Source of the DNA: the human T2T-CHM13v2.0 reference genome, Homo sapiens
DNA: 64,000 bases
Reading direction: 5' to 3' (one strand)
NCBI RefSeq assembly: GCF_009914755.1
Contig: NC_060925.1
Shown here: positions 1 through 64,000 of the stretch, in pieces
How positions within the stretch are numbered: position 1 is the first letter of the stretch
Layout: every line of letters starts with the position of its first letter
Position numbers and translations under genes: made by a program
The notes under the pieces: model-generated
Databases searched by the model: none
Told to the model about the DNA's origin: nothing
What the model saw: the letters and a program-made list of their open reading frames with translations, nothing else

Positions 1-122
1 TTAGTAGAGACAGGCTCTTGCCATGTTGGGGAGGCTGGTCTCAAACTCCTGACCTCAAGTGATCCACCCGCTTCAGCCTCCCAAAGTTCTGGGATAATAG
101 ATGTGAGCCACCAGTCCTGGCC
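1..122 (-). mobile_element. Alu, 5' (left-arm) part, cut by window edge
   Basis: Reverse-complement Alu left arm: ...ctcctgacctcaagtgatccacccgc...cctcccaaagt...gtgagccacc...ggcc. Confidence 0.95.
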
Positions 123-194
123 AAAATAAACCCCTTTTCCCCTTAAATTACCCAGTCTCAGGTATTCCTTTATAGCAATGCAAAATGGACCAAC
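123..194 (+). mobile_element. MaLR MST-type LTR 3' end
   Basis: aataaacc...aattacccagtctcaggtattcctttatagcaatgcaaaatggac...ca matches the MST/THE1 LTR terminus. Confidence 0.85.
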
Positions 195-1169
195 ACCTAT
201 GGAATTTTGGGTGAAGGCCTAGCTCCAATGTCATCTTCTCTCCAAAGCCTTCCTCAGCTTCCTGGCTCCTTTCCCTGAGGTCCTCCACGGTTGGTTTCTA
301 TGTATTATATATACCACTTAACAACTAGTTGAACATGTGATTACTATATGGGGACTTGCTTCAGTCTCTGAATCTTACTCTGAATCTATCTTGTTATTTT
401 TGTTATTCTCATAAAAGGCTTTCAATATAGGTGTATTGAATGAATGTTGGGAACATAGTACACATTTGATAAATAATGATTTGAGTAGGCACTTGCTGCT
501 TACCCAGTGGAACAGGCAAGCAGGCAAAGAGGAGGAGGAGGACACAAAGAGAAACTATGTTAATGAGCAAGAATCAAATGTGCCACCTCACAGCCTCCTG
601 ACTCCCTGCCTTAGAGGGTGAACCACAGGCTATTTCCCATGATTCCCTCTTCTTTGATGACACAGTGATTTGTTAGCTCTGTGGACTGGAGAGTTATGCA
701 GCTGCCTTTCTCGCTTTCAACAAGGTACTTGCTGGAGGACTTATCCAAAGCTGAGAAGCAACACCTGTGGGGACTGGGCAGGAAACACTTTAGTAGTTTG
801 TCTTGGTGCATGCACCACAAGCAGACAGCCATTTGCCTTCCATTTAGTTTCTGCAACTGAAGGAATACTGGGGGATTCTCTGCCGCCAGGAAGAAGAGAG
901 CCGCCCCCCCCGCCACCATCCATTCTTCCTCTCTCTCTCTTCCTTAGTCTTACCCCTGCACATTCTGATTGTTGTGGTGACCAGATCCTGTGGAAATAAA
1001 ACAGGCCTGAGTTCCTATGTGGCTGGGCTGTATCCTCCTCCTTCTCTAATAAAGCTATGACGTTAAGGAAGCCCTATCAACTGATGAGCTCAGAATGCCC
1101 ATGCCTTTTGTCACCTAGCCTTTCCCCATCTCTGTGCAAATGGCTACTAGAACAGCCATTTATAAAGTG

Positions 1170-1380
1170 ACAACTATGTGTTGGGTGTTTTGCATACATG
1201 ATCTCATTAGATCCATACAACATTCCTGCAAGAAAGATATCTTTATCTCCATTTAACAAATAGAGATACTGATGCTCAAAGAAGTCAAATAACTTATCCA
1301 ATGTTGACAAGCTAACAAGTGGTAGGGGTCAGATTTGAACCTATGTTGCAACCATTTTAGAGTCCTGTATGTTTTCCATT
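1170..1380 (-). mobile_element. MIR SINE
   Basis: atctcattagatccatacaac...tctccatttaacaaatagagatactgatgctcaaagaagtcaaataacttatccaatg: reverse-complement MIR core. Confidence 0.75.
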
Positions 1381-2238
1381 ATTTATATCATCTTGGAGAA
1401 CTAAAAAAGGTGAAAGTTACAGAGTCAGCCAATGTCATAGCAGGAATTAAATTCAAGGTGTTCTGATTTCCAGGGCAGCCTACAAATATCCACCATATTG
1501 AAAGAACTGTTTGAATGGATATGTTTAATGTTCCAAGAATTTATGAAACTTAAAAATATATGTTGATACTACAGTTTGAAAAGGACCCAGAATTGGAAAA
1601 GCTGCTTGTTCATGAGTGTCCCTTGTCTCTACTGTCCTGTAGTCAGTGCCCCCTCAAAATTGGATGCATCTGAGTGGAGATGCTTTTCTGTCACCTAAAG
1701 TCACACATTTACCTTTGATCCAGACCCTCCCCAGAAGCAGTGCTTTTGAAATCTCTTCTCCTCTTCTTTTTGTTTGACAAAATATAAATGATTGTTTATT
1801 TCTAGAACGATGCCAAATTCAATAAAGCAATGATGGAGTTGTGTTTTGTTTTCTGGTCAAGTTGACACCATAAAGTGGGTTTTCCTGAATATTTCCCTGT
1901 TCCACTGGTGTTCTTGGCATTGTGAATAAACAGAGATGGTGATAACATCCATCATAGAGTTAAGCACATTGAGTGGGTGATAAAGTCAACAAGAAGCTGA
2001 AACAAGAATTACCACGGATAAGCTGCCAAGAGTTGGCTGTAGATTCTAAGTGGACACTGTGGCTCATTCATCTTCGCCCTTCAGCTTTCCACCCCAACAT
2101 CATCCCTGCCTCAGCACTCATGACAAGAGTAGGAAAGTAGGAGAGAAGGAAAGCACAGGGATCAAGTACAGGGGACAAATACATAGCATTGATCTGCCTG
2201 AGATAAAATCTAAAGACGCAGTAGTAAATTCTTAATGA

Positions 2239-2581
<343 letters not shown>

Positions 2582-3312
2582 GAAAAACACTTTTTAAGTC
2601 AAAATGAACCTACTAACAACAAAAGTCATATTCCAGAAGTGCAAGTAGACACAAATGATCACTGGGCTTCTTTTAAGCAACATTCTGTTTTCTTGTCCTA
2701 ACCTATCTCAAGCTAAGGAAATTCTAGGGTCTATTGTTCAAAGACTTGAAATGTTTTCCTTGGATTATTCCCACTCTTATATTTTTCTTGCCTCTTTCCA
2801 AAAGTGCGTTAAAAATGTCCAGGTTTTTTAACTCATTAAGATGTTCATCAAGCATCTTAATGAGTTAGTCACGATTACAACTGCATCTTTTAAATTACCC
2901 AACCTGTTGAAAGGCTGCCATGAAAGGAGCTTCTACAAACAAAATCTGGGCTGTGTTTCTCATTATCTTATGTTGCAAAAAGTGAATGAGGAGTTACTTC
3001 CAAAACAGTAATTAGCATAAAGGCTGCTGAAGCAGAGGAGAGATAGGTGCGCTACTGTCTCAATGGAAAATGTCGCTGTTTTTTCTGCAAGGAATATGTA
3101 CATTACTACTAAAGGAGAAGCTCTTTGCTAACAAATGTGAAAGGGTTTCACACAGTTCATGGCACATAATAAGTGCTCATAATTTGTTTGCTTCATCGGA
3201 ATTCTCTCTGTAGTCTACTTCTCAGTCAAATAACTGTGACTACCTCCATTTCCTCACAATCCAGTCTCCTTATGTTCCTTCTGTTACAGGAATTGCAGCC
3301 TCATCACCTATC

Positions 3313-4056
3313 ACAATATTTCTCAACCCTTTTCTTTTCATTATTGCCTTCCTAAGGAGGCTTTTCAGATGTTTTTAAAAATTGCTCTCCTCTATCAAAT
3401 TTTGGTACCATAGTGTGATGGTTAATTTTGTGTGTCAACTTTAGCGGGCTACGGATTGCTGAGATCACTGGTAAAACATTATTTGTGGGTGTGTCTGGGA
3501 GGGTGTTCTTGGAAAAGGTTAGCATTTGAATTGGTAGAGTGAGTAAAAGATCACCCTTGGCAGTGTGAGTGGGCATCATGCAATCCCTTGAAGGCCTGAA
3601 TAAAACAGAGAGGTGGAGGAAGCACAAGTTCACTCTCTCTTCTGGAGCTGGGACATCCATCTCCTCCTGCCCTTGGATATCAGTAGTGTTTCTGGTTTTG
3701 GGGCCTTTGGACTTGGACTGGGACTTACAGGATTGGCTCTCCTGGTTCTCAGGCCTTCTGGCTTGGACTGGAGTCATAATACACCACTAACTTTCCTGGG
3801 CTTCCAATTTGCAGACAGCTGATCATGGGACTTCACAGGTTCCATAATTGCATGAGCCAATCTCTCGTAATAAATCTATTTCTGTGTATCTATATATAAT
3901 ATATGCTATCAGTTCTGTTTCTCTGGAGAGCCCTAATACACGCAGATATATTGTGATATCAGTTTATGCATTGTATGTATATCTGCACTTTGTACATTTA
4001 AAAAATTAAGTTGTTTTTTTATCCCCCAAGATCAATTCTCACTCCCATTGAGAATG
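3313..4056. mobile_element. hAT-Charlie-like non-autonomous DNA transposon split by an MLT2 LTR
   Basis: Left end caatatttctcaaccc..., right end ...cccattgagaatg; the halves join into one AT-rich element when 3414-3940 is removed; subfamily not assigned. Confidence 0.6.
3414..3940 (+). mobile_element. MLT2 (ERVL) solo LTR
   Basis: Starts tgtgatggttaattttgtgtgtcaac, ends ttctgtttctctggagagccctaataca; TG...CA termini; degenerate 5-bp TSD catag/cgcag. Confidence 0.92.
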
Positions 4057-5069
4057 TGCAACCTATCAGACCACAGCAGACTGATTCAGGACACAGCAGA
4101 AGCAGATCACAGAAATAGATGCTAGACAATTGATTTGGGCAAAAATCAGTGCAGATGTCCGGCATAGAAGTTTGTCTAGATCAGGCTTTGTAAAGGTAAA
4201 GACAGACAGTTGGCCATACAGGTTAGCCAAACAAGACACAGGTTGGAGAATACAGCTGACAGCAGTGTTGATGGAAGATAGGAGGGCAAGGTTCAAGGCA
4301 GGCAGAGATGTGAGAAATATTTGTCCACTGGGTCAGAGAATGCTTTATATAGAGAAATATCATCATCCAGAAAAGTTCCGTGAAAGAGAAATTATTCTCA
4401 GTTCTGAAGCCAGATTTAGACATTTTGCCTTTGTTCCTCAGGAGCCTGGACCACCCAGCCAACTGTGCCCTATTGATGAAAATCTCTGATTATTATAGGG
4501 GAATACATTATGTTGGCTTCTGTATTCCCTGAGAACCATCTACATCTCCTAGTACTTTGAAGTCGTGGTATCAGATGAAAGAGCCAAGCCTTCCAAACTG
4601 ACTTGGGGCTGTGCTGAGGTGTTCATGGCCTCAAGCATTCAAGCAGGTTGATCGGATATGAGGTGTGATATTCCTTTTCCTCAAGTCATTTATCCTCTGG
4701 AGATCCTAACCTAACCTAATCTCTCCTAACCTAAAAACAGGAGCAGACCCAGGGTCCTGACTGGGCATTCTCATTATGCTTCCTAAAACCATTAGGATTT
4801 CTTCGTGGTCACATCCAACAGCCTTTCTCTTTCTCAGGCCTGCAGCTCACTGCATGTGGTGCTGCCTCTCACATTCTCCTCTTTAATTAGAGGTCAGCCA
4901 CTCTAACTCCAGCCTTCATCACACTCTGCCTCTAGGGTCTTCTGAATGCTGTCTTTGAGGGTCTTCTCAGTCTCTTCCTTCCCCTTTATCTTTTATCAAA
5001 GGCACTCTTTTAATCTTTTGGTTCCTTTCTGTTGCCCCTCCATTCTCATCTGTTTATATGTTCGCTTTA

Positions 5070-5840
5070 AGGTCATAAACATTATTGAGTGTTTGCTATA
5101 TGCCTAGTACTGATATAAACAAGATATGGCTTTTGTGCATTCTTGTGATGGAACAGATATATATATAAAACCAAGCAAAACACAATGTGAAATATGTAAT
5201 ACAGATCTGTACAAAATGTCTTAGCAACTCAAAAGAGGAAGTGATGAATTCTGTCTTGAGAAAAATAAAAGGCATTGCAGAAGGAAAAAGTTTTGATTTG
5301 TGCTTTGAGAATGAATTAGGGATTTATGAAAAGAAAAGTTGGAGGAAGGGCATTACAGACAGAGAGATGAGGATGGGACAGGAACAGCATGACCAAGGAA
5401 GGTTAGAAAGGCCATGTGACTGGAGGGGAAGCAGACAAGCGTGGGCAGGGAGAGTGGTAGGCAACGACCCTGCAAAGTTAGGAATGCACCGCAACTGTAG
5501 TCACCATTTAAACCTACATGTCTAGTTAACATTCAAATGGATCATTGCACTGCCTGGGACATTCATTTTTAAAAAGTATAATTTAGCTCCTACTACTTGC
5601 TATATACCATGTAACATGCTTACTGCTGGTAATACAAAGATAAATAAGCTGTCCCCTCAAGAAATCAAAATATAATAGAGAGGTAGATGTGTTTTAAAAG
5701 TTATTATGTGCAATACAAGCCAACCCATGCAGTGAAGGTAGTATGTATATGACACAAAATAGAGAGTGATTAGCTCTGAGCAGAACATGTTTCAGAGAAA
5801 AAGTGATAGCAGAGCTTTAAGAGATTAATTGGGGTTGGGT
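5070..5840 (-). mobile_element. L2 LINE fragments
   Basis: attattgagtgtttgctatatgcc..., purine-rich gaggaagtgatg/gatttgtgctttgagaatgaattagga tracts typical of antisense L2 3' region. Confidence 0.6.
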
Positions 5841-5842
5841 GG

Positions 5843-6265
5843 TGCAGTAAGCAGAATAATGGCTTCTCAGAGATATCCACATCCCAAACTTGTAAATGTT
5901 ACCGTACATGTCAATGAGGACTTTGCAGATATGACTACGTTTAAGGAAGATGGGAAGATTAGATTATTCAGATGAACCTGATGTAATCACAGGGGTCCTT
6001 ATAGAAAAAGGAGGCAGGAGTGTCAGAGAAAGAGATGTGACAATGAGGGACAATCAGCCAAAACCAAAAACAAACAAAAAAAACAAAAACTGTGGTTAGA
6101 AGCTGGAAGAGGCAAAGAACAGTGTCTCTCCTCCAGCTCCAGGAGGTATGAAGGTCTGCCAATGCTTTAATTTTAGCCTCATGAAATAGCCTCATTTCAG
6201 ACTTCTGACCTCAAAAAGAGTAAGTTTGTGATAGTTTGTTACAGCAGCAACAGGAAATGAATACA
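5843..6265 (+). mobile_element. MLT1 (MLT1D-like) MaLR LTR
   Basis: gcagaataatggc...ggactttgcagat...gtaatcacaggggtccttata...agctggaagaggcaa...tttgttacagcagcaacaggaaatgaataca. Confidence 0.88.
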
Positions 6266-6840
6266 GATGGAAAAGCAGCCAGGGTGTTGGGAGTGAGAGC
6301 ATTTCAGGCAGAAGGAATAGCATAAGCAAAGGCACAGAGGCATGAAATAGCATGGCAAACCCTTGGGGCAGGGGTTACCAGTTGTTTAGTGTTGGTCTGG
6401 TTTAAGAACCACCAAGTAAGGAGCAGAAGAATGCACTGGCATGCAAAGCAAGTGCCAGATGACACAAGGCCTGGTAAGGAGCAGCCCTACCATGGAGCTT
6501 AGGTATGCTGAAGCTTAGAAGGTAAATCAGGAGCCATTTCATGGTTTCACACAAAAAAGGAAAAACACTGAATTTTCAATTTTGGAAGAAAAGCTTAATG
6601 GGGAAGAACCCAGGGCAGGGAGACCATTTAAGGAAGCTATAACAAAGTCCTGGAGGGACGTGGTGGGGCTTGAACTAAAGCAGTGTGAATAGCAGGAGAA
6701 GGCAGGGTAGCGATATTTAGGATTCAGAGAGTGACCAAATATGAGGAGCAAGGAGAAAGAGAAGAGTCAAGGATGACCCTACATTTCTGGTTTGGACTTT
6801 GGTGAATGTCCATGTGCTTACTGACATGGGAAAAACTGGA
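6266..6840 (-). mobile_element. L2 LINE fragment (continuation past the MLT1 insertion)
   Basis: catttcaggcagaaggaatagcataagcaaaggcacagaggcatgaaa...gagtcaaggatgacc. Confidence 0.7.
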
Positions 6841-7311
6841 AGTTCCTCCCAATATTTCTTAGATTCATATTTTCTGAATCTCTGTATCCACTAGGCTAAT
6901 CCACCCATCAACCTATGTCTAGACAGTCTTTAAAGTCTTCCTAGCCACTTTTTCTGATTCTAGCCTTTACCCTTCTCAAGCTATTCTCCACGATGTTGTT
7001 AGAACAACTAATTCAATATTCATAAAATATTTATTTAGTGCCTGCCATGTTCCAGGTTCTGATATAGACTCTGTTCATATCATAATGAACAAAACAATTT
7101 TAAGAATAAGTTAGCTTGCATTTAATCTAGAAGATCCTTATAGAAGGTAATTTTGGGTAGTTCCATCTCCAATTCGTATCTTCTACAATGGCTTCAAATT
7201 TCCCGTCACTTTATATCTAAATTTTTTGGTGTATGCTCAAGCTCTCTGTCAACTTCCTTGCACCAAACGAGCTGTAGGGCCTCTTAACTTACAAATGGGT
7301 TGTGATCTAAA

Positions 7312-7585
7312 GCAGTGATTTTCAAACTATCTGTGTGGTTAATTTTTTTTTAATTTCCAAGCTTGTGGTCTAAGTGTCTTCCTGCGTATGACTAGTGCAC
7401 AGGTCATGCCACCTGTGACTCACTATGAGAATTCCACAACACCCAAACCAGTCCATACCCTGCTCATTGACACGAGTCCACTGACAATGTGCTTGTATGT
7501 TACAGCATTCTCGATTTGCTCTAAAAATTTCTAAATGCTCACTCTCAATTTTAGCACCATCCACATACCACATTTGAAATCTCCA
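7312..7585. mobile_element. hAT-Charlie-like DNA transposon relic
   Basis: Begins cagtgattttcaaact, ends ...accacatttgaaat; resembles Charlie-type termini; subfamily not assigned. Confidence 0.5.
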
Positions 7586-7667
7586 TACTTAGTAAGCCCC
7601 TTACTAAAACACTTTTGAGGGATTTGGAACACATTTTTTATAAGTGCCTAATTGTATCATGATGGCA

Positions 7668-8747
7668 TTTTTTTACTTTTTTTTTTCCTTCAACTTTTAA
7701 GTTCAGGGGTATATGTGCAGGATGTGGGGGTTTCTTACATAGGTAAATGTGTGCCATGGTGACTTGCTGTACAGTTCATCCCATCACCTGCTTATTAAGC
7801 CCAGTAACCATTAGCTATTCTTCCCGACACTCTCCCTCCCCTCACACCCCCCTCTGACTGACCCCATCATGTGTTGTTCCCCCTATGTGTCCATGTGTTC
7901 TCATCATTCATCTCCCACTTATAAGTGAGAACATGCAGTGTTTGGTTCTCTGTCCCTGCGTTAGTTTGCTGAGGATAATGGCCTCCAGCTCCATCCATGT
8001 CCCTGCAAAAGATATGATCTTATTCCTTTTTATGGCTGCATAGTATTCCATGGTATGTATGTACATTTTCTTTATCCAGTCTGTCATTGATGGAAATTTA
8101 GGTTGATTCCATGTCTTTGCTATCGTGAATGTGCTGCAATGAACATAAACATGCATGTATCTTTATAATATAATGATTTATATTCCTTTGGGTATATACT
8201 CAATAGTTGGATTACTAGGTCAAATGTTATTTCAGCCTCTAGCTCTTTGAGGAATTGCCACACTGTCTTCCACAATGGTTGAACTAATTTACACTCCAAC
8301 TAACAGCATAAAAGCATTCCTTTTTCTCCACAACCTCACCAGCATCTGTTGTTTTTTGACTTTTTAGTAATAGCCATTCTGACTGGCATGAGATGGTATC
8401 TCATTGTGGTTTTGATTTGCATTTCTCTAATGATCAGTGATTTTGAGCTTTTTATCATATGTTTTTGGCCACATGTATGACTTCTTTTGAGAAGTGTCTG
8501 TTCATGTCCTTTGCCCATCTTTCAATGGGGTTTTTTTTTCTTGTAAATTTGTTTAAGTTCCTTGTAAACTCTGGATATTAGACCTTTGTCAGATGAATAG
8601 ATTGCAAAAATTTTCTTCCATTCTGTAAATTGTCTGTTCACTCTGATGATAGTTTCATTTGCTGTGCGGAAGCTCATTAGTTTAATTAGATCCCATTTGT
8701 CAATTTTTGCTTTTATTGAAATTGCTTTTGGTATTTTTGCCATGAAA
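7668..8747 (-). mobile_element. L1PA 3' fragment (ORF2 C-terminus + 3' UTR), 5'-truncated
   Basis: Track peptides [46 protein letters not shown] are L1 ORF2; poly(T) at left; TSD gcattttttt at 7665 and 8748. Confidence 0.95.
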
Positions 8748-9229
8748 GCATTTTTTTTTTTTTTTGGCTCACCCATTAAAACCTATATTGGCCATGCTAG
8801 CTCATGTTTTTCCTGTAAACAGACCTTAGACTATGTGGAGGCAGGAGAAGGAAGAGCTCTGGGACGACTCTTTGGTACACCATTTTCCTTTAAAGAATGA
8901 ATGCTTCTTATTGTGCCTTCCTTTTCATGTTTTTCTTTTACTTCTCCTTAACCATCCCATTTCATGCAAACGAAGATTAAAATTAACGTGAAAGACTCTC
9001 AAATTTTTATCAAGTTCTTGCCAGAGGTATTCCAACCACTTCAATTTTACCAGCCCTAATTAGATAAAGCTATTTAGCATAAATCATAGTTGCAATTCAA
9101 CCTCAGGCTTATGAACTGGCTGGGACTAAAAAAGAGAAGGAGCCTTTTGTCTCCGATTCACTGGCTCAACTCTGGGGCTGGCTTATGTTGGACTTCCTCC
9201 AGCCCCCAATGAGTATGTTTGTAGCCTTA

Positions 9230-10030
9230 TATTACAGTTCTTTTAGGACCTTTTTTTCAATCTATATCCTTTCTTTGATTTTTAACACTGCAAACTCTTT
9301 CTTCCCTGTGAATAAACTCTTTTTCTATGGCTCTCATGACTCCACATTGGATTTCTTTGTTGTCTCATTCTCCTCTCTCTCCTCCTTAACCGAGGGCCTC
9401 ATTCTAGACCTTCTCTCGCCCTCACATGCTCTCAGATGCTCTCATCCTCTCCTATGGAATCAGTTATTACCTAGAGAGACTCATGCCCTCAACTCTTTCC
9501 TGAGTATGAGACACGTAATTTCAACTGCTTTCTCAACATTTTCATTTAAGTATCTCGAAAGCGTCACAAACTCAACTCGATGTTATTTTTCTGCATTCCA
9601 TATCAGGACAACGCCATCTGCTTAAACATTCAAGATAAACACTTGGGATCATTTTTGACTCCTCATTTCCCTTTATTCCCCATCTTCAGCTGATTGCCAC
9701 TCACCATTCCACCACTGCTGTGTTTATTTCTCCAATCATTCTCATTTTCTCCATCTCCACTGCCTTGCCTCAGGCCCTCATCAGTTTTCACCTGGACCAT
9801 TCTCAGTTCTCTGAACCCTCAGATCAGCAGTGCCCCACCCAGACTCTAAGATGCAGTCCCACTCCTCCCTGGAGCAACCTCTCCTGGTCACTGCATTGTC
9901 TTTTCTCTCTGACAGGCATATCCAATCATCCCTACTCTTGAATACTGACCCTCAAAACTCTTCTTTCTTTAGCTCTTTGTAATATAATCAAAACTCCTTT
10001 CTCAGCATGAATTGCCAGGCCTTTTAACAC
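9230..10030 (+). mobile_element. L2 LINE fragments
   Basis: catttttgactcctc..., ctccatctccactgcc..., caggccctcatcagttttcacctggacc. Confidence 0.6.
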
Positions 10031-10384
10031 ACAGCCCCTGACTAACTCATAGCCTCTTCTTCTGGTTTAACAATAACAATAATAACAGCAAACCACCACA
10101 TCCCACAGTGCATCCTCTCAGGTATCCTCAAATTTCCCAAACCTGCCAACCTTTCCACCACTTCTCAGGCCCCTGTACCTTTGAGCATTCTATTCTGGCG
10201 ACCAGCTATGAACCAACCCTTGCCCTGCCCTGATGTTCCTCTATTTGGTATACATGCTTCAGCTTCCAAGGCAACTCCTCCAAGCACAGTTCACTGCTCC
10301 TTCTGTTGCATTCCCATAGCATGATGTAAGGGCCTCTATGGATGATTCATTCAATGGAGTTGTTCTGAGCCAGGCACTGAGCTA

Positions 10385-10874
<490 letters not shown>

Positions 10875-11016
10875 TTAATTCTGTCTGTGGGGTTGGAGGT
10901 GGAAGGAGAGAAACCTAAGGAAATCTATTACAAGAGAGATAACCCTCCTGGAGGGTAATGAGAGGAGGTCATTCCAGGCAGAGAACAGCATAACAAAGGC
11001 CTGGCAGGATGAAAGG

Positions 11017-11058
11017 GCCTGCTATATTTAGGGAAAAGCCTGCTATATTTAGGGAAAA
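11017..11058 (+). repeat. Perfect 21-bp tandem duplication inside an L2 relic
   Basis: gcctgctatatttagggaaaa x2. Confidence 0.95.
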
Positions 11059-11385
11059 GCAATTGGTTCTCTATGGCTGGATCCTGAGCATCAGCATAGA
11101 CCCAGTTAGACAGAAGGCTGGAGAAAAAGGAGAAAGCTTTACCTTATAGGGAACAAGGAGCCACTGCATGGTTTTACACAGGGTTAGATACATTACAATT
11201 TGTATTTTCAGAAAGATCATTCTAGCAACAGTGTACAGAGTACAGTAAAATATTGGAGGGTGGTCTACATGTGTACTTTTCTTATTGGGTTGTGAGCTCC
11301 TAGATGTCAAGTATTGGGGCTCTTTAATTTCTATCCTCCCAGTGCCTAATACATTTTTTCATCAAGCAATAAGAGAGAGGATCTT

Positions 11386-11746
<361 letters not shown>

Positions 11747-13393
11747 TCATCTTTCAGTTCTCTTTTGCTCTAACGTTCTGTAATTGTATAAGGGAGGTTC
11801 CTTTTTCTTCCTTTTTTTTTTTGTTTGCAGTCAATATTTGGTAATACAAATAAAAGTTTACAGAGGTGGATGTCAAGTGGTAAGTGCACTGTGAAGCACA
11901 GGTCGGCCAAAAGTTTACATGAGCTATTTCCTGAAGAGTGGGCAATGACTCTGGTTCAATTATTCACACGGTAAAAGGATGCATTTTTCCTGTTGTGGGA
12001 GTACAGAATTGTCTCCTCAAGTGTTGACTCCTTTTAAAAGGAAATAAACAGAACTTGGACTAGTCTTCTTCTTATTATTATAAGGCTTTAAGTTTTCAAA
12101 TACATTTTGAAGACATTAGAAGCCTGAGAGACACCCAGCAGTTTTGTCCACCTTAAGTTAGTTCTCTATTTATTAATTCAGCATAGTACACAGAGCTCTA
12201 CCAGGTTCTCCATGTCCCTCTCATAACTGTTGCCTGTCTTTGACTTGGTAAAATATGCTGTGACATTTCTGCTTCATCAGCACATTACTGGCCTGATCAC
12301 CAGAATTTAAAATTCAGGATCTCCAGCAACAGAGCCAATTTCTATTGACCACCCGCTCAAAAAAGCACAGGTTTATTTTAGCCTCCATGCTATTTGATCT
12401 TTATCTTGATGATGCTATAGCCTTCAACCCTCTTGATAAAAATCTTTTTTTGCTGATATATTACTATCTTTTACCCAGAAGTTTGTTTTCTTAAAGAACA
12501 AGTTTTCTCAATGTACTTCACTACCATGAACTGTCTGCAATGATATTGAAATGGAAATATTTAAATTTAATTTGTTAGAGATTTTGTGTTCAACTTTTAA
12601 AATTTAATGAGGTATTAACCTTTTCCTAAGAAATAATATTTACTGTCTAGTATCAAGCTCAACGATATAAATCTAATTTTGTAATATAATATCTATATTT
12701 ATTCATAAAACCAAAGAAAATTCTCACTTTGACCACATTTTCTTAATAAGCTATGTCCCTGGGTTTCTTTTTACAGTAAAACATAGCTGCTAAATTTATG
12801 CCAGAGCATAACTTTCCAGAGTGGCTTGTAAACCAGCCACAGTAATTTCAAGATATTTTAACTGAGTTCAACCTCCTTTATAAAAAATGTTTAGAGGAGG
12901 AAAAGAGACTGTTATTATTATAATTTGGAGAACAGAAAGAGAAAGATAGTGGTGACACCACCCATCTCTTATTCTCTCACAGACATTGTCATGCTCCAGG
13001 TGGGGTGGGTGGTGATGCCAGTAATCCCCTGGGCTTTGACTTAGCTGAGCGTGGACTCAGTTTTCAGTTGCTTGGCTTGTTCTTGAAGAGTAAGCTGACA
13101 GGGTAGATTTGGTTCTCAGCGTATCATCTAAACAAACAAAACATGTAGGGTAGTAGTTCCACCTCCAGTGAGGGGCTCAGCCTTCTTACAGAGCACTTTT
13201 CTCTACTCTCAGCCTCCTGTGCTTGAGAAACAGCAGCAACTGGGCCTGGCTGGGCTAGCTCTCCGAGGCTGCTGTACAAAAAGCCTGTATTCTAATAGAC
13301 TCATTAACCCCAAAACCTATTCAGAGCACCTAACTTTCATTTGTTGAACTGCACATGAAATATATTTGGGGATATAAGGTTAATATTTCTTAG

Positions 13394-13711
<318 letters not shown>

Positions 13712-14619
13712 GCAAATTTTAAGCCAAAACCACTATCTGAGATTTACACAAAGCATAATTTTAGCTCCTCTTTTGTTTCATGAAGTCTAAATAATATTCT
13801 CTAGAAGAATTCCCAATATGCAGGCTGATATTTACTATTGCTTTCTTTATCTTCGAAGTGAGATGATGCCAAAACAATTGTTTTTGAATATCTTATGCAA
13901 GAAATAATAATGGAAAATAGAAATGTTGTCACTCCGGATAAGTTTTTTCCCCATCCCACAGAAGTTGGAAAAAATAGCATGAAAAGAGTCACTGAAAGGC
14001 TAGAATATCACAAATTAATAAATAATAAGTCTGAGTGCTTTCCCATTCACTTATTTTGCCTGTTTTTTGCCCCCCCAGAAGTACCAATTGTGAAAAGCTA
14101 ACCTCATATCAAGCCTGGGAGAAAGAAGAGGGAATTGTGTACTGACTTAAGAAAAGTGGCAGATAAAAATAAAACATGCATTTTGTTACACAGGAAGATT
14201 TTAACGTATATAAATAAATTTTATGATGTTTATTGAACATGAATTACATTGGCATACCTCGCTGCTTTTGCATACTGACAACTGGTACCTGGTAAAAACA
14301 AGTTCTTGAATGAATGGCCCTCCACCATTCATTCTCACAAAAGTAGCTCTCCTTCACTTACTTTGGTTCTCAAAAGGTTACTATCCAAACAACTACCTCT
14401 TGTGAAAAAAAGAGCGGAAGAAGATGAATTGTTTTTAAAACAAAGCTTGTCAGTTTTAGAAACAAACTTAACCAATTTCAGTGTGTAGTAGGTAATCATT
14501 CAACAAATAAGCGCCAAACATGTAAACAGGTCTAATTGTTGTTGTGATAAGCCATTTACTTGAAAGATGCATATGGAGATAACTAAGTCTGTAGTTAGCA
14601 TGAAGCATGTTAAGTAAGA

Positions 14620-14850
14620 TTAACATGAATGACAAGTGTGGCCTCCAGAGTCAGATGGTCTGAGTGTGAATCTTACTGTCAATCACTAACTGTGAGATCT
14701 TGGGCAATATTTGTGCCTCAATTTCCTCATCTGTAAAATGGAAACAATAACTCATAGACTTTTGTAAGATTTGAATGAATTAATAACTGTACAATGATTA
14801 GAAAAGTAAAAGTACCTGATATACAATAAGCACTTAATAAATGTTAAGAT
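14620..14850 (+). mobile_element. MIR SINE
   Basis: ctcaatttcctcatctgtaaaatgg core, ends aagcacttaataaatgtta. Confidence 0.8.
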
Positions 14851-14993
14851 TTAATTACATGGATTGATTCTGGTTTAAAATTCTTTCTAGCAATGAAATG
14901 CCCTAAATTTTTCATGGTGTATGGGACTGAGACTGAAATAATAGACTACAGTTCCGGAAACTTTTTAAAGTGGCTCCTAAAATTATCTTGTCA

Positions 14994-15351
<358 letters not shown>

Positions 15352-16888
15352 TCAGCCAGAACCTATACCTGTAACCATATAGCCAAAATTACATTTGTTT
15401 AAAAGTGAATTTTCATTTTTGCTCCTCCTCTTTTTCATTCTCCTATTCCTTCCCCCCCCACCTTTTCTACTGGTGTAGCATTTTTTTCTATTGATGTAAT
15501 TTTGATTTCCAGTTACAGTAAAGACACTTGACTGGATACCATACAAGAGGCAACTATATATATATATATATATCTGTGTGTATGTGTTTGCATGTGCATG
15601 TATGTATATATTCTATATTAAATAGGCTGTAGAAATCTTAGTATTACATACAGCATTGATACTAGGGAAAACACATTCCACAATGGCAAATAATTGCGTA
15701 TTCATTTTTATTCTTCTCAGTAAGACAAGGGCCTGTGGTTATTGATTAGACCAGCTTTGTTTTTAATTTCCTTCCAGTAATGAAGAGGAATACTCTTGCC
15801 TGAGAGAACAGGGTGGTCTTTCAGGCCTACTTAAGCTGGGTGAGATGGAGCACACACCCCAACCAGGAGGTGTGGAGGTTCACTGCCAGGACACCCTTAT
15901 GAGTTAGGTAGTTTACCAAGTGTCATGTCTTAAAGGGTTATGAGTGGGATCATCTCTCCAGATTATCTGCTGCACTGACTGACCTTAAATCACTCTTGCC
16001 ATGATTTAAGTTCCTTATACTCCACTGTGGCTTCCCCACTGTGATTTATGGTTTGCCAGTAAAAAGTAGTAATCCAAAGTAGTAATAGATCATGTTCTTT
16101 CCCCTATTTGCAGCCACTCCTATTGAGTGATTTGAAATACACTTATTTTATGTGATTGTCAAGCCCGGCAATACAGACAAACTAATGCTTTTAGGATTAA
16201 AAATCAAAAGCCCTCCCCTGCAAAATGTCCTAACTGTATGTCTAGGAATTACTTAAAACATAAAATTTGCTTATCAAATATAAACAATACCAGGTTCAAG
16301 ATAGAAAATAAACACAGATTTCAGGTAAAATATAAGTATTGTATCAGCCAGGGCCTGCCATCCCCAACTTGACCCCATTGCCCAAGCTGATGTCTGCCTC
16401 TTGCAGACAGCCTTGCCCAATCCCCGTGCCAGTGAGAACCATACCTTGTTCTAATCCAATTCTTTCTCCAGAAGAGAGAAGAGAAATCAGGAAATAGTTT
16501 ATTATTTCAATTCCCAGCACCTAGCCCAATGTCTGGCACAGTGCCTAGAATATAAAGAGCATTCAGTAAATATTGATTGAATGAACAAATATGCTGTCAC
16601 CAGGCTGACCCCCCACCACCTGCCTCAACAGAGCCAGTATCCAGTGTGATCTGGGATGGATTTAGCTTCCTGGGGCTTCCCATATGCATTAATCTTCTGT
16701 TTCCCTATCTGCCTCTCACATGTGTGGCTGACCATCCTACCTGGCCCTTCTGATTTGGATGGTCATCTGCCCTGGTTCTTTCTCTAAAACCCCTTGGAGT
16801 ACCACAGTGGAGTCTGCAACACCAGCTAATGGGCCAGGGGGTGAGAAATGCCAAGGGAGCCAGACCTTCTTACTTGGGTCCTATAATT

Positions 16889-17184
16889 CTTTTTTTTTTT
16901 TTTTTTTGAGACGAAGTCTCACTCTGTTGCCCCAGGCTGCAGTGCAGTGGCGCCCAATCTCAGCTCACTGCAACCTCTGCCTCCCGGGTTCAAGTCATTC
17001 AGCCTCCGGAGTAGCTGGGACTACAGGCACACACCACCATGCCTAGCTAAATTTTGTATTTTTTAGTAGAGACGGGGTTTCACCATATTGGTCAGGCTGG
17101 TCCTGGACTCCTGACCTTAGGTGATCCACCCACCTCGGCCTCCTAAAGTGCTGGGATTACAGGTGTGAGCCTCCGCGTCTGGCC
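16889..17184 (-). mobile_element. AluS
   Basis: Reverse-complement Alu; TSD cctataattcttttt on both sides. Confidence 0.95.
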
Positions 17185-18004
17185 CCTATAATTCTTTTTC
17201 CCTAAGCCAAAGCCTTTTTCAAGGGTCTCTTATGTTGCCTGGGAACCTCATCACTAACAACTCTGAGTCCTAATGTTGACAATCCCTGCTTCCCAAAGCT
17301 GTGCACTGCTCCCTGGTCCATTCTTTGAATACTATTGCCAGAATAGTATCGTCTCCATATTATGACTCAATTTTTACTCTTTTTGTCTTAAGGCATTTTA
17401 CTCTCTTGTGTTGTGCAGTTATAATCCAAGTATGAAATCCAATTAACAGAATTTTATCATAGATGTGCTAGAAGCTACAAGGATTTGGTTTGTTTCTTTC
17501 TTAGTTTTCAGTTAGCCAATCTTTTCTGAAAGAAATTGAAGCCACCCTCCTCTTAGAAAAAAAATCCTTCTTTCTTCATTTTATTTTCATGGGCTGCTTC
17601 TAGGAGTATATTGAATTCTGCCTTCCATATTTCTAATCAGGCTTCACAGTTTCTTCCTTCTCTGTCCCTTTCTCTCTGTTCCTATTTCTGCCATATCAAC
17701 TAAGGCTTTCCTTAGCTCTTGCTTTACCTATAGCAATACTACCTACTTTGTCTTCTTACTTACTACACCAGTTTATATTGGCTCTGATCGTTATTATCTA
17801 TGGGGGCTGAGGCAGGTTGCTTTCACTCTGATCCTCAGTTTCCTCACCTGTAAAGTGGCCATATTAGAGTATGGACCTTGTAAGGGTGGTATAAATGTAA
17901 GCAAATATCCTTGGTTCTCCTGAGCTATAAATCCAAATGTGATCATGTTAATTAAAAATCTTAATAGTTCTTATCCTTCCCCAAATATTTATGAGAAATT
18001 CATG

Positions 18005-18305
18005 AAATGGATTAACTCAATAAATATTGAGCACTCTGTGTGAGTCACTGATGTGGGCTCTGGGGACACAACAATAAACAGACAGACCTGGACACTGCTT
18101 TCTTGGCATTTGCTTTTTGGGATAGGAAAAACGATGATTAAAAAAGAAGAAAAAGAAACAAAAATGACAAAACATGAGATGATGATGAGTGCTATGGAAA
18201 GAAAGTCGGGGTAGGCAGAGGGTAGGAAGGCAGAGGGGTTGCTCGGTTTTATATAAGGTGGTCAGGGAGGGCCTCATTGAGTAGGTGTTTTTGTACAAAG
18301 ACATT
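18005..18305 (-). mobile_element. L2 3' fragment
   Basis: caataaatattgagcactctgtg..., ggtggtcagggagggcctcattgag. Confidence 0.7.
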
Positions 18306-19934
18306 TGGGTGTCATTGGTGGACAGATCTTACCTGTGTTCTTAAGCCAGTGTTGTCATCATGTGTATTGTTATAGTTAGCCAGACACCAAGATGCTGGCA
18401 CTGACAGCACCACTGTGAGCTAAAAGTCCACAAACTGTGTCAGCGTGGAGCCCTGCACAGTTACCCTAGCCAATAATGCTTTTGAAAAACAGGAAGTAAG
18501 AGAGTTGACTTTTTCAGCATTAATGCTCAAGGTAAAGTGTTATGACTGAATTAACTGAAATCAACTACTATTTCCTTAACACAACTTGGATAAAAACCTT
18601 TTTCTGCAATCACAGCTGGCACTGTGGTGCCGGTTTTATGGGAAATTGAGGGCTATGATAGCCCCTGTGATGTCTGTCAGCATCCTCTTTCAAAGTGGGA
18701 AAAGAAAAGCTCTCTTCCTTAATATAACACTGAGTTACCAGTTACTGGGCGATAGGCCCTAGAGCATTAAAGAGTTTCATGGCTCTTTCCATGACTCAGA
18801 GGCCCTTCTTTGTTTTCTTCTGGGAAGACACATGCAAGGAAGCTGGGTTAGGCCCTTCCCTGTGACAGTCAGACTTACCATGACCTTCCAGGTCTAAAGC
18901 CCAGTCTTACCATTACAAACTCCTTCCTCAACCAACGGTGCTCTCTCCAGGGGCCCCACCATTCCTGCCAGCACTCTGCCTACCTCTGGAACTGTCTCCA
19001 GACATGCCCATGAATGCTGAAGACCCTACTGAGGCAAATATTTCCATTTTGCCCCCAGCAAACTTCTCAGCCTCCTTATAAATCAATGGATGCCAATCAT
19101 TGCTTAAAGGGAAGAGACGTTGTCTAATTCTGCATCACAGCCATATCTGTCTGAATTCTGACCCATCTGGGACATTGTATTGCACAAGAAATAGAAAAAT
19201 AATTCATGAAGTTCCTAGCATAATTCTTCTGTTTAGTAGGTATTCAAAAATTGGTAACTATTGTAATTACTTACGTAGTAGTTTAATGGGCAATTGTAAA
19301 CATATTGTTTATAATTTTTGTTTTTTTCAAAATGTTTTACAAAATCATGTGTTATATAATAAGAAGCAAATTCTTTCAAAAAAAATAAAACACACACACA
19401 CACACCAAACTCTTGACACATAGCTGTTTTCTTCCCCTCCTTTTCATCTAAACTTCTCAGAAAAGTGTCTTGCACTCACTATTTCCACTTCCTCAACTTG
19501 CTTCTATCTAGCTTCTGCCCCGATCATTCCTCTAAAAATTGATCTCACTGAAGCCACCAGCTGCTTTTGAATGTTCTTCCCTCAGGAGTATGTTGGTGGG
19601 TCTGGGAAGGGAAGGCACCCTCAGGTAAATAATAACCCAGAGCAGAGTGGATTGAGTAGAAGGGAGAGGACAAGGATACAAGAGGTGAGGCAATGTCATC
19701 CAAGTTGAAAGAATGGTGCAGAACCAAAGTTGGATCCAAACACTCACCTTGTCCAAGAGCCAGGTATTCCAGTTAGAAGTCTGCTCACCTGAGCAGAAGA
19801 GAGAGTCCAGAAACAAGCCAACTCCAAACAGGTAATAAACTGAAAAACCAAAGTAGTCCCAGAAGGAAGAGTGCAAGGAGTTGGAAGGCCAAGAGGAATT
19901 CCACATTCAGCAACTTACCAGCTGCATTTGGCTG

Positions 19935-20420
19935 GGCCTTCCTGGGAATATGTGATGAAACGTCCAGATCTACAATGCTATCTCTTTCAGAAATGAGAGA
20001 TGGGCTCCCAGGGCACTCCTATACTGGATATGTCAACACAGTGCCTGCCACACCCAACTTCCTCTTTGAGATGAAAGTGCCCCACCCACAGCCCCCTGCT
20101 TTGAGAAGCAGAGGTAGGTTGTTCTTTGCCCAGGGATGGCTCCTGATTGGACCAATGATTGGCCCTTGACATTAGGGGCTGCCTTCCCAAAAACCAGGGC
20201 TTGAATGGAAAAGGTAAGTTTGATCAATCAGATTCTCTCCTTCTGGGATTTGAATTGGGAAACATGGATAGAAAGAAGCAGTTAGCCATGGGAGCTGAAG
20301 CTGAAAGGATGGCATACAATGGAGTGGAGCCATGGAGGATTATAGCAAACCAAAACTATGAGGAAGCAGAACCATGTGATAAGAAGGCAGAATTTATGAA
20401 TAAGCAGCAATTCTGAGGTA
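19935..20420. mobile_element. Old MaLR/ERVL-type LTR relic
   Basis: tgattggaccaatg...caatcagattctctccttctgggatttgaattgg motif of old MLT1/LTR-class elements. Confidence 0.5.
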
Positions 20421-20964
20421 GAGAAAATACATGAAAAGTAAACAGAATTTTTTAGTTGGAATAAGACAGCAAGAAGCAAACCTGCAAAGAGTCGCAAGAA
20501 ATGAGAAGTGGTGCACAATTGTCATTAAGATCCTATCATCTGGCTCAACTAAGAGCCAGTTTCAGATCACCCGGATTTACTAAGGCTCCTGTGCTCTTCA
20601 TCAGATTTACCCCAGCTTTCCAGGTTTCCATGCTGGTATTTCTTGGGCTCCTACTATGAGCTAGGCACAGTTCTAGGTGTTTGGGATCTAAGGGCAAATG
20701 AAACAGGAAAATACTTAAACCCCTCATAACTTGCGGCAGGGTCTCTGTTTCAAAGGGCCAAGTTAAAATAACTACTCTTGCCTTCACCATTTCCCATGGT
20801 CCAGTTGGTGTCATTATGTTGTCATTATGAGTCTACACCCACTTTGGCATGCAGTTCATATATATCACCTCCACTGCTAGGGTGGGTAACTGGAGAATCA
20901 GGAAAAGAGAAAATAAAAAACAGAAGTTGGGAGATGGGACATGAAGGAAGTCAGATGATGTATG

Positions 20965-21215
20965 ATAATGGCAGCAGAGTGGCTGAATGCCCAGGCTTTA
21001 AATTAACTTGCATTCAAAATTTTGCTCTATCACTTATTCATTAAGCGGCTTTTTTGGCAGGTCAGTTTTCTCAGCTGTGAGCTAGAGATAAAATAGCATT
21101 CTCCTCATTGCATTTTTTGAGAATTAAGTGAGAAAATATATGCAGAGCATTTAGCATAGTACTTGGCCCATAGTAAATGCTTGATAAATGGTAACTATTT
21201 TTGCTGATGCTATTA
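20965..21215 (+). mobile_element. MIR SINE
   Basis: tcagttttctcagctgtga..., gcatttagcatagtacttggcccatagtaaatgcttgataaatg. Confidence 0.75.
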
Positions 21216-21413
21216 TTATCAGCAATCCTCTAGTTTTCCCATTAGTTGGATAGAATGAATGGGCTGGCGGGGAATTAGATGGCATCCTATGTCAAACCTC
21301 TCTGAAGGCTGATGCCAGCCATAACATAGTAGGCTCATTAAAGCTCCTTCTAGTTGGTGCATTCCTTCCCGGGTACTGTCTAGCTGCAGGAATATCAATA
21401 ATACCAAGAAGAG

Positions 21414-21729
21414 GGCCAGGCACGGTGGCTCACGCCTGTAATCCCAGCACTTTGGGAGGCCGAGGCGGGCGGATCATGAGGTCAGGAGATCGAGACCATC
21501 CTGGCTAACACAGTGAAACCCCGTCTCTACTAAAAATACAAAAAATTAGCCAGCCATGGTGGCGGGCGCCTGTAGTCCCAGCTACTCGGGAGGCTGAGGC
21601 AGGAGAATGGCGTGAACCCGGGAGGCGGAGCTTGCAGTGAGTCAAGAGATCGCGCCACTGCACTCCAGCCTGGGCCAAAGTGCGAGACTCCGTCTCAAAA
21701 AATAAAAAAATAAAAAACAATAATAATAA
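21414..21729 (+). mobile_element. AluY, full length
   Basis: gagatcgagaccatcctggctaac, gaatggcgtgaacccgggaggcggagcttgcag; TSD accaagaagag. Confidence 0.97.
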
Positions 21730-22123
21730 AACCAAGAAGAGGTGTAAAAAAAACACTAAGGACAAAAACCGTTGTATGCAAAAAAAACAGTTCTGGAGGG
21801 CAGGCAATAATAATTAGTGAAAGCAAAGTGTGTAGCAGTGATATTAGCCAGAGCAGTCAGTTGTGTGGGGGAGGCAAAAAAGCACATTTATTTCTTAAGC
21901 ACTACTTTTGTCACCTGTCTAGGGGTGGTGGGTATGTGGATGTAGACCTGATAGGCCCAAACTGAGGCATAGCTGAGGGCTGTGGTTGGAAAGCAGTGCT
22001 TTGAGAGACCATGAAAGTAGAAGCCCTCTTTTACCTATCAGGGTATAAATGACTGGAATGGGTGGAGGAGCAATGCAGGGAGGGAAGAGGGCAGAGTCAG
22101 GGAAGAGGTCAAGAGGGGCAGAC

Positions 22124-22238
22124 CTCCCAATGACTTGGGCGGCTGAGGTGGGAGGATAACCTGAGCCCATGAGTTTGAGTTCAGCCTGGGCAACATAGCA
22201 AGACCCTGTCTCTATAACAATCAATCAATCAATCAATC
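22124..22238 (+). mobile_element. FLAM / Alu monomer with (TCAA)n tail
   Basis: ggctgaggtgggaggat...cagcctgggcaacatagcaagaccctgtctct; flanking gggcagac repeated. Confidence 0.85.
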
Positions 22239-22959
22239 CAGGAAGCGGGCAGACAACAAATAGAAGTCCCAAAACTGGAGTTTCAGATGCGAGTGTGGAT
22301 CAGAAGGAGTCACCGCGGCTCTAGAGGAACCCTGAGGTATCTTTGCTTTGGGTCCAGGTGCTTTTGTGGTAGTGTACCAGACCATATCACCTCAGAGAGG
22401 GCCAGTGGCTGTGCTGAGGCTGCATTCTGGCCTTCCTAGCAGGGATGAGCACTGCCTTACTCCTATAAAGACCTTCGTGGCATTTAACATCAATCCATAT
22501 TGCCCCAAGAGGCCCTGTATCAGGATTAAGACCATGCATAAATGTCTAAAATACATCATTTGAGCAGAATGATTGTGAAATACTCAAGCCATAGTCTTCC
22601 AGAGTGAGTCTCTCTGTTACCTCTTGTACTCAGGCTTTCAGGATAGAGAATCTGGTCTGTGATTCTGAGTGCTGGGCACACAGCTGATGGAGCACCCAAG
22701 CACAGATAAGGTGAGCTGCCTTGCATAGCATGAGCTGAGCTTTCAGGCTATGGCAGACTGAAGTCCCTATCACACATTGGACCCTCTAGGGCTTGAAAAC
22801 ATGCTTGACCACAGGCCCTTCCCCTTTCCACGCAGGGATAATGAAGTGTGGCATAAAGCTTCTCCTGGGTCAGGGTGGCCCACTCCACAGTGTTGGCAGC
22901 ACCAGTCTCAACAGTGTGATGCTGAATGAAGCTAGGTTCCAGCTGTGTAGAGCTGGCAT

Positions 22960-23189
22960 GCAGGTGCAGAGGACACACTGTGGAGCTGAGTTGCTTGCAT
23001 TCATTTCTATTCTTAGTAAATTTTTTACCTGTATGGCTTTATAGGAGTTACTTTATCACTCCATGTTTCAGTTTCCTCATCCGCAAAACAGCAATAATAA
23101 TAGCATATAGCTCATAGGGTTATCATGAGTATTAAATTAGTTAATATAGGCAAGCCCTTTCAGCAGTGCCTGGCACATCGTCAGTGCTT
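22960..23189 (+). mobile_element. MIR SINE inserted into the Gypsy fossil
   Basis: tcagtttcctcatccgcaaaac...ctcatagggttatcatgagtattaaat...cagtgcctggcacatcgtcagtgct. Confidence 0.85.
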
Positions 23190-23913
23190 GCTTGTGCTGT
23201 ACTGGAGCAGAGGTGCAGCGAGTCTTGACTTGCCAAACATAGTGTCAACCTCAGCACATCAGGAAACTTCCTTCTCTATTTTAGGAGGTCATTACTAGGG
23301 CAGTTGCACAGAAAAAGACAAAATGGTGTTAGACATCTCTTGAAAATGTCTAGGTAACCTCAGTGACCAGGGTGTCTCTCACTCCAGAATCACAGATAAC
23401 TGGCTACACTGAACTTGGTTCAGAAATGTCACACATTTCTGTGCTGTTTTGAAGGTGCTGATGTTTCAGGTAACTCAGAACTGTTGGGGCCAGAGTATTG
23501 TATGAAGCATAGCTAGTCAGGTTGCATGTGGATGTTTCAGGATATATTAGGACATTTTCCAAGAAGAGCAAAAAGCATCCCCTTGAAAGTCCTGCAGGAT
23601 ACTGATCATGCTGCTGCCATAGGTCAAGAGGCATTGTGTTCTCTGCAAACTCTCTGTCATCCAAATGCAACGATGGAAGGCAGACAAGGTGCTAGGCACT
23701 CAGAAGATCTAATTTTATGGTCCTTCTGAGCTGGCCCAGGAGAGAGGGAACCAGACAGTATTAGGATCCCAGTAATCCTAGCAGAGGGCCCAGTCATCTG
23801 CTTTTCTTCCTCACAAAGTTCTCCACTGCCTTCTTGGGAGAGATAGGGCCCCAGTGGATTTCAAGGCCTATGAATTCCTACCGAGTCTCAAGTTATGGGT
23901 GTTGTGGTGGCCA

Positions 23914-24101
23914 CAGGGAGGCCAGATAAAATTCAGAACACCAATTAAATTTGAATTTCAAATAAATGATGAATAATGTCTTAATATATATCTATCCCAA
24001 ATATTGTGTGGCATATACTTATACCAAATATGTATTTGTTATCTGAAGTTCAAATTTAACTGGGTATCCTGTATTTTCATCTTCTAAGTCTGGTAACCCT
24101 C
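23914..24101 (+). mobile_element. MER53 palindromic hAT MITE
   Basis: cagggaggccagataaaattcag...ttaaatttgaatttca...tgaagttcaaatttaactggg...tctggtaaccct; internal inverted symmetry. Confidence 0.9.
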
Positions 24102-25519
24102 ACTGAGGGATATGGTCAGGGAAGGCTGATGGATGGGTGCAGCCTCCAACTAAACAAAAATAATAGAGATGCTACAGGTTTCTGGTGCCCTCACATCAGA
24201 GGGGACTCTTCTTGCAGGACTTTCGAGGAGATGCTTTTTGCTTTTCTTCATAATACTGGCTCATTCGGTTCAAATCTCTGAGAGTGAGGCAGGTCTGGAC
24301 ACTTACCCAACTCTGATGCTGTAGTTGCCTACTCTACAGATTTCAAGGACTCTTGCCAATCAATCAGGGCTATGAGAAAGTCCCAGTGGTGTCCACACAG
24401 TGTGGGCTTCCAGACTATAGCCAGGCCACTATCCAGAAGACATGAGAAGTCCCATTTACATAAGTATCCTCTTCCCCAAATATAAGCCTTCTATCTCCAT
24501 AAACTAGTGGAGCTGTGACAAAAAATAACATGGCAACTGGGAAGGCTCACCTGAAGACAGACAGCTTGCTCTGGCAACAGGCAGTGCAAGACTTGGCAAA
24601 TCTGACCAGCAACCTGTGATCTCAAAGGCAGCAGCCCTGTTGTCAGACATTTGCTACATCTACAGAACAGATACAGCAACCACCAGCTGAGACCACAACT
24701 CATTTCCCGTATGGAGGCTGAGTTTCAGAGAATCAGCTGGAGATACAGCCCTGTGGATTGAGGGTCAGTGCCCAACCTCACTGACTGTAGGTGGGAGTGG
24801 GTAGTAACCAAAAATAAGGATGTGGTGTAACGCTGGGTTTCCTAAGCTGAGAGAACAGTCCAGAACCTCAGAGAAGTGTACATAGGTAGAGACTGAAAGC
24901 CAGGTCACTAAGACCCAGAAACAAAGATCTATCCAGACAGGTAAAAAATTCAAGGCATTCTTGAGAAACAAAGTTCAGAGAGTGAACCAGCAACAGGTTG
25001 ATGTTTCCAAAGTCAGTGTGTGACTAGCCACCTGTGTTTTTTTATTATTATTCCTGAGTTGTGGGTGGGGAATAGGCTGGTTACAGATGCTTCCCTGAGA
25101 TTAGGGATGCTGTCAGGGGGCAGACCTAACTCTCAACACCAAGGAACATTTCCAAGGTCTGCTCTTCAGCTACTCTGTTATCCCTGACTTTGTTAGACCC
25201 TCCCTTTCGTTGTCACTCTCTGCACACTTGGCTTCTGAGACTGTGCTCTTCAAGTCTCCCTCTAGCTGCTCCTTCTCTGTCTTCTCCAAGGTCTCTTTTT
25301 CTTCCTGCTCCTTAAGTGTTCATATTCCTTAGGGTCCTGCCCTTAGCCCACTGCTCTTCTCTTTTCTTTCTATCTTTGGTTTCTGGATGTTCTCATTTGC
25401 CGTCATGGTTCCAACTGAGACTGTACCTGGCTAAAATGTCAGTTACACAGATTAAACACTTGCATCTTTTTTGCAACTTCCTAGCTGTGAGACCTAGGCT
25501 AAATTATATCAACTTTTAG

Positions 25520-25825
<306 letters not shown>

Positions 25826-25875
25826 CTAAGCTTCCCTCTTTTAAACTCATCAGCCAAATGAGTATAAATAACATC

Positions 25876-25878
<3 letters not shown>

Positions 25879-25924
<46 letters not shown>
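25879..25924. repeat. (TA)n microsatellite, about 23 units
   Basis: Uninterrupted tatata run. Confidence 0.98.
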
Positions 25925-25926
<2 letters not shown>

Positions 25927-26500
25927 CAGCTTATATGGTTACATGAACATTAAATAATACAACATACGCAAATTGTATGAAAATTCTTAGCATAGTGCCT
26001 GACACATAGCAAATAGTCAATAAATGCAACCCTAATAGTGATTATTATTATTTACATGGTCTTGCATCTCAGAGCTTTGTTTCCAGCTTAGTACTCTCTC
26101 AGGAGCCACACTCGTATATCCAGCTGTCCACTGCATATTTCTACACGGATGTTCCAAAGACACCTTATATTCATTGCATCAAAAATGAAACTTGTTTTGT
26201 CTCCTTCTAAACCTCTTTTTCTTCTCTCTTCTCTACCTCACTTGTTGACACTATCATTTATCAGTCACCCAAGCTGGAATCTTAGAAATTATTTTTCATT
26301 TCTGTCTTTTCCTTGGCATTGCCACCCAACTCTGCTCCTTATCAAATTAACCATTAGAATCTGATAATTTTACTTCTTCAACTTTTTCATTTTACATTCT
26401 CTCCCCATTTCTTGATAAAAACATCTTTAGAAAGCAATGATTCAAGGCTGAGTCCCTGGCTTTTTAGAAGTTTGTGACTTTGGTGGCAAAAACAGACTCT

Positions 26501-26859
26501 TATAGCAGATTATCTTATTGTTTAAAATATTTGCTGCCCCTGCCTATGGGGCCTATGGAAGGAATTTGGCCATGGACTTGCATTGACCAATAGAAGGCAA
26601 ACATATGTCATATATGCTGAGCAGAAACTATTAAGACCCATCATGTGGTTTCATCTTTCTCATTTCCCTTGCTATGATGCTACCATATCCCAAATAGGGC
26701 CAGCTCCTTCAGTCTAGATTAAGAATGCAAAAGACATGAAGTAATCAGTGGCCAATTTACGGTGTACATGTAACATGAACAAATACAAATCTATTTTGTT
26801 ATTAGGATATGGGGATTATCCATTACTGTATCACAACCCGGCTAAAACTGACTGATACA
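26501..26859 (+). mobile_element. MLT1 (I/J-like) MaLR LTR
   Basis: ttggccatggacttgcattgaccaatagaa...ctgagcagaaac...acatgtaacatga...ctgactgataca. Confidence 0.75.
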
Positions 26860-27594
26860 ACTCCTTTGAGGATTATAAACACAGTCTTTGAAGCTAATGC
26901 ATGATGATATGAAAATCAGTGTTGATGATGTGACACGCAGTGTTTTCCAACAAAGTAAGAAAGTTCAGTATGCTGCCAGGCATCACAGATGCGCCACACG
27001 TGCATCGGGTACCAAGGGTGTTCTGTTCGTCAAAGTTCTGTTTGACAAAATAAAACTTTTATCATTTTGAAAATGTCATTAGCTACAGGAGTTTTCAAAA
27101 GGGGCCAACAAAATTAAACTTTAAAAATCTGTTTGGTGTGTACATAACACACAAAACAAGAGCTGACTGCACTGAAAGATACCAGGGATTCATAGAGTTG
27201 TATGCTGAAAGGAAATGGCATTTCTGTGAGTTTATTTATGACCTACTTCAATATATTGGAAGAAATGTCAGCAATTTGGAGGTTGGTAACGTAATTTAAC
27301 AGAAAAACAGCTTCAATTTTCTAACTCTACCACAAACCCCAAATCAGCCTGACCATTTCTAGGGCACACATCTGCTTTGCTTGGTAACAATAGCAGCAGC
27401 AACAATAAGTAATGACAAATGATCACATATAAGGAACCATGTTAATGTATCACTAGATATTAAACAGGGCATTACTTTACTGGTATATGTGTCCAATTTG
27501 AATAAACAAATTAGTATATGTGTCAAATTTGGATCCAGCAGGGCACTTCAAAACTTAAGTAATCATGACTCAACTCTAAATACTCAATTTTAAA

Positions 27595-27770
27595 GTAGTT
27601 TCTAAACTTCAGCATATTGACATTCCGGGCCAGATAATTCTTTTTTGAGGAACTCTTCTGTGTAGGATGTTTAGCAGTATCCCTGGCCTAACCCGTTAGA
27701 TGCCAGTAGCACCCCACATTTGTGACAACCAAAAATGTCTCTAGACATTGCCAAAAGTCCCTTGGGTGAC
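27595..27770 (-). mobile_element. MER20 hAT DNA transposon
   Basis: tattgacatt..gggccagataattc...ggatgtttagcagtatccctggcc...tagatgccagtagcaccc...tgtgacaaccaaaaatgtctctagacattgccaaa. Confidence 0.92.
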
Positions 27771-27974
27771 TTCGTGCTCTAAAGCTATGAATCTAGTGGG
27801 AAGAAATTAGAAACCAGAATACTACATAGAAAATATTTTTGAGTAGACAGGACTATTGATTCATCTAATTAGTTCAGGTAGTTAGCTGATCATTTTTCTT
27901 GTAATTCAAACAAACCCTTCCCCAATTCTTAGTAATAGCTGTTGATTGAGTGCCGATTGTGGACAGTAAACATA

Positions 27975-28200
27975 ATTTGCATAGTCAATATAGCTTGGAG
28001 ATTAAACACTCGGCTCTGTAGTCTGGGTTGCAATCCTGGCTCTGCCATCTGCTCTCTGTGTAACCTGGGGTATGTTTCTTTACCTCTCTGCCATTGTTCC
28101 TCAACTGTACAATGAAATAATGATAGCATGCATGAAATCATACAGGCATGTTGTGAGAATTTAATAAGTCAATGAACATAAGGTGCTTAGAACCAAGCTT
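27975..28200 (+). mobile_element. MIR SINE
   Basis: aatcctggctctgcca...ctgtgtaacctggg...ttcctcaactgtacaatg...gttgtgagaattt. Confidence 0.75.
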
Positions 28201-28715
28201 AGGGTATGGAAAACAGAGAATAGATGTTTCTTGTTATTCTTAAACCTTACAACAACCGTTCAAGTTAGGCAGCATTATCTGCATTTTATACATGTGGAAG
28301 CAAATATTCAGGGAAATCAAGTCCCAAATACACAACTGCTAAATCACTTGGTTAACAAGAAGAGGAATCAGATTCAAACTCCAAAACTGCCATGTTTCTC
28401 ACTACACGGCAGGCTTGGGTGGAAAACAGGTTAAACCTGGGAGAAAGAGTCCTCTTTTAGGGATAAAAATTGGGATTGTTCAGCTGGTGTGGTGTGTTTG
28501 CATGGGGTAGCACAAAGCCCCCGTGAACATGACTTTTACCACTATCTGTGTGAATTTGGCAAGCGTCTCGAACATCCTGGGGCTGTTTACTCATCTGCAA
28601 AATGGACACAAAAACACCTGCTCTGCGATCTTCACGGGTGGTGGTCAGAGTCATGTGAAAAGATGCAGGCAGTAGAGCGCTGTGAAACTCTAAAGTGCTC
28701 AGCAAATGTGAGGTA

Positions 28716-29008
28716 GGCTGGGTGCCCTGGTTCACGCCTTTAATCCCAGCACTTTGGGAAGCCGAGGCGGGCGAATCACTTGAGGTCAGGAGTTCCAGAT
28801 CAGCCAGGCCAACATGGTAAAACCCAATTTCCACTAAAAATACAAAAATTAGCCGGGCGTGGGGGTGCGTGCCTGTAATCCCTACTCGGGAGGCTGAGTC
28901 AGGAGAATTGCTTGAACCTGGGAGACGGAGGTTGCAGTGAGCAGAGTTCGCACCACTGCACTCCAGCCTGGGCGACAGAGAGAAACTCCATCTAAAAAAA
29001 AAAAAAAA
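28716..29008 (+). mobile_element. AluS
   Basis: Dimeric Alu with poly(A), inserted at the end of a MIR relic (28530-28715). Confidence 0.95.
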
Positions 29009-29269
29009 GGTAAGGTGGAAATATAAGCCTGGGCTCTCGGGTAGTCATGTCTAAGACCTTTCAATCCCTTAGTCATGTCTTGCTTCTCCCGCAAAAGCAA
29101 GTTTTTCTGTGGCCCCATGTCGCCATCCTGGCCTCAGGGGCAGCTGACCTTGCTGGGGAGGCACCATGTGCAAGTGGGCGGGGATGGGGGCTTCTCCCCT
29201 GGTTCCAGGGTGGGCAGACTGGGAGGTGACCCCAACATGGATGTGGCAGCTGCTGCTTATCTGTAGTTA

Positions 29270-29530
29270 GTCAACGGCCCAGACAGATGAGGTGTCCGTG
29301 GTGACCTTCCTGCCTCAGTGAGTGTGGGAACTCGGGGCTTCCCAGGGCGAAGGAGTGGGAACATAAACAAAATGGGCCCTGCCGGAGCTCGGGCATCGCA
29401 TCCTCCCTCAGCCCTGCCTGAACCTCGGAGGAGGCGCCCAGGAGATCATCCAGGCACCGCTGCCTAGGGCCGCGCAGGGAAGACGGCCAGGGCTCCAGGG
29501 TCCGCCTCAGTCACTGTCACCCCGCAACAT
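29270..29530. promoter_or_regulatory. GC-rich, CpG-retaining non-repeat patch (candidate enhancer/promoter)
   Basis: About 15 CpGs counted by eye in about 260 bp outside any Alu; forkhead-type ACATAAACAA at 29361 and again at 29752. Confidence 0.5.
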
Positions 29531-31581
29531 GATTCTGACTCCCCCAAAGGTGGGTGCTTCCTGCCAAAAGTCCCACCACCGGCACCCTTTGTTGTCAGAG
29601 GGCAGAGTCAGAAATATGTCATCCTGGTGGAAACTCTCCCTCCCTCCCTCTCCCCTCAGCAGATTTAGCCCTGGATTCCATGGACTGCTGCAGGGGTTAG
29701 TCTTCTGGAGAGAGCAGGGCCCCTGCATCTCTTTCTGACAAAAGACGGCAGACATAAACAAGGGGAAGTTTGAAAGAAAGAGAAACGGCTAATTCTCAGC
29801 AACCTTTCATATGTCTGCGGAAGGCTTGGCATCCATGGCCCAGCCTTCTTCAGGATGAGCACCTATGTCTGCTACTCTTTGCATCAAGTGACTTCTCCAT
29901 GCCTTTCTTGTGTCTTTTTTCTCGCTCCTTTCTGTTGCCTCCTTTATGTTTTCTCACTGCCTAGCTCTTCCCAATAGCACCACCCCGAGTGGTTCTAGGG
30001 CAAAATAGTAAAGCATTTTAAATTTGTTTTCATGACTTCCCACCCTTTTTTCAGTCTCGTTCCTTTCCATCTTTAAGGTGGCCAGCAGCTGCTCCGCACT
30101 TGACAAACGTGCTGGACACTGCTGCTGGGGAGACATCAGCCGGCAAGCAAGGGAAAGTTGCAGACTTCTCAGTGCTTACCTCCTAGCTGGGAAGACAAAT
30201 ATTGGACAACTATTCTCTAAAGGAGGCATGCAGAGTGCTGTGAGTGCCTGTCAGTAGGTGCAGACAGGGGCTCAGGGAGAGCATCCTGGAAGAAGAGATG
30301 TTTGGGTTGAGCCTGGAAGCGTGAATGTTGGGTGAAGTGTTGGGAAGAGAGGTGAAGACAGAGAATAAGACAGGGGAGAAGGAACACATTCTATGTGAAG
30401 GTGCTGAGGGAAGATAGAACATTTGAGGAACCAAAAATGAATTGTACAGCTGCCTGTGGTACATAGCCTGGGCCTCACCCTCTCCCCTGAGCACTTGACA
30501 ATGCACATAAGGTCCCTAAACACTTCTGCCTACTCACCCACCATAAAACCTGTCATGTTTGCTCTCCCTTTAAGGCTCTGTTTTTTTGCCTTCCATAATT
30601 GCGATCTCAACTGATAGTTTCCTAAGACAGATTTGGGGTCTGGAAACAGATTCTTAGCTGAATTCTACTACTTCACTGTGCAAACTTGAGGAAGTGAGGT
30701 ATATCATCAGTAATATGGGCTAATAACTGTGCTAGTAGTAACATTTCATGATTGTTTACACTGCATCAGCTTCCAGTGCTAAGCACTTTTGTCTTTTATT
30801 GTATGATTCTCACAAATCCTCATAAGGTAGGTAATGCTTTTATCCCTTTCTCCCTTCTCAAAGGATTCTTAGGAAGCCTAGGTGTGACACTAATTATAGA
30901 TGCACTTTGTAACCATTAAGGGTTAATGCAAAAAATGAAATATTATTGTGATGTTCAATAATAGTACCATGATGTTCAACAAGTACATATTTAATGAATA
31001 ACTGCATTTGTTGAATGCCATGACAGTTGTGGGCTATAATTAAATGAGTCTCAAAATATTTTGTGTCTGTCTCCTGAACAAACCAAATAAAAAGCAATAG
31101 AAGGAATGAAAAACGTTGTCATCACCAATTTGCTAATTGTATGCCATGCCGGACCACAGAAGAGAGAATTCCACAGATGTGACCCTGAGCCTCCAAAGTT
31201 TACAGTCTGATGACCACCACTACCTGGAATGCAGATACAGATAACAGAGTGAAAGCTCAGTATCAGTTGATACAACACTGGGTTGTATCAAGCTCATTTC
31301 CTACCAAGGGTAAGGATCTTTCAGGAGACCGAATGAGCAGGAAAAAATTCATGAACTTCTTTTAAAATTCAAGGTGGGGGCTGAAGCCAGAAGGTTCTAA
31401 GTCTCTTAGTATTCTCCTTAGTACATGTCTCTTCACTTTCTATCACCTTATCACAGCGTTTTTTTCACCCAACCCCAATTCTGGGGAATTATTTATACAT
31501 GATATATGCACTGTCATAATAATGACATATTCTTAAATTGTCAATTTCTGAAACCACGTATGTGTATCACAAACTAATATG

Positions 31582-31630
31582 AATGTGTGTGTGTGTGTGC
31601 GTGCACGCGCATATTTATGTGTGTGTGTAT
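31582..31630. repeat. (TG)n microsatellite, interrupted
   Basis: tgtgtgtgtgtgtgtgcgtgcacgcgc...tgtgtgtgtg. Confidence 0.9.
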
Positions 31631-32442
31631 GAGTGGCTTCCTACACTTACACTCCCCTACTTGAAGAGAAGTGGTACCGGCTCCCCCTGAAATCAGCCAA
31701 TGTGGGAGGAGTACTGACACCAAAAACAAAGGAAATGAAATAGGATAACTGTGGTTTGAGGCTCACAGGTCAGATGAGAGGCAATGAATGAGAAAGTCAA
31801 TGAGCTGAAAATGACTTAAGTACAGGCACCTCCTAGGAATTATACCCCTAATAAATGATTGTATTGAACATTTGTTTAAACTGATGTAAAGTACTTTGAA
31901 GGTTAACATCCTTTCCCTCCCTCACAATATTAAGTAGTGTAGCTTGGAGGTTGAAAGCAGATTCTGGGTTCAAATCCAGGTTCTGTCAGATTCTACCACT
32001 TACCAGCTAAATGACGTTGGACAAGTCACAATATCTCTAAGCCCTTATTTCTTTACTTGTAATGTGGGAGTACAATCTGCCCCCATGAAGCTCTTAAAAG
32101 GATACAGAAAAATAAAATGTGACAAACGTCTTGCATTCAAATGACTACTTGATGGTATTTTATAGGTGACAAAATAGATGCCCAGAGAAGTTAATCTCCT
32201 TTCTTGGGTCCCCCCGAGTGTTAACAGCAGTGCAGGGAAGGAGTCAAGCATCCTGTCTCTGGCCCATGGCTTTTTTATCCATGTGGAGCACCAGTCCCAC
32301 ACAGAAATCATGTTTAGGCTACAAGTGATTTTTCATATATATCTTCTTTAATTTGCATTTGTCTGCCAAATCCACACATTAGCAAGCTCAAAACTCCAAT
32401 GGAAAGGCGTATATAGGATCTTCTGGAAAATTAGATCTGGAA

Positions 32443-32567
32443 TGACCCTAGCAGACCCAAAGAACTATGTGTGAGAAAAAACACAATACCCTGTTACACC
32501 CCCTTCAATTGTGGGCAGGTAGATTATTTACTTTGTGGGTTGATGTAACACAATTTTTAATCCCATG
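32443..32567 (+). repeat. Copy A of a diverged direct duplication (partner 36018-36136)
   Basis: Core 32500-32567 aligns to 36070-36136 at 56/68 positions by hand. Confidence 0.85.
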
Positions 32568-33392
32568 TTGGCTACGCTCTGCCACTTCCCCCCACCGTTA
32601 GTGGGTGTGTGCTCAGGCAGTGTAAACTCAGGAAGGTAATGCAAAACCAGGAAAGTAAATCTGCTTCTTATACCTCTCACCCCACATCAGCCTCCTCCTC
32701 TCTTTTTACTTCATTCTCTTCAGCTTTAAAAAAACAGAGGTAAATGTATTTTCAGTTGTCTTTGGCACAGCCCTGTTTTGGAAATCATAGACAGCCAGCT
32801 GGACCAGGAGTCAGGAAGCCAGGGGCTCTCATCTGGATCTGACATTGGTTAACTGTGGGCCTTCAGGAAAGTTAGATCAGTCCTCCAGGCTTTTGTTCCT
32901 TTTCTGTACAATGAAAAGAAGACTAGAGTATTTATGAAGTGCTTACTGTGCACCATGTGACATCAATTGTATTACTTTATTTAATCCATAAGAGAAAGAA
33001 CTCTACTAGCTAGGAATATAGATCTGTAGTATTCAAATTTAAAAATGCTCAAGTTGCCCAAGGCCACAGAGGTGGCAAAGAGGAAGCTGAGTTGGACTTT
33101 GAACCTAGGACCATCAGATTCCAAATTTTATGCTTGAATGAGTTATCCAGTACAATCTATAATTTTCTTTTCTGTTCTAATATTATGCTGTTATGTGAGC
33201 ACCACTCATCAATATTTAGTTGGCTTAGTTTATTACAGTGAGTCATTCTTCCATGCCTTGGGGTCTTACTCTATATAGGCAGAAGCCCTGACTAAATTTA
33301 CTACATCCCTTATTTAGTCAGCTAATACATTAGTTGTACACTCTGATATTGTAAGTAGTGGTTTTATTGCCATTAGTGAAAATTAGTGAGCC

Positions 33393-33705
33393 ACCAGGTG
33401 TGGTGGCTCACATCTGTAATCCCAGAACTATGTGAGGCCGAGGCAGGAGGATCACTTGAGCCAAGAGTTCGAGACCATCCTGGGCAACATGGTAAGACCC
33501 CATCTCTACAAAAAAATACAGAAATTAGCTGGATGTGGTGGTGCATGCTTGTAGTCCCAGCTACTTGGGAGGCTGAGGTGGGAGCATCACTTGAGCCCAG
33601 CAGACTGAGGTTGCAGTGAGCCAAGATCCATGCCACTGCACTCTGGCCTGAGTGACAGTGCCAGACCCTGCCTTAAAATACATACATACATACATATATA
33701 CATAA
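33393..33705 (+). mobile_element. AluJ with (TACA)n tail
   Basis: ggaggatcacttgagcc...ctgggcaacatggtaagacccc. Confidence 0.92.
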
Positions 33706-34277
33706 AGTAATGCTTGCCTTCATCTGATATGCTTCTTCCAATAAGAAAAAACTTTTCTTGGAAACTCTTCCCCTATCCTTCTTTGGAAACTTTACATAAT
33801 TGACTTTACCTTCTATTATTTAGATTGTTTATTGACAAACCAAAATTATTTGATGTGTATGTCTAACCCATATAGAATCAGGGCATAATATGAAGGGTAC
33901 TTGGTTCCTGCAAGGGTGTTTGCACAGGAATACTGGACATGAGACTACCAGCTATTCAGCATTACAGTGGAGATTTGTCCTCTTATTGTCAGGTGCCTCT
34001 CAAGTTGGACTCACATAAGAACTAAATATGTCTCAGCTATAACTTCACTACATAATGGTTGGAAGAGGAGTGCACTGGAGTGCACCCCACTCTGTGGAGG
34101 AGAGACAGGAATACTTAATATTTCTTCTGTAGTCAACCAGGTATATCATTGAGCCTAATTCTTCACATTGCAGTTATATTCTCTAAAAGTAAATATGATG
34201 CTTATTTTAGTTGCTATTGCATCCTTAGGCTAGCCCAGTGCCTAGCACATAGTAGGTGCTCAATAAATATGTGTTAA

Positions 34278-34554
34278 GGCCGGGCGCAGTGGCTCACTCC
34301 TATAGTCCCAGCACTTTCACACAAGGTCAGGAGATTGAGACCATCCTGGCTAACACGGTGAAACGCCATCTCTACTAAAAATACAAAAAATTAGCTAGGC
34401 ATGGTGGCGGGTGCCTGTAGTCCCAGCTACTGGGGAGGCTGAGGCAGGAGAATGGCGTGAACCCAGGGGAGGCAAAGCTTACAGTGAGCCGAGATCGTGC
34501 CACTGCACTCCAGCCTGGGCGACAGAGCGAGACTCCGTCTCAAATAAAGAAATA
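34278..34554 (+). mobile_element. AluY with left-arm internal deletion
   Basis: Perfect 16-bp TSD aataaatatgtgttaa; inserted in an L2 3' tail. Confidence 0.95.
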
Positions 34555-35769
34555 AATAAATATGTGTTAAATAAATGAACAGGACAAGACAAACCAATAG
34601 GGAAGATAATTAGGAGCACCTGGACCTGGGTTAAATGTTGGTTAGCAATTTCAATCTGCCTAAATCTTGTGATATGAGCTCCTTAAGAGCAATGACTCTT
34701 TTACTCATCTTTGTATTCCCTAGGATTTAGCCTTCATAATAGGGGCTCAAAAATTTCCATGGGATTAAATCATCTTATAGTAAAATTATTTTAGAAGATA
34801 ACATAGTGGAGGGATGCGAGAAATTCAAGTGATTTGAGAGTGATAATGATAAGGACGATAACAATCACATAATCATACAAGGTAACAGTGGAAGACAAGA
34901 GTGCTCTTTGAAAGGAGTGATGCTGTTGTTGGTGAAACTGGATCAGAAGTTGTCCAGGTAGGGGTTGTGATGTCCTCTTTCTGCTGTTTCCGTGAGTGCC
35001 AAAAGTAGAGTCAATTTATATTGATACTTTAGAGAAAGTGATTCCCTAACATTCCTCTCAGTTTTGCCCTCATCATCCCCTAATAGCCCTAAGGCCAAAA
35101 TACCATAGTTATCACTGATCAGTTGTTGATTTTCCCCTCTGTTCTCATACAGAGTCACTTCCTTGGTACATGAGACCTAAGATGAATTCCAACATCTTCC
35201 CTTCCTGGACCCAGTACTGCATCCCTCTTTCTCTCCAATGACAGCATCTCTCCAAAGGGTGGAAGGCATTTTCACTGCACCCAGGACTCCTTTCACTGCC
35301 CCATCCTCTTAAAGACAGCCATGCTCAGTGATCCCAAGCTGATTTTCTGTTATATACTGTGATGCCATAACTGATTACTTCTTCTATTAAAGAAAATAAA
35401 GATATACATTTTAATTTTAGTGAAACATCCCCTGTGGTTAAGAGGACATCCTGTTATATAAGAAGCCCAGGAGTGGGAGAACAGAGGATTGAGTGACGCT
35501 TCATAGATTTCTGGTTGTGGGGTCAACTTAGAGACTGACTCAAAATTGACGTAAATAGGAATAAAGTAATGGCTTTGAAGGGGAATGAGTAAGCTGGTTT
35601 AAAGTCTACAGGGAGCAATATCCTACATAGATGAATAAGACAAACAAGAAATATTCTTGAATGGAGCAAGAATGTGGGAAACATTTAAATGAGAAAACAG
35701 AGATGAAATAAAGAAATGCAGAGAGCTTTGAAGTCCACATAGAAGACTTTAGAAGATAGTAATAACTAA

Positions 35770-35970
35770 CATTATCCACCTAGCACTCATCTAAGCTCTT
35801 TAGATATATCACTTTACGTAATCTTCACAAGTCTATGAGGTAGATACTAGTATTTTTCCCATTTAACAGATTAGGAAACCAAGGCACAAAATGATGGAGT
35901 GCCTTACCCAAAGCCACATAGCAACTAAGTGGTGAAGACAGTTGAAATTTGAAGCATAAGCTCTATTCTA
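35770..35970 (-). mobile_element. MIR SINE
   Basis: cccatttaacagattaggaaaccaaggcaca...cccaaagccacatagc. Confidence 0.78.
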
Positions 35971-36017
35971 TACTAGAATTCATTTGTCACTAACTGTGCT
36001 AGACAGTATGCTGAATC

Positions 36018-36649
<632 letters not shown>

Positions 36650-38635
36650 TGAAAGTGGTTTAGAGGAGGTCAATGGCTTAAGCAAGGTCACAGATCAAGT
36701 TTTAGCAACATTTGGCTTAAATCGGGATCAATAACCTCTGACTGTCCAGCCTGATCCTTACAGGGTCTGCCTGTCCTGGGGCCTGGGCCACATTCCAAAT
36801 TGGGTCATCTGGTGCATGCTGCCTGTCTGAAATTCCCCTTGTGGTTTTGCTCACATCTGGTGTTTTTCACTTCTCTTTCTAAACACGTGCTTTGATCCTA
36901 TTGCTGCTACAGCAGAAAGATGTCCATGGTTCCAAGGAGCATAGCTAATTTAGTGAGAGGTGAAAGATACTCCTCTCAACAGGACTTCTAAAAATAAACA
37001 GTATCATAGCCTCACAATGTCATGCTTGAAGCACTTCCCACAAAACCCCCAATTTAGTAACTTCTACAGTATCTCTCTACAGCCCCAAAACCTCTAACAT
37101 GCCTGGACTTCTAGCCCCTCTTCTCAAATCCTCAACCCATTTGAAGTCTTCCTCATGTTGTTCTTCCTTTTAGTCACTCTTGAAGTAGACTGCAAGGGTG
37201 ACAAATGGTTAAATGCTTTCCATAAGAGCTCTGTAGTCGTGTTTCTCCATCAGCTCACACACACTAAGCTGGGAGCTACGTATATTTACTTCCATAAAAC
37301 CTTATCTACCAGCTTTCCTGTTTTATTTATTTTAGCAAACTTTGTTCCTCATTTCTGCCCCTACTTTATTTTAGTAAGTCTGTTTCTTAATTATAAAAGT
37401 ATTTTCTTATTACCTTAAAATTTTTAGGTAAATAGAGAAGAATTTAAAAAATCCACAATTCCAGCACTTTACCATAGTCATTATTCATTTTTTGCTTTGT
37501 TTTCTTCCAGTTTTATTTTTCTCGTATGTGTGTATGTCTTTTTGATTGTCTATTTGCTCAGTCTTTTTTTTAAATAGAATCATAATTTACATGCAATTTT
37601 TGTGTCCCCTTCTTTCACTATTTAATATTATAAATGTTTCCCATGTTGCTACATAATCTTGCAGATAAAAAATTAGGAATGAAAATAGATATAGATTTTG
37701 ACAAAGTAAATGGGAAAGGCCTTCACTGACCTCCCATAAAGCAATAGATTGTGAATATCATTTGCAGGACCCAATTCTTCTCTGAGTTGCTGGGATTTGG
37801 AATTAAGATAAAGAAGACATAAGTGAGTAGAAAGAGGCAAAACAGCCCAATGTTTTTGGAGACCAAAGATTAATATGAAGTCACAGATGGCTAAATTTAA
37901 GATTCAAGACAATTAACCTGCCCTACTGAGTAAGTCAGAGTCAAGGATACCCAAACAGTCCCCAGAAAAGAACAACTTATCACAGATAAGGCCAGAAGGA
38001 GGGCTGTTTGGGAAACATTCCTCCTGGGGAAAGAACACCTTCCCATGGGCTGTGGAAAATGATAAGTAAGTTACATTGTCCACTCCCATTTCCAGAGGGG
38101 TTTCAGAGAAGAAATGAGGAGGCAAGGCATTCTTCCTGTAGGAGGGGATTGTTGGGCTTCTTGGCTATGCTTTCTATTCTCTTGGTTCCTTTTTCCTTTT
38201 CAGTTGCCCCATTGGACCCCAACCCAAACTAAGAAATGTTACCCCAATGGGTTAAGTTGTCCTTACATAGCCAACATTCTTCAATCAAACTTTCACCCTC
38301 TCTTACCTTTCTTTGCTGACCTTCCCAAACCCAAGACATCCAGCTAGCTCCCCTGTGCCATCTCATCTCTGCACATCCACACTTACCACACAGGGAGGCC
38401 AGTGCTGAGCAGCATCCGCATGCCTGCTTAGCAGCAACACTGAAGCCTGATGATGAATAGAGGTACAGAGGTCTGTCCAGGTTTACTTCTTTGGAGCTGC
38501 TCTCCCTATTCTAGGAAGACCCACTGACCTATTATTTGTGTCAGGCACTTTATTCCTCACAACAATGCTGGAAGATTGGTATAACTATTCTCAAATTACA
38601 GATGAGGAAACTGAGGTCTGGGGATCTGTCTGTGT

Positions 38636-38945
38636 CGGAGATCCCCAACCCCCGGGGCATGGACAGGTACTAGTCCATGGCCTGTTAAGAACCAGGCCAT
38701 ATACCCCCTGAACTCCACCTCCTGGTCAGATCTGTGGAAGCATTAGATTCTCATAGGAGCACAAACCCTATTGTGAAGTGTGCATGGAAGGGATCTAGGA
38801 TGCATGCTCCTTATGAGAATCTAATGCCTGATGATCTGCAGTGGAACAGTTTCATCCTGAAACCATCCCCACTGCTGCCCCACCTGTGGAAAAAATAGTC
38901 TTCCACAAAACAGGTCCCTGGTACCAAAAAGGTTGGGGACCGCTG
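38636..38945 (+). mobile_element. MER1B hAT-Charlie DNA transposon
   Basis: tccccaaccccc...gcattagattctcataggagc...gctccttatgagaatctaatgc...aaggttggggaccgctg; 8-bp TSD gtctgtgt/gtctatgt. Confidence 0.93.
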
Positions 38946-39192
38946 GTCTATGTAATAATGCATAATATTGTAGAGGTAAGATAACTGAGAAAATACCCAA
39001 AGGTGCAGAGAAAAGTACAAAGCAAAATTACTCAGCATCCATTATCCCCAAAGAAGTATTGATAACTTTTAAAATATATTGCCTTTCATTGTTTCTATGT
39101 GTTCATCTATGTATATGTGTATGTGCGTATGCAAGATGATAACCCCTAATACATGAGTTTATTTTGCTTTACAAGATCAGGATTCTGTTATT

Positions 39193-39662
39193 TCTATGAG
39201 CTTGCTAGTACTTCCATAACAAGGTACCACAACTGAGTGGCTTAAATAACAGCAATTTGCTGTCTCACAGTTCTGGAGGTTAGAAGTCTGAGATCAAGGT
39301 GTTGGCAAATTGGTTCTTAGTGATGACTGTGAGAAAGAATATGTCCCAGGCCTCTCTCCTGTCTTCTGCTGTTTTTCTGGAAGTCTTTGGTGTTTCTCAG
39401 CTTCTGCTGCATCACCCCAATCTCTGCCTTCCTCTCCACATGGCAGTATCCTTGGTGCATGTCTGTCTCTCCACATGGCATTCTTTTAATAAGGATAATA
39501 GTCATTTTGAATTAAGTTCCCTCCTACTTCATTATGACCTCATCTTAACTTGATTGATTATACCTACAACAACCTTATTTCCAAATAAGGTCACCTTCCG
39601 AGGTAACGGGGGTTAGGACTCCAACATATCAATTTTGGGAGGACACAATTCAACCCATAACA
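39193..39662 (-). mobile_element. MLT1C-like MaLR LTR
   Basis: ccataacaaggtaccacaact..gtggcttaaa..tctcacagttctggagg...tatttccaaataaggtcac...acacaattcaacccataaca. Confidence 0.92.
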
Positions 39663-40186
39663 ACTATTTGTACAATATTGCATCTTATTTTTTTTCTACT
39701 TACCATTCTATGTTGACATTTTTGTCAGGGGAAAGGGCTGGCACATGCATATGTGGGCAGGGAGAGAAGGCCCAAGGGGAGCAGCACAGTGGGGAGCAAC
39801 CCACAGCCTTGGGGAAGGCACGGCAGGAGAAGAGCATGGAGAAAGGGGCAGGGGAGCTGTCAGAGCATTGACCATCACCGTGGTTTTCCTGGTTCACAGG
39901 CTTCCTGAGGGCTCCTCAGAAACATGTGTTAGAAAAGAAAAGCTTTCCGGTCTGTCCAGTCTCCTCCATGACCACAGTTTCTCACCCACATACCATTGTC
40001 TGGCTTGGAATGGATCCTGGAAGGAGGACTCAAGAGAAACCATAGAAACAGACAACAGGAAGTAAGTGTGAGGGAAGTTTTGGACGGTGAAAGTATTAGA
40101 TTTGTCAACTGGGAAGCAGTATAATATTATAATTAAGCCCTACATAGAGTCAAACAAATGTTTTCAAATCCTACCTCTGACACTCA

Positions 40187-40688
40187 TTTTTAAAATATTT
40201 TATTTTTTGGAGCAGTTTTAGATTCACAGCAAAATTGAGCAGAAAGAATAGAAATTTCTCATATACTCCCTGTCCCCACACATGCAAAGGCCCTCTCCAT
40301 TATCAACATCCCCACACAGAGTGGTACATTTTTTACAGCTGATGAACCTACATCAACCCATCATCACCATCCAAGCCCATAGTGTAAATTAGGATTCACT
40401 CTTGGCATCGTGCATTCTATGGGTTTGGACAAATGTATGACACGTATCCACTATTATATATCATACAGAGTATTTTCGTTCCTTAAATATCCTCTGTGCT
40501 CTGCCTCTTCATCCCTCCCGAGGACAACCCCCAGCAACTATTGACCTTTCTACTGTCTCTATAGTTCTGCTGTTTCCAGAATGTCACATAGTTGGAATCA
40601 TACAGTATGAAGGCTTTTTAGATTAGCTTCTTTAACTTAATAATCTGCAGTTAAGGTTCCTCTACATCTTTTCACGTCGTGATAGCTA
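40187..40688 (-). mobile_element. L1MC-like 3' fragment inserted in a MIR
   Basis: gcagttttagattcacagcaaaattgagcagaaag...ttccagaatgtcacatagttggaatcatacagtatg; TSD-like acactcattttt/acattcattttt; MIR continues at 40700-40860. Confidence 0.88.
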
Positions 40689-40864
40689 CATTCATTTTTC
40701 TGTGAGATTTTGGGCATATTGGTCTGTCTCTGTAAGCTTCCATTTCCTCATCTGATAGTAGTACCTATGCATAGGGTTGTGGTAAGAATAAAAACGAGGT
40801 GATATATGTAAAGTACTTGCCATAGCGCCTGGCAGGAAGAAGTACTTACTGTAGTGCCTGGCAC

Positions 40865-41930
40865 TTTGTTCACTCATTTATTCAACCAATATTTGTTGTC
40901 TGCTGCTTCAAGGTCTGTGTTGAATGCTAAGGATACAGTGTTAAACAAAACTGACATGGTTCCTGTCCTCATGGAAATTACACTCTGGAGAGAAAGGTAG
41001 AGATTTAAGCAAATAAACACACAAGTAGTCTTTCATTTTAAACCATATAATAATTTGATAAAAAAACTATTTCTAAAATAGAAAAAATGGGGAAACAGAT
41101 TTAATCTGGAGGGGTGGGGAGGGGATGCACTTAGGGAGAGCCACTCTGAAGAAGTAATATGAAGCTGAGACCTGAAAGTTGATTTGGAAATAGCCAGATG
41201 AAGCGCTTTGGGTGTGGGGGAACATGGGGAAGAGTGTCCCAGGTAAAGAGAGCAGGTCCTAAGGTAATAAAGAGCTCATTGGCCCATTAGAGGAACTGAA
41301 ACATCAGTGTGACTGGAGTGAAATGAACAAGGGGGAACAGGGTGCATATGAGTTTGGAGACATAGGCAGATCCCAGATATTGCAGGGAGTCATGGGATCT
41401 CATTGGATGCCTATTCTTAAGAGAATGAGTGGGACAGAAGACTCAAAGGAAGAATAATAAGGGAGGAGAGAAAACCAAAAGAGAGGAATAACACAGAATA
41501 AGGGGTCTAGAGGGTGGGTGGGTGAGAGAGACAGAGAGAAGAGAGAGAGACAGAGCAACAGAGAGAGACACAGTGAGACATTTTGAAAGTCAAAAACAGA
41601 GAGGTTGAGGAGGATGAGGGCTAAGCAGGACCGAAATTTAGCAAGTAAGAAGTCCTTTGAGACCTCTGAGACAGCAGGTTCAGTGCAACGGTCAAAGTGA
41701 AAGCTAGATTACAAGGAGTTAAGAAGTAGTATGTGGTGAGGAAGTAAAGGAAGAAAAGGAAGTTAGCATATTTTTTTAGAAGTATTATGATGAAGGAAAA
41801 GAGAAAGTTTGGGTGATAGCTTAAGTGAGAATTTCTTCTTTATTTTTATTTTAGATTGGAACTTTTTGGGCATTTTTCTAGGCTGAGGAGAAGGATCTAG
41901 TAGGTAAAGATTGAAGGCAGGAAGAGAAAG
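40865..41930 (-). mobile_element. L2 fragments with embedded (GA)n-rich tract at 41523-41580
   Basis: ttcactcatttattcaaccaatatttgttg (L2 tail, antisense), gaagctgagacctgaa. Confidence 0.7.
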
Positions 41931-42589
41931 GAGAACTGATTCTGCCTTCAGGAGGCCTCATTCCTGTAGTTATTTTGCCTGCAATCAGAAAGTAACAGAC
42001 TCTGGTATCATGATCGGGCCAGAGACCTAAACGATGTGCAATTTCAGTCATAGATACGGTTAATTAAAAGACTGTACAAAGTACTCCCATGGTTTTTAAA
42101 ATTAAAACTATAAATCAATATAGTAATATTTTTAATTTCTGTATTTTAAAACAACTGGCTTTTAAAGAATTTAAAGAAATTCATATTAGACATAATTAAG
42201 AATGTATTCTACTTGCACTCAAGTGCTGTTACTAGCTCCCTTAATATAATCCTGGTCTCATTTTTGCATTTGATAGAATCCTTTCTTTGTACTTACCCTG
42301 GACCATTTATTTAGGCCAAAGCCCTCTTAGGGTAGCCCCAGATTTCAGGTCAGTTTGGCATCAATGGCTCTTTCAAAGGAATTTCAGTTTTGATTTCCCA
42401 GTTGCTCATAGCTTTTCTTCTGACTGAAGAAGATGGAAAAGACATTGACCCTGCTGGGTTGATGGACTCATGGAACAAGCAAGTTTCATTTTGCCTGCCC
42501 AGTTTTCTTAACAGCTAGGAATGAGGCACATTTTCCATCTCACCTCCTCCCTTTTTCATACAGCAAAGGAAAAAAATTACTGAGTTTTA

Positions 42590-44490
42590 TTTAGTTTTTT
42601 TAAACATCAAAGTTAAATATGCACATAGTTTAAAGAATCGAATATTTCTAAATTACTAATTACAAGAAACAGCATTCCCCCACTCCACCCCTTCATTTCC
42701 CACTCCTCAGAGGAAATCACTTTCAATGCTTTCACTAAATCTTTTTTTAGGGGGAGGAGGGAAATCATTGTATCTCTAAATAGCTACTTCTTAGTTTTCT
42801 CTATTGACTTTCCACTGTGGAAGATGGGGATTCAGTTTTCGCCTCTTCCTATACCACATGGGCTTATATTTCTATGTCATTATTAAACTGACACTCAGTG
42901 TTTATATTACTATGATCAAATAAATACTATTCACACCTGTGTTGCATAATAAATTATGATCACTTTCTTCAAAACTATTTTGCTTCCTCTGGAGTTAATA
43001 ATTGTCTCATTTTTCATTTGCCTAGTTTTTCTATGCATATGCCACTAATTTAATCCATACTCCTCTGTAGTTGTTTAAGTCTCCTCTCAATATGTCCAAA
43101 CAAACTTGGTATTCCATCAGTTTCATCTGGAAGAGAGCTCTTCCAGAGCCTACTGATCTGCTCCTCTCTGGGCTAACTGACCTCTAGGCCTGCTGTGCAT
43201 CTGTCATCTTGGGACTTCCCTTTACCCACATCCTGGGGACTCTCTTCACCTCTGTGTTGAGTGCTCTGGTTCCTGAATTCCACCTCTTCCTCTTTCTTGA
43301 CTCACAACACTGTTTTGGTGGAGCACATTCTTCAGTAGTTTCCTAAGAGAGAGTGCAGGGAAGATATAGCATTTGCCATCAGTGCCCTGCCCAAATTCTC
43401 TTGGCACTTAACATCCAGGCCTTCAAAACTGCCAGCACATATGTCTGTTTGCCTGAGGGCTTTTTCTAGCTACTGAAAGTTTGCTCAGGAAGTGTTGGGG
43501 AATTAACCCCCTTTTCCCTGGGAGAGACCCTTAACCAATGACTGATGAGAGTTAGTAGATAAATATCCCAGCTTGCTCAACCATGAGGGGGTTTAACCCT
43601 GAAGCATGCTTTCTACACAGGTCTCCCAGAGTTCCCCGATGGAGTCAAGTTCCACTGGTTCACAGTAACTTGCAAGATATATTAACTTCCGTAGGATCCT
43701 TTTCTCGTTACTTTACTCCCGTACAGATGTTTACTGGGGTCATCTCCCAAATAAACTAATTTTGCTCTTATATTTTTTATTTTCCATCTGTTATCTTTCT
43801 GCTTTCCTTTCTACTTTCCAAATCTACTAAGCTTTTTTATATTTTTGCTATCATATTTAAATTTCTAAGTTTTTTTTGTTCTCTGAATGTTCCTTTTAAA
43901 ACATAGCATTCTGTTCTTATTTCATATATGCACTAGTTCTCTTATTTCTCTGGAGATATTATTAATACTTCTTGTTTTCTTTTTCTTTCAGAGATGCTGT
44001 CATTTCTGAGTTATCTTTGGAGCATTTCTCTCCAGTGTGTCAGGGTTTCAGAGAAGGCTTTCCTAACATTCAGGCTGGCTGTCAGGGTTTCCTAAGTAAG
44101 AGAAGATGGCAGAAGGCAATGGGTTTATAATCTCCTGTTTTTTCCCAGCATGTTGTCCTTTCACACAATAGTGCCTTGTCCCTTCTTTGTCTTACTCTCC
44201 CACCAGAAAAACCTCCATTCTTGGACATCGTGGGGAAGGGGCAATCCATCTAACAGCAAGAGGAAGAGGGGGCCTGGAGCTTTCATTGTTTCCTGAACTG
44301 ATTTTCAATGCAACTTACTGTTTTTAGCCACAACTTCACCCTTATTTCCAAAAGTACCTGGTGCCACCAATTGCTGAGCATTTGGGGGATTCTGAAATGT
44401 AAAGTGAGTTGCTTTACCTTTCTCATCTGCAGGCTTAGGATTCAGCTTTCTCAGGTCTCTTGATTCAGTTACCACTCATTCATCTATGTT
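42590..44490 (-). mobile_element. Old L1M(E) fragments, interrupted by LTR16
   Basis: T-rich degenerate L1 sequence, e.g. tttggtggagcacattcttcagtagtttcctaagagagagtg. Confidence 0.55.
43374..43760 (+). mobile_element. LTR16-family (ERVL) LTR
   Basis: aagtgttggggaattaac...aaccaatgactgatgagagttagtagataaatatcccagctt...tctcccagagttcccc...catctcccaaataaacta. Confidence 0.8.
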
Positions 44491-44494
44491 CTAG

Positions 44495-44811
44495 CTTTTA
44501 TTTGTTTATTTATTTATTTTTTGAGACGCAGTCTCACTCTGTCACCCAGGCTGGAGTACAGTGGTGCAATCTCGGCTAACTGCAACCCCCACCCCCGACC
44601 TTCCCAGTTCAAGTGATTCTCCTGCCTCAGCCTCCCAAGTAGCTGAGACTACAGGCACCCGCCACCATGCCCGGCTAATTTTTGTATTTTTAGTAGAGAT
44701 GGGTTTTTACCATGTTGGCCAGGCTGGTCTTGAACTCCTGACCTCAAGTGATCCACCTGCCTCAGCCTCCCAAAGTGCTGGGATTATAGGCGTGAGCCAT
44801 TGTGCCCGGCC
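44495..44811 (-). mobile_element. AluS
   Basis: TSD tatgttctagcttt/tatgttccagcttt. Confidence 0.95.
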
Positions 44812-45424
44812 TTATGTTCCAGCTTTTAAAATTATCTTTCTTACTCTTGTCCTTTTTATATTCTTTTGTCCTTGTAGGTTTCTCCTTAAAAAAAACTCAC
44901 CAAAATTCTTACTTGCTTACATATGCATAAAGAAACTCTGGAAACACGCATAAGAAAGCATAACAGTCCTTATTTCTGGACAGGGAGAAAGTGGAAACTG
45001 AGCTGATGGGAGACATATATGAGGGAAACGTTTCAGGCTGTGCCTCTTTGTATTTTTCTGGTTTTAAAACCATGTGAATGTATCACTTAATCAAAACATT
45101 AAATTTTGGTTGAGTTCTAGGAGGGAGTGGAGCATGTGTTTAATCTGCTGTCTTTAACCAGAAGTCTCAAGTATTGTTTTTCTAAATTAGCAGCTTCAAT
45201 GTTGAAACCATGAGAAGCTACCCAGCCAAAAGCCATTCCAAACAAATCCAGAGCCATAAGCAAAAATATAGACAAATTTGGCTTTGTGAAAATTAAAGAT
45301 TTATGCAAAGCAAAAACCAAAAATCAAATCAAATTTAAAAAGATCAGAAAACCAAAAACAAATTGGGAAAAAATTTTGCAACAAGTATGACAAAAGGCAA
45401 ATTTACTTTAAAATATGGAATTTT

Positions 45425-45835
<411 letters not shown>

Positions 45836-46240
45836 GATGAAGTTTTTACAAAGCAATTAAACACAGATAAAAATCCAATAGAAAACAACAGGCAAAGGAC
45901 ATGAATATACTACACAGGTGAATACTTACAAATGGCTTTTAAATACATGAAAAATGTTCAACCTCACTCATAAATTAAAGAATGAAAATCAGAACAATGA
46001 GAAAATCAGTTTTCACCTATTAGAACAGCAAAATTATAAAATCTGATAATATACACTGGTGACGTAAAGATTTGGTGGGGGGGAGTCTAAAATATTTTTA
46101 GTAGGATTAAAAATTGTTACTAAATTTGCAGTGCATTTTGGTGCTATCTATCAAAATGTTAAAGTTACATTTACCTTTTGACGCTGCAACTTCCCTATCA
46201 GACATGTATCTGCTTGCACTGGGCATTAAGACATATTTAC

Positions 46241-46343
46241 TTGCTCACTTCAGCTGCACATATGCTAAAATTGGAAGGATACAGAGAAGATTGTCATGGC
46301 CCCTGCACAAGGATGACATGCATGAAGCATTCCATATTTTTTT
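46241..46343 (+). pseudogene. U6 snRNA retropseudogene (RNU6-like)
   Basis: tgctcacttcagctgcacatatgctaaaattggaaggatacagagaagattgtcatggcccctgcacaaggatgacatg--catgaagcattccatattttt matches full-length U6 with CpG decay and a 6-nt deletion; short A tail; TSD aagacatatttac/aatacatatttac. Confidence 0.95.
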
Positions 46344-46496
46344 AAAAATACATATTTACAACGATATTCACTGCAGCATTATTTGTAGTCACAAAAACTG
46401 TAAGCAACCCAACTGCTTACAGGAGGAAATTGGCTACATAAATTACAGTATATTCATTCAGAGGGATATTAAGCAGCCAATAAAAAGAATGAGGCA

Positions 46497-46790
46497 GGCC
46501 AGGCACAGTCACTCACACTTGTAATCCCAGCACTTTGAGAGACCAAGATGGGAAGATCAGTTGAGGCCAGGAGTTCGAGACCAGCCCGGGCAACATGGCA
46601 AGGCCTGACTCTACAAAAAATAAAAAATTAGCGAGGAGTGGTGGCACGTACCTGTTGTCCCAACTACTTGGGAGGCTGAAGCAGGAGGATCCCCTGAGCT
46701 CAGGAGTTAGAGGTTGCAGTGAGCTATAATCACACCACAGCACTCTAGCGTGGGAGACAGAGCAAGACCTGTCTCTAAAAATAAAAATAA
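46497..46790 (+). mobile_element. AluJ
   Basis: ttgaggccaggagttcgag...ggaggatccc.tgagc; TSD aaaaagaatgaggca. Confidence 0.93.
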
Positions 46791-47117
46791 GAAAAAGAAT
46801 GAGGCAGCTTTATATTTATGGAATTATCTCTAACATGGAGTCTTAAGGTTACAAGCAAATTATGGAACAGTGTATATGGAGTGATCCTATTTGAGTGATT
46901 TTTTAAGTAACTTTTCTTAAATACATAGATGTGCTTGTGTACACACAAGATATCTCTGGAGGAATACATAAGAAACAAATCATTATTACTACCTCCAGAG
47001 AAGAAACTGGGAAAATAAGGGATCAACAAAGGGAAGGGGAGTTTTTTTCCCTTAAAAACATATGTGTGTGTATATATATATAATCTCCAAGTGCATGATT
47101 TTTAAAAAAATAATAGG

Positions 47118-47600
47118 TACATTAGTAAATGTTTTCGGTCGCAAGCAACAGAAACAATTTATAGTTAATCTAAGCAGTAAATGAATTTATTAAAAAATAT
47201 TAGGTAGTTCACAAGCTCTCCAGGAGGACTAGAAACCCAGGTTTAGAGGCTACATAGCCAGAAGCAACACCTAAAATTGTACTGCAGAACAATATCATGA
47301 AGTCATCAATGCCCCCACTGCATGGAAACCACTGCTCGGTGAATGCCCCAAGCCTGGATGCTGGTCCCTGCTGCTAGAACCACCAGAACCACCACCACTG
47401 TAGCATCTAAAAAATGAGTGTTGTTATTACAACTAATGCCACTCCCTGCTGCAGAACAGATTCAGCAGTCTTTGCTATTTGAGGTCACTAGCTCCTGAGT
47501 CAAAAAGCAATGCAGATCCTTATGCCTATGCATACCTGTAAGGGAAGCTGGAAAAGAAGTATCTGACATTTTCAGCTTCTAAAGTAAAAGGTTGTCCTCT
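47118..47600 (-). mobile_element. Old MLT1 (K/L-like) LTR
   Basis: ttttcggtcgcaagcaacagaaac...taagcagtaaatgaatttattaaa...gggaagctggaaaagaagtatctg. Confidence 0.7.
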
Positions 47601-49899
47601 GTATCCCATCAAGGCCTATAAAGTGATGAATGCTTCAAATATAGAGCATTTAGATAACAGAGGTGGAGAGAGAGAGAGAGAGGAAAATAAGGAAGGAAGA
47701 AGGAGTTTCACATCAGTTTTCACTTTGCTTTGGGGGAAAGTATCCTGGATGCCATATGACATACTCACTTTCCTGTGTCTTTTGCATGTACTGTTGTTAA
47801 GAATCACAGGACTTCAGAGTAGAAAGTTCCCGATAGAGGATTTAGTTCAAAAGCATTGTTTTCTAGTTGAGAAAAACAAACTCAAGTAAAGTTTGGGAAA
47901 ACTCAAGTTGCCCAAAATTACTCATAAGAGTTTCTGATTATGTGATTAGGTTCTCCCAGTCCAGGGCCCAATCCTCCATAGAATGTTCGGGTATTATTAG
48001 TACTTCAGCCAAGGCTCTAATGCAGTATCAAGATGCAGATTTGCTTCTGGTAGGGCTTCTTGAAGAAACTGGTGCTACTTATTATAAATATTATTAAACA
48101 TTTGTATAGGACTTTAATGTTTATTTTTTAAAATTTTTATTTGTAAATAGTAAAATCATTTATTTTTAAAAAACAACAAAAATATAGGAGGATTTAAAGT
48201 AAATGGTAAAATTCATACCTTCATCTTGCTTTCCTACTCCCTAGGAATAATCAGTGTTGAAAGTATGCTGAGTATCTTTCAGTTCTTTTTCTATGTGTAT
48301 GCACATATATTTGTAGGTATTTATAGACATACGCATACCACATATATAACCTTTCATATCTTGCTTTCCCACTCTACATGCATCATGGACATAACTGATA
48401 CTTGAAGTGGATTCATGCCAGTAAGTTATTGCTAGGTTGGGAAGCACCGCATGGAGACATGGTGCCTGAGGAGAGGATGTCACAAACCATGAAAGGCTTG
48501 GTGGTAAGGTGATATTTTTGGTCCAGTGAGCTTCATGGTGTCACTTGAAGTATAAATTGCCTCAGGAAGAAAACATGGGCTGCTTCAAAACATGAAAGTA
48601 ACCTCCAAAATCATCTAGCTCAACCTCATTTGTAGGTGAAGAACTATTTTTCCTGGGAGTGGGGGTGATTATGGACCTTGCCCAAGATCACCCAACCAGG
48701 ACAGTGACAGAGTTGGGATTTCTTTCTTTCTCCAAGACCCTGGCTCATTGCATTGTGTTGCATTGCTTTCTGCAAGTTTCAGAGGAGAGAGAGGGCAGTG
48801 GTTAGTTTGAAAACACACATATGCTCAGATTACATTTGATTTCTCAGACTGTAGTGCTGGGGCTCCCTGCCTGACTGTGTCCATGAGTTCTTCCATGAAG
48901 TTTTACATTTAGCTTTTCTTTTGCCCACTATATGCCTTATTGACTACCATTAACCATCTCCTTGGGGACTATGAATCTTACTTTTCAGTCTTTTTATGGC
49001 AATTTGCACTCTTTACTAACACAGCTTTATTATTTGTTCAGGTCTTGGGAGAATATTGAGTAAGACATTATATCAGATGGATGACAAAAGGAGGGGAAAA
49101 GCAAGAAAGACCACCAAGTTTACATAGATACCAAATTTATTTAATCAGGGAGGAGTCATTTAGTGCCAATGAGGGAGGGGTAGAATACACATTAGAAAAA
49201 GACACATCTTCTGCCTGTAGGAGCTTACTTTCTAGAACAGTTACCTCTAGTCTCTTTTCTTCATACCACTCCATCAAAAAAAAAAGAAAGAAAGAAAAGA
49301 AAACCAGCATACATGCCTAATAATTGCATGTTTGCTATAAATTCCATACACTCTACTGTGACATTTTAATATTAGTAAAGCCTAATTTTCTTAATATTTT
49401 AGATTAAAAAATAAATAGAAGCAAGTATTCACATATGTTTTTCTCATACCTCTATGTACCATTTTGAGCACTTCACTTTGGAGTCCAGTTTCAACAGGAG
49501 AATCAGATGCACACCCAAAATACTAGAAAGCTTGGGAGTGTGAAGAGGGCTCTAATGTCAGGGTAAGCAAAATATTCTTAGGGCATCAAGGAAGCATTGC
49601 CAGAGGAAAGGAAAGCTGAGGATATTCAAGGACTTCTGACCTACTCCGTGGGCACAGCGTCTCTGGGCTTGGACAAGGGATTAGTGCCAGGCTTGATTTC
49701 CTTGGCTGGAATCTGTACATGAAGGCTGCACATGAAGAGCCTACCTCACCCCAGAAGCATCCATTTCCTGGCACCTCAAGCATATATGGGCTTAATAAAT
49801 AACATGTCATTCCATGATGATAGGGACAGACATATTTGGCCCATAGCTTAGAGCCATCCCCAATTGTCTACACTCAATGGTGGGGCAGCAAGTACTGTG

Positions 49900-50260
49900 G
49901 ATATGGAGCTGGGAGGCTGAGCTAAATCCTAGCTATCTTACTAACCAATTGTATGACTCTAGCCCTTAAACTCTCTGAGCTTTAATTTTCTCATCTGTAA
50001 AATGGGAATGATAAATGCCTTCCAGACCTATTTACAATTTCTAACATTTGTTGAGTTTTTCAATGTGCATTACATGTATCATCTCATGAAATCCTCATGA
50101 CAAAATAATGAGGTGGAGCTATTATTGTTCCCCTTTTGCAAATGTGGAAACTAAGTTTTAGAGTAGGTAATCTGCCTACAAGTTTACACAGCTAGAATGT
50201 GCAGAGATGGGATTCTGAGGCTTGCTCAACTCTGAAGCAAATGTCCTACCCACTCTACTT
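49900..50260. mobile_element. Two MIR relics in opposite orientation
   Basis: ttttctcatctgtaaaatgggaatgataa (+) then aatcctcatgacaa...ttttgcaaatgtggaaactaag (-). Confidence 0.7.
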
Positions 50261-50376
50261 GGCTGCTGACCATGAACACACTTCATGAACTCTGAAGTAC
50301 GAACAAGGTACACAGAGTGTAAGATTTAGTCCTTGTCCTTAAGTCTAAATTCAAAATATGTTTATCTATAAAGCGT

Positions 50377-50686
50377 GTTTTTCTGTTTTTGTTTTTTTGA
50401 GATTGAGTCTCGCTCTGTCAGCCAGGCTGGAGTGCAGTGGCATGATCTCAGCTCACTGCAACATCCGCCTGCCGGGTTCAAGCAATTCTCTGCCTCAGCC
50501 TCCTGAGTAGCTGGGATTACAGGCGCCCGCCACCACACCCAGCTAATTTTTTTTTTGTTTTTATTTTTAGTAGAGATGGGGTTTCACCATATTGGCAAGG
50601 CTGGTCTTGAACTCCTGACATCATCATCCACTTACCTCAACCTCCCAAAGTGCTGGGATTACAGGTGTGAGCCACCATGCCCAGCC
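50377..50686 (-). mobile_element. AluS
   Basis: TSD tatctataaag(c/t)gt. Confidence 0.95.
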
Positions 50687-52159
50687 TATCTATAAAGTGT
50701 AAAAGTCCGACAAAGTAGGATTTGGTTAGAATGAAAAGGTGGAGAAAGAACTTCAATGTTAGTTTCCTTATCTTTAGTCCCTTACAACGGTATATGATTA
50801 CTGGAAAGAGCACTTGGTTAGCAAGAAGAAAACCAGTTCTGTCCCATACTTGCTCTCAACTTTAGGCACTTCATTTAAGCTGTTTACTCATCTATTAGGG
50901 GTCCTAATGAATGAGCTCTAGAGGGTCTTTTTGCCTGACAATCCTCAAACTCCATTCTCAAAACTTCCTGCAATCGGGAGTCTCCCTCCCCTCCATGGAG
51001 AGGGCGGGACAGAGGCATGTAGACAGGGAGGCGATCCTCAGGTCAGCTAGGGCTTACTCAAACAAGGTCCTGTGGGGGCAACAGGGAGAGTGGATGGGGA
51101 CTCAAGCCAGAGCCCTGGTGGGATGGGCCGGTAATTATAAGGAAACACTGCAGAGAAAGTTTCTGTTGTGGTTGTTCCCTTTGTTTACTTTAGGCAGTTC
51201 TGTCATTTTTTAACTGACCCTTCCCAGATGAGATAGTCAGTTTTCAGCTGGGTAAAGTCAGGGCCTTGCAACTGATGGGGTATTTGAATCCTCTGTGGCT
51301 CAGTTGCTGGAGGGAGGCCAGGGCAGCTGAAACTCCCCCGCCCTTTCAGGGAAGTGAAGCTGGGGCTACAAACTTGCTGACAGTGGCTGGTGGCCTGTAA
51401 ACCCAAACATCCTCCTCTCCTCCGTCTCGGTGTAGCAATGTGAAAAAAACAAAGCCACGAGCTTTCCAGAGCAGGGGAAGGCTCTAGCCAGATTCCCTTC
51501 CAGCTACTCCCTCCTGCACTTCGGCCCACAGCCACATGGTACAAGGTTATAGTTACAGTTGAAAACTGCTGACGTCTACTTTTTGGTTGTTGTACAAATA
51601 ATAATTAATAAAACACACACAAAAAAACACACTTTTCTTCATGGCTAAATATTCACATAGTTGATTCAAACCTAAATATGCATACTTGCTTTTCTTTTCC
51701 TGTTTTCTTAAGTTTGAATAATAGTCATGTAGCTGTTTAAGAATCAGACAGAAGGAAAACTCATCCGCTTAGTACTTTTCTTAAATTGTCCAGTTTCTTT
51801 TGGCCTCTGAATACCAGAGTCTTTTATGTGTAAGATTAGAAACATCTGGCCAGCATATCTGAGTAAGGCTGAGCTAAAGCGGGATGAAACTAGGTAGAAT
51901 GGCCTGCCTTTCTGAATTATAGAATTTTAAGCATTGATGGGACTCAAACTTACTAAATTCTACCTCTTCATTTTGCAGATGAAAAGACAGTCCCAAGAGG
52001 TTAGGATTTGCTTAATGTCACACAGCCTGCATCAGAGGTGAACCCAGAACCCAGGTCTCCATACTCCTAGTCTGGCACTGTTTTTATATATATATCCATG
52101 CTTAGAGAGGACTTGTGTATTAAAATTTTTTTATAAAAGTGCATCATCCCTGTCTTTGA

Positions 52160-52203
52160 AATTATTTTGCAATTCTTACCCAATTATTTTGCAATTCTTA
52201 CCC
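52160..52203 (+). repeat. Perfect 22-bp tandem duplication
   Basis: aattattttgcaattcttaccc x2. Confidence 0.95.
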
Positions 52204-52239
52204 ACTGTGTATATATTCTTTAGGAGAAGAGAGAGAGTT

Positions 52240-52455
52240 AATGTTCATAGAACACCTATTATGTGCCAGGTTTTTCCTACATCTTCTCATTTAATTTTCA
52301 CCATGCTATGAAGGAGGTATTATTCTACCTGTTCCACAGATGATAAAACTGAGAGGTTAGGTACACTTGCCGAAGTTCACATAACTAGGAAGTAGTGGAC
52401 TCAGGATTCAAATCCAGATCTCTCTCATCTGCAGCTCCCAGACTGTGCTACACCA
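52240..52455 (-). mobile_element. MIR SINE
   Basis: ctattatgtgccagg...acagatgataaaactgag...acttgccgaagttcacataactaggaagtagtgg...ggattcaaatccag. Confidence 0.8.
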
Positions 52456-52552
52456 CATTGCCACAGCCACTGTGCACATCACAGCTTACAGTAACATACT
52501 TTCCACTTTTCAAATTATGACCCAATTTTCATAATCACTACTTTTGTGGATG

Positions 52553-53128
52553 TATTCACTCATTCAGTAAATTATTTATTAAGCAGCTACTCTGTGCCAG
52601 GAATAGTCAAGACACTGAGGATATAGTAGTGAGCAAAATACATAAATCCTTGCTCTCATAGAGCATGGGTTACAGGGGGAGGAATAGACAACAGCCCAGA
52701 AAAATAAGTCAGGTAAAATGATAAGCGTTGGAAGAATAAAGCAAGGAAGAACAGGATATGCTAGAGGCTGAGGGATGGGAGGAAGATAGCAAGTTTAAAT
52801 ACGATTGTCAGGAAAAGAAAGTATCATTGGTTACATTTGAACAAAGATCTGAAGGCAGTGAAGGAACAAACTAATGCATATCTGGGAGAAGAGACTCTGA
52901 GGCAGAGGGAAGAGTCAAAAGTCACTGGGGCAGGAGGAGGCCTGTTATATTCAAGAAACAGTTAGGAGGCCTATATGTTCAGAATGGAGTTACAGGAAGA
53001 AAAATATCAGATGAAGTCACAGATGGAGGCCAGATGAGGTAGGGCCCAGGACTAATCAAAGACATTGGCTTTTATACTAAATGAGAAGGAGCCATGGAAA
53101 CTTTTGAGTAGTGGATGACACATTTAGG
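52553..53128 (-). mobile_element. L2 3' fragment (continues at 54670-54860 beyond the L1)
   Basis: attcactcattcagtaaattatttattaagcagctactctgtgccagg. Confidence 0.8.
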
Positions 53129-54655
53129 TTTTCTTTTTTAAATTTTAAATACATTTTTATTTCAATAACTTTAAGGGTATAAGTGGTGTTTGGTTACATG
53201 GATGAACTGTATAGTGGTGAAGTCTGATATTTTAGTACCCCTGTCACCCTAGTAGTATACATTGTACCCAATATGCAGTTTTTTATCCCTCACCTTCCTC
53301 CCAACCTTCCCCTGTCTGAATCTCAAATGTCCATTATACCACTTTGTAAGCCTTTGTGTACCCATAACTTAACTCCCACTTATAAGTGAGAACATATGGC
53401 ATTTGGTTTTCCATTCCTGAGTTATTTCACTTAAAATAATGGCCTCCAGCTCCATCCAAGTTGTGCAAGACATTATTTCATTCTTTTTTGTGGCTGAGTA
53501 GTATTCCATGGCATGTATATACCACATTTTCTTTATCCACTAATTGGTTGATGGGCTCTTAGGTTAGTTCTATACCTTTGCCATTGTCAATTGTGCTGCG
53601 ATAAACATACATGTGCAGATATAATGATTTATTTTCCTTTTTGATATAATGACTTATTTTCCTTTGGGTAGATACCCAACAGTGGGATTGCTACTTTTAG
53701 TTCTTTGAGAAATCGTCATACTGTTTTCCATAGATGTTATATTAATTTACATTCCCACTAGCAGTGTATAAGTGTTCCCTTTTCACCACATCTGTGACAA
53801 CATCTATTGCTTTTTGGATTTTTAACAATGGCCATTCTGGTTGGGGTAAAGTGGTATCTCATTGTGGCTTTGATTTGCATTTCCCTGATGTTCAGTGATG
53901 TTGAAATTTTTTCCATGTTTATTGGCCATTTGTGTATCTTCTTTTGAGAAGCATCTATTCATGTAAATTGCCCACTTTTTAATGGAATTATTTGTTTTTT
54001 TTTTCCTGCTGATTTGTTTGAGCTCCTTGTAGATCCTGGATATTAGTCCTTTCTTAGATGGATACTTGCAAATATCTTCTCCCATTCTGTGGGTTTTCTC
54101 TTTACTCTGATGATTATATATTTTGCCGCACAAAAGCCTTTCAGTTTAATCAGGTTCCGTTTATTTGTTTAAATTTTTGTTGCATTTGCTTTTGGGGTCT
54201 TAGTCATAATTTTTTGCCTAGGCCAAAGTCCAGAAGAATTTTTCCTATGTTTTCTTCTAGAATTGTTATGGTTTCAAGTCTTATATTTAAGTCTTTATTC
54301 CATCTTAGGGTGATTTTTGTATGTGGTGAGAGAGATGGATCCAGTTTCATTCTTCTATCCAGTGGCTCTCCAGTTTTCACAGAACCATTTACTAAATAGG
54401 GTGTCCTTTTCCCAATTTATGTTTTTGTATGCTTTGTTGAAGATCAGTTGGTTCTAAGTATCTAGCTTTACTTCCAGGTTCTCTAGTCTGTTCCACTGGT
54501 CTATGCATCTACTTTTATATCAGTACCATGCTGTTTCGATTACTATAACCTTGTAGTATAATTTGAAGTTGGGTAATGTGATGCCTCCAGATTTGTTCTT
54601 TTTGCTTAGGATTGCTTTGGCTATTTAGGCCCTTTTATGATTCCATATGAATTTT
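53129..54655 (-). mobile_element. L1PB-like 3' fragment
   Basis: ORF2 peptide [14 protein letters not shown]...NSIKKWA; 3' UTR tggttacatggatgaa..tatagtggtgaagtctga; TSD acatttaggtttt/acatttaagtttt. Confidence 0.93.
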
Positions 54656-55711
54656 ACATTTAAGTTTTTAAAGGACTGCTAAGAGTGCTGTGTTGAGAGT
54701 AGACTGGGGGTGGGGAACAAGGGTGAAAGCAGAAATGCCAGTTGGGAGGCCATTGCAATAATTCAGATGAGGAATAATAGTGACTTGATCCAGAGTAATA
54801 CAGAATGCAGTGAAAAGTGATGCAATTCAGAGTATATTTTGACAGTGAAGCTAGTATTATAATCTGCCATCTTTACATGCCATGATGTCATAAAACATGC
54901 TTCTATTTTGGTGATTTAGGTTGTTCCTGTTTGCACTATTATAGGTAATATTTTCATTAACATTCCCACTCACACTTTTTGCCTGTCTTATTTCCTTACA
55001 TAAATTCCCAGGAATTGGATCACTGAGTTGAAGATGTGATCATCCTTATGACTCTTGCTACAAGTTGTCATATTACTTAGTAGGTTCCACCCATAGTACC
55101 TTAGGGATCTTTAATTTGAAATGCTCCAGAATTCCTCCCCCATCCCCAGGATCTCTAACCCTCTCTCCCACTATGGTTTTCTTCTTTTTCTCTTTCTCCT
55201 CTCTCTCTTTTTGGGGAGCTTATAAAAGGGAAGGGTAACAAAAATGGACAAAAGTTAGGGCCGGCCACAGGGAGAGGTAAGAAAAGATACAGAGGAATTT
55301 CTTCATTTTTTTTCTGTCTTACAGCCCTGAGAAAGTCCCAGCTGCTTCCCTTAGTTGGATGAAAATCTTCTTCTGTAAGAATCAACAAGCTAACAATACT
55401 GCTTACTTAGAGACCTTTTTGTCTTCTGCGGAGATATCAATGGACTTTACAATTTCAATTATCTTTCATAATATTCCCTGGTGTTAGAACAAACTGCCTC
55501 CTCTGAACAAACATTCCTCTCACCAGGGTGGGAAGTTTACCAAACTTTGTGGCTCCTTTATTCCCCTCCTCCATCAGGTTGGTCCCCCTTTCAAATGACC
55601 CATCCCCCATCACCACAACTCAAAAATGTACCTGCTCAGTCCTCCTTATCCAATTTCATCCTAGGTTGGAAAGAAAATATTTTAATTGTTTCTTAGAAGT
55701 GAGGGTTTTTA

Positions 55712-57272
55712 ATGAATTTTAGAATCAACTTGTCAATTTCTGCTGCTCTTAAAATGTATATGGAAATGCATGGGACTCATAAAAGCCAAAACAATGAAGA
55801 ACAAAGTTGGTGGATTCACACTTCCCAATTTCAAAACTTACAACAAAACTACAGTAACAAAGACAGTGTGTTACTGACAGAAGGATAAACATACAGATCA
55901 ATGGAACAGAATTGAGAATCACAAATAAACCCTAACAGTTACAATCAATTGATTTTCAACGAAAGAGCCAAGACAATTCAATGGGGGAAAAAAAATGGTC
56001 TTTTCAACAAGTGGTGCTGGGCAACTGGATATCCACATGCAAAAGAATTAATTTGGACCCCTAAGATTGTACACAATAATTAACTCAAAGTGAATCATAG
56101 GCCTAAATGTAGAAGCTAAAATATAAAACTTTTAGAAGAAAACTAACTCTTTTGACCTGAGTTAAGCAGTAAATCTTTGTGACTTTGAGTTAGGCAGTAA
56201 TTTCTTTGATGCAACATCAAGAGCACAAATAATAAAAGAGAAAAAAGTTGATAAGTTGAACTTAATCAAAATAAAAAAACTTCTGTGCTTCAAAGGACAC
56301 CAACAAGTGAAAGAACAGCCCCACAGAATCAGAGAGCATATTTGCAAATTATACTATCTGTTAAGGGACTAGAATATAAAAAACACAAATCAATAAGAAA
56401 TGACAAGTGATCTAAGTTGGGAATGGGCAAAGGATTACAAGATATTTTTCAAGAGAAAAATATGCAAATAAGCACATGAAAAGTCACTAGGAAAATATAA
56501 ATCAAAAGCACAATGAGATATCAATTTTCACCCACTAGAATGGCTATAATAATATAGGCAGAAAATAATAATTGTTGGTAAGGATGTGGAGAAATTGGAA
56601 AGCTCATACACTGCTAGTGGGAAAGTAAAATGGTGTAGCCACATTGGAAAAGTTTGACAGTCCCTCTAAATGCTAAAAATAGAGTTACCATATGACCCAG
56701 CAATTCTTTTATCTTGGGAATCTACCCAAAAGCAATGAAAACATATTTCCATACAAAAACTTGTGCACAAATGTTCACAGAAACTTTACTCACAATAACC
56801 AAAAAGTAGAAACAACCCATTTGTCATCAACTGATGAACAGATAAACAAAATGTGAAATATCCATACAATGAAATATTATTTGGCAATAAAAAGGAATGA
56901 GGTACAGATAGATGCCACAATATAGATGAACCTCAAAAACATTCTGCTAAGTGAAGGAAGCCAGTCACAAAAGACCACATATTATATGATCTCATTTATA
57001 TAAAATGTCCAGAATAGGCAAATCCATAGAAACAGAAAGCAGATTAGTGTTTGTCTAGGACTAGAGGGAATAAAGGGGTGGGGTATGGGAGAATAGAATT
57101 GATGAGTGACTGCTAATGAATATAAGGTTTCTTTTGGAGATGATGAAAATATTCTAAAATTAATTATGGTGACGGGTGCACTGCTAAATATACTGAAAAC
57201 CGTTGAATTGTACACTTTAAATGCGAATTTTATAGAATACAAATTATATCTCAATAAAACTGTTTTTAAAAA
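55712..57272 (+). mobile_element. L1MB-like 3' fragment with a short inverted 5' piece
   Basis: ORF2 relic (atggaacagaattgag, tcttttcaacaagtggtgctgg, catatgacccagcaattc) and 3' end tatatctcaataaaactgttttt; 55712-55743 is antisense L1. Confidence 0.9.
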
Positions 57273-57944
57273 GTGGCTTCTTGTTCACTCTTGAAAAAAG
57301 ACACCTGATTGTTTGGTTCAGCACCCTCAAAAAATTTGTTCATGTAATGCATGAAGGAGCATGCTATGGGATTGGCCTAAGAAGTTGCTAGTAATAAAAT
57401 CTAGAGGTTGTGAAGGCCTGGGGAAGAGAAGGAAGGAGTAAGGGATGGAGAAGGGAAATAAGGAATAAGTGAAGGGATGCACCCAGAAATGAAGGCACAA
57501 TCATCTCACTGTTGAAAAACCAAGGGCAAAACAGAAAGGAAATGGGGGAGTGGAATTTGCAGATATCTTTACTGCCAACTGTGTAGAACTGGGGCTGAGG
57601 TGGTTCAAAGCAAAGCTACAAAGTAAATATTAAGAGGATAAAAACTTCACTGATTTGTTGAATATATAAGGCTTTGTACAACTCACAGGGATTATTCGTT
57701 AAAAGTATACAAGCACTGTAGTCAGTTGGAAAAAGAATTATGATTCCTGTTGCCAAATTTGTATCAAAGCAAAATTATAATGTGATCCTACAATGAGCCA
57801 GAAAGAAACACAAAAAGTTTACTCCCCCCACCTACAAACAGAAACTGCTCCTTTATGTAACCTGAAGTTCATGTATATAGTCTTATTTGTACAGATCCTT
57901 GCATCTCAAGATGGATTAGTGTTTTTCAACATGGCAACTTTTAA

Positions 57945-58281
<337 letters not shown>

Positions 58282-58971
58282 TAAAAAATAATTTTAAATT
58301 TTATTTTAGACTCAGGAGTACATGTGCAGGTTTGTTACATGGGTATATGGCATAACACTGAGGTTTGGGGTGTGAATGATCCCCTCACCTAGATAATGAG
58401 CATAGTGACCAATAGGTAAGTATTTCAAGCTTTGTCCCCCTTCCTCCTTCCTGCCTCTAGTAGTCCCCAGTACCTATTGTTGTCATCTTTATGTCCATGA
58501 GTACCCAATGCTTAACTCCCACTTGTGAGATCTTACTAACACATTTGGTTTTCTGTTTCTGCCTTAATTCACTCAGGATAATGACCTCTAGCTCCATCCA
58601 TGTTGCTACAAAGGATATGATTTCACTCATTTTTTTGACTGTGTATTATACCATGCTATGTATATACCCTATTTTAAAAAATCCAATCCACTGTTGATGA
58701 ACACCTAGATTGATTCCATGTCTTTGCTATTGTGAATAGCGCTGTGATGAACATGTGAGTGCATGTGTCTTTTTGGTAGAATGGTTTATTTTCCTTTAGA
58801 TATATACTCAGTAATGAAGATTGCTGGGTTGAATGGTAATTTTGTTTTAAGTTCTTTGAGAAATCACCAAACTACTTTTCCACAGTAGCTGAACTAATTT
58901 ACATTCACACCGACAATAGATAAGCATTCCCTTTTCTTGGTAGCCTCGCCAGCAACTGTGGCTTTTGACTA

Positions 58972-59270
58972 TTTGTTGTTTTTTTTTTGAGACAGAGTCT
59001 TGCTCTATCACCCAGACTCGAGTGCAATGGTGCGATCTTGGCTCAATGTAACCTCTGCCACCCGGGTTCAAGAAATTCTCCTGCCTCAGCCTCCTGAGTA
59101 GCTGGGATTACAGGCATGTGCCACCATACCCGGCTAATTTTTGTATTTTTAGCAGAAACAGGGTTCCACCATGTTGGCCAAGTTGGTCTCAGACTCCTGA
59201 CCTTAGGTGATCCATCCTCCTCGGCCTCCCAAAGTGCTGGGATTACAGGTGTGAGGCACTGAGCCCGGCC
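58972..59270 (-). mobile_element. AluS within L1
   Basis: Full reverse-complement Alu; L1 resumes tgactttttaataatagccattctg. Confidence 0.94.
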
Positions 59271-59403
59271 TGACTTTTTAATAATAGCCATTCTGATTGG
59301 TGTGAGATGGTATCTCACCGTGGTTTTGATTTGCATTTCTCTAATGATTAGTGATGTTGAGTATTTTTCCACGTTTGTTGTCTGTTTGTATGACTTCTTT
59401 TGA

Positions 59404-59757
<354 letters not shown>

Positions 59758-60780
59758 TGCCCACTTGTTAATGGGGTTATTTTTTGCTTGTTGAATTGTT
59801 TAAGTTCCTTATAGATTCTAAATAGACCTTTATCAGATGCACAGTTTGTGAATATTTCTAAAATTTTCTCCAAACATTAGATCTTTTTAGAGACATGTTG
59901 GATTTGACATGTGTCCATGTTTTAAGTAAGATTTTTAAAATAAGAATACAGGGCAAGTTGAAATAAATGGTAACTCATTGCATCTAGTAAGTCACACACA
60001 TACACACACCATCCTCCAAAAGCTCAAAGCATGTCAAGATACAAATCACACCAGTGTTAGCCTCTTATTTATGTGTCTTAGCCCTGCCTACTCAAGAGCC
60101 TGTCTCCTCTTGACAGCTCTGTCATATAGGGTAGAAAATATAGAACAGCTGTGACCAGGGCTTACTCATCTGTACAGTCACTAGATGATAATAGTTATAA
60201 AAATTAACATGTGTAAAGGGCTTTGTGGCATATAAGCCACTACTGGGCATATGATTTTAATTCAATTTTAATCTTTATAGAAACTCCTCTCCTCTCCTCC
60301 TCACCTTGGATGGGGGTATCAAAGCTTAGGAATGAAGTGACTTGTTAAGATCTCTCACTATGCTTTTTCCTCAAGTACATAAACATTCCTGAACCTCTCT
60401 CAATTAAAAAAATGGAATTCATTCCTTATTACACATGCTTTCTAGCCAATCTTTCTTCTTTCATAACTAAGTGTTTTAGAGTAGCTTACACTCTCTGCCT
60501 CCCCCTCTTTGCATTCATATCGCTATTTTTTCCTTGTCTAAGGAATGTAATGTACTACATCAGGTCACATGCTGAAAGATTGCACCTGGGGAATGCAGTC
60601 ACCCACCTACCGCAGTTTGGCTCATGTATAGATATTAAACACAACTTGAGGAATATCCTTGACTACTGAAGAAAGTAGGCAAACTCTGGGCAGGCACTCA
60701 GACTTGGGAAGCTTGCGGCATTCCTCTGAGGTCTAAGGAGCTTCCCATTCTATGGCTATCCTCCCTGTCCTTTCCTTTCT

Positions 60781-60840
60781 GAAGGAAAGGAAGGAAGGAA
60801 AGAAGGAAGGGAGGGAGGGAGGAAGGGAAGAAAGGAAGAA
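60781..60840 (+). repeat. Degenerate (GGAA/GGGA)n purine tract
   Basis: gaaggaaaggaaggaaggaaagaaggaagggagggaggg... Confidence 0.9.
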
Positions 60841-62774
60841 TAGTTTCAAAACAAAGTTGTCTGACTACAAATTCTGTTCTGTTATTAGATCCTTTCCAAT
60901 TCACTGTTGTTGTGGTTGTTAAAATAAAGCACAAATTTTTACCACTTGTAGTAGAGAGGCCTTGTGAGAGACAGTTCCTCTACTCCAGAATTGTCACCCC
61001 TGTCTCCTATCAAAATGCCTCAGATTCTTCCATTTAAACTTTGGTAATGATGTCAATCTTGGAAGACTTTCTGGGTTGAGCAGATTAAAGAAGCTGAACA
61101 TGATAGAAGGGAGAAGAAAGCTGCAAGGAACAGGGACTGGCCTGATGGCCTGCTTCATCTATTGCCCAAGCTCCCCACAGCCAGCTCTGGTCCCTTGTAG
61201 GATAGAAAGTACAACACAAAGAGGTGACTGAATAACTTAATGGTCTTGGATACACAGTCAGTCCTCTGCTCTCCCATCTGAACTAACAATATTTCCTGTT
61301 CTGTTATCTGAAGTGTGAGGTTGGCACTCTATGATGACACAAGTGCCCACTTCCAGCCAAGCCAAGCAACCTTTCCTCCAGACTGAGTCAGTCACCTCCA
61401 TTCTTTGTGTTCTGACCTTCCAGCTGCAAAAGTAGGGCCCAGATCTCACCTTCTTAGATTCTGAGGTAGTGAACCTGAACAGGTGAATTATAGAGCCACT
61501 GTGAAGCTCTAGATTTCCAAGGAGTTCTCCACCTTACCAGTGTTTAAAATCTGTACTTAGTTCCTATATATTTTTCCACACTTTTCATTCCCTTTCCTAT
61601 AATTCCTTAATATCTCCTTTGATAGCAAAAGGGACAAATGTAAACAGGTTAGGCCATGAGCAAAATCAAGTAGGTAACATATGTCTTTGCTGCTCCATCT
61701 CCTTCCTTTCTCCTCCCTCCATTGAAGTCAGGAATCTAAAAATAGTCATCATACCTTAGTGTATATTTAAAGTTCTCTTAACTGTATCTCACAAGGGCTT
61801 TATTTTTAGTTACAAAATTTTTATAAGTTGTTTTGGCCACTACTAGAAGCAGCCTTTCAGGGAGGTAGCAAAGGCATTTTTAGGGAACATTTTTAGGAGT
61901 CTTCATCTGGGAATCACCCCAAGCAGGGAGCTCCTCAGAAACATTCTCATGCCCCGGACCTTCGTGCTCGCCACGCTTGACTGTGTAGGGAGTTTGAGAT
62001 AAAATGGTCTACAGTCATTCATTTCGGGTACCTTCCTCTGGACTCTACATTTCTGGTCACTTTTCTGTCATCACCCAGCTTCTTAGGTCAGTACCCGGTG
62101 ATACTCATGGTGATCCGGGAAGGCTGGACCAGGGAAGTGGAGGACAGGCTGTGCTGATGGTTTATTAAAGTCTGTGGCTTCTTACTCCTCCACAAGACTC
62201 CTCATCAGAGGGTGCGGCTTGGGTCATGCTGGGCACTCAGCAGCTTTGTGGTGGGTATCGGTTTGCGCTTCCTCCCCTTTGCTTTCGATTCAATGCTTTC
62301 CTGTTGCAGTCTGAGCAGCTCTATTTAACCGCAGCCTCACAGCAGCTACCACTGCATGCAAACTGGATCCATCTAGGGGCAAGTATAGGGCAACCAGAGG
62401 GTAAGGGGTTGAGAGGTAAGAAAGGAGACTGCTAGAAGTCAGCTGGAAATGAAAAATTCCAAAGCTAGAATGTCACGATGAATAACAACCAAGAAAACAT
62501 TCCAGTACCATGAAAAAAAGTACGTTCCAGTTTACATTCGGCTATGATTTTTAAAAACTGAACCCTAAGTTAATTAGTTCAAATACAGTTTCATTAGAAA
62601 ATATCTTTGCATTTTTCAAAGAAACATATAGGATAATATAAATCCTGGCTTTAATTCAAGAATTAATAAAAAAATATTAAGAATCCCAGTTCAGTTCTGA
62701 TTCAGGAATAAGATAACTGATAATTTGAGGCTAGAATTTAGTCTACAGATGTTAGAGGCCCTACAGTAGAATGC

Positions 62775-63810
62775 TCCGAGCAGAGGAAACAGCATCTGTG
62801 AAGGCCTAGAGGCAAAAGGAAGCAGGGTGTGTTTGAAACACTGGAGGTCAGTGTGAGTGGAGTTCAGACTGATGGCAAGTTACTGATCATGAGAGGCTTA
62901 TGAACCGTGATAAGAAGTTCGGACTCCATCCTAAGGACAGTGAGAAGCAACTAAAGGATTTTAAACACAAGTGGTGAATTTACAGAACTGCATTTACATA
63001 AAGAACCATCTAGTGGTTAGTGGAAAATGATCCAAGGGGAGAAAACCTGGGGGCAGGAAACTAGCAAAGGGATGTGCAAAATGCCACATAGATGGTGATC
63101 ACTTAGGCCAGTGGGGACAGGGAGAAATTGATGGATTCAAATATGTAGATTATACTGAATTTGGTTATTGACTGAATGTGGAAGGTGAGCAAAAGAGGCA
63201 TTAAGGATGAATCCTACATTTCTGCCTAGAAAAACTGGGTAGATGGTGTGGCATATGTTTGGATAAGGAGCATTATTGGAGGAATAGGTTTGAGGGAGGG
63301 AGTTGGTTAATAGGCTTTCAGGAATTTCTAATTGAAGTTCTAGAAAGCAGTCAAAAGAGGTCAGGGAAGATAGAGATTTGGAAATAATTGGCAGATAGAT
63401 CTCAATAATGCCATGGAAAGGGATAATATTTCTCACAGAAAATGTTTAGAGAGAAAAGAGGCTGATGTAGAACAGGGTTCTGAGGAACACCAGTACTTTA
63501 GGAGTAAAGAGGAGCTTGCAAAGGATGCTGAAGACCCATGACTAAGATAGGGAAAAAACAATAGTGCAAAGGAAGAGTGAATCTATCAAAGAGGATGTGA
63601 CCAAAAGCATCACATGCTACCCTGATGCCAAGTAAGATCAAGGCTGATGTATCCACTGGATTTAGTAATATGGGAGGTGGCGGGGGGGCGTTACTGTCCT
63701 GAGTGAAAGCCCTTTCAATACAATGGGAGCTGATGCCAGTTTAGATTGGGTTAAAAATTGTTTGAGAAGTGAAGAAATGGAAACAGCAAGAGCAGACATC
63801 TCATTCAGCA
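62775..63810 (-). mobile_element. L2 LINE fragment
   Basis: gcagaggaaacagcatctgtgaaggcctagaggc..., ccactggatttagtaatatgggagg, gaagtgaagaaatggaaacagcaag. Confidence 0.75.
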
Positions 63811-64000
63811 AGCTACACATACTACTCCTTTTCCCTCTACCTCTACCCTCTAAATTCCCTTTCACGCTGTCCCTATTTGGTAAATCTTGCTCATTCCAGG
63901 ACAGGGCTGGAGTGAAGGAGATTTGCAAACAAACAAACAAAAATCTGAGGAATATATATATGTTTTTCCAGAAGCAAATTTAGCCAGGGCTGAAATTCAG

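What the first reader, a model, noticed from the sequence alone, without database searches (positions are those of the whole stretch)
22320..24720. Fossil sushi-like Ty3/Gypsy retrotransposon with gag-RT-RNase H(-integrase) in canonical order
Seen: what looks like unique DNA translates on the minus strand into more than 10 collinear motifs, each resembling Gypsy Pol or Gag as I recall them. FVRKK..LC*DYWDPNTV ~ FVKKKDG.LRLCIDYRGLN; LLGQLRRTIKLDLLSA*HLV ~ LLDQLRGA..FTKLDLRSAYHL; MPLDL ~ MPFGL; FLENVLIY ~ YLDDILIY; VLSYLKHQHL..EMC ~ VLQRLREHNL..EKC; ILE*ETPWSLR ~ ILDWPTPKSLK; TSAPV; VETGAANTVEWATLTQ ~ VETDASD..VGAVLSQ; NHRPDSLS*KPEY ~ N.KADALSRKPEY. Established: Gypsy elements are extinct in mammals and survive as rare fossils (MamGyp families) and as domesticated SIRH/RTL/Mart genes (PEG10, RTL1). 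Inference: this is a rare multi-domain relic of the lineage related to those genes, and it may be partly unmasked by standard repeat libraries.
Basis: partly seen in the sequence, partly recalled or inferred. Interest (0 to 1): 0.88.

Follow-up and report, generated by a model that had tools for sequence, protein, structure and literature searches.

The report
Dead Gypsy-type reverse transcriptase fossil
A 1.25 kb stretch between NOTCH2 and SEC22B is the decayed reverse transcriptase and RNase H of an ancient Gypsy-type jumping gene, a real but functionless relic of a kind already catalogued in the human genome.

Summary
Standard tools see nothing: Pfam, PDB, tblastn and custom HMMER profiles all give no significant hit.

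A frameshift-aware alignment that models neutral codon decay finds a clear signal. Window 23877->22626 (minus strand) aligns end to end with the RT-RNase H of natural Gypsy polyproteins.
- Both domains, 141-sequence chromovirus profile: score 156.1 against 64.2+-8.8 for shuffles, 0 of 100 reach it.
- RT alone: 0 of 150, z 12.8. RNase H alone: 0 of 150, z 3.9.
- It is the top of 194 window tiles under three scoring schemes.

A profile of 8 human ERV pol ORFs does not fit (23 of 40 shuffles reach it). All 14 size-matched Gypsy profiles fit better.

Gag, protease and integrase are not detectable. The aligned path has 9 stops and 9 frameshifts. An old SINE splits it and a palindromic MITE abuts it.

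Verdict: a genuine, dead RT-RNase H relic of a Gypsy element, not a four-domain one. Human repeat libraries already list such relics (PMC5753468). I could not check whether this locus is already annotated.

The parts
23194..23877 (-). Decayed reverse transcriptase (fingers, palm, thumb and connection) of a Gypsy-type pol. The YxDD box reads FLEN.
   Evidence: Codon-decay profile alignment, chromovirus profile columns 2-268 of 273: score 120.5 against shuffles 38.7+-6.4, 0 of 150 reach it, z 12.8. Insect profile: 0 of 150, z 6.3. Small chromovirus profile: 0 of 150, z 6.2.
23033..23192 (-). Old SINE insertion (MIR by recall) between the RT and RNase H parts.
   Evidence: Of 40 scored genomic matches to 22955-23195, 37 lie elsewhere in the genome at 71-86% identity and cover query 4-163. 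The alignments skip 23008-23163 or 22978-23175.
22626..23010 (-). Decayed RNase H of the same pol, ending in RPDSLS*K (the ADALSR-type motif).
   Evidence: Chromovirus profile columns 5-128 of 134: score 58.8 against 35.1+-6.1, 0 of 150, z 3.9. Insect profile: 0 of 150, z 3.1. Small chromovirus profile: 14 of 150, z 1.3. The start of the domain is ambiguous.
23915..24100 (.). Not part of the retroelement.
   Evidence: 68 of 77 genomic matches of the whole region fall in query 612-809, on both strands, at 70-80% identity. Internal inverted repeat 23941-23965 / 24039-24063.
24102..24720 (-). No detectable gag or protease.
   Evidence: Protease, linker and gag profiles from two Gypsy clades: z -0.9 to 2.5, and 1 to 50 of 60 shuffles reach the score. 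Pfam finds 0 families.
22320..22625 (-). Nothing detectable.
   Evidence: Integrase profiles over 20000-22650: z -0.7, 2.5, 0.8 and 0.4. At amino-acid level, 63 of 100 shuffles reach the score.

Best explanation
Window 22626-23877 (minus strand) is the neutrally decayed RT-RNase H segment of the pol gene of an ancient Ty3/Gypsy-type LTR retrotransposon.

Inferred history: the element integrated in a distant ancestor and lost its ends (gag, protease, integrase and LTRs are gone or beyond recognition). A SINE later split it and a MITE inserted beside it. It has since accumulated stops, frameshifts and deletions.

It does nothing today. It was copied passively with the human chr1 segmental duplications and so exists three times at 99% identity.

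Shown: the homology, the domain order, the Gypsy rather than ERV affinity, and the breaks. Inferred: the history and the age.
For: (1) Codon-decay, frameshift-aware profile alignment of 22600-23900(-):
- Insect Gypsy profile (117 sequences): score 126.6 against 61.3+-8.9, 0 of 200 shuffles reach it. Reversed profile 60.8, plus strand 64.7.
- Chromovirus profile (141 sequences): 156.1 against 64.2+-8.8, 0 of 100.
- Both alignments run end to end (profile columns 2-400 of 411 and 2-401 of 407).

(2) Robustness: 11 of 12 combinations of profile, decay and penalty have 0 of 60 shuffles reaching the score.

(3) Unbiased scan: it is the top of 194 window tiles with the amino-acid PSSM and with both codon profiles. 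The runners-up are an Alu, an L1-like stretch and a composition artefact, with z 2.9-3.8.

(4) Gypsy rather than ERV.

(5) It is dead: 359 aligned codons carry 9 stops and 9 frameshifts, with 10 deleted blocks of profile columns. YxDD reads FLEN.

(6) Positive control: a known-type Gypsy RNase H relic on chr15 (94.4 bits to PF17917) scores 226.5 with the same amino-acid machinery.

(7) Three genomic copies at 99% identity.
Against: - Calibrated standard tools find nothing. Pfam gives 0 families for 3 frames and 4 pieces. PDB gives 0. tblastn with an ant Gypsy pol gives E = 2.9 at best in the region. My own Gypsy HMMs run with --max give no RT hit at E <= 50.
- Pairwise amino-acid alignments are at shuffle level.
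- The decisive statistic comes from a scoring scheme I wrote, and its null is dinucleotide shuffles plus only 64 kb of real DNA.
- With long targets and cheap jumps the amino-acid version chained junk up to 69.8.
- No gag, protease, integrase or LTR was found.
- No other copy of a family was found in the genome.
- The RNase H part is only moderately supported, and one of three profiles fails (14 of 150).
Confidence: 0.88

Rival explanations
1. The region is a decayed pol fragment of an endogenous retrovirus (ERV1, ERVK or ERVL), the common kind of LTR relic in mammals, not a Gypsy element.
For: - ERVs vastly outnumber Gypsy relics. All 52 scored genomic matches to a Gypsy pol query were at 25-31% identity, apart from RTL1.
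- One ERV ORF (L046) reached z 2.2 as a single comparator.
Against: - The 8-ORF ERV profile gives z -0.4, and 23 of 40 shuffles reach it. All 14 size-matched Gypsy profiles score higher, and 9 of the 14 have 0 of 40.
- Single comparators: ERV median z -0.4, against 1.2 for insect Gypsy and 0.2 for chromovirus. Mann-Whitney P = 0.001.
- Only 8 ERV ORFs, of unknown class, were sampled.
Confidence: 0.05
2. The resemblance is chance. Unique DNA read in three frames with gaps happens to mimic short RT motifs.
For: - No calibrated tool reports a hit.
- Amino-acid pairwise alignments are at shuffle level.
- Gapped chaining can inflate scores in real DNA.
Against: - 0 of 200, 0 of 100 and 0 of 150 shuffles reach the score, with z 7-13, under independent profiles from two Gypsy clades.
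- The reversed profile and the opposite strand stay at null level.
- It is the top of 194 real-DNA tiles under three schemes.
- The alignment is end to end and skips exactly the independently verified SINE.
Confidence: 0.03
3. The region is a relic of another RT-bearing lineage with similar motifs (BEL/Pao, DIRS, a caulimovirus-like element), or a pseudogene of a domesticated Gypsy gene such as RTL1.
For: - None of these lineages was profiled here.
- The RT motifs used are shared across LTR retroelements.
Against: - RTL1's RT-RNase H part gives no signal (41-53 of 100 shuffles reach it).
- Repbase reports no BEL or Copia traces in human, and DIRS only as two domesticated genes (PMC5753468, passage read).
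- The end-to-end fit to Gypsy RT plus adjacent RNase H is what a Gypsy pol predicts.
Confidence: 0.04

Closest known systems
MamGyp-int and the other Gypsy-class entries of the human repeat library (MamGypLTR1-3, LTR85, LTR88, LTR104_Mam, X1_LR to X4_LR)
   Same: [quoted passage not shown] The PNMA2 coding exon is described as derived from the Gag part of a MamGyp-int element (bioRxiv 10.1101/2023.02.09.527862, passage read).
   Different: I could not compare with those consensus sequences. No other genomic copy resembling this locus was found by DNA or translated search, apart from the two segmental-duplication copies. Family membership is therefore open.
Sushi-ichi-like elements and their domesticated RTL/SIRH genes (human RTL1, read here from chr14)
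   Same: Gypsy lineage present in mammalian ancestors. The chromovirus-type comparators nearest to RTL1 (P0242 at 34% and P0243 at 32% identity to RTL1) are among the best single matches to the fossil (z 5.0 and 6.2).
   Different: RTL1 is an intact 1358-aa frame under selection. This locus has 9 stops and 9 frameshifts. RTL1 itself shows no detectable similarity to it. RTL1 was tested only with the amino-acid pairwise alignment, not with the codon-decay model.
Chromoviruses (Gypsy clade with a chromodomain integrase; named relatives of P0242 are mostly fungal, with one catfish, one amoebozoan (Planoprotostelium) and one plant)
   Same: This is the best-fitting profile for RT-RNase H (156.1, z 10.4). 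78 of 359 aligned codons are identical to P0242.
   Different: No integrase or chromodomain can be found here, so the clade's defining feature cannot be checked. The insect Gypsy profile also fits (z 7.3).
Human ERV pol relics
   Same: LTR-retroelement RT followed by an RNase H-like domain. These dominate the genome's matches to PF17917.
   Different: An ERV profile does not fit this locus.

Membership tests
Ty3/Gypsy LTR retrotransposon | RT domain with the Gypsy-type block order (VxKKDG, CxDYRxLN, LDLxSGYxQ, MPFGL, YLDDILIYS, thumb WPxP) | tested here: met
   End-to-end profile alignment. 0 of 150 shuffles reach the score, z 12.8, and z 6.2-6.3 with two other profiles. Motif places are listed.
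Ty3/Gypsy LTR retrotransposon | RNase H directly downstream of RT | tested here: met
   Collinear continuation to the ADALSR-type motif at 22658-22635. Alone: 0 of 150 (z 3.9), 0 of 150 (z 3.1) and 14 of 150 (z 1.3). Support is moderate and the domain start is ambiguous.
Ty3/Gypsy LTR retrotransposon | Integrase downstream of RNase H (the order that separates Gypsy from Copia) | tested here: inconclusive
   Two integrase profiles (60 and 129 sequences) over 20000-22650: z -0.7 to 2.5. Either deleted or decayed beyond recognition.
Ty3/Gypsy LTR retrotransposon | gag and aspartic protease upstream | tested here: inconclusive
   Profiles of 8-29 sequences over 23880-26300: z -0.9 to 2.5. The profiles are small and gag is poorly conserved.
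Ty3/Gypsy LTR retrotransposon | Flanking long terminal repeats | tested here: not met
   0 direct-repeat families in 22000-25200. A wider search was not made, and LTRs this old would be past detection. This tells against a complete element, not against the origin of the pol fragment.
Ty3/Gypsy LTR retrotransposon | Closer to Gypsy than to retroviral RT | tested here: met
   (see rivals).
Sushi-like / chromovirus clade | Better fit to that clade than to other Gypsy clades | tested here: inconclusive
   156.1 (141 sequences) against 126.6 (117 insect sequences) at equal settings. The small 23-sequence chromovirus profile was no better than the insect one. No tree was built.
Sushi-like / chromovirus clade | Detectable similarity to RTL1, the human gene derived from that lineage | tested here: not met
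   41 of 100 and 53 of 100 shuffles reach the score. Amino-acid pairwise test only.
MamGyp-int (Repbase/Dfam family) | DNA similarity to the family consensus | not testable with these tools
   No Dfam or Repbase sequences on hand. Only the name list was read in PMC5753468.
MamGyp-int (Repbase/Dfam family) | Other copies in the same genome | tested here: inconclusive
   DNA searches of 23190-23913 and 24102-24760 found 3 of 3 candidates, all the locus and its two duplicates. The translated search gave nothing better than E = 0.57 elsewhere. Copies this old would not find each other.
Endogenous retrovirus | RT fits an ERV pol profile | tested here: not met
   z -0.4; 23 of 40 shuffles reach the score.

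The most novel reading that the evidence does not exclude
The fossil is a pol remnant of a chromovirus- or sushi-type Gypsy lineage that the current mammalian repeat libraries do not hold. It would then be a direct relic of the lineage that gave rise to the RTL/SIRH genes, preserved only here and in its two duplicates, and invisible to standard homology tools.
Probability: 0.1. Interest if true: 0.5.

Novelty: new member of a known kind. Interest (0 to 1): 0.27.

Why it matters
As biology it is ordinary. It is one more dead fragment of a transposon superfamily already listed among human repeats, with no sign of function.

Two points have some value.
- It shows how far such relics lie below the reach of Pfam, HMMER and BLAST, and that a codon-decay, frameshift-aware profile can still recover an end-to-end RT-RNase H.
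- If it proves absent from Dfam and closer to the sushi/chromovirus clade than to MamGyp-int, it would add a pol sequence to the sparse record of Gypsy elements in mammalian ancestors.

Tried and rejected
Searches that found nothing:
- Pfam on three full frames and four pieces: 0 families at E <= 10.
- PDB phmmer: 0.
- tblastn of an ant Gypsy pol (P0004) against the window: 96 HSPs at E <= 100. The best in the region is E = 2.9 (22936-22808). The best overall is E = 0.05 at 4765-4610.
- hmmbuild profiles of RT, RNase H, integrase, protease and gag against 852 six-frame pieces with --max: no RT hit in the region at E <= 50, RNase H only at E 5-10.

Alignments at shuffle level or only weakly above it:
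- Amino-acid pairwise frameshift alignment to P0004: 11, 21 and 5 of 100 shuffles reach it. To RTL1: 53 and 41 of 100.
- The amino-acid PSSM was only suggestive: 0 of 150, and 1 of 150 with stricter penalties. For RT alone, z 4.0. For the 23-sequence chromovirus profile, 1-2 of 150.
- The amino-acid PSSM also chained junk to 69.8 on a 3.2 kb unrelated locus. I therefore moved to a codon-decay model with tile controls.

Genome-wide searches:
- PF17917 and P0004 against the whole genome were swamped by ERVs, and the window was not among the scored candidates.
- Other copies were sought by DNA and by translation and not found.

Things I could not do:
- A larger real-DNA null could not be fetched, so the window's own 194 tiles served instead.
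- Earlier findings of the scan were not open.
- One tile run timed out and was repeated in halves.
- Gag, protease and integrase were sought with profiles from two clades and rejected.
- No structure or complex prediction was tried, because the frame is too broken.
Full report
WHAT IS THERE

The window is human chr1:120,094,001-120,158,000 (T2T), in the gap between NOTCH2 and SEC22B. The strings are scattered over three frames, each with 41-48 stops in 900 codons.

STANDARD TOOLS SEE NOTHING

- Pfam hmmscan of the three frames with X at stops, and of four sub-pieces, gave 0 families at E <= 10.
- phmmer against PDB sequences gave 0.
- tblastn with a natural ant Gypsy pol (P0004, found) gave E = 2.9 in the region, at the RNase H-like stretch.
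- HMMs I built from natural Gypsy pols were run with --max over 852 six-frame pieces of the window. They gave no RT hit in the region at E <= 50, and only E 5-10 for RNase H.
- Frameshift-aware pairwise alignments at amino-acid level were at shuffle level. For P0004, 5-21 of 100 shuffles reached the score. For human RTL1, 41-53 of 100 did.

On this evidence alone the finding would have to be called unproven.

PROFILES START TO SEE IT

I built a position-specific matrix from 117 natural Gypsy RT-RNase H segments and ran it in a frameshift-aware local alignment. It scored 64.6 against 35.4+-4.6 for 150 dinucleotide shuffles, and 0 of 150 reached it. With stricter penalties, 1 of 150 did. The region was the top of 194 tiles covering the whole window on both strands.

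The scheme has a weakness. On 3.2 kb of unrelated DNA the same scheme chained Alu and poly-K junk to 69.8. So this was suggestive, not decisive.

A chr15 Gypsy RNase H relic served as positive control. It scores 94.4 bits to PF17917 and 226.5 with my alignment.

THE DECISIVE TEST

I replaced amino-acid scores with a codon model. Each profile column gives a distribution of ancestral codons. These decay under neutral substitution (transitions favoured, CpG faster). The observed triplet is then scored against the window's triplet background. In this way a TGA at a tryptophan column, or a TGG at an arginine column, counts for the alignment rather than against it.

Results with settings fixed beforehand (t = 0.35, gap and frameshift penalty 9):

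| Profile | Score | Shuffles | Reach the score |
|---|---|---|---|
| Insect Gypsy, 117 sequences | 126.6 | 61.3+-8.9 (max 93.5) | 0 of 200 |
| Chromovirus-type Gypsy, 141 sequences | 156.1 | 64.2+-8.8 (max 91.4) | 0 of 100 |

- For the insect profile, the reversed profile scored 60.8 and the plus strand 64.7.
- The chromovirus profile was built from the relatives of P0242.
- Both alignments run end to end: profile columns 2-400 of 411 and 2-401 of 407, window 23877 down to about 22625.
- Each alignment makes a long jump over the SINE (skipping 22978-23175, and 23008-23163). The chromovirus alignment has a second, 17-nt jump at 22895-22911.
- Of 12 combinations of profile, decay time and penalty, 11 had 0 of 60 shuffles reaching the score. 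The twelfth had 7 of 60.

Taken apart with the chromovirus profile:
- RT 23877-23194: 120.5 against 38.7+-6.4, 0 of 150 reach it.
- RNase H 23010-22626: 58.8 against 35.1+-6.1, 0 of 150 reach it.

With the other two profiles, RT gave 0 of 150 twice. RNase H gave 0 of 150 and 14 of 150.

REAL-DNA CONTROL

I could not fetch more human DNA for a null, so the control is the window itself.
- The candidate tile is first of 194 with both codon profiles: 113.7 against a next best of 95.5, and 147.3 against 96.6.
- The raw runner-up, 28601-29901, scores equally on both strands, which looks like a composition effect.
- Rescored against their own shuffles, the best other tiles are 13001-14301 (z 2.9, an Alu by recall) and 52651-53951 (z 3.8, L1 ORF2-like by recall).
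- That is about what 194 tries should give by chance. The candidate lies far outside it.

WHAT KIND OF RT

A profile of 8 unaltered human ERV pol ORFs gives z -0.4, and 23 of 40 shuffles reach it. Fourteen random 8-sequence Gypsy profiles give z 1.0-5.1. All 14 are higher, and 9 have 0 of 40.

As single comparators, the median z is 1.2 for 30 insect Gypsy pols, 0.2 for 23 chromovirus pols and -0.4 for 8 ERV ORFs. Mann-Whitney P is 0.001 for Gypsy against ERV.

The two chromovirus comparators nearest to RTL1 (P0242, P0243) are among the four best singles, and the large chromovirus profile beats the insect one. No tree was built, and RTL1 itself shows nothing.

WHAT IS NOT THERE

Integrase was sought downstream (20000-22650). 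Protease and gag were sought upstream (23880-26300). Profiles from both clades were used, at amino-acid and codon level. Every result lies between z -0.9 and 2.5.

No direct repeats that could be LTRs lie in 22000-25200.

So the relic is RT plus RNase H only, about 1.25 kb including the SINE. It is not a gag-to-integrase element.

STATE OF THE RELIC

- 359 aligned codons with 9 stops and 9 frameshifts.
- 10 deleted blocks of profile columns.
- The YxDD box reads FLEN.
- The DAS motif of RNase H reads NAS in the best placement.
- 78 of 359 codons encode the same residue as P0242.
- On the fixed path, the match score peaks at a decay of about 0.20-0.25 substitutions per site. This is a rough figure, because the path was chosen at t = 0.35.

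INSERTIONS AND AGE

- The SINE inside it has 37 scored relatives elsewhere in the genome at 71-86% identity. I recall it as MIR.
- The palindromic MITE at 23915-24100 has 68 scored matches on both strands.
- From the decay estimate, and from the relic predating an old SINE insertion, I infer an age on the order of 100 million years or more. This is not shown.

COPIES

The whole stretch occurs three times on chr1 at 99% identity: here, at 145.38 Mb and at 146.07 Mb. These are recent segmental duplicates and give no independent evidence.

No other related copy was found by DNA or translated search. Copies this decayed would not be expected to find each other.

KNOWN OR NEW

Gypsy relics in the human genome are established. 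The Repbase review lists MamGyp-int with its LTRs, the LTR85, LTR88 and LTR104_Mam families, MamGypLTR3, and the internal fragments X1_LR to X4_LR. [quoted passage not shown]

A preprint describes the PNMA2 coding exon as the Gag-derived part of a MamGyp-int element (10.1101/2023.02.09.527862, passage read).

I could not run Dfam or RepeatMasker. Whether this locus is already annotated, and to which family it belongs, stays open. The supplements of these papers were not consulted.

VERDICT

The four-domain anatomy is not supported. The feature is a functionless member of a known kind.

Noticed in passing
window 23561-23599 and 24210-24248: A 39-nt inverted repeat, 90% complementary, with no extension on either side. 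One arm lies inside the RT relic, just upstream of the FLEN box. The other lies beyond the MITE. It is far too long to be chance in 3.2 kb. The origin is unexplained; a small templated or fold-back repair copy is one possibility.
   Followed up: partly
window 4495-4765, minus strand: A stretch reading PSQDPGSAPVF..RLG*DLQRINDL resembles the start of an LTR-element RT. tblastn gave E = 0.05, and it was the second-best tile with the amino-acid PSSM. The codon-decay model gives only z 0.7 (18 of 100 shuffles reach it).
   Followed up: partly
L011 (chr15:69,118,551-69,118,841, minus strand): A much better preserved Gypsy RNase H relic. It scores 94.4 bits to PF17917 with 5 stops and was the best match in the genome search. 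A second match lies 58 kb away at chr15:69,176,254-69,176,451 (41.7 bits, no stops).
   Followed up: partly
chr1:145,380,955-145,383,351 and chr1:146,071,398-146,073,794 (L003, L002): The whole region, relic included, is present in two further copies at 99% identity. They lie in the 1q21 segmental duplications.
   Followed up: no
window 52651-53951, minus strand: The translation [35 protein letters not shown] looks like the end of L1 ORF2 (by recall). It aligned weakly to the RNase H part of the Gypsy profile (z 3.8; 1 of 100 shuffles reach it).
   Followed up: partly
window 28601-29901, both strands: High raw scores on both strands with both codon profiles (94-97). This looks like a composition or simple-repeat effect rather than homology.
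   Followed up: no

What the first reader, a model, noticed from the sequence alone, without database searches (positions are those of the whole stretch)
24360..24700. Gag relic resembling the RTL/SIRH (PEG10, RTL6, LDOC1) capsid N-terminal domain
Seen on the minus strand across frameshifts: LRSQVA, then CLLPEQ / SGEPSQLPCYFLSQLH*FMEI, MGLLMS, and LLDSGLAIVW..WDFLIAL. From memory, RTL-family Gag reads roughly PEPFSGDP.RL.GFL.Q...FM...V.FL.S.LTG.A..W...FLAEL. Inference: the gag points to the sushi-like clade rather than an ERV, so the locus could be either a provirus or a once-domesticated SIRH-like gene that later died.
Basis: partly seen in the sequence, partly recalled or inferred. Interest (0 to 1): 0.7.

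Follow-up and report, generated by a model that had tools for sequence, protein, structure and literature searches.

The report
Fossil sushi retrotransposon near NOTCH2
This is the broken remnant of a virus-like jumping gene, likely about 130 million years old, whose likely capsid piece best resembles the human gene RTL6, so it is probably a dead relative of the element that mammals tamed into their RTL genes rather than a lost gene.

Summary
The quoted motifs are in the sequence (minus strand, 24625-24365, two frames). Alone they are not significant: Pfam, tblastn and plain frameshift-aware profiles give nothing. Context settles it. Downstream on the same strand lie a sushi-type reverse transcriptase relic (23910-23194; 61 bits, null maximum 28) and an RNase H relic (22968-22605). 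Two 350-400 bp direct repeats (25138-24787, 20038-19641; 61% identical) enclose them as likely LTRs. An ERV profile shows no signal. With a decay-aware model the capsid N-lobe is the window's best hit (13 and 22 of 5223 null tiles reach it), and RTL6 is its best match among 247 proteins. So this is a 5.5-kb, internally deleted, dead Metaviridae element, likely older than the placental radiation, in three 99% identical copies. Integrase was not shown. A lost gene is unlikely (about 10%), but other mammals could not be examined. Side result: RTL6's 3' region holds an RT relic sharing third codon positions with this one (57 of 151, 36.5 expected). Whether Dfam already names the element was not testable.

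The parts
24787..25138 (-). likely 5' LTR; begins TGTTGA; inner end uncertain (24787 or 24827)
   Evidence: local score 3895 with the other repeat; 0 of 417 window tiles and 0 of 499 Markov tiles reach it; global 60.8% over 339 columns; start motif
24779..24786 (-). 8 nt at the LTR end, complementary to LTR positions 121-128 (window 25018-25011): possible self-priming site
   Evidence: 2.9% of 5000 random 27-mers do as well; the match is absent from the 3' repeat (4 nt); suggestive only
24326..24557 (-). decayed gag capsid N-terminal lobe (the finding); 2-3 stops and 1-2 frameshifts in 64-78 codons
24210..24248 (+). 39-bp inverted copy (90%) of the RT segment 23561-23599, in the unassigned stretch where capsid C-lobe, zinc knuckle and protease are missing
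   Evidence: 0 of 192 null tiles; found only here and in the two duplicates; 24100-24340 matches no gag-pro part (37 of 120 nulls)
23924..24082 (.). palindromic insertion, MER53-like (name recalled)
   Evidence: self-inverted 68%; weak mir-1302 match, 32.4 bits, below the cut-off of 62; miR-1302 derives from MER53 (PMC2996404 abstract)
23194..23910 (-). decayed sushi-type reverse transcriptase (FVRKKSR 23817, KLDLLSA 23715, QDFQGDAF 23594); 10-11 stops and 12-15 frameshifts in 240 codons
23033..23192 (.). high-copy old repeat inserted inside pol, MIR-like (name recalled)
   Evidence: 37 of 37 non-self genome hits to 22600-23915 fall on this stretch, 71-86% identity; 3 more copies in the window
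22605..22968 (-). decayed RNase H (VETGAANT 22912, RPDSLS*KPEY 22658)
   Evidence: 45.2 bits, 0 of 120 same-length nulls; C-part 0 of 78, N-part 2 of 78; alone it is not significant genome-wide (E 39)
20040..22600 (-). expected integrase region; integrase not shown; holds an Alu monomer (22106-22214), an Alu (21407-21737) and a MIR-like piece (about 20980-21240)
   Evidence: H2C2 66 of 78, core 67 of 78, SH3 20 of 78, chromodomain 51 of 78 nulls; 22031-21844 8 of 120; the one low-P hit (2 of 78, end 21020) lies in the MIR-like piece and is discounted; SRP matches
19641..20038 (-). likely 3' LTR; begins TGTTGA; a purine-rich stretch (15 of 20, 20045-20064) precedes it
   Evidence: flanks CTTGG and CTGGG match 4 of 5, a possible target-site duplication (weak)

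Best explanation
It is the likely capsid N-lobe remnant of a dead sushi-type (Metaviridae, chromovirus) LTR retrotransposon that lies on the minus strand between two likely LTRs (25138 to 19641), likely inserted about 110-160 million years ago, and it now encodes nothing intact. Shown: RT and RNase H relics in order and on one strand, the two similar repeats, stops and frameshifts throughout, later repeat insertions, three near-identical copies. Inferred: the element once copied itself through an RNA packaged by Gag, probably self-primed, and integrated here; it then lost about 0.8 kb (capsid C-lobe, zinc knuckle, protease), gained an inverted 39-bp RT piece in that gap, took MER53-like, MIR-like and Alu insertions, decayed neutrally, and was copied twice by recent segmental duplication.
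For: RT 61.1 bits against 40 Markov 64-kb tiles (maximum 28.3), Gumbel expectation 1.6e-8 per genome; reversed and Markov nulls at most 27.6. Domain ends are colinear: RT-N 23686 (0 of 78), RT-C 23383 (5), thumb 23248 (5), RH-N 22811 (2), RH-C 22626 (0). Sushi, not ERV. Repeat pair 0 of 417 and 0 of 499, both starting TGTTGA. The gag signal sits where gag belongs, 230 bp inside the 5' repeat. K2P between repeats 0.57 (0.47-0.71) gives 107-161 My at a recalled rate of 2.2e-9. MIRs stopped amplifying about 130 My ago (PMC5381342 abstract) and a MIR-like repeat interrupts pol. The duplicates differ by 3-4 substitutions and no indel in 24320-24830.
Against: Gag fails every standard test, and the Gag-Pol profile put its best N-lobe score elsewhere (22783; 15 of 78). 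Integrase, protease, zinc knuckle and chromodomain were not found. No independent family copy was found, though the DNA search is insensitive. LTR ends fit the published sushi motifs only partly. Unrelated DNA also aligns at 55-74% on this matrix, so the age is rough. The codon model was home-made; its first version had a composition artefact, corrected.
Confidence: 0.8

Rival explanations
1. A once-domesticated half-capsid gene, like RTL6, LDOC1 or RTL8, that was kept for a time on top of a decaying element and later died in the human lineage.
For: Only the N-lobe is left, as in those genes (PMC11011659 section 8). Best match is RTL6. Gag has somewhat fewer breaks than RT (5.1-7.8 against 9.2-10.8 per 100 codons). 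RTL6 itself sits above a decayed RT, so a dead pol does not exclude a live gag.
Against: 4-5 breaks against about 7 expected at the RT rate is no real difference (Poisson P 0.17-0.30, by hand). Both LTR-like repeats remain, whereas RTL/SIRH genes lost theirs (PMC10604271 passage; none found at RTL6). Protein searches with the two gag frames gave 0 of 15 and 0 of 19 candidates at E<=10 (insensitive, 82-263 aa only). None of 247 proteins stands out as an ortholog would (best z 4.9).
Confidence: 0.1
2. The retrotransposon is real, but the gag motifs are a chance resemblance in DNA that is too decayed, or foreign.
For: All standard tests are negative; the 128-protein profile gives 30 of 894; several scoring schemes were tried.
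Against: Best site in the window with both RTL profiles, 0.25-0.4% of null tiles; right strand and position; 118 of 247 proteins end their best alignment at 24300-24380 (not independent).
Confidence: 0.07
3. An endogenous retrovirus fragment, or unrelated repeats that lie together by chance.
For: ERVs are by far the commonest RT relics in this genome.
Against: A profile of 24 human ERV RTs scores 16.9 (84 of 326 nulls) against 48.3 for sushi (0 of 326); 10 single ERV RTs score 14-24, the best fish sushi proteins 53-60.
Confidence: 0.03

Closest known systems
Sushi / Tf1-sushi chromoviruses (Metaviridae, V-clade) of fish, e.g. P0158, P0154, P0155
   Same: Order LTR, gag, RT, RNase H, LTR; best RT scores; short distance from LTR to capsid; possible self-priming site as described for the group (PMC6317226 passages).
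   Different: No open frame; about 0.8 kb of gag-pro missing; integrase and chromodomain not detected.
RTL6 (SIRH3, LDOC1L) and the RTL/SIRH genes (names recalled for loci L004-L014)
   Same: Capsid N-lobe, RTL6 best of 247; an RT relic downstream in both, with excess third-position identity.
   Different: No intact ORF; LTR-like repeats kept; RTL6 keeps full capsid-to-RT spacing while this copy is deleted; no significant direct DNA alignment to RTL6 (9 tests, best 14 of 487).
Mammalian Gypsy repeat families: MamGyp-int, MamGypsy2-I/-LTR, MamRep605, X1-X4_LR
   Same: Same kind of object: ancient Gypsy fossils in the human genome (PMC5753468 Table 4; the MamGypsy2 names seen in PMC11353194 and 10.1101/2021.02.16.431334). 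The repeats look MamRep605-like by recall only.
   Different: Membership untested: no repeat library was available. MamGyp-int is tied to PNMA2 (PMC9934673 passage), not to the sushi genes.
Gypsy protein fossils of Frith 2022 (PMC9004415) and the two capsid pseudogenes of Henriques 2024 (PMC11011659)
   Same: Broken Metaviridae coding relics in human DNA.
   Different: Henriques lists 24 intact genes and 2 pseudogenes (PNMA6E/F-like, LDOC1-like), found no flanking LTRs, and does not mention this locus in the parts read. Frith's full list lies outside the paper and was not seen.

Membership tests
Metaviridae (Ty3/Gypsy) LTR retrotransposon | RT of Gypsy type rather than retroviral | tested here: met
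Metaviridae (Ty3/Gypsy) LTR retrotransposon | two direct terminal repeats, TG...CA | tested here: met
   pair significant, both start TG; CA end seen only in the 5' repeat, boundary uncertain
Metaviridae (Ty3/Gypsy) LTR retrotransposon | gag upstream of pol on one strand; RT before RNase H | tested here: met
   gag significant only locally
Metaviridae (Ty3/Gypsy) LTR retrotransposon | protease before RT, integrase after RNase H | tested here: inconclusive
   neither detected (48, 66 and 67 of 78 nulls); space for protease is missing, space for integrase is present
Metaviridae (Ty3/Gypsy) LTR retrotransposon | target-site duplication and polypurine tract | tested here: inconclusive
   4 of 5 match; 15 of 20 purines
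Tf1/sushi chromovirus group | RT closest to vertebrate sushi elements | tested here: inconclusive
   fish sushi proteins rank first, above fungal, algal and ERV ones, but other Gypsy clades (Gmr1, Mag, Barthez) were not in the comparison and no tree was built
Tf1/sushi chromovirus group | capsid N-lobe of DUF4939/RTL type | tested here: inconclusive
   Pfam negative; decay-aware profile positive
Tf1/sushi chromovirus group | self-priming site instead of a tRNA primer site | tested here: inconclusive
   8-nt complement, P about 0.03
Tf1/sushi chromovirus group | chromodomain after integrase | tested here: inconclusive
   not detected, 51 of 78 nulls; decay could hide it
RTL/SIRH domesticated gene | intact gag-derived ORF | tested here: not met
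   stops in all three minus frames of 24320-24830, longest open stretch 77 codons and upstream of most of the domain
RTL/SIRH domesticated gene | LTRs lost | tested here: not met
   against PMC10604271 passage
RTL/SIRH domesticated gene | orthologous ORF under purifying selection in placentals | not testable with these tools
   no other mammal genome held; protein searches negative but weak
MamGypsy2 / MamRep605 / MamGyp repeat families | match to the library model | not testable with these tools
   no Dfam or Repbase library; resemblance recalled only
Endogenous retrovirus | retroviral RT | tested here: not met

The most novel reading that the evidence does not exclude
This is a two-LTR fossil of the very retrotransposon family that was tamed into RTL6, and RTL6 still carries that element's reverse transcriptase in its 3' UTR. 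The lost source element of the RTL/SIRH genes, with its LTRs and priming site, would then be readable in the human genome, and RTL6 would be a direct insertion whose 3' UTR is the element's own pol rather than newly recruited DNA.
Probability: 0.35. Interest if true: 0.72.

Novelty: new member of a known kind. Interest (0 to 1): 0.45.

Why it matters
[quoted passage not shown] A copy with both LTRs, gag, RT and RNase H in place dates the family's activity and gives it an anatomy. If it is RTL6's family, it bears on whether the RTL genes arose by separate insertions or by duplication, and on the claim that their 3' UTRs were recruited de novo. If Dfam already names it, it is an ordinary old repeat with no known function.

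Tried and rejected
Pfam on 12 and 3 window frames: nothing relevant. tblastn with human RTL proteins: nothing. Amino-acid profiles with frameshifts: gag at noise level; RT 28.0 against null maximum 26.3. The top gag-profile hit at 54055-53764 (26 bits) reads as an L1 ORF2 end (recalled), which shows the noise level. First codon model: reversed nulls scored up to 130, so it was discarded. Protease profile from 11 proteins: nothing. Searches for family copies: DNA queries returned only the 3 duplicates; a two-repeat profile over the 318,710 bases held found no further copy; the C15 RNase H fossil shares no DNA; apparent 3' matches to L065 and L066 failed against real-sequence nulls (10 and 2 of 77), and L066 and L068 read as ERV integrases. 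The inverted 39-mer as a DNA-transposon end: rejected, it is an RT segment and occurs nowhere else. An inversion between its arms: rejected, RT runs colinearly across the inner arm. The integrase hit ending at 21020 was dropped because it lies in a MIR-like piece. Direct DNA alignment to RTL6: 0 of 9 tests clearly significant; the four LTR tests had Alu-inflated nulls. Pol relics at other RTL loci: of 18 loci scanned, a clear RT signal outside coding sequence appeared only at RTL6. No structure prediction or tree was run. Earlier scan findings were not available.

Full report
Observation. The six quoted motifs are on the minus strand between 24625 and 24365, in two frames. Standard tests do not support them. 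Pfam finds no family in the minus frames. Genome-wide searches with DUF4939, Retrotrans_gag and Ty3_capsid list 12, 7 and 8 places and not this one. tblastn gives E 8 or worse here. Frameshift-aware amino-acid profiles give 20.0 and 16.1 bits against null maxima of 18-22. DNA alignment to 13 RTL-type loci is at null level. The window is human (annotation added to the finding); gene names for the unnamed loci are recalled from their sequences and positions.

The pol relic. I collected 150 Gag-like proteins and scored each across 19000-26000. The two best minus-strand hits (34 and 33; null maximum 32.5) both aligned their reverse transcriptase to 23916-23380. With 42 Gag-Pol polyproteins (41 of the 120, plus P0106) a plain profile gave 28.0 against 26.3. 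I then wrote a model that lets codons decay neutrally. Its first version had a composition artefact. The corrected one gives 57-61 bits for RT at 23910-23194 against nulls of at most 27.6; a Gumbel fit gives 1.6e-8 expected per genome. RNase H follows at 22968-22605 (0 of 120 nulls; E 39 genome-wide on its own). Domain ends run in order: 23686, 23383, 23248, 22811, 22626, reached by 0, 5, 5, 2 and 0 of 78 null tiles. Capsid C-lobe, zinc knuckle, protease, integrase zinc finger, integrase core, SH3 and chromodomain were not found (60, 55, 48, 66, 67, 20, 51 of 78). One integrase hit (2 of 78) lies in a MIR-like piece and was dropped. A profile of 24 human ERV RTs shows nothing (84 of 326) where the sushi profile scores 0 of 326, and fish sushi proteins rank first of 33 single proteins. 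Other Gypsy clades were not compared.

The repeats. 25138-24787 and 20038-19641 align with score 3895. A first, wider test was marginal (null maximum 3693 of 123), owing to a CT-rich flank; the tighter test gives 0 of 417 and 0 of 499. Both start TGTTGA. Globally they are 60.8% identical over 339 columns, K2P 0.57 (0.47-0.71), with flanks CTTGG and CTGGG. Published sushi LTR ends are TGTYANR and CNTNACA (PMC3601003 Table 3): the starts fit in part, and an exact CNTNACA lies at 24833-24827, 40 bp inside the aligned end, so that boundary is uncertain. Eight bases at the 5' repeat's end are complementary to a site inside it (P about 0.03), as expected for self-priming in the Tf1/sushi group (PMC6317226 passages); this is suggestive only.

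Back to gag. A 128-protein profile is weaker (30 of 894), and the Gag-Pol profile preferred another site. Among 247 single proteins the best are an RTL6-like protein (P0025, z 4.9) and human RTL6 (z 4.1); three others follow closely (z 4.1, 3.8, 3.8), and the median is 0.6. Given strand, position and order I take the gag as likely real. The part upstream of 24560 is unsupported (94 of 120).

History. N-lobe end to RT start spans about 350 codons in the profile but 416 bp here, of which 160-190 are a palindromic insert (weak mir-1302 match; miR-1302 derives from MER53, PMC2996404 abstract). So about 0.8 kb are missing. The gap holds a 39-bp inverted copy of an RT segment, found only here and in the duplicates. 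A high-copy repeat interrupts pol at 23033-23192 (37 of 37 non-self hits), MIR-like by recall; MIRs stopped amplifying about 130 My ago (PMC5381342 abstract). LTR divergence gives 107-161 My at a recalled rate, near the limit of alignment. Two 99% copies exist on chromosome 1, with no indel and 3-4 substitutions in the gag region.

Provirus or lost gene. Breaks per 100 codons are 5.1-7.8 in gag and 9.2-10.8 in RT: 4-5 events against about 7 expected, no real difference. Both LTR-like repeats remain, unlike in RTL genes (PMC10604271 passage). Protein searches with the two gag frames found 0 of 15 and 0 of 19, which is weak evidence. In favour of a lost gene: only the N-lobe survives, as in LDOC1-type genes, and RTL6 shows that a live half-capsid gene can sit above a dead pol. 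Other mammals could not be examined. I give the dead element 0.8, a lost gene 0.1, chance gag 0.07 and an ERV 0.03.

The RTL6 link. Scanning 18 loci, I found an RT relic downstream of RTL6 (60.0 against a null maximum of 31.4 in 40). Aligned through the profile, the two relics share 38%, 44% and 38% of bases at codon positions 1-3. Third positions match in 57 of 151 (36.5 shuffled); window against RTL1 gives 45 of 179 (40.7) and RTL6 relic against RTL1 52 of 146 (43.0, P 0.048). For different families the expected third-to-second excess ratio is 0.22; the observed count has P 0.006-0.07 for ratios 0.2-0.4. Against the link: none of 9 direct DNA alignments is clearly significant (best 14 of 487), no LTR-like match was seen at RTL6, and only 4 of 15 fourfold sites agree. 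I put the same family at about 0.5, and the whole novel case, including that it is undescribed, at 0.35.

What is known. Human Gypsy fossils are a known class (PMC5753468, passages and Table 4; PMC9004415, passages). Henriques 2024 (PMC11011659: abstract, section 5, first part of section 8, passages, one search of its supplement, which was cut when stored and had 0 hits for NOTCH2) lists 24 genes and 2 pseudogenes and found no flanking LTRs; its 16-kb flank search mentions no RT at RTL6 in the part read. PMC3670739 (passages, section 14) speaks of highly fragmented fossils and de novo 3' UTRs. Also seen as passages: PMC9934673, PMC10604271, PMC9641642, PMC6317226, PMC3601003, PMC1914374, PMC11353194, 10.1101/2021.02.16.431334; as abstracts: PMC5381342, PMC2996404. 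Searches showed no description of this locus or of the RTL6 relic in their listings or in the passages read. Dfam, RepeatMasker tracks, Frith's data files and supplement, and bioRxiv supplements were not seen and may already name both; families called MamGypsy2-I and MamGypsy2-LTR exist.

Verdict. A real, dead sushi-type retrotransposon; a new member of a known kind; no function shown. Interest 0.45, carried mostly by the possible tie to RTL6.

Noticed in passing
L008/L070, G000:C22:44978890-44979850 (minus): A decayed sushi-type RT lies about 0.8-1.8 kb downstream of the RTL6 stop (name recalled), at full-element spacing: 60.0 bits against a null maximum of 31.4 in 40. PMC3670739 gives a 4,267-bp 3' UTR and calls such UTRs de novo.
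   Followed up: partly
L069, G000:C15:69118551-69118841 (minus): Isolated, well preserved Gypsy RNase H fossil: 94 bits, 5 stops, far above all other hits; no other domain nearby and no DNA match to this element. Possibly exapted.
   Followed up: partly
L013, G000:C18:5400521-5400762 (plus): Frameshifted LDOC1-like capsid pseudogene; probably the one mentioned in PMC11011659.
   Followed up: partly
L065, G000:C8:11473489-11473587 (minus): Tf2-type SH3 integrase-end relic with a stop, possibly another sushi fossil; its link to this element is not significant.
   Followed up: partly
window 53764-54055 (minus): Unmasked stretch that reads as the end of an old L1 ORF2 (recalled).
   Followed up: no
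G000:C1:145.38 Mb and 146.07 Mb: The two 99% copies carry both repeats and the interior; probably the NOTCH2NL duplications (recalled).
   Followed up: partly
window 24210-24248 and 23561-23599: The inverted RT copy is 90% identical to its source while the LTR-like repeats are 61% alike, so it looks younger than the insertion; its mechanism is unexplained (templated repair is a guess).
   Followed up: partly
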